From positions 1 through 37,335 of IMG/VR virus record IMGVR_UViG_3300032253_000014: a stretch of DNA of 37,335 bases, one strand, 5' to 3'. The stretch is from a virus. Taxonomy: Duplodnaviria; Caudoviricetes. A program made the position numbers and the translations under genes. The notes beneath the pieces are model-generated. The model searched no databases. It saw nothing but the letters and a program-made list of their open reading frames with translations, and was not told the origin of the DNA. Below, piece after piece: positions 1-37,335 of this stretch. Within the stretch, counting starts at the first letter, position 1; each line of letters starts with the position of its first letter.

Positions 1-191
1 TTTATAAAAATGGTTTCATCTGCATCGTAATCATCAAATCTTGCCTCAATGACACTATAATTATCGTCTAGTGCTGTTCCAAAACTATCTATGTTAAAAT
101 CTTTTGGTAGTTTTATCGGTCTACGTGTCATAGTCTTGTTGCCATTTAAGATAGCTTCTATGCCTTGTTGGTTGAATTTAATTGAGTTCAT
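1..191 (-). CDS. 5' part of an ASCH/PUA-like domain protein, truncated by the window edge (copy 1)
   Basis: ATG at 191 is preceded by AAAGGAG. It encodes MNSIKFNQQGIEAILNGNKTMTRRPIK and is 187/191 nt identical to 36598-36788. Confidence 0.8.
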   Translation of the reverse strand, partial: MNSIKFNQQGIEAILNGNKTMTRRPIKLPKDFNIDSFGTALDDNYSVIEARFDDYDADETIFI

Positions 192-217
192 CTATTATCT
201 CCTTTAGTTTAAATAGC

Positions 218-268
218 ATTATGCGATTAGATAGCTTAAAGATATCTTTTATATATCTAAATGATATC
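218..268 (-). promoter_or_regulatory. Promoter (TTTAAG-N11-CATAAT) overlapped by a 4x11-bp GATATC-type array
   Basis: CATAAT at 223-218 and TTTAAG at 240-235. Hexamers gatagc/gatatc/tatatc/gatatc start at 230, 241, 252 and 263. Confidence 0.65.
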
Positions 269-269
269 T

Positions 270-1784
270 TTAGAAGTATAAACCCTTCTTCCTCTCCCCC
301 TTGTCTTTGAAGGTGCGGCCTCGGATGAAGTGCATGATGTACGCCAGGGCATCGATCAGATCGTCATGCACCCCTTCCATCTCTTCATCAAACGCAGAGA
401 GTTCCGCTTCAAGCTGCACCGTGAGCTTGTGCGCCTTGTTGAAGTAGATCTTGTTTGTCATGAACAGCGGGTGCAGCGTTGCGATCCGTATGTTCTTTGA
501 CTTGCCGCCGTGAGAGAGCGGATGCACGTTCACGTTTATATCGTACTCTTTCTTTGCAACATCAAGCGTATAAAAGAACTCGTTTTGCATCCCTGCTTTT
601 TCGATACCAAACTTTAAAGGCTGCCATTCCATTTGAGCCGTCAAGACGGCTTTGGTCTTCTCATACGGGTTGAAATGCCCGGCAATGATATCGATGATGA
701 ACACTCTTCGCTGCGAGTCTACCGCCGTGATGATGATCGCGGTCCGATCCGATCCGGTAGAGGCCAGGTCCATAGTCGCATAGATATTGCACGCGTCCAC
801 ACTCAGCCGCTCCCCGTTCTCCAGGATGATGTGCTTAGGCGTGCGGATATCTGTTCTGTCCTCATTTAGCGCATCTTTGAAGACAAACTCCCTGGTCTTG
901 TCGGCATACTCCACATGAGAGACATACTGAAAATCCTCACGCTTAAAGAGTTTCTTCTCGTCGCTCTGAGGGATACACAGGTACTCTCTGAAAAATCCGT
1001 TATGCTTTCCACGCGCATACATAAGGTTCTTGATCTTGTTGATCGATCGCCCGTTAGGATCAGGACTGTCTAACGGGAAACGGTCGGGCCAACGTGAGTT
1101 ACCGCTATCGTCCAGGATCGAGATCACCATGCTATCCCAATCCTCACTCTTGATCGCGCGGTTCAGTTCGCTGTCTTCGTGCATGATCGTTCCGACAAAC
1201 CACACCTCGCCCTGCGGATCAAGTGCAGGCAGAGCATCTTCCAAGATCCAATCCCCGATCTTCTCGCGCTGCCCTTTGGTCTTCATGTTCTCGCGGTTTT
1301 CCACATCGTCCAGGATCAGCAGCGTGATACGCTTCGAGTCAGAGACATAACCACGCGGATCTTGCCCGGCTCCGATCACGACAATCGTACTCAGCTTACC
1401 TTCGCAGATAATCTCAATATGATTGTCATTCCACACTTCGCCCTTTTGGATATCCATACCCTTTGCCATTGCGCGCAAAAAGTTACGTTTGATATCACGC
1501 AGAAACGACTTCGCCTTTTTCTCGTTCTCAGAGGCGATCATGATGAATGGCTCATTGTCATAGATCACGCGGTTAAGGATAGAGATCTTGTTGATGATCG
1601 TAGACTTTCCCGCCCCCCGGAAGATCGCAAACGCTTTCATAAGACTCGGACGGTTTAAGAAGGTAAGGATATCCAAATGAAAACGCGGTGTCTTGTTCTC
1701 AAATATGTTAGGTGCGATAAACTTTGCCGTCTTAAGCTGATTTATCGGCGGCATACTCTTTAGTACACTAGGTCGCGCGCTCAT
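270..1784 (-). CDS. terL: Terminase large subunit
   Basis: Walker A FRGAGKST, Walker B LLILDDVE, coupling motif VGT, nuclease acidic motifs MDLA and HDDLIDALAY. Confidence 0.93.
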   Translation of the reverse strand: MSARPSVLKSMPPINQLKTAKFIAPNIFENKTPRFHLDILTFLNRPSLMKAFAIFRGAGKSTIINKISILNRVIYDNEPFIMIASENEKKAKSFLRDIKRNFLRAMAKGMDIQKGEVWNDNHIEIICEGKLSTIVVIGAGQDPRGYVSDSKRITLLILDDVENRENMKTKGQREKIGDWILEDALPALDPQGEVWFVGTIMHEDSELNRAIKSEDWDSMVISILDDSGNSRWPDRFPLDSPDPNGRSINKIKNLMYARGKHNGFFREYLCIPQSDEKKLFKREDFQYVSHVEYADKTREFVFKDALNEDRTDIRTPKHIILENGERLSVDACNIYATMDLASTGSDRTAIIITAVDSQRRVFIIDIIAGHFNPYEKTKAVLTAQMEWQPLKFGIEKAGMQNEFFYTLDVAKKEYDINVNVHPLSHGGKSKNIRIATLHPLFMTNKIYFNKAHKLTVQLEAELSAFDEEMEGVHDDLIDALAYIMHFIRGRTFKDKGERKKGLYF

Positions 1785-2062
1785 CCCTGCTGCTCCTGCT
1801 TTGCTTTGAGTTTTTGAAGTATCGCTTCATGATCCTCACGCCATACGCTCTTAAACCGTGTCGTAACTGCAGGCTTCTTGGTTGTCTCTTCGATAAGATC
1901 GATAAGACCTGAAACGCTGTAGGCATTGACACTTAAAAAACCTATCTTGCTCTTAGCTCCGGGGCATCCGTATTGCCCGGCAAACCTGAACAGGCTCTTT
2001 CCTTCCTTCTCTCCGATCAGATCACACAGATCTTTAACGTGTAGCAGCTGCATCGTCCACAC
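1781..2062 (-). CDS. Hypothetical phage protein
   Basis: 93-aa ORF whose stop overlaps the terL start (ATGA coupling). Confidence 0.65.
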   Translation of the reverse strand: MWTMQLLHVKDLCDLIGEKEGKSLFRFAGQYGCPGAKSKIGFLSVNAYSVSGLIDLIEETTKKPAVTTRFKSVWREDHEAILQKLKAKQEQQG

Positions 2063-2426
2063 CTATAAATCTGTCATGTGTCGTTCCCAACACTTCCATG
2101 CTCTCCATCTCGTCCTGGGTAAGCGATCCTAAGTAATGGTGATACGCAGTTTTACCCGCCTTGTAAAACAGGCAAAGGCCGCCGTATATCATACGCACCT
2201 TGGCAAGTCTAGGCGTTCCGTTTATGACAATGCGCACAAGATCATTAAGATAGATCAACACATTTCGACTGTCTTCTAGGCCGCTTGACAATTCAAACTC
2301 CAACTTGGGGTTTTTAAAGCGCAGCGTGTTCTTAGGTGTAGCACGGTACGCACCCGGCAGATAGACAAACTCATCCTGCAGCAGGTATCTTTTCTTGGTA
2401 TGGTCGTAGACTCTAAGCTCTAGCAT
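2034..2426 (-). CDS. YopX-family protein
   Basis: Motifs RVYD, SSGLEDSRNVLIYLNDLV and C-terminal EVLGTTHD resemble the YopX consensus TGLKDKNGKEIYEGDIV...EVIGNI. Confidence 0.7.
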   Translation of the reverse strand: MLELRVYDHTKKRYLLQDEFVYLPGAYRATPKNTLRFKNPKLEFELSSGLEDSRNVLIYLNDLVRIVINGTPRLAKVRMIYGGLCLFYKAGKTAYHHYLGSLTQDEMESMEVLGTTHDRFIGVDDAAATR

Positions 2427-2505
2427 CTTTGGCCTCTCTTCCGCAGCACGGGCATTTAGGATATTCCGTCACAAAATGGCATCCGCATTTGCAAAATATC
2501 ATCAT
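2413..2505 (-). CDS. Cys-rich microprotein (30 aa), zinc-ribbon-like; not in ORF track
   Basis: MMIFCKCGCHFVTEYPKCPCCGREAKDARA. It fills the gap exactly, with ATGA overlap and an upstream AAGGAG. Confidence 0.6.
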   Translation of the reverse strand: MMIFCKCGCHFVTEYPKCPCCGREAKDARA

Positions 2506-2732
2506 CTCATCTCCTTCAATAGGGCTTCGTTTAAAACGACCGCCTTGTTTACGGATCGTATGCGTTCTACATCACGTTCCATGATCGCCGCCTCATACAA
2601 TCGGCCCAATAACTTATTCGCCTCCTCAAGCTTGAACACGATCGCATCTTTGTAGATCATGTTTGAAAACGCAGCCGGCGCGCACCCGTACAGGTACACC
2701 GTTGCTTTTACACTTGTCTCTTCTATCTTCAT
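2502..2732 (-). CDS. Hypothetical protein
   Basis: 76 aa, AAGGAGG RBS, coupled to its neighbours. Confidence 0.7.
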   Translation of the reverse strand: MKIEETSVKATVYLYGCAPAAFSNMIYKDAIVFKLEEANKLLGRLYEAAIMERDVERIRSVNKAVVLNEALLKEMR

Positions 2733-2896
2733 TCGACCTCCTTGACTTCGGTTGTGATGATGATCTTTGACGTTTTACCGGGATCAGCAGCGGTGCTTAT
2801 GATCGCGTATGCTCCCTCGTTCTTGTGAAACTGCAGCTTAACTTCGTAGCCTGGGATATAAAACCATGCTCCCGGCGATAGCTGCCACACACTCAT
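2729..2896 (-). CDS. Hypothetical protein (55 aa); not in ORF track
   Basis: MSVWQLSPGAWFYIPGYEVKLQF...EVKEVE, with TAATG and ATGA overlaps to both neighbours. Confidence 0.65.
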   Translation of the reverse strand: MSVWQLSPGAWFYIPGYEVKLQFHKNEGAYAIISTAADPGKTSKIIITTEVKEVE

Positions 2897-3123
2897 TACT
2901 CGCCTGCCTTTAGTTCGCTCTCAACCGCCAAAGCCGAGTTTGTATCAAGCCGCCCGACTTCCTTCTCTCGCTCATCTACTTTCTCGTATAGCTTCGCTCT
3001 TAACTCAGAAGAGATAAGCGACATAGATACTGCTCTTTTGTACCCTTCGATCTCGGAAGGTCCAAGGGTATTGATATGCTTAGAGTGCTTTTCCAGGAAG
3101 ATCTTTTGTATCTTGTCTCTCAT
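2896..3123 (-). CDS. Hypothetical protein
   Basis: 75 aa, AAGGAG RBS, translationally coupled. Confidence 0.7.
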   Translation of the reverse strand: MRDKIQKIFLEKHSKHINTLGPSEIEGYKRAVSMSLISSELRAKLYEKVDEREKEVGRLDTNSALAVESELKAGE

Positions 3124-3548
3124 GCGATCTCCTTGATAAAGCTCACAAGCTTCTGCCCGACTTCAAAAGCGTTTTCTTCCGCTTCAAGCTCATGCTTCCC
3201 ATCATCAAGATTGCCAAACTTGTTCATGCGTTTTTCGCTTAGATTTGCCATACGTGCAAGCAGCTGCTCTTCTGTCTCCCATATTGCCATGACAAGATGC
3301 ACGCCTGTTACCCTGGCATTTTCCGTTGCTTCCATAGCCTTATGCCAAACCTCTTTGCCGTGCATAACTGCAGTAATGTAGTCTTTTGGGTTTGTGCGCT
3401 TTCGCTGCTTCATAAACTTTGCTATTTTGGCCTTGATCTCAAAGATTGCCTTATTGCTTTCCTGGTACGTATACTCATTGAGGATCGATCCCAATATGCT
3501 TGCATACAAGATCGCCTTTTGCAGATCCGTTATTCCTGTTGTTTTCAA
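3120..3548 (-). CDS. Hypothetical protein
   Basis: 142 aa, GGAG RBS, TTG start overlapping the upstream stop. Confidence 0.7.
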   Translation of the reverse strand: MKTTGITDLQKAILYASILGSILNEYTYQESNKAIFEIKAKIAKFMKQRKRTNPKDYITAVMHGKEVWHKAMEATENARVTGVHLVMAIWETEEQLLARMANLSEKRMNKFGNLDDGKHELEAEENAFEVGQKLVSFIKEIA

Positions 3549-4141
3549 TCGTCTATCTCCAATTCATCATCCTGCAGCTCCGCTTCCAGGTAGGGATCTT
3601 CAAGATCAAGTTCCACCTCTGTAAAGTTCTTAAGCAGATCCGCTTTGCCGATAAGCTCTGCGGATCTGAGCGCGGCCTGTCTGTCGTGAAGTCTGTCCTC
3701 ACGGCCTGCTGTTTCCTTGTATATGCTCAGGACGAGTTTCGCATCGTCCAGGCTTACAAACTGTTTCCTTGTATGCTTTTCCGAGATCCCGTCAAGGACC
3801 TTGTTTAAAAGATCATGCGACTTGTGCAGCAGCTCCGCGTTCTCTTCCATCGTCATAAGTGTTTTTTTGACATTTTCCTCACCCGCTGCTGCGCTCAGCT
3901 CTTTTCGGTACTGCTCATTCGCTGTCACCAGGGCGTTGATATGATCGTCTAGCCTGCTTTTGAAATCAAACTCCAAAGCCCACCGTCCGATCGTAGACTT
4001 TGATACGATCATCTTTTTTGCTGCCAGGGCATTAGAGATCTGCGGGTATGACATAGGCTTGTAATCGTTCTCGGCCTCTACCATAAGGTAGAGTTCCAGG
4101 GCTGCAGCCTGTTCCGGTGTCAATTCATCTATAGGGATCAC
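3545..4141 (-). CDS. HTH plus coiled-coil protein, candidate terminase small subunit
   Basis: N-terminal HTH-like MSYPQISNAL...VSKSTIGRWA, helical middle, acidic tail. It lies in the same operon upstream of terL. Confidence 0.5.
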   Translation of the reverse strand: MIPIDELTPEQAAALELYLMVEAENDYKPMSYPQISNALAAKKMIVSKSTIGRWALEFDFKSRLDDHINALVTANEQYRKELSAAAGEENVKKTLMTMEENAELLHKSHDLLNKVLDGISEKHTRKQFVSLDDAKLVLSIYKETAGREDRLHDRQAALRSAELIGKADLLKNFTEVELDLEDPYLEAELQDDELEIDD

Positions 4142-4239
4142 GGCTTATCTCCTACGGCAGATACGATAAGGATCAATACGATCCATCCAACAATAGACCA
4201 AAGGACCGCAGGCCACTCTTTTTTAAACCGGGATATCAT
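4138..4239 (-). CDS. Small single-TM membrane peptide (33 aa)
   Basis: MISRFKKEWPAVLWSIVGWIVLILIVSAVGDKP; its stop overlaps the next start. Confidence 0.5.
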   Translation of the reverse strand: MISRFKKEWPAVLWSIVGWIVLILIVSAVGDKP

Positions 4240-4696
4240 CTTGTTTGTCTTTATTGCGCTGCGCTTCATACGCCCGGTCCATGTGCTGTTCCCAAGCCTG
4301 CCCTGACTGCGGGTTTCCCTGCGCATCTTCATAGTTCGGATTTGGTGCTTCATACGGCTGCCTTGTCTCATCACTCTTGCTGTCAAGCATCTGCATCGTC
4401 TCTACGATCACAGTATGCTTAGAGCGTTTTGATCCGTCCTGGGCTACCCATTGGTCAAACTTCAAACGCCCCTCGACCAAGATCTTAGATCCGCGTCTTA
4501 GAAACTGATTCGCCACCTCTGCCGATCTGCCAAAGAAGGTGATATCGATAAAGCACACTTCCTCTTTGCGTTCGCCGTTTTGCGTGAACTTCCGGCTTGT
4601 GGCGATCGCGGTATTTGCGATCGCTGATCCGCTGCTTGCATAGCGCAGCTCGATATCTCTTGTAAGGTTTCCGACCAGGACAACTTTGTTAAACAT
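4223..4696 (-). CDS. ssb: Single-stranded DNA-binding protein
   Basis: MFNKVVLVGNLTRDIELRY...GSKILVEGRL and acidic DDIPV tail. Start revised to 4696. The sequence style is that of Campylobacterota SSBs. Confidence 0.97.
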   Translation of the reverse strand: MFNKVVLVGNLTRDIELRYASSGSAIANTAIATSRKFTQNGERKEEVCFIDITFFGRSAEVANQFLRRGSKILVEGRLKFDQWVAQDGSKRSKHTVIVETMQMLDSKSDETRQPYEAPNPNYEDAQGNPQSGQAWEQHMDRAYEAQRNKDKQDDIPV

Positions 4697-4856
4697 CCTT
4701 GTTCTCTCTAAAATACAATATTGAAGCAAAAGGGATAACAACAATAAGACCATTCTCATCCAACCCGTTAAACATAGTTTCCGTAGATCCTCGCTCTGTC
4801 AGTACCATAATTTCACCGTTTGTTAAAACAACATCAAATTTTTCCTCTATACTCAT
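4689..4856 (-). CDS. Hypothetical protein (55 aa); not in ORF track
   Basis: AAGGAG RBS; MSIEEKFDVVLTNGEIMVLTERG...YFRENKDV. Confidence 0.65.
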   Translation of the reverse strand: MSIEEKFDVVLTNGEIMVLTERGSTETMFNGLDENGLIVVIPFASILYFRENKDV

Positions 4857-4865
4857 CTTATCTCC

Positions 4866-5096
4866 TTACTTCGCCATAACTAGCGTGTCGATCTTGCGAT
4901 CGAGTTTCAGCGTAACATTCATCACCATGATCCGCGCCTCTTCATCACTTACGCCGTGTGCATCTGCCATCGATTCCGCCGACTCTTCAAACATATAGTA
5001 TTCTTCTTCGCTCAGCATCTCTACAAATTCATCCAGTTCCATTGCATCCACCTCTTTCTTGATTTCTACGATTACGCGATCATCTCTAAACATCAC
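4866..5096 (-). CDS. Acidic hypothetical protein
   Basis: 76 aa, AAGGA RBS. Confidence 0.65.
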   Translation of the reverse strand: MMFRDDRVIVEIKKEVDAMELDEFVEMLSEEEYYMFEESAESMADAHGVSDEEARIMVMNVTLKLDRKIDTLVMAK

Positions 5097-5346
5097 TATC
5101 CTTTTCTATCTTTTCAGCCAGGACTGTTTCAAGTCTTTCGTTTTCATCCTTAAGCTCTATGATCCTGTTCTCTACCGTCTCTTTCAGAGCCGGGTTTGAA
5201 AAGGTGCTTTCTCGCAGCAGCTTCTCATGCGCCTGGATCGCAGCCTTGTTGTCTTTGATCGCCAGGCACTCCTTGCGGTCCTTCCTGTTTTTTGCTCTTT
5301 CACTCACTTTGCACTCCTTGCATTTTTGTTTGCAACGCTTTTGCAT
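5086..5346 (-). CDS. Hypothetical protein with Cys-rich N-terminus and coiled coil
   Basis: CKQKCKEC motif followed by a heptad-rich helix. Confidence 0.6.
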   Translation of the reverse strand: MQKRCKQKCKECKVSERAKNRKDRKECLAIKDNKAAIQAHEKLLRESTFSNPALKETVENRIIELKDENERLETVLAEKIEKDSDV

Positions 5347-5389
5347 TTTTTAAAACTCTAATATAGTCCTATCTTTAGGGCTTTGTTTA

Positions 5390-5670
5390 ACTTCTTGCAA
5401 TATTTCACTCTGTTTTTTATAATCAGTTCCGAAAAAACAAAAACGGAAAAGAGGTTTTCGCGCGCGCACGTAGGGGGGTGAAAATTGCAAAATAAATTGC
5501 AAATGCTCTTTGCAAACTTCGTCTGTACGGTAGTTTTCGGCAGGTTTTGCAAAAATGCAAGGGGTGCATCCAAAAAGTCGCTGAAAAGCCCTGCTGTACG
5601 TTCAAAGAAGAGCCTGTCATCAATACCCTCTAAAAATGCAAGTTCCAATGCAAGTGATGCAAATTCATTT
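5390..5670. other. Candidate lytic replication origin (TGCAA-repeat region)
   Basis: About nine (T/A)TGCAA copies, a CGCGCGCG run and a G6 tract directly downstream of the primase-helicase gene. Confidence 0.45.
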
Positions 5671-5762
5671 GCTTCATAACAAAACGATGCGTCAAGTTCC
5701 ATTTTGATAAGATCAACAAGATCTTGATCGATATTGATATCCTGGTAACAAACTACTATCAT

Positions 5763-8633
5763 TTAGATAACCTCTCTTGCCATTACGATTTTACTCTCAA
5801 CACCAAAGACGGAATGAGAGGTTGCAAGCTCTGCACCCTTGTAGCGGTAATGGGTGATATCGCTGTTGTCAGAGAATTTGATCCCGACGATAAACCAATC
5901 ATGATTCGTCATACCGTGTGAGTGAGATATCGCCTCGTCGCTGAGCAGCTTGCGTGCAACGGTACTGCCGTGCTTCTTCTCCAATCTTTCCAGGAAGGTC
6001 TTTTGCGCAAGTGGGTGATGCCCGGCATCTTCACACCAGGTCTTATAATGCGCGTAGAGATATTTACGCGGGATCATAGAGTCTGCATGAACTTCGATAT
6101 GCTCTTTGCCGTAAGAGAGTATCGGATCGGTCTGATCCTGGTACGCTTCTTTGGCTGCGATCATGTTCTTTGAGTGTGCGAACTTGCCGACACGGATCAG
6201 CTGCTTAAGCTCTGCGATCGCCAGGTTGATGATCCCGCTCATCTCATCATCGAAACGCTCAGAGATCTTGTCGATCCGCTCTTCATTACTGAACTGCGCC
6301 TTGAACTCCAAGAAGAGCAAACGCCTAAACACACCGCCGTCCATGTTGGAGCGCGGCTTCTCATTCCCGGCAAAGACAAACTTAGGGATCTGATGCCCTT
6401 GTATGTTGTAGCCGTCTTTTCCCTTCGGATTGATAAACAGCGGCTCTCCCCCGGACGCTTTTTTGAGCGTACTCATCTGCCCGTCATTCAAACCTTTGGC
6501 GTTGATCTCAGATCCTATGTTAAGCAGCTTTCCTTCAAGCCCTGCTACCTGGTGTCCTTCAAGCTGCTGCAGGTCCATGTGAGAGACTACATCATCCCCG
6601 AAACACTTTCGCATTACGTCCAGGACAATAGACTTACCATTACCGCCTGTCTCGCCGTAGAGAAACAAAAAAGTCTCATACAGGTGTTTAGGATAAAGGA
6701 TATATCCGAAAAACTGCATCAGGGCTTTTTGTTCCAACTCGTCCGGCAGAACACGTTTTAAAAACCTGTTCCACTTAGGCGCAGAAGTCTTTGCGCTGTA
6801 CTCGATTTCGAGTATGCTCATGGCAGCATGGCGCGGATCATGCACATTTTTAAAAAGCGTCTTTCCGCTCTCAAAGATATGCAGCGTTCCGTTGAGCATA
6901 TTGATGATGCGTACGCCCTGCTCTTGCTGCTCTTTTATTATAGGCTCTAGGTGCAGCCCTTTGTATTGAAGGTGATTGATAACCTTATCGACCATATCCG
7001 GCGTGCGCTGCTTCTGATTCACACGCCCTGCATCATACCCCTGCATCCAATCGATCACAAAGCGGATCATCTGCTGCTTGTGCAGCTTTTCAAACATCAT
7101 GCCGTTCCATACATAGGTAGACTCACGGTAAGAGGCAAAGGGCGTACCCGCCTTGATCCCAAGATCAAGCAGAGCATCCGCGATATCGCTTTCACCCATT
7201 TTACGCTGATGGTCCAGGTTGTTTATACGCAGATCCATAAGCACCTTAAGCTTGTTTGCTGTCTCATCGTCTTTCAGCCCTACATCACTCAGCAGCTTCT
7301 TGACGTTCTCGACATTGCTAAGAGCCGCGCGCAGTTCCAGGATCTCTTTGTCTGTCTCTGATTTCACCGGAACGGCTTTGCGCATAAGCATAGGCGCGAT
7401 ATCTTTCTCAAATGACTTTCGTGTGTTGATCGTCTTTAGCAGTTTAAGATCTGCCGTAAACTTCTCTTCATCATAGAACTTGATAAAATCATCGATCAGT
7501 TGGTTGGTAAGCCCGAAACATGAATACTCGATATCTGAAAAAACAGAGTTTACGTCCAGGAAGTTCTTAGCAATAAGGTAGTCGCTAACATCATACTTAT
7601 CATCCAGGGTACGGTCAATGTGCATGAAAGAGACGATCTTCACACTCAGCGCAAACGGCTCTATGGCTTTGGCGGCATGGATAGCTGCTTTATATCCGGC
7701 CTGGTCGTTGTCAAACCATACAAAGACCTCTTTGCCTTTAAGTATGCTTGCATGATCTTCCCAGGAAGCAGATACCCCGCCCAGGGTTAAGGTGTTAATC
7801 CGCATATCCAAAAGGTTAAGCGCGTCTTTTTCACCCTCGCAGATCACGACACGCTTATCACTATGCCCTTCAAAATAGTCCAGGGGAAAGGGTGCAACGG
7901 TATGATACTTTTGTGAGATCCACTTGCCGGGCATACGCGTATCCGTAAGGCATTTGTTGATATTATCCCAGGCAAATTTCTCTCTGTGCTTGATGTTGAA
8001 GGTCTGCCCGTTCACACGGCGGTTGATGATCGCTAGAGACTTATGCTCATGATCGTAAGCCAGGTACTCGAAATACCATTGCTTAAGATGATCGAAACGT
8101 ACAAACATTTTCTCAAATACTGCTTTCTCTTCAGGATCAAGGTGTGTGTAGTTATCTAAGAGCTGCGGTGTTTCTGCCTGCATCTTTGGCATCAAGAAAG
8201 AACGTGCGCGATCTTCTGCAGCTGCGCGCTGCTTCTTCTTCTGATCCAAGATCTTCTGATTTTCGGCAAAGACTTTCTCACGCTCTGCCTGCTTGATCGC
8301 ATAGGCCGCTTTCTCTTCATCACTAAGCTCACGCTCCGTAAAGTCCTCTTCGCTATAGAAGTTCATATCGATACAGATCTTCTTCGCCGCCTCAAAGTTG
8401 CTGCACTTCTCGATCGCCATAACCAGGCCAACGATGTTGTTTGAAAAGTCACACGAAAAACAGGTGAAGATCCAGGTATCTTTGAGTGTGATCGATCCGG
8501 ACGGGTTGGTATCGCCATGAACAGGACAGCGGCACTTCTTGCCTTTGAACTCGATCGCGTAGAAGTTTTCAAGATAGTCTTGAAGGTTTACGCTCTTCGC
8601 CGTAGCAAATAAAGTTTTGCTATCTACACTCAT
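5763..8633 (-). CDS. Primase-helicase (CHC2 Zn finger, TOPRIM, D5/P4-type SF3 helicase)
   Basis: CPVHGDTNPS...CFSC; ICEGEKDAL...WFDNDQAG; Walker A GETGGNGKS; winged-helix-like LYAHYKTWCEDAG. Confidence 0.93.
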   Translation of the reverse strand: MSVDSKTLFATAKSVNLQDYLENFYAIEFKGKKCRCPVHGDTNPSGSITLKDTWIFTCFSCDFSNNIVGLVMAIEKCSNFEAAKKICIDMNFYSEEDFTERELSDEEKAAYAIKQAEREKVFAENQKILDQKKKQRAAAEDRARSFLMPKMQAETPQLLDNYTHLDPEEKAVFEKMFVRFDHLKQWYFEYLAYDHEHKSLAIINRRVNGQTFNIKHREKFAWDNINKCLTDTRMPGKWISQKYHTVAPFPLDYFEGHSDKRVVICEGEKDALNLLDMRINTLTLGGVSASWEDHASILKGKEVFVWFDNDQAGYKAAIHAAKAIEPFALSVKIVSFMHIDRTLDDKYDVSDYLIAKNFLDVNSVFSDIEYSCFGLTNQLIDDFIKFYDEEKFTADLKLLKTINTRKSFEKDIAPMLMRKAVPVKSETDKEILELRAALSNVENVKKLLSDVGLKDDETANKLKVLMDLRINNLDHQRKMGESDIADALLDLGIKAGTPFASYRESTYVWNGMMFEKLHKQQMIRFVIDWMQGYDAGRVNQKQRTPDMVDKVINHLQYKGLHLEPIIKEQQEQGVRIINMLNGTLHIFESGKTLFKNVHDPRHAAMSILEIEYSAKTSAPKWNRFLKRVLPDELEQKALMQFFGYILYPKHLYETFLFLYGETGGNGKSIVLDVMRKCFGDDVVSHMDLQQLEGHQVAGLEGKLLNIGSEINAKGLNDGQMSTLKKASGGEPLFINPKGKDGYNIQGHQIPKFVFAGNEKPRSNMDGGVFRRLLFLEFKAQFSNEERIDKISERFDDEMSGIINLAIAELKQLIRVGKFAHSKNMIAAKEAYQDQTDPILSYGKEHIEVHADSMIPRKYLYAHYKTWCEDAGHHPLAQKTFLERLEKKHGSTVARKLLSDEAISHSHGMTNHDWFIVGIKFSDNSDITHYRYKGAELATSHSVFGVESKIVMAREVI

Positions 8634-8970
8634 TCAAGACCTCTTCTGCCGTGAGCGTACCGTTGAAAGTTCTATAGATCCGGTTGATGTGATAGTCTGC
8701 CAAAAGTGTTTTATCGGCTTGATCCAGGGTGGAGTCTGCGTTTAGGATCTCAGCTACTTTGGTAAGTTCGTTTGTCTCTTTAAGTTGTTTTGCAAGAGTG
8801 GTGAAGCGGTAGACGTAGTGTATCTCTACGGTGAAGTTGTAGAGGCTTTGAAGCAGGGCCATGTGGGTTGTCTTAATGGCTGCGCCGTTAAGCCAATGGT
8901 AGAAGGTACTCTTTGCAAGCCCCGTTTTTGAATTAGTGTAATCAAGATTATTGTATATGCGTTCAATCAT
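8620..8970 (-). CDS. Cro-like HTH regulator
   Basis: TGLAKSTFYHWLNG HTH-like motif; first gene divergent from the repressor; AAAGGAG RBS. Confidence 0.6.
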   Translation of the reverse strand: MIERIYNNLDYTNSKTGLAKSTFYHWLNGAAIKTTHMALLQSLYNFTVEIHYVYRFTTLAKQLKETNELTKVAEILNADSTLDQADKTLLADYHINRIYRTFNGTLTAEEVLNECR

Positions 8971-9037
8971 CTTCTTTCTCCTTTAGTGTGAGAAAAGAAA
9001 ATCATTTTTATATTTGCACTCATACGGAATATGATAT

Positions 9038-9112
9038 ACTACAAGCATAATGTATCAAAAATGTTGGTAGCATCTTTGAACGTAATTGACTTGTAGTGTG
9101 TTGGTAGCACAC
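9038..9112. ncRNA. Structured leader: two hairpins with identical TTGGTAG loops
   Basis: tcaaaaatg-TTGGTAG-catctttga is enclosed by actacaag/cttgtagt, followed by gtgtg-TTGGTAG-cacac. Confidence 0.5.
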
Positions 9113-9119
9113 CTATAAA

Positions 9120-9358
9120 GCCGAAAATCTTTATTTAAAAAGTTAAAAACGTGAAGTGTTTTTAAAATATATTCTCATAGTCTTGATTTTAGACACTTCT
9201 ACATTAATACATAATTAAAAACCATGTAAATAATCAAGCATTTTGCAAAATATGTAACTTAATGTTTGCCAATTTACATAAATAATAGATATTATTTATC
9301 ATTATAAAGAAGATCTATCCAATTATAAAAATAAACGATACATCACGGAGCTACTTAT
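9120..9358. promoter_or_regulatory. Divergent cI/cro control region with candidate operators
   Basis: Very AT-rich. TATGTAA (9251)...TTACATA (9274) inverted repeat, ATGTAAAT at 9224, palindrome attttgcaaaat at 9240-9251. Confidence 0.5.
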
Positions 9359-10012
9359 TTGAATAAGGTAACTGACATGATTATACGGATGAAAAGAGCT
9401 GCAGGCGTTGAGAAAGACATAGAGCTTGCAGCCATACTTGGAACAAACAAAAATACATTTTCCGGGTGGAAAATACAAAATCAAAAGATCCCGATTGAAA
9501 ATACGATAGAGTTCTGTAACAAATACAACACGACCTTAGATTGGATCATAAGAGGCAAAGGAAGATCATCAGAGCAGGCAGCAGGAATATGCAGCGTTCC
9601 ATTTTACAACAAGCTTAATATGAGCGACTTGGCAAAAAGCGCAAAGACATTTTTCGACAATAACGAAAGCATCATTATATCTATGCCTCTTCCAATGGAA
9701 GGGTGCAAACCAGATGATGATATTATAGCTTATAGATCAATAGGTATAGATATGCCCTACACTTCACCAAAAGGGAGCGTAGTGTTTATAAACATGAGCA
9801 GGGCCGATGATAAATATTTATTTGGTATGTATATTATAGAAACAAAGAGCGGTGTATCAGCAAAGCTCATAACGCAAACAAGCGACAAGGATATATTTTT
9901 ATTAAAATCTGAGAATAAACATATCGAAACATGGAAACTAAGCAGATCAGAGTTTACTATTGTAGGTAGGATCTCAGCAGTAATGAAATATAACCCATCG
10001 ATATTGCAATAA
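9359..10012 (+). CDS. CI-like repressor (HTH plus S24-like domain)
   Basis: KDIELAAILGTNKNTFSGWK...LDWIIRGKG N-domain; C-domain with LKSENK and IVGRI; GGAG before the TTG start. Confidence 0.85.
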   Translation: MNKVTDMIIRMKRAAGVEKDIELAAILGTNKNTFSGWKIQNQKIPIENTIEFCNKYNTTLDWIIRGKGRSSEQAAGICSVPFYNKLNMSDLAKSAKTFFDNNESIIISMPLPMEGCKPDDDIIAYRSIGIDMPYTSPKGSVVFINMSRADDKYLFGMYIIETKSGVSAKLITQTSDKDIFLLKSENKHIETWKLSRSEFTIVGRISAVMKYNPSILQ

Positions 10013-10651
10013 ACTATATATTTTACTATATAGTTTTAAGCCCTAAGCCCGAAGCGTTGGCAAGAGCGGGGATTGTTGCCGCATCATACTTTCACCACAA
10101 AGCATTTACCCTCACAAGAGTACGATCACGAATAGAAAAGAGCGTGTGAGCGATTTATAGAGCGAAAATTTTAGGATCTGTTTTTGAAAATGATAAAAAT
10201 CCGGTGTTCCACCATAGTATAGGCGCGCGGCGGCAATGGGGAAACACCCCCCCCCCTAAAAAAATAAGCTTGCCTCTACCCGTTCCCGCGATCATCTGCC
10301 CTCGGTCCTAATTATTATAATACATACCATTACACGGACACATATTAATAATTAGAAGCGCAGCAGTTTGGAAAAACCTCTGCAAAGCCCTGTATTACGG
10401 TAATGATTATAAATTGGGGGAGATTATAATAAATGAATTTGTCTTAAGTTTAGCAGCTCAGATCCCTAACCTTAAAGATCCGCGCGGGATGGGATGGTTT
10501 TTCCACCAAAGCCCATGTCAAAACCACAACCCAGGTCTTGAAGGACTATCCGATTATCGCTCTTTGTCTTCGCGCTTAAGCCTTAAAGCTTACCAGGTGA
10601 AGCCAAACCCGCCCCCGCCCTGCTGCCGCGCCTTTGGCTTGTACTTATGGC

Positions 10652-10873
10652 CTAGAGCAGGCCGTCACGCTTCATCTTCTCCTGGACTGCCATCTTTGCA
10701 TAGCCTGCGAATGTGAAGCCGTTTGTCTTTAGTGTCTTATAGATAGCTACAGGAACACCCCGCACCAGGAGATCTTTAGTCTCAGCCTCTTCCTCTTCCT
10801 CTCTGCTCTGCAGACTCGCCTTGCCTGCAGCCTGGTCTAGTTCATACTCGTCTAAGTTGTTTAGTTCTGCCAT
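10652..10873 (-). CDS. Small ribbon-helix-helix protein (ParG/ParB type Ib centromere-binding protein)
   Basis: Acidic flexible N-terminus, then LLVRGVP-VAIYKTLK-FAGYAKMAVQEKM; overlaps the end of parA. Confidence 0.75.
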   Translation of the reverse strand: MAELNNLDEYELDQAAGKASLQSREEEEEAETKDLLVRGVPVAIYKTLKTNGFTFAGYAKMAVQEKMKRDGLL

Positions 10874-11487
10874 TGTTTTATTTCCTCTATTAGTAAATAC
10901 AGTTCTTTGGATGCGTTAGCATCTGATCCGTTCTCGTAAACTGACTGCGCAGCACCATAAGCATTTTTGAACGCCACTCTATTATGTACGATCGTATCGA
11001 ACATATTGAACGTGTCAGGCTGCTTTCCTATAAATGATCTGAGCTGCTGCGGTGACTTCACGTTACCGACACGCACCTTATTAAGCAGCACAGTAGCGCG
11101 CAGATCAGGCCGGGCCTTCTGCAGATCACGCAGCACCTCTTTAAACATCATAAGCCCGTCTATCTCTACCGGGGAGTCCTCAACAGGTGTGACGATCAGA
11201 TCCGAATACGCAAGCATATAGCGTGTCAATCCTGCATCGAAACCGCCAACGTCCGCGATCAGTACGCCCTTGTTCCCCTTGATGATCTTCACCAGGTCCT
11301 CTTTGCTCTTGCAGCTTACCTGCTTGATCCTGGGATCAGCTCGGCGGCTTAAGAACTTAGACAAGTGAGGCTTAGGATCGAGATCGATCACGGTAACGTC
11401 ATGATCCTTCGACAAATGACAAATGATATTTGTACTGATTGTCGTTTTACCTGTTCCCCCCTTGTCATGTGCAACACTTATTATCAT
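10861..11487 (-). CDS. parA: ParA/ParF Walker-type partition ATPase (type Ib)
   Basis: KGGTGKTT deviant Walker A, IDLDP, IADVGG; 208 aa with no N-terminal HTH. Confidence 0.95.
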   Translation of the reverse strand: MIISVAHDKGGTGKTTISTNIICHLSKDHDVTVIDLDPKPHLSKFLSRRADPRIKQVSCKSKEDLVKIIKGNKGVLIADVGGFDAGLTRYMLAYSDLIVTPVEDSPVEIDGLMMFKEVLRDLQKARPDLRATVLLNKVRVGNVKSPQQLRSFIGKQPDTFNMFDTIVHNRVAFKNAYGAAQSVYENGSDANASKELYLLIEEIKQWQN

Positions 11488-11503
11488 ACGATCTCCTTAA
11501 ATA

Positions 11504-11618
11504 GATATCAAAAAGCAATCTATATGATATCTAAAAGATAACAAAAAAACAAGACTAAAAAGCACGGCAGAGGGGAAAAGATATCTAAATGATATATAAA
11601 AGATATCTAATTGTTAGC
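11504..11618. repeat. Two 4x11-bp GATATC-type arrays (parS/operator candidate)
   Basis: Hexamers at 11504, 11515, 11526, 11537 and at 11580, 11591, 11602, 11613, immediately upstream of parA. Confidence 0.8.
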
Positions 11619-11630
11619 TTTTCAGGAAAC

Positions 11631-11653
11631 TTTAAGTATAAATAGTTCATACT
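11631..11653 (+). promoter_or_regulatory. Promoter of the rightward early operon (TTTAAG-N11-CATACT)
   Basis: Same geometry as the promoter at 240-218. Confidence 0.55.
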
Positions 11654-11654
11654 T

Positions 11655-11810
11655 CGGTTAAGTCATCGAGTTGATGACCTGATCGCCTCCCTTCAAAGCG
11701 ATGATAAAAAAGGATTGTGGAACGGCAGCACTGCAAAGGCAACGAGGCACAACGCTTCGCAAAGGATCATCCCTGGTGATTCGCTGCGAGTCGTTTAGAC
11801 AGACTCAAAA
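11655..11810 (+). ncRNA. Structured 5' leader or ncRNA candidate
   Basis: Stems at 11655-11685, 11682-11702, 11757-11789 and 11788-11806. G-U pairs favour the plus strand. Confidence 0.45.
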
Positions 11811-11830
11811 AACGCTAACGGAGTAACAAC

Positions 11831-12058
11831 ATGGAAACAATGGAACAAGTTGATCTCATAACTGAGAGCATCATAAACGGACAATGGAAACAAGCAGCGG
11901 ATCAAACCGTGGAACTGATTGAAGAGAATGACTGCGGATATTCTGATATCCTGGAAATCATTGCGGACGGCAGTACAGCAGGACACAACAACATTTTCAG
12001 ACTAATGAGAGTGATTGAAAACAATCATCACCTAACCCTAAACGGAGTGAAATTATGA
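11831..12058 (+). CDS. Small acidic early protein
   Basis: GGAG RBS, 75 aa. Confidence 0.75.
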   Translation: METMEQVDLITESIINGQWKQAADQTVELIEENDCGYSDILEIIADGSTAGHNNIFRLMRVIENNHHLTLNGVKL

Positions 12059-12138
12059 ACATATACCTAGCGCAACTCATAAAAGAAGCGATCGCTGATC
12101 CCGTAACGATTACCTACAACGGAGGCCAGGACAAATGA
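12055..12138 (+). CDS. Microprotein (27 aa); not in ORF track
   Basis: GGAG RBS and ATGA overlaps on both sides; MNIYLAQLIKEAIADPVTITYNGGQDK. Confidence 0.5.
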   Translation: MNIYLAQLIKEAIADPVTITYNGGQDK

Positions 12139-12311
12139 AAGACGCTTACATGATCGTTGAAACCCTCAACGGCAACCTGGTCCTTAAACCTTCTGAGAAG
12201 GTGAAGGAAACCGAGTGTGTAGAGATCGAACTGTACGCAGACTCTTTAGAGGATGCCAAGCTGCAGTTTAAGCAGCACAAACAAGAATTGAAAGAGGCAG
12301 GACTGTTATGA
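12135..12311 (+). CDS. Hypothetical protein (58 aa); not in ORF track
   Basis: GGAGG RBS, ATGA overlaps; MKDAYMIVETLNGNLVLK... Confidence 0.65.
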   Translation: MKDAYMIVETLNGNLVLKPSEKVKETECVEIELYADSLEDAKLQFKQHKQELKEAGLL

Positions 12312-12499
12312 AACAAGTAAGACTAGGAAGCTCTATCAAGGTACTAGACAGAGCGAACAGAGAAAGTTGGTACACAGTAGAGGGCATGAGAGGTGATATT
12401 GCCCTCTACAACGAGAACGGAACTTTAGCAATGACAAGAGTAAGATCTGATCTTAACACCTTTGTCGTTAATCATGTGACTTACCAAATAAAGGACTAG
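12308..12499 (+). CDS. Hypothetical protein
   Basis: 63 aa, coupled. Confidence 0.7.
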   Translation: MKQVRLGSSIKVLDRANRESWYTVEGMRGDIALYNENGTLAMTRVRSDLNTFVVNHVTYQIKD

Positions 12500-12502
12500 A
12501 TC

Positions 12503-12859
12503 ATGGCAGCAAAATATCACGTATACAGAAACCTAAATGCAGGTGCGTTCAGCCTGCGCCTTAAAGGGATCGTACAAGAACGCAGTGATATTTATATGCT
12601 GCATGATGTAGAGATGAAGGTCAGCCAGGCAGGAAGAGCGCGCGTGCTTAAGCAGAAGCGAAAGAACGTACACGCTACTTTGGCAGCGGATCGAGTCGAG
12701 AAGATCGACAGGGCCACCGCCGAGCAGCTGCGCGACCAGGGCCAACACATTTACTACGATCCGTACATCACGGAAGAGTTCACGCTAAGCGGTGCTGCGA
12801 TCATGGCAGCTAAAACAGTTCTGTGCATAGACAACAGAGCTTATCTTATAGAGGTGTAA
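12503..12859 (+). CDS. Conserved phage protein (YRNL...GRARVL..KRKNVHA family)
   Basis: Motif pattern I recognise as recurrent in phages; AAGGA RBS; function not assigned. Confidence 0.75.
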   Translation: MAAKYHVYRNLNAGAFSLRLKGIVQERSDIYMLHDVEMKVSQAGRARVLKQKRKNVHATLAADRVEKIDRATAEQLRDQGQHIYYDPYITEEFTLSGAAIMAAKTVLCIDNRAYLIEV

Positions 12860-12860
12860 A

Positions 12861-13229
12861 ATGAAAAAGGGTGACAAAGTTATTATTGTAAGAACTATTG
12901 AAAGTATATTTTCTAAGGAGATCCGAATCGAAGAGGCAGAGATCTTAAGCAGCGGATCTAAAAAAACACAGCTTGTAGGACACTATCAAAAATATTGGAC
13001 GGCTTCTCTTGCTAGATCGATCGAGGAAGTAGAGGCTGCAAATATAGTTGGTATAGTCATTGTAAAAGAAGAGAATATCGACCGGGCAGTAGCAAAGGTC
13101 AAAGCCCTGCAGGAAAAGTCAATCAAACATTGGCAGGAAAAATTAGACAAGTATCCAAATACCAGGCGGTACGAGTATGCATTATCCAAGGCTCTAAAGC
13201 CTTTTGAAGTAGTAAGGACAGTAGCATGA
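12861..13229 (+). CDS. Hypothetical protein
   Basis: GAGG RBS, 122 aa. Confidence 0.75.
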   Translation: MKKGDKVIIVRTIESIFSKEIRIEEAEILSSGSKKTQLVGHYQKYWTASLARSIEEVEAANIVGIVIVKEENIDRAVAKVKALQEKSIKHWQEKLDKYPNTRRYEYALSKALKPFEVVRTVA

Positions 13230-13450
13230 AAAATCCGGTATGTAAAGAGTTCAAGGAGAACATCATCCCTTCGATCTCAAAAATGAATTATGAAGATGCG
13301 TATCTAACAAACAAGCGCAAGGTTATCGCCTTATGGTTTGAGTATGTTGATGAGCTTGAAAACGAGTTGATCCTCACGGATGAACAGGCTGAAACAATGC
13401 GCAAAATAGAGCCGACCTTAGACCATTGGCAAATAGTACAGGAGAATTGA
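13226..13450 (+). CDS. Hypothetical protein
   Basis: AAGGA RBS, ATGA overlap. Confidence 0.7.
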   Translation: MKNPVCKEFKENIIPSISKMNYEDAYLTNKRKVIALWFEYVDELENELILTDEQAETMRKIEPTLDHWQIVQEN

Positions 13451-13451
13451 G

Positions 13452-13787
13452 ATGAAACCAATAGTAGAGATGATCGTAAAAGATCTTGACATGAAACACG
13501 CCTCATACAAGGCGCACGTAGGACACTTCAACGGCTACACAGGATCATACAGAACAGGCGATATCTATTCGGACCTGTACCGCCTGGGCGATCAGCTGCG
13601 CAGCTACGCGAGTGACTTCAAGGTGATCCAGGGATACGGAGATCAACCGTACAGCGGCGCATACAGTAGCGACACGCTCTGCATGGTCGTAAGCTATGCA
13701 GAAGGAGATATCTCTTTCAGAGATCACGAGGGTAACAGAGCAGCTTATATTATGGAGTTGATCGATATCGCTGAGTATGTAGCATAG
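13452..13787 (+). CDS. Hypothetical protein
   Basis: GGAG RBS, 111 aa, C-terminal SYAEGDI motif. Confidence 0.75.
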   Translation: MKPIVEMIVKDLDMKHASYKAHVGHFNGYTGSYRTGDIYSDLYRLGDQLRSYASDFKVIQGYGDQPYSGAYSSDTLCMVVSYAEGDISFRDHEGNRAAYIMELIDIAEYVA

Positions 13788-13883
13788 AAGGAGCAGCGCG
13801 CACGAGTCGGGAAACTTTAGAGCGCGCTCAGTTGATTGCTTTCGCATAACAAGGATTGGATTATAACTAAAATGGAGAAAAAA

Positions 13884-14129
13884 ATGAAGACTTCGCATAA
13901 TAGTATTGAGACACCCAAGTTAAACGGAAGAGTCCAGGATCATAAGCAGCAGATCCTCGAAGAGATCGCAAAAGGATACAAACCCTCAGAGGTCGCGCGG
14001 ATATTGCAGTTTGATACCCGCACGATCAAAAAGGCTTTGGCCCTTTGGAAGATCGAGGACGCTGCTGCTAAACTTGAAGAGGCAGGATATAATGGCACAG
14101 TTAATGAAGAAAGCGGCAACGATCTTTGA
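13884..14129 (+). CDS. HTH DNA-binding protein
   Basis: QILEEIAKGYKPSEVARILQFDTRTIKKAL. Start revised to the ATG after GGAG. Confidence 0.7.
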   Translation: MKTSHNSIETPKLNGRVQDHKQQILEEIAKGYKPSEVARILQFDTRTIKKALALWKIEDAAAKLEEAGYNGTVNEESGNDL

Positions 14130-14184
14130 TCGTTTTGAACGTAAGTTAGAACAACTCGCAGATAAAATATTATAGGAGAACATC

Positions 14185-14367
14185 ATGAAAGAACAAAAGA
14201 TGAAAACAGCAGATGAAATAATAGAAGATATGGATTATCTTTTTAGTAAGGTTAATTGGGCTAAGTCGTTTTTAGATGCAAAAGCTATTGCAATCATGGG
14301 CAACTTAAGTACCGATATAAAACTATTAGAACGTAACCAAGTGGAGAACAAAGATGAAACGCATTAG
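14185..14367 (+). CDS. Hypothetical protein
   Basis: AGGAG RBS, 60 aa. Confidence 0.65.
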   Translation: MKEQKMKTADEIIEDMDYLFSKVNWAKSFLDAKAIAIMGNLSTDIKLLERNQVENKDETH

Positions 14368-14920
14368 AAGAAGTGTAACGGACAAAGAATACCAAAAGTT
14401 GATTACTCACACCAAGAGCGATCCAGGCATCAAAGAACACAAGCGGCTTAAGCTGCTGCGGATCTTCACGCTGCTGTACTATACAGGCATGAGGATCAAC
14501 GAGATATCCCTTATCAAGGTCGAGAAGATCAACGAGCTGATCGATGAGTCAAAAGGGATCATTACCACACCCAAGAAGGAGAACGAGAGAGAGCTGCACT
14601 TTAGCGCAGATGCAGCCAAGCAGATGAAGCAGCTCACCAAGGACGCAGAGCCGCATGAGAACTTGATCTACTCCTGGGATAAGAAGACTACACCCATGCA
14701 CAAGATCTCGCTTATCTCTATGGTGAACACCTACATGAAGCAGGTACTCGGCAGCGGCTACACTTCGCACTCGTTCCGACAGGGTATAATTACAGATATG
14801 TTTGCGGCAGGGTTAAGCACCCCGATCGTACAGAAGTTCATAGGACACGCAGATCCTAAAACAACCCTGCACTATGCTGCGCCCACTTCGGCCCAGGTAC
14901 ATAGCGCGCTGATAAGGTGA
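14354..14920 (+). CDS. Tyrosine recombinase, catalytic domain only (resolvase-like)
   Basis: TGMRINE, HSFR, GH and TTLHY catalytic motifs; only 188 aa. Confidence 0.92.
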   Translation: MKRIRRSVTDKEYQKLITHTKSDPGIKEHKRLKLLRIFTLLYYTGMRINEISLIKVEKINELIDESKGIITTPKKENERELHFSADAAKQMKQLTKDAEPHENLIYSWDKKTTPMHKISLISMVNTYMKQVLGSGYTSHSFRQGIITDMFAAGLSTPIVQKFIGHADPKTTLHYAAPTSAQVHSALIR

Positions 14921-14924
14921 GATT

Positions 14925-15065
14925 ATGGAAACAACAAATATTAAAACATGCAGAGATTGTCCGCACTTTTCAAACATGCCGACAATAGTAGACGGGGAAT
15001 GTTTAATATCCCTTCGTGTAAATCATATAGATGATGAATGTGATATTCAGGAGGATGAGCAATGA
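14925..15065 (+). CDS. Cys-containing microprotein (46 aa); not in ORF track
   Basis: METTNIKTCRDCPHF...GEC...DEC; AAGGTG RBS; ATGA overlap. Confidence 0.55.
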   Translation: METTNIKTCRDCPHFSNMPTIVDGECLISLRVNHIDDECDIQEDEQ

Positions 15066-15256
15066 CACTACAACTCGAAGAGAACAATGACGGCAGGTTT
15101 GTTACCTGCCAGGGCAGCAACGATCTTGAAAAACTGAAACGCTCAGGTGAGGCAATGCTGCAGGACCGTGAAGAGAACTTCACTAACTACAGGATCATAG
15201 AAGAGGCAGGTGATTTTCATGATCCCGTTGTCGTATATCAAAAGGAAAAACAATGA
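15062..15256 (+). CDS. Hypothetical protein
   Basis: GGAGG RBS, 64 aa. Confidence 0.7.
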   Translation: MTLQLEENNDGRFVTCQGSNDLEKLKRSGEAMLQDREENFTNYRIIEEAGDFHDPVVVYQKEKQ

Positions 15257-15351
15257 AAACAAAATGTTCATACTGCGGTGCAGAAGGGTATCAACCAAGA
15301 GGTGACGGCTGTCACAGTTGCATGAAGGGGATCATGGAGGCAAAAAAATAG
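15253..15351 (+). CDS. CxxC-x11-CxxC zinc-finger microprotein (32 aa); not in ORF track
   Basis: MKTKCSYCGAEGYQPRGDGCHSCMKGIMEAKK; AAGGA RBS. Confidence 0.6.
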   Translation: MKTKCSYCGAEGYQPRGDGCHSCMKGIMEAKK

Positions 15352-15382
15352 GGTATACTTAAGCTACAACAAGGAGCTTATC

Positions 15383-15508
15383 ATGGAGACCATTATCAAC
15401 CTATGGATATATATCAAAGGTATCTTTGACACGTACAAGCCCAAGCCTAAGCCCGACTATGATGAGATCGAGCGCGGCTTAGGGATCAAGAAAGATCCTA
15501 AAGCTTAA
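15383..15508 (+). CDS. 41-aa peptide with hydrophobic N-terminus, own promoter candidate; not in ORF track
   Basis: TATACT at 15354-15359 and AAGGAG RBS; METIINLWIYIKGIFDTYKPKPKPDYDEIERGLGIKKDPKA. Confidence 0.7.
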   Translation: METIINLWIYIKGIFDTYKPKPKPDYDEIERGLGIKKDPKA

Positions 15509-18500
15509 TAAACTTTTCATTCTTTACAAACTTTTGCACCTTCTTTTTATCCCCAGGCTTTGAGCCGTTGATCTTAAGTTTTGTACGGAGGGTAGCAGGC
15601 AGTTGGCCTTTTATCTCCGTTAGCGCAGTCTGATATTTGCGCGCTGCTGCTGCTCTCTCCGTAGAAGACTTAGACATATTGAACTCTCTCTCATACAACC
15701 TTCTCGCCGTATTCACCCGCTTCTGCCCTTCGGCAACCTTGTCGATATGCTGCAGCTTTCCGATGGAAGCCTGTGAAGCAACATTACCGACCGTCAGCGG
15801 CCTGCCCTGCTTGTCCTGCCCGTTCACAACGGCCTCGATAAGCTTCTGAGGGTAACGCCCCCCTGGTGCTACGATATCCGTGATCCCTTCAACCTCATTG
15901 CCTTTGTTGTCTACCTTCTGTCTCCATACAAGCGGAACAACAGGGAACATCGGCGGGAAGAAATGCTCTGTGATCGCAGCCAAACGCTTCGCCCCCTTCA
16001 CCGCGTTAGAGTCATACTTGCCTATGCCAAGATCCCGGCCTCTGTTATCGCGGCCCTGGACTACGATACCAAAGAAGTTTGCGAACAGCCCCCCGTCCAT
16101 ACCGAGCAGGTACGACAAGGGTGACTCGTTCATAAAGCGCATTGCAGGAACAGCACGGCCCACGTTCAAATAGCCTAGATCCGTCTCATAGAAGTTATCC
16201 AGGGCAAGCGCATTAAACCCGTTGTTCATATACTCAGGCGTTACCTTGTCGCGCTCATCCTGCTCACCCACAACCTTTGAGAGTCCAATAGATCCTGCAG
16301 CTGCATGAAGCATTGCCACCTTGTACGGATGCTTTGCCATGAGCTTTAAGAAGATCGGCGTAGACTTCCAGGTATAGTGCAGGAATGGTGCGAGTCCGGA
16401 ACGGTCCATGAACTTAACCCCGTCCGGCAGCGGTGTCGAGTAATTGACATAAACCTCGTCCACTTCTTTAAAGGCAGCGCGCAGCTCTGCTTCCTCTAAA
16501 GATATCTTATTGATATCCTTTCGATATTTATTAGATATCAATACCTCATTGATATACCCGCCGTCAAACTTCGCTTTGATCTCAGGGTTTTGTTCCAGGA
16601 ACTTAGCAAGCTGCGCCGCCTCTTTGCGCTTCGCATACGCAGCAAGCTTGAAGAAAACGTCCTCGTTCTGATACCAGGTACGCATCTTCTGCCCTGTCTT
16701 AGAGTCCTCCGTCATATAGAGATTCTTGAACAGCGTTATGATCGGGCCTTCATCCTTGATCTCTTTGAAGCCGCCGACCTGCTCAAAATCATCAAGCATA
16801 GAGTCCAGGCCAAAATGCACCGCCTCATCATTAAGCTGCTTTCTGTAGGCAGGATCACGCAAGACTTTATACAGCTGCGTATGATGCCCGTCCAGGTACG
16901 TTACAAACACATTTGACATAGCATTATAGACATGAGTACCCAGGTTCTTAACCGTCATATTCGTCTTGATATGCTGCACCGTGCCAACCCAGGCTTTTAA
17001 GAACTTATCCATTTTGCTTAGATCGCCCGCCATCATCTCAGCCCCGCGCAGATCGTTGAAGACCTGCTCAGGAATGTACTTGCCATTGAGAGATCCCCAC
17101 TTGTTTATCACGCCTAGCTTTGTGTCCGGAACAAGGACGTACCCCTCCGGTGCATCACCCTCACCCTTATAGGCAAGATCCTCGTTGATCTTGTTAAAGA
17201 GCTTCGCCTTGCTCAGTTGGTCCTTCTGTTCCATGATCGTCTTTGCCACGACATAAGCAGCGTCTTCGACCTGGCCCATCTCGATACGCTCTTCCAGGGT
17301 GAGATCCTGTCTAGCGTGCTGCGCCTTGTTTGCCTTAGATCTAAAGATCCTCTGATAAAAAGGATCTTCACTACGGATATGCTCAAAGTAAAAACGCTTC
17401 ACATAATCCTCTTTGGCATACTTAGGATCAAGCGCACCTGCCTCGATCAATGCAGCCGTGTGTGAGTCGATCATCTTTCTAAAATGATTATAGGTATTAT
17501 GCAGCTTAGGGTTAAGCTCTGCAAGATCCATATCACCACCCAGGACACGCACCAGGTTTTGAGACTCTTCTTTGTCGAGCTTGCTCAGGATCTCATGGAT
17601 ATTGATTGCATCGTGTGCGATCGATCCGCGCATATCCGTATACTCGCGCATGATATCCAGGAAATGAGTAGAACGACCGCCGCCTGTAACAAAGTTGTCA
17701 CGCAGCCAACCAAAGGCATCGTTTGCCATTTGATGCGCTGCATTGCTTGCCTCGCGCGGCTGCTTAGGCACGCCGTTCTTGTCAAGATCTTTCATGAAGT
17801 TTGCGATCACATCATACACATCATCCACCACGCGCGCCGGATCGGTCAAGAAGTCCGCTACCTTCTGCGCACCGGGGATCAAGAACGCATTGAGTTTCAC
17901 ATCACCGCTGTTTAGATCTTCCTGGAAACGTACCGCTTTGGCCTCGTCCTTGAAGATAAACCCGCGCACAAACTTCGAGTAGTACCCGCCGTACTTAGTG
18001 ATCTCTCCGCGCAGAGCCTTGAAGTCCTCACCGCTCAAACGATCCGCAGGTTTGATAACCGTCATATCCTCACCCGTCTTCGTGTGCTTCTTCTTAAGCA
18101 CCTCGATAGGCATACCACTTACGACTTTGGATATCTCGGCATCGATCTCTGCAGGATCGCGCGGGATCTCTCTCGCGTCTATACTCATCTCCTGCAGCTC
18201 ATCAAAGAAGTGATTGATATCATCCCCGGCAATGCTGCGCTGCATCTGCTCTGCTCCTGTTTCAAGCAGCTCATCCCCCGGCGTTTTATCCAGGATATAC
18301 ACGGACGTTCTCGCACCTGTGCCGGCACGCTTGAAGGTGACTTCCGGCAGATCGATCTTCTCGCGCAGTACCCACCCCTTATAAGCCTTGTCTTCAAGCA
18401 TCTTTTTAAAGCCTGCTTTATCCATCATGTTATTAGGGGCAAGTGCAACGATACGACCGCCCATATTGGTATGGCCCATTGCCTTAGCTATGTGTTTGAT

Positions 18501-21500
18501 CGCATCGGCAGAGCCTAAGCCATACGGCGGATTCATAACGATCGCGTCATACTTGTTGTGCAGATCAAGATCCAGGAAGTCCATATTATGAACTTTTCCC
18601 TGGACCGCAACAGATAGATCCGAATAGAGATCGCTGCTGCTCTCAACAAAATGATTGACTGTGTTCTGAGGAAACCACTTGCCTATTGCACCGTGTCCGG
18701 CACTCGGCTCTAAGACTCTCTCATTCGCCTGGATATCGGCCCACTCTACCATCTTCACGCCCAAAGGCTCAGGCGTTGCGAAATAGTCCTTGCCTCTGTG
18801 GTTTTGTCTGCCCTTCTTCTGCCCGAAATAAAGCGTCTTTGCATACGTGTACTGATCCGCACCCACCGTGTCACCCTCGGCACGTTTGTCAAAGGCTTTA
18901 CCGCCCTGGCCTGTCAGATCGGCAGCAGCTATCTCTTCCGCGTCCATGTATCCCTGCTTGATCGCAGAGTTAAGCGCACGGCTGTTCTCGCCCAGGGCCA
19001 AGTTCTCCACCGTAGCCACACGCTGATTGATCGCAGATCCAAAGTACCGCTTCTCAAAATTCGTGTGCAGCGTAAGGTACTCAAAGATCGCGTCACTCGT
19101 CTGCCCTGTTCTGAAGATCCGGCCCTCGACCTGGATCATATCGATCGGCTTGATCGGCAGCGTGAGATTTATCATTGCACGCTGCTTGCCGTTGTTATCA
19201 TCATGCAGGGATATCCCCTCTTTGCCCGATTCGTTGAAGACAAAGATATCTACCTTATCCTCGTTGAAGTCTCTCACATACCCGGCTTTGCGATCCTTGT
19301 TTGTCTCTTTCCCGTTGAAGAACACGGCCTGCTCACCAAAGGCATCACGGATAGTCTCTACCGGGTTTTTAAGTTCGCCCAGGTCCAGGTTATACAGATC
19401 AGAGTGTTTGCTTTTAAACTGCTCATACTGCGCGTTGAGCTTTTCTTGTAAGGCAATACCCCGGCGCACGTTATTTTTCCTCGCTTTCTTCACCACCTCG
19501 GCAATATACTTTTCAAGATGGAACGGGTGCTGCGGCGTGTTGTTCACAAAGGTATGATAGACAACCACCTTGCGGCCCAGGGCTAAATGATCCTTGATCC
19601 TGCCTACGGCTTCTTTGGCCTTGATCGATTCCATAAGCGACACCGTATCCATGTAAGACGCACGCATTGCCTGTCTCAGCGTTGTGAGTTCTTTGTCATT
19701 GTTGAGACGTTCAAAACCTTCATCGATCTTCTTTCCGATCTCAGAGCTTACCAGGACAAACGGACGTTGATAGTCTTGATTGACTTCAAGTGTACGTCCG
19801 CTCATTGCCCCGCTGCTCTTTAGCTTCTCCGAAAAGGTACGCTCCATAAGATCCACATTAACCTCTGCGTCCGGAAGCTGCAGCTTGTTGTATTTCATCT
19901 GATAACCAAAGTTCTTAATATAGAAGTCTTGCTCATCGTCTGAGGCGTTCTTCACATAGCCCTTGTATTCATCCTGCGCCCACTTGTTCTCTTTGAAGTT
20001 AAACAGATAATCATCTGCATAGCTCAAAGACTTGTGAGAGGCAAACGGGGATGCAGATAAGAAGACCGTCTTTGTCCGGGCGTTGATCTCCATTGCGCGC
20101 TGCAGCTCTGCATCGTTTATCTCTTTGACTTTCTCAGAGGCGGCTCTGTATGCTTCATCGTTACCGAGTGCATCCTGCTTTGCTTTGATCGCAGCATCTC
20201 TTTGCTCTGCAAACTCTGCACGCGCTACGGCAAGAGCGTGTTGGTAATGCCCTGTAGCCTTTCTAAACCCTTCCAGGTTTGCCGTCTGCGTTCCCTTCTG
20301 ATTTGCCATGATCTTATGCGACTCATCCGCTACGACAAGATCATTCGCTCTCTCCTGCAGAGCCGTGTTCGATCGCATCCCCTCATAGGTCGTGACAACC
20401 ATCTCACCCTCTTTGGGTGCATCCGTTGTCTTCTCCAGGTGACGCAGCTTAAGGCCCAGGATCTTAGCTTCCTTGATCCATACCTTAGCCATTGTGTTTG
20501 TCGGTGCGACAACAACGATATTGTTCTTATCCATACGCGCAAAACGCTTGACGATACCAAGCCCGGTAAAGGTCTTGCCCGTTCCCGTTCCGTTGGTAAA
20601 GAGCATCCCTTTGTGATTGCCCTCGTAAAAACGTGCTTCTGCTTTGATAACGTCCTGGCGTTGCGGCTCTAATAGGAATGGAAGTGTGTCGTGAATGTTT
20701 TGAGGATCATTAAGCTTGAACGGTTTAAGCTCTGCCTCTTTTTGCAGGATCTTCTTTTGTTCTAAACTAAGAGCAGCTTCACCCAGGTCTGCATTGTCGG
20801 ATTGGATTTGTGGCTGTTCAATGTTGCTTTGAGCTGCTGCGTCTCCTTCTCGTCCAGGCTGTACTCCCTCATCATCAAGTCCGCTGCTTCGTCCAGGTCG
20901 TTGATCTGCGGTATCGCTGACAAGATCCCCGCCTGCTGTGTCTGTCTGACGTAGTTCATTATTGCCCTGTTCTCCAAGTAGATCGGCAGTATCGCCTGGT
21001 GCGCCGCGATCACCTTCACCGGAAAGTTTAGCTGCTCCATCATCTGAGCCTGTTGATCCAAGATCTGTGTTATCTCGTCCTCGTCCAAGATCATTAGCTG
21101 CTGCATCACCTTCGTTTCTAGCTGCTGCGACTGCGCTATCTTGTTCCAGGTTTCCTGTGGTAGTTGTGTCATGTGTCGTTTCCTTTGTGGTATCATCAAA
21201 AAATGCAGCTTGTGCTTCGGCTGCGGCCTCCGGATCAAAACGCTCTTGCATCTTCCCGTATGCTTCAAAGTCATAGATATTTTCCGGTGCAGCTTTCAGC
21301 GCAGCGTACTCGGCTCTTAACTCTTCTTCTGTCGGAAGACGATACTCAGGATTATTCTCCATCATATCAAGATCTGTTTTAAGATCTTCTATATCCTGCA
21401 AAGTAGCTTTGCCCTGTTCTATCCGTTTTACCTTACCCTTAGAAAGTTGGAAGTCGTTGCGGTAGTTCCTGGTATACGTTGCGCCGGATACGTCTGTCTC

Positions 21501-23813
21501 ATACCCTGCACCCTTGTTCTCATGCTTCATGAAGCGTTCCGTAGCTACATTCTGTCCGCTTACCTGGTCTTTGGCATTGATCTCACGCGTATAGTTCAGA
21601 GCCTCATCAAAACGCTCATGCTGCTTAAGCACGTTTAACTCGTCTTCTGCCATTGCTTCCATTGCTCTTTTGGCAAGCGGCGTAGGCTCTGCCCCGTTCT
21701 TCGCCTCTGTCACCTCACGCACGATATCCTCGTAACGCGTTGTCTTGTTCACCAAGCCCTTAGCCCAGGCAGGAACTTTCAGAACTGTCTCACTCGGTAC
21801 GTCAAAGAGCTGCTGATCCTTGCCGAACAGATCGCCCTGCTGCGTTGGTGTACGTGTCTCTTCGACCGTAAGCTTTTCGTGGGCCAGGTTAAAGCTCTGA
21901 TCCGGTTTGATATCTTCTTGATTGCTTTTAGATATCTTTTCTATATCTTTTATCGGCTTTAATTCAGAAGGTCTAGGCGTTTCCCACTCTCCGTTCATGC
22001 GATAAACCTGCACCGATTCCAGGCCCGTTGTGTTCTTCTTCTGCAGAGCTATTAATACAGGCTCATCTTCATACATGGCCCACTTCCCAAGATGGTTTTG
22101 TTTGATATCTGCCGTGAGATCCTTTGCGCCCTTGATATCTTTTGGCTTATGATACAGATTGTTTTCATTCACCCCTTCTTGAAGAAGTTGATAGTTTTTA
22201 AGCTCATCTACATAGATTTTCACCATATAGTTATCTGCTCCGTCATGCTCCTTGTATAGATCATGCAGGCGTTGAGCTATACTGATATTCTCTGCAAGTG
22301 TAATGCCTCTCTCTTTTGCAGCCTTTGACTCATCAAATATAGGCTGCAGCTCTTCCGCTTTAAACCGCTGATACTCTTTCACGCTGTCGATCGCTTCAAC
22401 TGCTTCTACCTGGATTTTTTCTTGATCCACAAATGACTCTCTGTTAAGCTGCAGCTTCTCCGTTGCGTATTCCGTATATACTTCGATATCTCTTGATTCA
22501 TAAGCAGCCGTTGCAACCTGGGCGTGTTCGTCCGTTGCACCGTGTTTGAGCATAGAGGCGTAAAACTGCTCTTTGGTCTTAAGGGGATTGTTGATCGAGT
22601 TGATAAGAGCCTGCTGCATATTCATACCGCTGAGTCTCGGTGACATAGGCGCACCGTCATTGACAACGTGTGTGATCTGCAGAGCTTCGGGTGTCGGCTT
22701 GATCTGCTCATTGATAGCCGCTTCGATCATGATAGGATCTGCACCGGAGTCTTGCATCTGCTGCCCCATCACCTTAACCTGCTGATCCAAGGTCATAGCG
22801 TTCTGCTCTTCTTTCATGATCGTCTCTGCAAAATACTCGTTTGCTTTGCGCTGCACGATCTCCGCTTCCAGGACAACCGGATCGAACTTGTCGAAATCTA
22901 TCTCTATGCTGCCGTCTTCGTTCTTCGTGAAGCCCGGTGTCTTCTCCGGATCAAACATCACCTCGCCCTCTACAGGCTGATCCTTGATCCCCAGGCCGTC
23001 CTCGATATCAGAGTAGACATTTTCATTGCTCTCTTGCTTTTTGTTCCCCGGCTTCTTGCCTCTTGCCACATCAACAACACGACCGCCCAGGTGCATCGTT
23101 CCACCCATAACCGCGCCTGCTCCCGTTCCCAGGATCGCATCGACTGCCATATCAACGCCCGTCTTGTCGGTACGCGGTGCATCAAAGGCAACGGCCTGCG
23201 CACCGTTAGGAAGCGCACCCCATAAGATCGCCTTGCCGATTGTCTTGCCTGCAGCCAATAGAGAAAGAGGATCTACCATCTCGCCCACAGTCTCGGCAAG
23301 CTGCCACTCTTCCGGGTGCATGACGGTATCTTTAAGTGTGCTTGCTCCCGCTGCCAACTTCTCTTTGAAGCCCTCAGCTTTAGCGTTCTCTGCATTCATT
23401 GCCGCGACCTCTGCCTCACGCTCAGGATCTCGGCCCTGTGCTTTGTGGTGTTCGGTTACGTTGTCAAGTTTCTGCAGGATATTCGTATAGTATTCTTGTG
23501 ACTGCTGCTTACGACCGCCATCATCCGCGAGATCGATCAAGCCATTCACCCCGGATGAAGCTAAGTTCATATAGTTCATTGAGGTCTTACCGATACCTCT
23601 AAACACATTACCTGCAGTATCCGCAACGGCATTTCCGCTTTGCCCTAGCATCCAGTCCGGCATCGATCCAAGGGATATTTTATCGTTGGTTTGTGGTGTC
23701 TGTTGTGGGGAATTTCGTCTCTGTTTTGCGATAGCGATTATATCGGTATCACTCATTCCCTGCTCTTTGAGGGCATCGAGTTCGTCACCGAGGATCTGTC
23801 TTACTGTTGGCAT
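15498..23813 (-). CDS. Giant polyvalent virion/ejection protein with SF2 helicase and N6-adenine methyltransferase (DarB-like)
   Basis: GTGTGKT, DESH, SASP and QVEGRIFR helicase motifs; YFATP, VLEPSAGHG and NPPY MTase motifs; Gly/Ala hydrophobic N-terminal region. Start revised to ATG 23813 after GAGG. Confidence 0.88.
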   Translation of the reverse strand: MPTVRQILGDELDALKEQGMSDTDIIAIAKQRRNSPQQTPQTNDKISLGSMPDWMLGQSGNAVADTAGNVFRGIGKTSMNYMNLASSGVNGLIDLADDGGRKQQSQEYYTNILQKLDNVTEHHKAQGRDPEREAEVAAMNAENAKAEGFKEKLAAGASTLKDTVMHPEEWQLAETVGEMVDPLSLLAAGKTIGKAILWGALPNGAQAVAFDAPRTDKTGVDMAVDAILGTGAGAVMGGTMHLGGRVVDVARGKKPGNKKQESNENVYSDIEDGLGIKDQPVEGEVMFDPEKTPGFTKNEDGSIEIDFDKFDPVVLEAEIVQRKANEYFAETIMKEEQNAMTLDQQVKVMGQQMQDSGADPIMIEAAINEQIKPTPEALQITHVVNDGAPMSPRLSGMNMQQALINSINNPLKTKEQFYASMLKHGATDEHAQVATAAYESRDIEVYTEYATEKLQLNRESFVDQEKIQVEAVEAIDSVKEYQRFKAEELQPIFDESKAAKERGITLAENISIAQRLHDLYKEHDGADNYMVKIYVDELKNYQLLQEGVNENNLYHKPKDIKGAKDLTADIKQNHLGKWAMYEDEPVLIALQKKNTTGLESVQVYRMNGEWETPRPSELKPIKDIEKISKSNQEDIKPDQSFNLAHEKLTVEETRTPTQQGDLFGKDQQLFDVPSETVLKVPAWAKGLVNKTTRYEDIVREVTEAKNGAEPTPLAKRAMEAMAEDELNVLKQHERFDEALNYTREINAKDQVSGQNVATERFMKHENKGAGYETDVSGATYTRNYRNDFQLSKGKVKRIEQGKATLQDIEDLKTDLDMMENNPEYRLPTEEELRAEYAALKAAPENIYDFEAYGKMQERFDPEAAAEAQAAFFDDTTKETTHDTTTTGNLEQDSAVAAARNEGDAAANDLGRGRDNTDLGSTGSDDGAAKLSGEGDRGAPGDTADLLGEQGNNELRQTDTAGGDLVSDTADQRPGRSSGLDDEGVQPGREGDAAAQSNIEQPQIQSDNADLGEAALSLEQKKILQKEAELKPFKLNDPQNIHDTLPFLLEPQRQDVIKAEARFYEGNHKGMLFTNGTGTGKTFTGLGIVKRFARMDKNNIVVVAPTNTMAKVWIKEAKILGLKLRHLEKTTDAPKEGEMVVTTYEGMRSNTALQERANDLVVADESHKIMANQKGTQTANLEGFRKATGHYQHALAVARAEFAEQRDAAIKAKQDALGNDEAYRAASEKVKEINDAELQRAMEINARTKTVFLSASPFASHKSLSYADDYLFNFKENKWAQDEYKGYVKNASDDEQDFYIKNFGYQMKYNKLQLPDAEVNVDLMERTFSEKLKSSGAMSGRTLEVNQDYQRPFVLVSSEIGKKIDEGFERLNNDKELTTLRQAMRASYMDTVSLMESIKAKEAVGRIKDHLALGRKVVVYHTFVNNTPQHPFHLEKYIAEVVKKARKNNVRRGIALQEKLNAQYEQFKSKHSDLYNLDLGELKNPVETIRDAFGEQAVFFNGKETNKDRKAGYVRDFNEDKVDIFVFNESGKEGISLHDDNNGKQRAMINLTLPIKPIDMIQVEGRIFRTGQTSDAIFEYLTLHTNFEKRYFGSAINQRVATVENLALGENSRALNSAIKQGYMDAEEIAAADLTGQGGKAFDKRAEGDTVGADQYTYAKTLYFGQKKGRQNHRGKDYFATPEPLGVKMVEWADIQANERVLEPSAGHGAIGKWFPQNTVNHFVESSSDLYSDLSVAVQGKVHNMDFLDLDLHNKYDAIVMNPPYGLGSADAIKHIAKAMGHTNMGGRIVALAPNNMMDKAGFKKMLEDKAYKGWVLREKIDLPEVTFKRAGTGARTSVYILDKTPGDELLETGAEQMQRSIAGDDINHFFDELQEMSIDAREIPRDPAEIDAEISKVVSGMPIEVLKKKHTKTGEDMTVIKPADRLSGEDFKALRGEITKYGGYYSKFVRGFIFKDEAKAVRFQEDLNSGDVKLNAFLIPGAQKVADFLTDPARVVDDVYDVIANFMKDLDKNGVPKQPREASNAAHQMANDAFGWLRDNFVTGGGRSTHFLDIMREYTDMRGSIAHDAINIHEILSKLDKEESQNLVRVLGGDMDLAELNPKLHNTYNHFRKMIDSHTAALIEAGALDPKYAKEDYVKRFYFEHIRSEDPFYQRIFRSKANKAQHARQDLTLEERIEMGQVEDAAYVVAKTIMEQKDQLSKAKLFNKINEDLAYKGEGDAPEGYVLVPDTKLGVINKWGSLNGKYIPEQVFNDLRGAEMMAGDLSKMDKFLKAWVGTVQHIKTNMTVKNLGTHVYNAMSNVFVTYLDGHHTQLYKVLRDPAYRKQLNDEAVHFGLDSMLDDFEQVGGFKEIKDEGPIITLFKNLYMTEDSKTGQKMRTWYQNEDVFFKLAAYAKRKEAAQLAKFLEQNPEIKAKFDGGYINEVLISNKYRKDINKISLEEAELRAAFKEVDEVYVNYSTPLPDGVKFMDRSGLAPFLHYTWKSTPIFLKLMAKHPYKVAMLHAAAGSIGLSKVVGEQDERDKVTPEYMNNGFNALALDNFYETDLGYLNVGRAVPAMRFMNESPLSYLLGMDGGLFANFFGIVVQGRDNRGRDLGIGKYDSNAVKGAKRLAAITEHFFPPMFPVVPLVWRQKVDNKGNEVEGITDIVAPGGRYPQKLIEAVVNGQDKQGRPLTVGNVASQASIGKLQHIDKVAEGQKRVNTARRLYEREFNMSKSSTERAAAARKYQTALTEIKGQLPATLRTKLKINGSKPGDKKKVQKFVKNEKFIKL
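16501..16539. repeat. 4x11-bp GATATC array inside the giant ORF
   Basis: gatatc 16501, gatatc 16512, gatatt 16523, gatatc 16534. Confidence 0.7.
20762..21172 (-). CDS. Nested out-of-frame gene (136 aa) within the giant ORF
   Basis: AAAGGA-8nt-ATG; helical protein MTQLPQETWNKIAQSQQLETK...; the host frame over this span is low-complexity linker. Confidence 0.7.
   Translation of the reverse strand: MTQLPQETWNKIAQSQQLETKVMQQLMILDEDEITQILDQQAQMMEQLNFPVKVIAAHQAILPIYLENRAIMNYVRQTQQAGILSAIPQINDLDEAADLMMREYSLDEKETQQLKATLNSHKSNPTMQTWVKLLLV
21909..21947. repeat. 4x11-bp GATATC array inside the giant ORF
   Basis: gatatc 21909, gattgc 21920, gatatc 21931, tatatc 21942. Confidence 0.7.
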
Positions 23814-23838
23814 TTGGCACACCTCTAATTTTTAGTTA

Positions 23839-23887
23839 AGTGTGCCTAAAATGGGGGATTTTTCAGAGGATTTTAGTGTTTACGCTA
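23839..23887 (-). promoter_or_regulatory. Putative activator-dependent late promoter
   Basis: TAGCGT-AAA-CACTAA, 28 nt, then CACACT. Confidence 0.6.
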
Positions 23888-24577
23888 CTCGATTTCGAGA
23901 TCGTCTATCTTGCCTCTTGCTTTGAGTCTATCCTTCGCCATGTTGTAGGCGGCATTGCTGATATACTCGATCCCGCCCTTCTCGATAAACCCGTTTAGTT
24001 CTGCGATCATGTTGCGCAGCTCACCGCCGTTAGCATTAAGATCTCTGATCTCCGTCTCGCGCATATACCCGTCCGGTGCATCTGTCTTAGAAGAGCCTTT
24101 GCCCTTTGGCTGCCAATAGTCCTTGCCTTTGACTCCGGTATTAACGGTCTTGTTGTCCTCTGTAACCAGGTACATAAACCCGTCTTCGCCCAGGAACTTA
24201 GCCTTGTATCCGGGGGCTTCCGTTTTTTCCGGCTTGCCAAGATCGACCAGGCCTGCATTGGCCTTTGGATTTGCTTGCTTAAATGCTGTCGTGGCCACCG
24301 GGTTAAGTGCAGAGTTCTTTGTTGCCGTAGCAACAATAAGATCATTCTTTTCTTGTTCAGCCTTTGCCTCTTTGCGCTTCGCTTCCTTCTCTGCTTTGTC
24401 AAGCAGCTCTGCGTCAAGCTTTACTTTGTTATCGTACATATTCTCTTTGTTCGTCTGCTCCCCGTAGTTCATGAGCGTCTTTCCCGCGTTGGCGATCCCT
24501 CTTCCTGCACTTCCCATCATAGCCGCTGCAGCTGCGCCGCCTGGACTGAGATTGATTAAGCCTCGTTTGTATCTCAT
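23885..24577 (-). CDS. Probable internal virion/ejection protein
   Basis: Gly/Ala-rich N-terminus plus coiled coil; directly upstream of the giant protein. Confidence 0.6.
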   Translation of the reverse strand: MRYKRGLINLSPGGAAAAAMMGSAGRGIANAGKTLMNYGEQTNKENMYDNKVKLDAELLDKAEKEAKRKEAKAEQEKNDLIVATATKNSALNPVATTAFKQANPKANAGLVDLGKPEKTEAPGYKAKFLGEDGFMYLVTEDNKTVNTGVKGKDYWQPKGKGSSKTDAPDGYMRETEIRDLNANGGELRNMIAELNGFIEKGGIEYISNAAYNMAKDRLKARGKIDDLEIE

Positions 24578-24586
24578 ACCATCCCC

Positions 24587-24823
24587 CTACAATTTCACAA
24601 GAGGACCGCCGAAAGCTGCGCTGACGGCTGCCTTAGACTTATTGTTATCCTCTTCGTCTTTAAGGATCTGCGACTTGTTGAAGTCAAATGCGTCCTGCTG
24701 CTGCCCTAGCAGCTTCTTTGCGTATCTGTTCTGCATAATACCGCTGTAGATACTGCCGCCTGCACCGAGTATGCTGCCAAGCGCGCTGATCCCTTTTGCA
24801 TTGTTGGTTAAAAAATCAAACAT
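24587..24823 (-). CDS. Small ejection/pilot-like protein
   Basis: GISALGSILGAGGSIYSG glycine-rich helix plus Q-rich coil; AAGGA RBS. Confidence 0.6.
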   Translation of the reverse strand: MFDFLTNNAKGISALGSILGAGGSIYSGIMQNRYAKKLLGQQQDAFDFNKSQILKDEEDNNKSKAAVSAAFGGPLVKL

Positions 24824-24841
24824 TGTTTATCCTTATTTTAG

Positions 24842-24891
24842 ATTGTAGTTAAAAAGATCCATGATCTTTAATTCTTTTAGTGTTTATGCTA
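24842..24891 (-). promoter_or_regulatory. Putative activator-dependent late promoter
   Basis: TAGCAT-AAA-CACTAA, 29 nt, then TACAAT. Confidence 0.65.
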
Positions 24892-26499
24892 CAAAACTTC
24901 AAGTGAAGCAAGCGGATTGTTCATGTGGTAGTACGCCTCATCCACATAATCCCCGTCAAACCCGTACTCTTCTTCCTCAAATACAAGCTCTGTAGCATCA
25001 TACTGCTCCGTTATATCTTTGGCCTGCGTAGGGCCTGCACCTGGAGCGTCCGGTGTCATTATGACCGCAGTTGCGATCTGCGCAAACTCCATAGCGATAT
25101 CCGTCCAATCCATCATATACAGATCCGCAGCCATATTCTCTATTGCCACCTCCATAATAACGTCCTGTGAGGACGCAGCTACCCCTGCACCTTCTGCATA
25201 CATATCTGCAGCATTAAGATACTCGCTTGCCCCGTAGAGCATGAGAGAGGTCCGTATCTTCCGGTACACCTTCTTGAAATCATCTATGAAGTTCTGATCG
25301 ATATCAAGGGCATCCATTGCATAGATCATTGTCAAAATGTAAGGGTTTATAATCGGGATGCTGTCTATAAAGTCAATTACTTTGGAGACAAACTTTACAA
25401 ACCCTCCCAGGATCTTACCCACGAAGGTATCCCAAAACCCGCTTGTATGCTGTTCCACCCCAAGATTGATCGTCTGCTGCACCAGGGTTATAGCCTCCAA
25501 GGGCGTGAGTGCATCCCAATACGCCTCATCGATGTATAAGGAACTCCAATACCCGTCTGAATGGTAGTATGTTCCCTCTATTGTAGGGTCTACATTATAG
25601 AACGATCCGCTAGATCCTTCCGTCCAATTATTGACATAGTTCCATATCACGCCTGCAGTAGTGTTCCAATCGTATTCATTGCGCGATCTGTAACGAGTTC
25701 CGTACCGTGAGGGGGGATTTGTGAAATAGGTATTATCATCATCCCCAAGATAAATGTTCGCGTATACCTCTGCGTCAAGCACGGACCGGTCTGAAAGATA
25801 CGACACCGAAACACTTCCAAGATCGATTGATACCGTAACGGTATACTCATAATCATCCCCGTAGATATCGCGTGAACTCACAAGAAGGGGTGACGTACTT
25901 GTGATAGTGATCGTGTCCGCATGGTTCTCGAAGATCTGCGTACTGTGATAGAGATGCCCGATCGTTCGGTTTAGCTCTTCCGTTAGCAGGCCGCCATATA
26001 CCATCTCAATATCAACGGAATTTGTAGCTGCTATCTTAAGAGAAGGAAGGGGTGCGGGGGCAGCAGGTGCAGGATCATCTTTTGGTACGTTGATTACAAA
26101 AGTCTTTGATATTGTAGCCGTACTCCCCAGGGGAACGGCAGGAAAAAGGTCATCTCTGAAATGCGCCCAAAGTGCATCGAGCGTATAGAGTCTTTTTGCA
26201 ACGAGGTTTATATAAGTAGAGATATCTCCCTGGTAATATACGGCTGCAACTTCCGCTTTGGCTTCATCATCCATACCGCAAAGATCCCCTAGCCTGTTTG
26301 CCAGGTTTCCTGAAAAATCAGCCACATTGACACGCCCGCCGAAATGCGGTTTTCCATTTAAAACAGGAAGCCCTGTGCAGGCCACATACGCAGCCTTAAA
26401 TTCTCGCTTCCATTTGCGCATCCCCATAGATCCGGCAAGGATATAACGCTTATACGATCCCGCTACATCACCGTTCTTGATCCTGAGCGCAGCTGCCAT
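24889..26499 (-). CDS. Virion structural (tail/ejection) protein
   Basis: 536 aa in the structural operon, with a late hydrophobic segment and acidic C-terminus. Confidence 0.55.
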   Translation of the reverse strand: MAAALRIKNGDVAGSYKRYILAGSMGMRKWKREFKAAYVACTGLPVLNGKPHFGGRVNVADFSGNLANRLGDLCGMDDEAKAEVAAVYYQGDISTYINLVAKRLYTLDALWAHFRDDLFPAVPLGSTATISKTFVINVPKDDPAPAAPAPLPSLKIAATNSVDIEMVYGGLLTEELNRTIGHLYHSTQIFENHADTITITSTSPLLVSSRDIYGDDYEYTVTVSIDLGSVSVSYLSDRSVLDAEVYANIYLGDDDNTYFTNPPSRYGTRYRSRNEYDWNTTAGVIWNYVNNWTEGSSGSFYNVDPTIEGTYYHSDGYWSSLYIDEAYWDALTPLEAITLVQQTINLGVEQHTSGFWDTFVGKILGGFVKFVSKVIDFIDSIPIINPYILTMIYAMDALDIDQNFIDDFKKVYRKIRTSLMLYGASEYLNAADMYAEGAGVAASSQDVIMEVAIENMAADLYMMDWTDIAMEFAQIATAVIMTPDAPGAGPTQAKDITEQYDATELVFEEEEYGFDGDYVDEAYYHMNNPLASLEVL

Positions 26500-26501
26500 A
26501 T

Positions 26502-26924
26502 TTACACTACTGCAGGTACAATGGCATCGATCGCGGCAGAATACTTCGTGCTTAAGGCCGCATCGATCGATCCCGTAGCATTGGAAGTCATACCCAAAGC
26601 CTCGCCCAGGGTTTTAGCCTTGTCTATGCGCAGCTTATCATCAAAGCCTGCTGTCTGTCTTGCCGTAAGATCTGCTTTGTACGGGTGCATAAGCAGAGAT
26701 ACCGCTGTCTGCTGCCCTGAGCTTGCAATGTTCACCGCCATAGTCGTTGCCATAGAAGAGAGGTGCTTTGCCTGCTCTGCATTGGTGATACCCATATTGT
26801 CAAACTGCGCTGCTACCTTACTAAGGGCTTTTTCAAAATATCCATCAACATCCATCGTATCAGCTAGTATCTTCTTGTACGCGGTTGAGAACTTGGTAAG
26901 CTCTTCATTAAATGCTGCTGCCAT
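26502..26924 (-). CDS. Virion structural protein
   Basis: 140 aa helical protein, AAGGAG RBS, RQTAGFDD motif. Confidence 0.55.
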   Translation of the reverse strand: MAAAFNEELTKFSTAYKKILADTMDVDGYFEKALSKVAAQFDNMGITNAEQAKHLSSMATTMAVNIASSGQQTAVSLLMHPYKADLTARQTAGFDDKLRIDKAKTLGEALGMTSNATGSIDAALSTKYSAAIDAIVPAVV

Positions 26925-26934
26925 AATCTACTCC

Positions 26935-27198
26935 TTACATTTTACTAAGTGTCGCGCCGTTTATAGACGTTATGGTGATCGAGCTTGCCCCGTCTATCAT
27001 AACTTCATCCCCATCTAGCAGGATAACGCCTGTTGTAGCTGTCGCATCTTCCCAGGTGATCGTAAAAGTAACCGGACCGCCGTGCGCCTTAAGTGCTGCT
27101 TTTTGACCTACCGGGAATGTACCTGTAAGCCCTACGTTGCCTTTGCTGTAAACAAACTTGTGTACGTTCTGCCCTGCCGCGTCTTTTAAGTAATTCAT
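26935..27198 (-). CDS. Small beta-rich protein (possible decoration protein)
   Basis: 87 aa, AAGGA RBS. Confidence 0.55.
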   Translation of the reverse strand: MNYLKDAAGQNVHKFVYSKGNVGLTGTFPVGQKAALKAHGGPVTFTITWEDATATTGVILLDGDEVMIDGASSITITSINGATLSKM

Positions 27199-27217
27199 CT
27201 ATATTCCTTTTTTTGTG

Positions 27218-27664
27218 TTATGCCTGTATAAGTTCAAAATGAGGAAGATCATCAAAACTCTGATCGTCAAACTCTTTGTCGCTATCCCAATCACCGCCCC
27301 ACCGTAACAGGTGTGTGATCTCTCCCTCAGCAAACAGATCCTCTGCTGCCTGGAAGAAATGCCCTGCCATCATGTAGAAACGTGCCTTTGCCTTATGCTC
27401 ATTGTCAAAGTCAATGGGATACGGCGCAACGTCTGCCGCATAAGAGAGCGGATCTTCTTCTGTAACCTGGTGCTTTGATCGTTCATTGATCCCGTCAAGT
27501 TTGCTTTTGCCGTCATTGAAGAGCATAAGCTGTCTTTCATCTAAGCGCGCACCTTCAAGGATAGATATGTCAAACACACGCACAACCCTGTGACAGATCT
27601 TTCCAAGATCCGGGTGACACGTTTCAAGCCGTTCTGCAGATACTTTTCCAAACGCAGCCATCAT
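27218..27664 (-). CDS. Endolysin, M15-family L-Ala-D-Glu peptidase
   Basis: SKH...AADVAP Zn ligands, LRWGGDW, DLPHFE. Confidence 0.92.
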   Translation of the reverse strand: MMAAFGKVSAERLETCHPDLGKICHRVVRVFDISILEGARLDERQLMLFNDGKSKLDGINERSKHQVTEEDPLSYAADVAPYPIDFDNEHKAKARFYMMAGHFFQAAEDLFAEGEITHLLRWGGDWDSDKEFDDQSFDDLPHFELIQA

Positions 27665-28092
27665 TTACCCCCAAAGCTGATTTTGCTAAACATCCATCGT
27701 AAGCCAAATGTCGCACATACCATCCCCACAATAAGCCACATATACCAATCCGGCATTTTGGCAAGCGTCTCAAACCCCTTTAAAATGTAAGGCTGTATCT
27801 TTGGTATAAACGCGCCTATAAGAGGTATTGAAAAAAGAATTAATAGGTATTCGTCTTTCCATGATGTTTTCATCTGCTGTTGCGCTTCTCTATCCCAATC
27901 AGCCTCAGTAGTAATACCAAGCTTAGAGAGTTCAAGAACTGCATCTGCTTTCTTTACCCTGATCTCATGATCGCGCTCTGCTACTTTTTCCTCATTTAAG
28001 ACAACCAATGTCTTGCGCTTTTGCCATTCGACAATAGGCTCTTTAACAATGGACGCAATAGGTCCGAATAAAGCTTTTAACCAATTCATCAA
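27661..28092 (-). CDS. Holin-like membrane protein
   Basis: SWKDEY followed by two TM segments ending FGLR; adjacent to the endolysin. Confidence 0.7.
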   Translation of the reverse strand: MMNWLKALFGPIASIVKEPIVEWQKRKTLVVLNEEKVAERDHEIRVKKADAVLELSKLGITTEADWDREAQQQMKTSWKDEYLLILFSIPLIGAFIPKIQPYILKGFETLAKMPDWYMWLIVGMVCATFGLRWMFSKISFGGK

Positions 28093-28403
28093 TTCCCCTT
28101 CATTCTATCTTGAACAAGCCCATATATCGCATCAAGTGTCTTGTTTAGGTGGGCCATCTCTGTTACGAGCTTATCTTCTAAGTTCCTCATGCCTGTGTTG
28201 TACTCGTTCTTGTGGATGAACTTTTCATAGGCTTCTTCTTTTTTGATAAGCTCTTGAATGGCAAGTGTCTGTTCCGTGTTTACCTTTTCCAGGCACTTAA
28301 CGCGCGTCTCATGATCGCCTACTCTCATGTGATCGTGATAGATCTTAGCGATCAGTCCTATAATCAAAAGGATCGTGCTTGCCATAGGCCAGGTGATTTC
28401 CAT
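28089..28403 (-). CDS. Single-TM coiled-coil lysis-associated protein
   Basis: N-terminal TM plus heptad repeats; in the lysis cassette. Confidence 0.55.
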   Translation of the reverse strand: MEITWPMASTILLIIGLIAKIYHDHMRVGDHETRVKCLEKVNTEQTLAIQELIKKEEAYEKFIHKNEYNTGMRNLEDKLVTEMAHLNKTLDAIYGLVQDRMKGN

Positions 28404-28612
28404 TACTTACCTTCATCTTCTTCTATAGATTTTTCGCAATGCTTTTTATCAAACCAATGCAGGATCTTGCAGAGCGTATACCGCCAACCCTTGTTCCCAT
28501 CACGCACCTTCTTGCCGATCCGTGATGAGATCGTTTCGTCCGGATCGCCGTTAAATATCGTATTTGCTAGTTGATCCAAAGAGATAAACATATTCCAAAG
28601 GTAGCGTTTCAT
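28403..28612 (-). CDS. Conserved small phage protein (DQxxN...GDPDETISSR family)
   Basis: Recognisable motif often found next to tail-fibre and lysis genes. Confidence 0.7.
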   Translation of the reverse strand: MKRYLWNMFISLDQLANTIFNGDPDETISSRIGKKVRDGNKGWRYTLCKILHWFDKKHCEKSIEEDEGK

Positions 28613-28616
28613 CTGT

Positions 28617-29267
28617 TTACCACACTATCGCATCGACTTGCGTAGACGTTGTTGCTGCTGTAATAAGCTTCATCTTGCTCTGATAGTTTCCAAGAACAGG
28701 TGCATAAGCAGCTTCATAAGCGTCTGCGTTCTGTATGATCTTATCAACGAGAATCTGCTTTGTTTCACCTGCAATGGCACGCCCTGTAAGCAGTCCATCG
28801 ATCAATGGAGTCACGACTGTGTTATCTGCGTTCCAAGCTCTAGCCTGCTCTTCCTGTTTAGGCCATGATGCAAGTTCTTCATTCGGCACTTGTCCGATCA
28901 TTGCCTGAACTATCTCTTCGTGCTTTCCTACTATCTCTGATGTTTTTATTCTTTTTTTGAACGCAAGGTATTTATTTGCATCTATTTCCCAAACTTTTAA
29001 AACTGCATCAAATACAGAGTATTCGTTAGGCGCATCAACCGAATAGTTCTTTTCTAGCTGTGCATTAACAGCATCATAGATGAAGTCTAAATTAGATACT
29101 TCATTGGCTGTATTATTCTCCATCTGCTCAAAATGTTTTCCACCTGAATAGAAAATCGTCTTCACTAGAGGCGTGTCTAGCATAAATATCTCACCATTTA
29201 TTGAAACAACATTTTTCCCTGCTAAAATTAAATCAGTAGGACTTTTAGTTATTACTCTTAAGCTCAT
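28617..29267 (-). CDS. Tail fibre assembly chaperone
   Basis: C-terminal E..SWPKQEEQARAW...TPLID...VDAIVW; follows the fibre gene. Confidence 0.7.
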   Translation of the reverse strand: MSLRVITKSPTDLILAGKNVVSINGEIFMLDTPLVKTIFYSGGKHFEQMENNTANEVSNLDFIYDAVNAQLEKNYSVDAPNEYSVFDAVLKVWEIDANKYLAFKKRIKTSEIVGKHEEIVQAMIGQVPNEELASWPKQEEQARAWNADNTVVTPLIDGLLTGRAIAGETKQILVDKIIQNADAYEAAYAPVLGNYQSKMKLITAATTSTQVDAIVW

Positions 29268-30466
29268 TAAGCAATCCTTTTAATATAGGCTAGTTTTACA
29301 TAAGGAGGTATGTTTTTGCCCACTCCTGATTCACCAACAGTTGAAGTCGTTACACTTGCTGTATTTACGGTGATCGTGTGGGCGTGGTTACCGGAAGATG
29401 ATGTAACATTTGATAATCCATTAACAGAATTTCCTGTGACACCACCCGTAAAGCCTGTCTCTCCTGCGTTGGCATTGTCTAACCCTGACAAGTGTGTATG
29501 TGATCCTGTAGTATTAGAACTTGCCGTGTGCGAGTGGTTTGCCGTATGGGTATGAGCCACTACTACCGCATCAGCACTACCGCCTATTGTACCTATCGTG
29601 ACATCTGAATTTGCACCATAAATGAATCTATCAACAAGATTTGGCGTTCCATTTGTACCATCACACAAAGCCCAATTCGCAGGAATATTCGCCACTAAGC
29701 CATCGTACATGATAATGCCGCCTATAGGCGTTACATCATAGGCTTTTTTTACCGCTGCAGCTGATGCAGGCTTATTTGTCTCCGTGTTTGTAACAGAGTC
29801 TAAAACGTCTGCTATTTTTACAAATGTAGATGAGTATACAGAATCTAAATTAACAAGATCGTACCAAACAGCACCATCCGAAGAGTGCTGCCATTGAATC
29901 AAGTTGCCTGTATCAAGGCGCATATTTACTGACTCGCCTGCATCCCCTTTATCTCCTTTCCCAAACGCTGTGCCTACTGACCAATCCGCTGATGCGTCAG
30001 AGTCTTTGAAATATAGCAGGCTAGTATCTGTTGCAAGAAATGAGAATCCTCTTAGTTGCGCATCATACAGGGAACGATCTGCTGCAAAACCTTGTGCTGA
30101 AGGTTTGAACGGATCTCCTTTCTCGCCTCGTAGCCCTGAAGGTATACCAAATGTCAAAACCCCTGTTGCCGAGTTATACGTTGCCGTTGCTGTTGATCCG
30201 GGTGTAAGCGTCTGCGCAGAAGTTCCGATACCCTTGATCTCATCTGATTTTGTGAGTGCTTGCAAGGCAGAGGCCGCAGCAGCTATTTTATCCTGTGCAA
30301 CCTGTGCAGCATCGACACCGACCTGCTGCGCATCAAGTGCTACCTGATCGAAGTTAATAAGGCTTATTGTAGTATGCCATCCCTGAATCTCGTTGTATTT
30401 TAAAACTATATCCGGATACTTTATATCCCTTACGTCTTTGATCGCTGTTAAAAATTCTGCAGGCAT
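29267..30466 (-). CDS. Tail fibre protein
   Basis: Short Gly-X-Y runs, collar motif PIGGIIMY...WALCDGTNGTPNL, HxH metal-binding tip repeats, NIPPY end. Confidence 0.88.
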   Translation of the reverse strand: MPAEFLTAIKDVRDIKYPDIVLKYNEIQGWHTTISLINFDQVALDAQQVGVDAAQVAQDKIAAAASALQALTKSDEIKGIGTSAQTLTPGSTATATYNSATGVLTFGIPSGLRGEKGDPFKPSAQGFAADRSLYDAQLRGFSFLATDTSLLYFKDSDASADWSVGTAFGKGDKGDAGESVNMRLDTGNLIQWQHSSDGAVWYDLVNLDSVYSSTFVKIADVLDSVTNTETNKPASAAAVKKAYDVTPIGGIIMYDGLVANIPANWALCDGTNGTPNLVDRFIYGANSDVTIGTIGGSADAVVVAHTHTANHSHTASSNTTGSHTHLSGLDNANAGETGFTGGVTGNSVNGLSNVTSSSGNHAHTITVNTASVTTSTVGESGVGKNIPPYVKLAYIKRIA

Positions 30467-30476
30467 TATTTTCCTT

Positions 30477-30827
30477 TTATACCGTTATTGAAGTGCCGCT
30501 GCAGTCTGTAAAAGTTACAGAAGTGCCTGCGCAGCCGTTGATTGTTGGATTTGGAGTACAATTCAATATATTCATGATCCAGGCATCCAGGGCAATAACA
30601 TACTTGTCCGTATATGCTCCGTCCTGATAGTCAATAAACTCAAACAAGAGCTGCTGCTCATCCTCACTCATATCGCTCACGCAGTCCGTTGAAAACCCTT
30701 TGCGCAGCAGCTTGATAAACACATCATCAAAGATCACCACACCTGCATCATCCAGGCGTACCTCTTCGATGTAAGGATTGCGCTCAGAGTAGATCCCCTG
30801 CAGCTCTGCGTTATCGGCTCGTATCAT
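30477..30827 (-). CDS. Hypothetical structural protein
   Basis: 116 aa in the structural operon. Confidence 0.6.
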   Translation of the reverse strand: MIRADNAELQGIYSERNPYIEEVRLDDAGVVIFDDVFIKLLRKGFSTDCVSDMSEDEQQLLFEFIDYQDGAYTDKYVIALDAWIMNILNCTPNPTINGCAGTSVTFTDCSGTSITV

Positions 30828-30829
30828 AT

Positions 30830-31243
30830 TTATGCCTCGCCCGGTGTGTTGTAAAGCTTGAAGTCATAATCTTTCACGATCCGGTTATACGCTTTCTTAT
30901 AAAGGGCAATATGTTTGTTCTCACTAGCCGTTGCCGCCGCCACGAAATTAGACAGAGCATACATAAGCTCTTCGTCCATGTCGATCTTGTCCGTTCCCAC
31001 ACGCGGACTCTTTGGAAAACGAATGTACTCTTTGACACCCGCATCATTAGGGCCAAGTGCGCGCAATACCCTTGCATCCTGGCTGACGGTAATGAGAGAG
31101 AGTACCTTGAAACGGTTTGCGATCTCGATCATACCCTCATGCAAGATAGGTATGTAGATATCTATCGCCGGGCATTTGCGTTCTGCGCGTACCGTCAAGA
31201 TAGCATTGGTATGTATCATTAGCTTATCAAGTGTCATTGCCAT
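30830..31243 (-). CDS. Head-tail adaptor-like protein
   Basis: Follows the MCP; helical LHEGMIEIANRF and LMYALSNFVAA motifs. Confidence 0.6.
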   Translation of the reverse strand: MAMTLDKLMIHTNAILTVRAERKCPAIDIYIPILHEGMIEIANRFKVLSLITVSQDARVLRALGPNDAGVKEYIRFPKSPRVGTDKIDMDEELMYALSNFVAAATASENKHIALYKKAYNRIVKDYDFKLYNTPGEA

Positions 31244-31251
31244 CCTTTACA

Positions 31252-31274
31252 AGCAGCTCTGCAATAGAGCTGCT
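31252..31274 (-). terminator. Hairpin after the major capsid gene (attenuator or weak terminator)
   Basis: AGCAGCTCT-5nt-AGAGCTGCT perfect 9-bp stem, with a poor U-tract. Confidence 0.45.
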
Positions 31275-31293
31275 AAAAAAGATCCGTAGGACC

Positions 31294-32214
31294 TTAGTTG
31301 ATTAGAAGGTTTTTAACCCACACCGCCGCCAAAGGATCATCGATCTGCATTGTCATTTCAAACAAACATTGGTACGCTTCTGCATCGTACTTAGGATCGG
31401 ATACCTCAGTATCTTTCTCCTGGCGAAGAAGGACAACGTGAATAAGATCCGGACAATAGATCAAGATCTCATTCTCAGCCAAGAACGGTGATGCCTCTAC
31501 AGAGACGTTTTTCGCCCAACCTGCATCCTCGATCTCAGTAACATTGCGGTTTACCTTGTTGTCTTTCGTACCTGTACGGCGTGAAGTATCAAGGAACTCA
31601 TTGATCTTTGACTTGGTATCCGCGCCACACAGGATCATCTTGGACTCAGTAACCCCGCCCTTCCACATTGCTTTAAGCGGTGCTTCGATATGCGCCTTAT
31701 ACTCAGGAACAGCCAAGTTCAAACCATCGATCGTAGTTGAGATATAGTGACGCAAGCCGCCCATCTCACCCGCAACTGCACCCACGCCTGTAATACGCTG
31801 CACCGGACCAGTCGTTTTAAGAAGAGCATACTCAACATCAAGCGCAAGCTGATTTGTAGCTTTCTCTTTAGAACGCTCCAAAGCTTTTTTGCTTAAACGT
31901 GAAGAGGCCGCTTTTTCCGACTTGGTGATACCGTAAGATTTTTTCAAGATCTGCAGGTGGTTACGCAGCTCTACCTCAGAGATACCTTCAACGTCTGCAC
32001 GGATAGCACCTTCTAAGTGTTTGTTATCTGCGCCTGTAGTCGGTGCAGCGTCTTGATACCAAACGTGACCTGTCTTAGGATTTCCCTCAAACGGCATACC
32101 CTCATTGAGACTATCCCAAAACGGTGTTGCCCCGTTGCCTGTTGTACGAAGTACGTTGTAATAACTTTCATGATCGCTGAGGATCACTTCCGAGTCTGTG
32201 AATACGTCTGCCAT
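31294..32214 (-). CDS. Major capsid protein (DUF5309/SU10-type HK97 fold)
   Basis: TPF, NHLQILKKSYGIT, LALDVEYALL and MGGLRHYI motifs; follows the scaffold gene. Confidence 0.85.
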   Translation of the reverse strand: MADVFTDSEVILSDHESYYNVLRTTGNGATPFWDSLNEGMPFEGNPKTGHVWYQDAAPTTGADNKHLEGAIRADVEGISEVELRNHLQILKKSYGITKSEKAASSRLSKKALERSKEKATNQLALDVEYALLKTTGPVQRITGVGAVAGEMGGLRHYISTTIDGLNLAVPEYKAHIEAPLKAMWKGGVTESKMILCGADTKSKINEFLDTSRRTGTKDNKVNRNVTEIEDAGWAKNVSVEASPFLAENEILIYCPDLIHVVLLRQEKDTEVSDPKYDAEAYQCLFEMTMQIDDPLAAVWVKNLLIN

Positions 32215-32238
32215 GTTTTACCCTTGTGTTAAATTTAC

Positions 32239-32793
32239 CTAGCCCTTTGAACGGCTAAGTGCTTCTCTGCGCGATTGTCTGTCACCGCCGCGCGCCTTTT
32301 CCAAGATCCCCTCAAAAGAAGATCCGCCGCCGTTTGATCCGCTATTAACATCATCACTCGTCTCAACATTTGCCAAGTGATGCTGCCAATACAGTTCAAG
32401 ACCTTCCGCAGAAGAAACATAACGCTGCGCCCTGGCCTTGTCTGTCTTTGCCAACTCTCTAACGCCTGCAACGACCTTGTTCATATCAAAGTTAGGAATA
32501 CGCTGCTTAATATCATCCGAGGCGATACTAAGAGCTTCTTCACGCGCTTTGTCCTGCAGCATCTCTCTGTAAGCCGCGCGCTCTTCCGGTGTCAGATCTG
32601 CTTCGCCTGGATTCTCATCATCGTCCAGGTCGAGATCATCTATGCTGCCCTCACCCGGATTACCTGCACCGTCTCCCTCACCTTCACCTTCATCACCAGG
32701 ATCACCCGCTCCGCCGCCTGCTTCGTCCTCAACGATGTGAGAGATCCCGCAGAGCATAAGCGCGCTGATCCAATAGAGTAAACCGAACTTCAT
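32239..32793 (-). CDS. Capsid scaffolding protein
   Basis: Acidic Gly-rich N-region and helical core; directly upstream of the MCP. Confidence 0.7.
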   Translation of the reverse strand: MKFGLLYWISALMLCGISHIVEDEAGGGAGDPGDEGEGEGDGAGNPGEGSIDDLDLDDDENPGEADLTPEERAAYREMLQDKAREEALSIASDDIKQRIPNFDMNKVVAGVRELAKTDKARAQRYVSSAEGLELYWQHHLANVETSDDVNSGSNGGGSSFEGILEKARGGDRQSRREALSRSKG

Positions 32794-33197
32794 TACTTAG
32801 CCTTGCTCGCTGCATCTTCAAGAGCAGCAAGTTTCTCTTTTGTTTCGGCAAGCTCTTTCTCTGCCGCAAGCTTCTCCGCTTTCTCTTTCTCAGCGTTCTC
32901 TTCTGCAGCTGCTACAGCTGCTCTTGCTGTTTCGATCTCTTCGCTGCTCACTAAGCCTGCTGCAGGTGTGCCTTTGGCCTTGTTCTTCGCCTCTTCCTTG
33001 TCCTGCTTGTCGATCACCTTGCGCACTTCCGGGAACTCTTTTGCAGAGATGAACTTTGTGTGTCCGTTTACGGTTACGGCAAAGTCACCGACTGAAACCT
33101 CATTGCCTGCAGGCAGGTTGATTTCCGTATCTGTAGTACACATATTTGAAGCATGACGCTTTACGATTTTTCCGATTAGTTTGATTCTGTCTTCCAT
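32793..33197 (-). CDS. Ala/Glu/Lys-rich coiled-coil protein
   Basis: AAGGA RBS, 134 aa. Confidence 0.7.
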   Translation of the reverse strand: MEDRIKLIGKIVKRHASNMCTTDTEINLPAGNEVSVGDFAVTVNGHTKFISAKEFPEVRKVIDKQDKEEAKNKAKGTPAAGLVSSEEIETARAAVAAAEENAEKEKAEKLAAEKELAETKEKLAALEDAASKAK

Positions 33198-33209
33198 TGT
33201 TTTTTCCTT

Positions 33210-33425
33210 TTATTTAGATTGAATTTGTGGCTGCCGCTTCGAGATCAAGTTCATTGATACTTTGATCCCCTGCGCCTTCGCCAAGGTCGATAAGACCTTC
33301 TCCTGGTCCGACTCCGACTGACTCGCCGCCGTCTCCAACAACTCCGTCCTCTTCTCCTGCAGCATTTTCAGCAGGCCCTCCTGCTCCATCAGATCCCATA
33401 ATTCCTCTGAAAAGTTTTTCGACAT
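33210..33425 (-). CDS. Small helical protein nested out of frame in the portal 3' end
   Basis: AGGAG RBS about 9 nt upstream; the portal frame here is a Gly/Glu low-complexity tail. Confidence 0.65.
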   Translation of the reverse strand: MSKNFSEELWDLMEQEGLLKMLQEKRTELLETAASQSESDQEKVLSTLAKAQGIKVSMNLISKRQPQIQSK

Positions 33426-34893
33426 CTGCGTTATCTCCTAAAATTAACTTTAACACCTCCATTAATATTGGTACTACATTTACCTCTTCACGCCCGTTGA
33501 GCAGCCCAACGATCATCGTAAGCTCGTTGATCTTCGCATCTTTGTTGATCGACTTGCCAAAATCCACTTTTACGTCATACTTAATCGGCGGGCGTTCGCC
33601 CTTTTTGCCAAACGGGTTAGATCCGAACAGTCTGATTATCACTTCGTCCGGTGCGTTGACATATATGTTATGCACAAAAGATTTAGCCCAGGGATCAAAC
33701 AGCGTGTCATTGATCGTAGTTGCCATGCGGTTAAGGCGTGAGGATGAATTGGCATTGATGATCGCCATTGCAGAAGCACCGCGTCTGTCAGAGGAAGAGG
33801 TTTGCCCTCTTTGAATACCATTGATCGCCGTAGCATCATCGATATCCTTAGAGAGCAGCGCAACGTCTTTTTCAATATCAAAACTCTGCTGCGGAGGCAT
33901 ACGCTTCACCTTGTCAGGATCACCGACATTCACAACGCCCTTGATCTTCCCTGCATCTTCTGCTGAGATATCTGCATCATCTCCTACCATCGTATAGGGA
34001 TCGAGTATTCCTTCGTGCAGATCATTGATCTGATTGCGTTTCATATTCAGTTCTGCTACCAACGGCTCTAGTACCTCTATGATACTTTCACCGACTGCAG
34101 CACATTGCAGCTCTTGATCTCTTGGCTCGATACGAGGAAGTGCGTATTTTAAAAATCCGTGTTTGATCGGTGAACGCTTAAACTTCTTTTCGCGTGCAAG
34201 CTTGTTCTTGATAAAGGTACGGCAGGTATATGTTCCGTCAGGATTGAGTGAATAGATCTCTTTGATGTGGTGGCGTTTGTATTTGTCTTTGCCGTCATAG
34301 TTAGATCCGAGTAAATTGCTGAGATCTTTTTCATGAAGGTTGCTGTAAAACCCGCTCTTTACTTTAGAGAGGATATCTTGTGAAGTCTGTTTGAGATCGT
34401 AGCAGTCATACTGTATCTCTTCGTGTGTAAGCGCATCTATATCAAAGGCCACATTCGTAGGCGGGATATAACGTGTAACAGGCATCTCTACCTGGTCCGA
34501 CCAATAATCGATAACTGATCCCAGGCCGTAACGCGTAGCAGAACTAAATGACATAGCCAAAGCATTGTAAGGCTTCGACTCGCTATAGTAATGCTCTGTC
34601 AGCACATTCAAGCAGCGTGTCTTCTCATCATCATCATCTCTTTGCTTCTCGATCTCGATCGGATTTCCGGACGCAAAAAATGCGTCACCGAAAATCGCCT
34701 CTAAGATATCAACTGTATTTTTGACTACAGGGATAAACAGATGCGATCGCTCTGCTTCCTTCGCTGCTTCCAGGTACTCAGCCGTATGCTTAGAGTTATA
34801 GAGTCTTTCGTACTTTCGCCACTTTGGATAATAGTTTTTTTCCAAAAGAGAAAAAGCTGCTTCCGATAATGTAAGATCTCTGTGTTTTTTCAT
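33214..34893 (-). CDS. Portal protein (P22/SU10-like)
   Basis: 559 aa, first gene of the head module; RSHLFIP, GESIIEVLEPLVAELNMKRNQIND and DATAIN..QRG motifs. Start revised to MKKHR. Confidence 0.85.
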   Translation of the reverse strand: MKKHRDLTLSEAAFSLLEKNYYPKWRKYERLYNSKHTAEYLEAAKEAERSHLFIPVVKNTVDILEAIFGDAFFASGNPIEIEKQRDDDDEKTRCLNVLTEHYYSESKPYNALAMSFSSATRYGLGSVIDYWSDQVEMPVTRYIPPTNVAFDIDALTHEEIQYDCYDLKQTSQDILSKVKSGFYSNLHEKDLSNLLGSNYDGKDKYKRHHIKEIYSLNPDGTYTCRTFIKNKLAREKKFKRSPIKHGFLKYALPRIEPRDQELQCAAVGESIIEVLEPLVAELNMKRNQINDLHEGILDPYTMVGDDADISAEDAGKIKGVVNVGDPDKVKRMPPQQSFDIEKDVALLSKDIDDATAINGIQRGQTSSSDRRGASAMAIINANSSSRLNRMATTINDTLFDPWAKSFVHNIYVNAPDEVIIRLFGSNPFGKKGERPPIKYDVKVDFGKSINKDAKINELTMIVGLLNGREEVNVVPILMEVLKLILGDNADVEKLFRGIMGSDGAGGPAENAAGEEDGVVGDGGESVGVGPGEGLIDLGEGAGDQSINELDLEAAATNSI

Positions 34894-34899
34894 GGTAGT

Positions 34900-34951
34900 A
34901 GAATATCTATACAAAGGCTGTATTGTGTAGGCTATTAGTGAAAACGCTAAA
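34900..34951 (-). promoter_or_regulatory. Putative late promoter of portal
   Basis: TAGCGT-TTT-CACTAA, 29 nt, TATTCT, 6 nt, then ATG. Confidence 0.65.
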
Positions 34952-34954
34952 GGA

Positions 34955-35069
34955 ATTTGTTTGTACCCGTCCGGCACTTGGTAGCTGCTAGACGGGGATA
35001 TATTCTAAAGGAGAATTAGAACAAAGTGAAGTGTGTTAAGTTGTAGCTCATCTCGCATAAAATGAGAAC
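34955..35069 (-). ncRNA. Candidate small RNA (three hairpins)
   Basis: Downstream of the promoter at 35076-35126; stems 35047-35066, 35003-35021 (UUCUCCU loop) and 34966-34996 (CUACCAA loop). Confidence 0.4.
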
Positions 35070-35075
35070 AGGTGA

Positions 35076-35126
35076 ATTTTAGCCTAAGCCAAAAGAGATC
35101 TTCACCGTATTAGTGAAAACGCTAAA
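35076..35126 (-). promoter_or_regulatory. Putative late promoter (second copy of a 19-bp direct repeat)
   Basis: tattagtgaaaacgctaaa is identical at 34933 and 35108; TAAAAT lies 28 nt downstream. Confidence 0.65.
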
Positions 35127-35169
35127 ATATTTGTAGCTATGATCCTACCATCTATGGGAACAACTGAGT

Positions 35170-35392
35170 GTTTAATAGGTTATATATAAGGTTAATAAGA
35201 GTTAGAGCCTGTGAATAAGTGCCGTTTTCTTCGCTGTGCAGGTCGATACAGCATTTTTATTCTCATCAAATGAGTGAGTATTCTCATCAAACGAGTGAGT
35301 ATTCTCAGCAGATGAGTGAGTATTCTCATCAAATGAGTGAGTATTCTTTGTATTCTCATCAAATGAGTGAGTATTTTTCATCAAATGAGTGA
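35170..35392. other. Iteron-type plasmid replication origin
   Basis: AT-rich GTTA repeats at 35170-35205, DnaA box TTATTCACA (minus, 35210-35218), iterons, adjacent rep gene. Confidence 0.85.
35258..35392. repeat. Six 21-bp iterons TATTCTCATCAAATGAGTGAG
   Basis: Units start at 35258, 35279, 35300, 35321, 35351 and 35372 (degenerate), with a 9-bp insert at 35342. Confidence 0.92.
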
Positions 35393-36139
35393 CTACTTCT
35401 TCACATCAAGTATTTTAAATGTGAAGAGCTTATCTTTCTTGTGCGTTTCATATTCAAATGCGATCAGAGCATTGACTTTAGGTGCTATGCGTTTTATAGT
35501 TTGTGCTATATTTGAAAATGCGGATTCTTTCATATTGAACAAAACCTTTGCCCGATCATACGACATACTAAATTCCGGGTTGGTACTCTTCTGCCGATCT
35601 AAGATCTCATACAGTCGTTTAGCGTGCCTGCTCTTAAGAGAGGAAACCGTTTGTATCTCGATATTGGTATAGTTCCCGACCTTTGCATTGAACTGCCGCG
35701 TAGATACCTGCAAAAACCATTCGTTGTATTGGATCTCAAAGCCCTGCTCCCTGCCGTCGATTAATGATCCTTCCTCTAGCCAGGTGACATTATCTATAAT
35801 AGCAACGGTTTTAGCCTTTACCCGCTTGCCGTCTATATCAGTAAAGTTTCTGATCGTTGCAGAAGTATCGCGGATCTTCTTAAGTGACTCATAAATCTTT
35901 TGATTTGCATTAACGCCAAACTTCCCAAGCTCTTTCAAGCGTGAAGCAGGGATGATAACTTTTCGCTCTGTGATCTTCTCATAGTTGAACAGGGTGACTT
36001 TCTGCCCGTCTAGTCTGTGTTCATTCTGCATGATGTGCAGCAGAGCATTGAGCAGATCATGATCCACCTCGCTAAATGCTTTTTGAAACTCTGCCAGGAT
36101 CAGGGGATTTTGTTTCATTACTATCGGTGCTTTAATCAT
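35393..36139 (-). CDS. Plasmid replication initiator, Rep_3 family
   Basis: KQNPLILA...FSEVDHDLL N-terminus, NYTNIEI...LKSRHAKRLYEIL signature; abuts the iterons. Start is 36139 or 36145. Confidence 0.85.
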   Translation of the reverse strand: MIKAPIVMKQNPLILAEFQKAFSEVDHDLLNALLHIMQNEHRLDGQKVTLFNYEKITERKVIIPASRLKELGKFGVNANQKIYESLKKIRDTSATIRNFTDIDGKRVKAKTVAIIDNVTWLEEGSLIDGREQGFEIQYNEWFLQVSTRQFNAKVGNYTNIEIQTVSSLKSRHAKRLYEILDRQKSTNPEFSMSYDRAKVLFNMKESAFSNIAQTIKRIAPKVNALIAFEYETHKKDKLFTFKILDVKK

Positions 36140-36146
36140 ACACATA

Positions 36147-36788
36147 TTATACCACCTCAAACTCATAAACAAATACATACGGGTTACTGTTCCAGTCGTA
36201 TGGTGCTTTGTATGGTAGGTTGTTCCAAATTTCTTTTTCAAAACAATCAACAGCGTTTAAATATCCTGTATTTCCATCTGTTGTATAAGCAAAGTTTTGG
36301 GTAGGCATTGGTGGATATTCTCCGCCTCTACTTCCCCAACCCATAACTTCTTTTTTATAGATTCCCTCTTTAATACAATCCTCTTCCGATATATCCTGTA
36401 AGCGTTCTACTTTTATGTTGGTGATTTTCAGGAAGATACGGGCTTCTTTTTCTGTCATTTTAGAAGATGGCGACCAGTATGCACAAAAACCAGACCACCC
36501 GCTTTCATAATCTGCTCTATATACAACTTCATTCACCTCTTCGTTTAAACAAAACTCTTCCTGAACAAATACTGTTTCACCTACTTTGTATTTTGGCTTT
36601 ATAAAAATGGTTTCATCTGCATCGTAATCATCAAATCTTGCCTCAATGACACTATAATTATCGTCTAGTGCTGTTCCAAAACTATCTATGTTAAAATATT
36701 TTGGTAGTTTTATCGGTCTACGTGTCATAGTCTTGCTGCCGTTTAATATAGCTTCTATGCCTTGTTGGTTGAATTTAATTGAGTTCAT
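36147..36788 (-). CDS. ASCH/PUA-like domain protein (copy 2, complete)
   Basis: AILNGSKTMTRR, YKVGETVFVQE, RIFLKITNIKVERLQDISEED..KEG and NPYVFVYEF motifs. Start revised to 36788. Confidence 0.85.
   Translation of the reverse strand: MNSIKFNQQGIEAILNGSKTMTRRPIKLPKYFNIDSFGTALDDNYSVIEARFDDYDADETIFIKPKYKVGETVFVQEEFCLNEEVNEVVYRADYESGWSGFCAYWSPSSKMTEKEARIFLKITNIKVERLQDISEEDCIKEGIYKKEVMGWGSRGGEYPPMPTQNFAYTTDGNTGYLNAVDCFEKEIWNNLPYKAPYDWNSNPYVFVYEFEVV
36598..36788. repeat. Direct repeat of 1-191
   Basis: First 100 nt exact; mismatches at 101, 139, 144 and 150. Confidence 0.97.
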
Positions 36789-36798
36789 ATTGATCCTT

Positions 36799-36990
36799 TC
36801 ACGAAGCCACATCAACATGATGCGCCTCAAACAGTTCATCGATCTTCAATCGATCATATTTGACCATACCGCCGAACTTGGTGTATGGCAACTCACCTTT
36901 TGAGCGTTTGTTCGATTGCGTTCCAACACACATTCCGAACTCTTCCTCAAACTCTTTTGGGCTTATCCATCGTTTAAGAGGCGGCAGCAT
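36799..36990 (-). CDS. Excisionase/AlpA-like winged HTH protein
   Basis: WISPKEFEEEFGM...LPYTKFGGMVKYDRLKIDELF. Start revised to MLPP. Confidence 0.75.
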   Translation of the reverse strand: MLPPLKRWISPKEFEEEFGMCVGTQSNKRSKGELPYTKFGGMVKYDRLKIDELFEAHHVDVAS

Positions 36991-37324
36991 AATCAACACC
37001 TTCAACGCAGCCGCAATCTGTTTCAGCCAGACCGCACACGCTGCAGACCTTTGATCCGAAGACGAATGCACTTCTGTTAAGTGATCGCATCGGCAAAAAG
37101 CTGCCTTCCACGAATGTTGGATACTTCTGTTTTCCATACGATTTTTTTACCTTTATCCTATCATCGATCATCTCGCCGATAAGCATCACAAATGGCTTGC
37201 CTTCATCTTTTGCAATATCAAGCAGGCCGTCAAGCGTTTTCTGCTTTATCCCTACGATAACAACGGCATCATTTTTCTCAAACTTCTCATCTAAAATAGT
37301 GTGTAGATAGTCAATCTGCTTCAT
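36974..37324 (-). CDS. Hypothetical protein with Cys-rich C-terminus
   Basis: 116 aa, CSVC...CGC motif. Confidence 0.6.
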   Translation of the reverse strand: MKQIDYLHTILDEKFEKNDAVVIVGIKQKTLDGLLDIAKDEGKPFVMLIGEMIDDRIKVKKSYGKQKYPTFVEGSFLPMRSLNRSAFVFGSKVCSVCGLAETDCGCVEGVDYAAAS

Positions 37325-37335
37325 CAGATATTTCC

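Follow-up and report, generated by a model that had tools for sequence, protein, structure and literature searches.

A 41-aa peptide encoded directly beside a putative giant ejection protein in a 37.3-kb virus record (the window, meaning the whole stretch of DNA analysed here) carries near its C-terminus a copy of a short motif of that giant protein. We propose, with a probability of roughly 0.4, that the peptide of a resident phage-plasmid competes for the docking partner of this motif at the inner membrane and so would block the entry of kindred phages. A decoy role is plausible on sequence grounds. It is doubtful that the 41-residue, non-transmembrane peptide amounts to a minimal superinfection-exclusion device that would copy a clade-specific docking motif and jam a cytoplasmic step of DNA entry.

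The predicted phage-plasmid and its putative ejection cassette

Family searches assigned a terminase, an SU10-type capsid and portal, a primase, a CI-like repressor and ParA to the window, which also encodes Rep3 with 21-bp iterons and a 188-aa tyrosine recombinase. Virion genes thus lie beside plasmid replicon and partition genes, the combination that characterizes phage-plasmids, and the short tyrosine-type enzyme is the sole recombinase; from this gene content the window is predicted to be a temperate short-tailed phage-plasmid. The iterons (35250-35400) adjoin Rep3 and, together with ParA and the short recombinase, are marks of such an element. The nearest matches of the window SSB are Campylobacterota records, mostly Sulfurimonadaceae, and the nearest named homolog of the giant protein comes from a Sulfurimonas MAG; the capsid protein had no match in phage or plasmid record collections. 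An 11-bp AT-rich unit centred on GATATC(T) occurs in four dispersed clusters (227-277, 11501-11627, 16498-16537 and 21909-21960) located upstream of parA, beyond the terminase gene and, for two of them, within the giant ORF, an arrangement which we take to resemble the dispersed plasmid centromere of N15. A direct repeat of 191 nt, 98% identical, is found at 1-191 and 36598-36788, the second copy stopping short of the very end of the record; it may stem from a partial duplication, or from an assembly error where the circle closes.

The giant gene and the features of the putative ejection cassette discussed below are as follows.

15498..23813, minus strand: giant 2771-aa protein, with SF2 helicase (ResIII and strawberry-notch C-terminal Pfam hits) and methyltransferase cargo
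22974..23015, minus strand: motif site, giant residues 267-280 (YSDIEDGLGIKDQP), a short predicted helix (268-273) in a low-confidence linker
23079..23267, minus strand: giant residues 183-245, Gly/Ala-rich hydrophobic helices before the motif, with 19-residue Kyte-Doolittle peaks of 1.25 and 1.19
23885..24577, minus strand: 230-aa gene in the position of a putative gp20-like periplasmic ejection protein; its counterparts precede the giant gene in relatives
24587..24823, minus strand: 78-aa gene in the position of a putative gp7-like ejection protein; phrog_6508, with homologs in 9 related loci

The 78-, 230- and 2771-aa genes follow the tail genes in series, and their order is identical in related prophages. 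From this synteny we infer that the giant gene is the last of an ejection cassette and encodes a large polyvalent protein; virion proteins of this kind with DarB-like methylase-helicase cargo are predicted to be injected, according to the available part of their description (PMC5512222). The ESM Atlas leads from the 78-aa protein to P22 gp7 and T7 gp14 at 0.79, which is below the reliability mark of the tool, and the 230-aa protein had no family hit in Pfam and PHROG searches. A 29-nt element, 79% identical, stands upstream of the giant gene (23871-23899) and of the 78-aa gene (24875-24903) and is a candidate for a shared regulatory signal of the cassette.

The giant protein has a helical N-terminal part followed by the helicase-methyltransferase cargo. 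In an AlphaFold2 model of the N-terminal region, built with 45 sequences, residues 179-264 have a pLDDT under 50 and residues 312-499 form a well-folded helical domain, with the motif linker between them. Residues 183-245 are candidate inner-membrane segments, and the motif region would have the anatomy of a short docking motif. The N-terminus gave no fold match at E<=0.001 against PDB and BFVD (the best VIA Z was 7.8, on a helical hairpin), and a search with the giant protein against the sequences of solved structures found no match. At residue 658 (about 21825-21842, minus strand) the giant protein carries QQGDLF, where its relatives have QQSALF or EQNALF; this resembles a sliding-clamp-binding motif. 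In five related prophages two tightly coupled ORFs stand in place of a single giant ORF (L113:9083, L125:7955, L126:7610, L127:7490 and L129:9668), the split point preceding the conserved C-terminal part and each second ORF having its own RBS.

The 41-aa gene and its product

The peptide (METIINLWIYIKGIFDTYKPKPKPDYDEIERGLGIKKDPKA) and its expression signals are arranged as follows.

15354..15359, plus strand: -10-like hexamer TATACT of a candidate Campylobacterota sigma-70 promoter, from the sequence
15371..15376, plus strand: Shine-Dalgarno AAGGAG, 6 nt before the ATG, from the sequence
15383..15508, plus strand: gene of the 41-aa peptide, which runs towards the giant gene and shares 11 nt (15498-15508) with its stop-codon end
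15386..15436, plus strand: residues 2-18, predicted amphipathic aromatic helix (AlphaFold2 helix 2-18, pLDDT 77-84)
15437..15454, plus strand: KPKPKP spacer, residues 19-24, from the sequence; coil in the AlphaFold2 model
15455..15499, plus strand: motif copy DYDEIERGLGIKKDP, residues 25-39, with a predicted helix at 26-32 (AlphaFold2)

The -10 box, the AAGGAG and the convergence on the giant gene that the original prediction had described are all present at these places. It had also called the ORF unannotated, which proved wrong, the protein being already called as a gene in public collections. Campylobacterota sigma-70 promoters are reported, in the accessible part of one study, to have an extended -10 box with the consensus TGxTATAAT and to do without a -35 box (PMC3656092). 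TATACT is preceded by a G at -2 and an A-run, the T of the TG being missing; a two-hexamer sigma-70 scan did not list it because such a scan requires the -35 box that Campylobacterota promoters lack. With G.TAnAnT found 0.86 times per kb of the window, the box is no more than suggestive.

The evidence that the ORF is a gene comes from a relative in another study, a 521-bp contig of run X2, which aligns with the window from 15346 on and whose upstream DNA is unrelated, so that the module from 15346 on travels with the 3' end of the giant gene while the DNA upstream differs. Between 15346 and 15530 there are 13 differences, and the 10 of them that are listed all fall inside the 41-aa ORF; eight of these ten are synonymous third-position changes and two are nonsynonymous (T3I and I4F), in agreement with the database protein P0005, a variant of the peptide. 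This pattern indicates purifying selection (P=6e-5, or 6e-4 with a 4:1 transition bias), and it leads us to conclude that the 41-aa ORF at 15383-15508 is a real gene. As to whether the peptide might be untranslated or absent in relatives, which had been named as grounds for abandoning the idea, the X2 relative retains it with eight synonymous against two nonsynonymous changes. The antisense 26-aa ORF at 15364-15444 was rejected, its start codon being lost and five of its residues changed in the same relative.

Both amino-acid changes of the X2 relative fall in helix 2-18, and the protein sequence of the motif copy is unchanged. The helix has a hydrophobic moment of up to 0.5 and a maximal 19-residue Kyte-Doolittle mean of 0.39 (0.57 in the variant P0005). 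The original prediction of a hydrophobic, membrane-associated N-terminus therefore has to be revised, in that the best window of 0.39 is not that of a transmembrane segment and the N-terminus is predicted to be an amphipathic helix; being too short and too polar to span the membrane, it is likely a membrane-surface anchor, as far as the model can tell. No export signal was evident on inspection of the peptide, and no Pfam or PHROG family was hit by it. Its N-terminal helix (15383-15430) is, by eye, loosely like the N-termini of the 78-aa family, for example ETNWLDTLKGIG in L114:11496-11780.

Searches for homologs of the peptide returned only itself and one 92%-identical variant, with none in 353 genomes and none in further protein and sequence searches, so that conservation of the peptide tail rests on that single 92%-identical relative. 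Relatives of the giant were present in 11 of 353, 19 of 401, 4 of 61 and 4 of 18 genomes (overlapping sets), and all of them are distant (<=247 bits vs 874). In viral, metagenome and genome collections the giant C-terminus had no close relative other than the window's own record (L013), scans with the capsid and the recombinase found no further locus, and 12 helicase-domain loci (38-41% relatives) contained no homolog of the peptide. In the region of the giant motif, the X2 relative has no cover at 22684-23017 and that of X3, at 80% likeness, skips 22870-23131. Among 24 more distant prophage regions there was no such peptide and no convincing mimic in a test that would miss motifs of 6-7 residues, and their giants are without the motif type at the site. 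What separates the giant from the recombinase in the syntenic L113 is an unrelated 86-aa ORF, and the slot beside the giant is therefore variable. Hits resembling INLW obtained by tblastn in L125 and L126 were discarded as out-of-frame pieces of the giant gene.

Two other small ORFs were noted in other loci. A 36-aa hydrophobic ORF ending in HKPA (L137:5474-5614) converges on and overlaps the end of the giant in a distant prophage, and no motif match to its own giant was seen. The N-terminal portion of a 1028-aa protein recurs in the neighbouring 31-aa ORF at the edge of its locus (L004:22349-22441; E about 5e-8), and this ORF may be a truncated paralog.

Motif likeness between the peptide and the giant protein

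The peptide segment YDEIERGLGIK (15458-15490) and the giant segment YSDIEDGLGIK (23015-22983, residues 267-277) are identical at 8 of 11 positions. The coordinates and the identity of this match, as first reported, are all correct, and it extends to 9 of 14 with giant residues 267-280 (BLASTP E=0.002 for that single pair). The codon differences had been described as synonymous, which holds for two of the eight identical residues; the other six use the same codon (P=0.039 from genome codon usage). As for the context of the giant copy, a hydrophobic Gly/Ala region does precede the motif as claimed, and the KKPGNKK linker, 7 residues before it, does not recur in this form in relatives. Both copies are predicted helices that follow a hydrophobic stretch and a Lys-rich spacer. 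The similarity was also considered at the DNA level and rejected as evidence, a 20/24 near-repeat being one of 42 such pairs in the window.

One objection is that the match is a coincidence. The gene would be an ordinary accessory gene of small size, occupying a variable slot that separates the early from the late operons, and its tail would resemble the giant linker only in the way that short acidic amphipathic helices capped by Leu-Gly resemble one another. Several control comparisons bear on this. Of 2000 shuffled peptides, 11 attained the score against the giant and 5 attained 8/11 identity; with the rest of the proteome as target, 4 of 500 shuffles attained the score. Among 1326 real gene pairs there is a second 8/11 window (terminase versus giant), and 484 pairs of a small ORF and a large protein gave 2 matches at E<0.005 vs 2.4 expected, with no excess of own-phage matches; both results suit the chance reading. 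In an empirical null built from the 24 related prophage regions, with the first 600 aa of the giant compared, the 11-mer score of 41 for the peptide and the giant is the best among 619 own-phage small-ORF/giant pairs (the next is 37) and is reached by 8 of 16,288 cross-phage pairs and, for linkers only, by none of 5974; by long local alignment the pair ranks third of the 619. With 39 small ORFs in the window, the resulting expectation that any one of them scores as high against the first 600 aa is 0.016-0.044 per genome, and several times that against the whole 2771-aa giant, which again leaves room for coincidence. The raw match alone is modest and barely above chance, and a scan of many genomes collects such coincidences.

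The conservation of the site among the giants argues the other way. Homologs of the N-terminal 500 aa numbered 80, and 71 of them span the motif region. The nearest giants retain 3-5 of the 11 motif residues, and a reading of the motif as not conserved on this identity was dropped because the core pattern [YF]xx[AI]xxxLG[VIL] is present at the site in all five of them (P0002, P0003, P0004, P0006 and P0011). The broader form [YF]xx[AILVM]xxxLG[VILM] was found elsewhere in the first 600 aa in 1 of 76 other giants. These five giants also have the top C-terminal scores (903, 899, 874, 633 and 476 bits; the next is 250), and P0011 retains the motif though a quick tree of 45 of the 81 proteins places its N-terminal domain elsewhere. 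Large indels occur on both sides of the motif. A motif unconserved in the giant had been given as a reason to discard the original prediction; the core is kept throughout the five-member clade.

The peptide was then compared with the versions of the motif in four of these relatives (P0003, P0004, P0006 and P0011), where it takes the form [YF]EAAxxDLG[VI]. A search with the 12-mer of the peptide placed the homologous site at ranks 1/2572, 7/2434, 1/2176 and 1/1750, vs ranks 1, 51, 14 and 18 for the giant's own 12-mer, so the peptide suits the relatives' versions better than the window giant's own copy does. Of 5000 random 8/11 derivatives, 45 equalled the peptide by rank and 121 by summed score. 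When 313,850 windows were scored with an ungapped profile of the four relatives, the peptide came among the best 14 and ahead of the giant's own copy. An HMM of the four alone had both the peptide and the window's giant outside its top 8, a result in favour of coincidence; with P0002 added, the peptide came second (E=0.012). The four-sequence HMM was topped by a 74-aa ORF of L143, which was set aside as a Cys-rich protein from a phage with no such motif in its giant. The tail [DE]x?P is common to the peptide and four of the five giants, and the extended pattern, drawn post hoc, occurs in 3 of 1273 ORFs; the core pattern itself is found at 13 unrelated places among the same 1273 ORFs. All of these conservation tests were devised after the match had been seen and are not independent of it.

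Weighing both sides, we consider the match between the peptide and the giant to be probably not a coincidence. Chance alone would have to account for a match that hits a clade-conserved linker motif and retains its whole core, the flanking D and the terminal DP, that just 45 of 5000 random derivatives equal, and that involves a gene directly adjoining the giant gene with the same codon at six of eight residues. The chance reading, to which the unrelated genes occupying the slot in relatives and the scattered occurrences of the core pattern also belong, is in our judgement rather unlikely; it would leave an ordinary new small gene and a clade-specific short motif in giant ejection proteins.

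Proposed entry block and known exclusion systems

We propose that the peptide would be made in the carrier state from its putative own promoter and would sit on the cytoplasmic face of the inner membrane via its predicted amphipathic helix. During infection by a kindred phage, giant residues 183-245 would enter the inner membrane and leave the motif beside it, most simply on the cytoplasmic side, which is both the site of helicase-methylase action and the place of a peptide with no evident export signal. There the giant motif would dock on a host factor or on another subunit of the conduit. The peptide, holding the copied motif at a similar distance from the membrane, would occupy this docking partner, and DNA entry by kindred phages would be blocked in a cell carrying the predicted phage-plasmid. 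The original decoy idea is supported in part, by the purifying selection on the gene and the clade-wide conservation of the motif core; a transmembrane anchor is not supported.

The same motif evidence would also fit a virion-assembly signal. If the motif served capsid loading, an oligomer contact or a portal contact, a cytoplasmic peptide could compete during assembly, either tuning the loading in its own lytic cycle or spoiling the assembly of superinfecting kin. The peptide is likely cytoplasmic, since it has neither a transmembrane helix nor an evident export signal, and the cytoplasm is where assembly occurs; its gene could also be taken to close a rightward early operon. However, a membrane-surface helix and a spacer are unnecessary for such a role, the giant motif follows hydrophobic segments and is not at a terminus, and a constitutive inhibitor would presumably harm the phage's own induction unless it were diluted out. 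We regard an assembly role as improbable.

It is also conceivable that both copies bind one host protein with no exclusion resulting, for example if the motif tethered the injected helicase-methylase to a host membrane or replication factor that the peptide modulates in carriers, or that the tail is a captured piece of the giant gene with an unrelated job. The clamp-binding-like QQGDLF at residue 658 would suggest that the giant reaches host proteins through short motifs, and the codon identity hints at capture by duplication. Yet no search pointed to any host target, and the conservation of the tail comes from the one 92%-identical relative; these possibilities appear distinctly improbable.

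By analogy, the entry-blocking peptide proposed here would work like SieA of phage P22. SieA is an integral inner-membrane protein whose gene lies between genes 16 and 9 and which blocks the conduit formed by the ejection proteins, according to the accessible part of the SieA paper (PMC10883804). The two share a prophage gene placed directly after the last (here putative) ejection gene, with a putative promoter of its own, and an action at the inner membrane against kin, which in our case is proposed. In contrast to the peptide, SieA is met by escape mutations in the C-terminal parts of gp16 and gp20, and the available part of its description mentions no copied motif (PMC10883804). The peptide is 41 aa long, not transmembrane and without a family hit; lacking transmembrane helices and any such hit, it is probably not a member of the SieA family.

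Other membrane-associated phage proteins that block DNA injection include HK97 gp15, the TP-J34 and Tuc2009 proteins and T4 Imm, as far as the accessible parts of two accounts go (PMC10883804, PMC11436027). HK97 gp15 and the TP-J34 protein resemble the proposed peptide in the block of injection, and escape from them is via changes in the tape measure or the tail. HK97, TP-J34 and Tuc2009 differ in having long non-contractile tails, and the parts of these accounts available describe no sequence copy of a target protein. No sequence relationship of the peptide to HK97 gp15, the TP-J34 and Tuc2009 proteins or T4 Imm was found here. The DarB-like large polyvalent proteins match the giant in the SF2 helicase and methyltransferase encoded in a phage late region, but this concept covers the giant alone, and a neighbouring peptide is absent from the accessible part of that description (PMC5512222). 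DicB of the Qin cryptic prophage is, like the peptide, a small prophage-encoded protein, and it gives protection against phages by inhibiting inner-membrane receptor proteins; unlike what is proposed here, no mimicry of a virion protein is described for it in the part available (PMC6832061). The literature searched contained no description of sequence mimicry of a phage's own virion protein as an exclusion mechanism.

The proposal addresses the question of how the ejection proteins of podoviruses engage the inner membrane and which partner completes the DNA conduit; the SieA paper, in its accessible part, leaves the interaction of SieA with the ejection proteins unexplained (PMC10883804). If it is correct, a natural copy of one 14-residue motif would point to an essential contact and could serve as bait for the partner, and virion-protein sequence mimicry would join the exclusion mechanisms. 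Campylobacterota phage-plasmids would in that case fall into exclusion groups according to the motif type of their giants ([YF]xxAxxxLGV in the clade, ILxNxLL in others).

Linkers of other types do occupy the motif site outside the clade: an ILxNxLL-like linker is found in 11 of 45 aligned giants (for example P0008, P0015 and P0028), and residues 277-288 of P0021 contain a linker of the type VADMENDFGF. Within the clade the central cargo is swapped or missing, the giants sharing their N- and C-terminal parts, with P0006 and P0011 lacking the central helicase-methylase of P0002-P0004.
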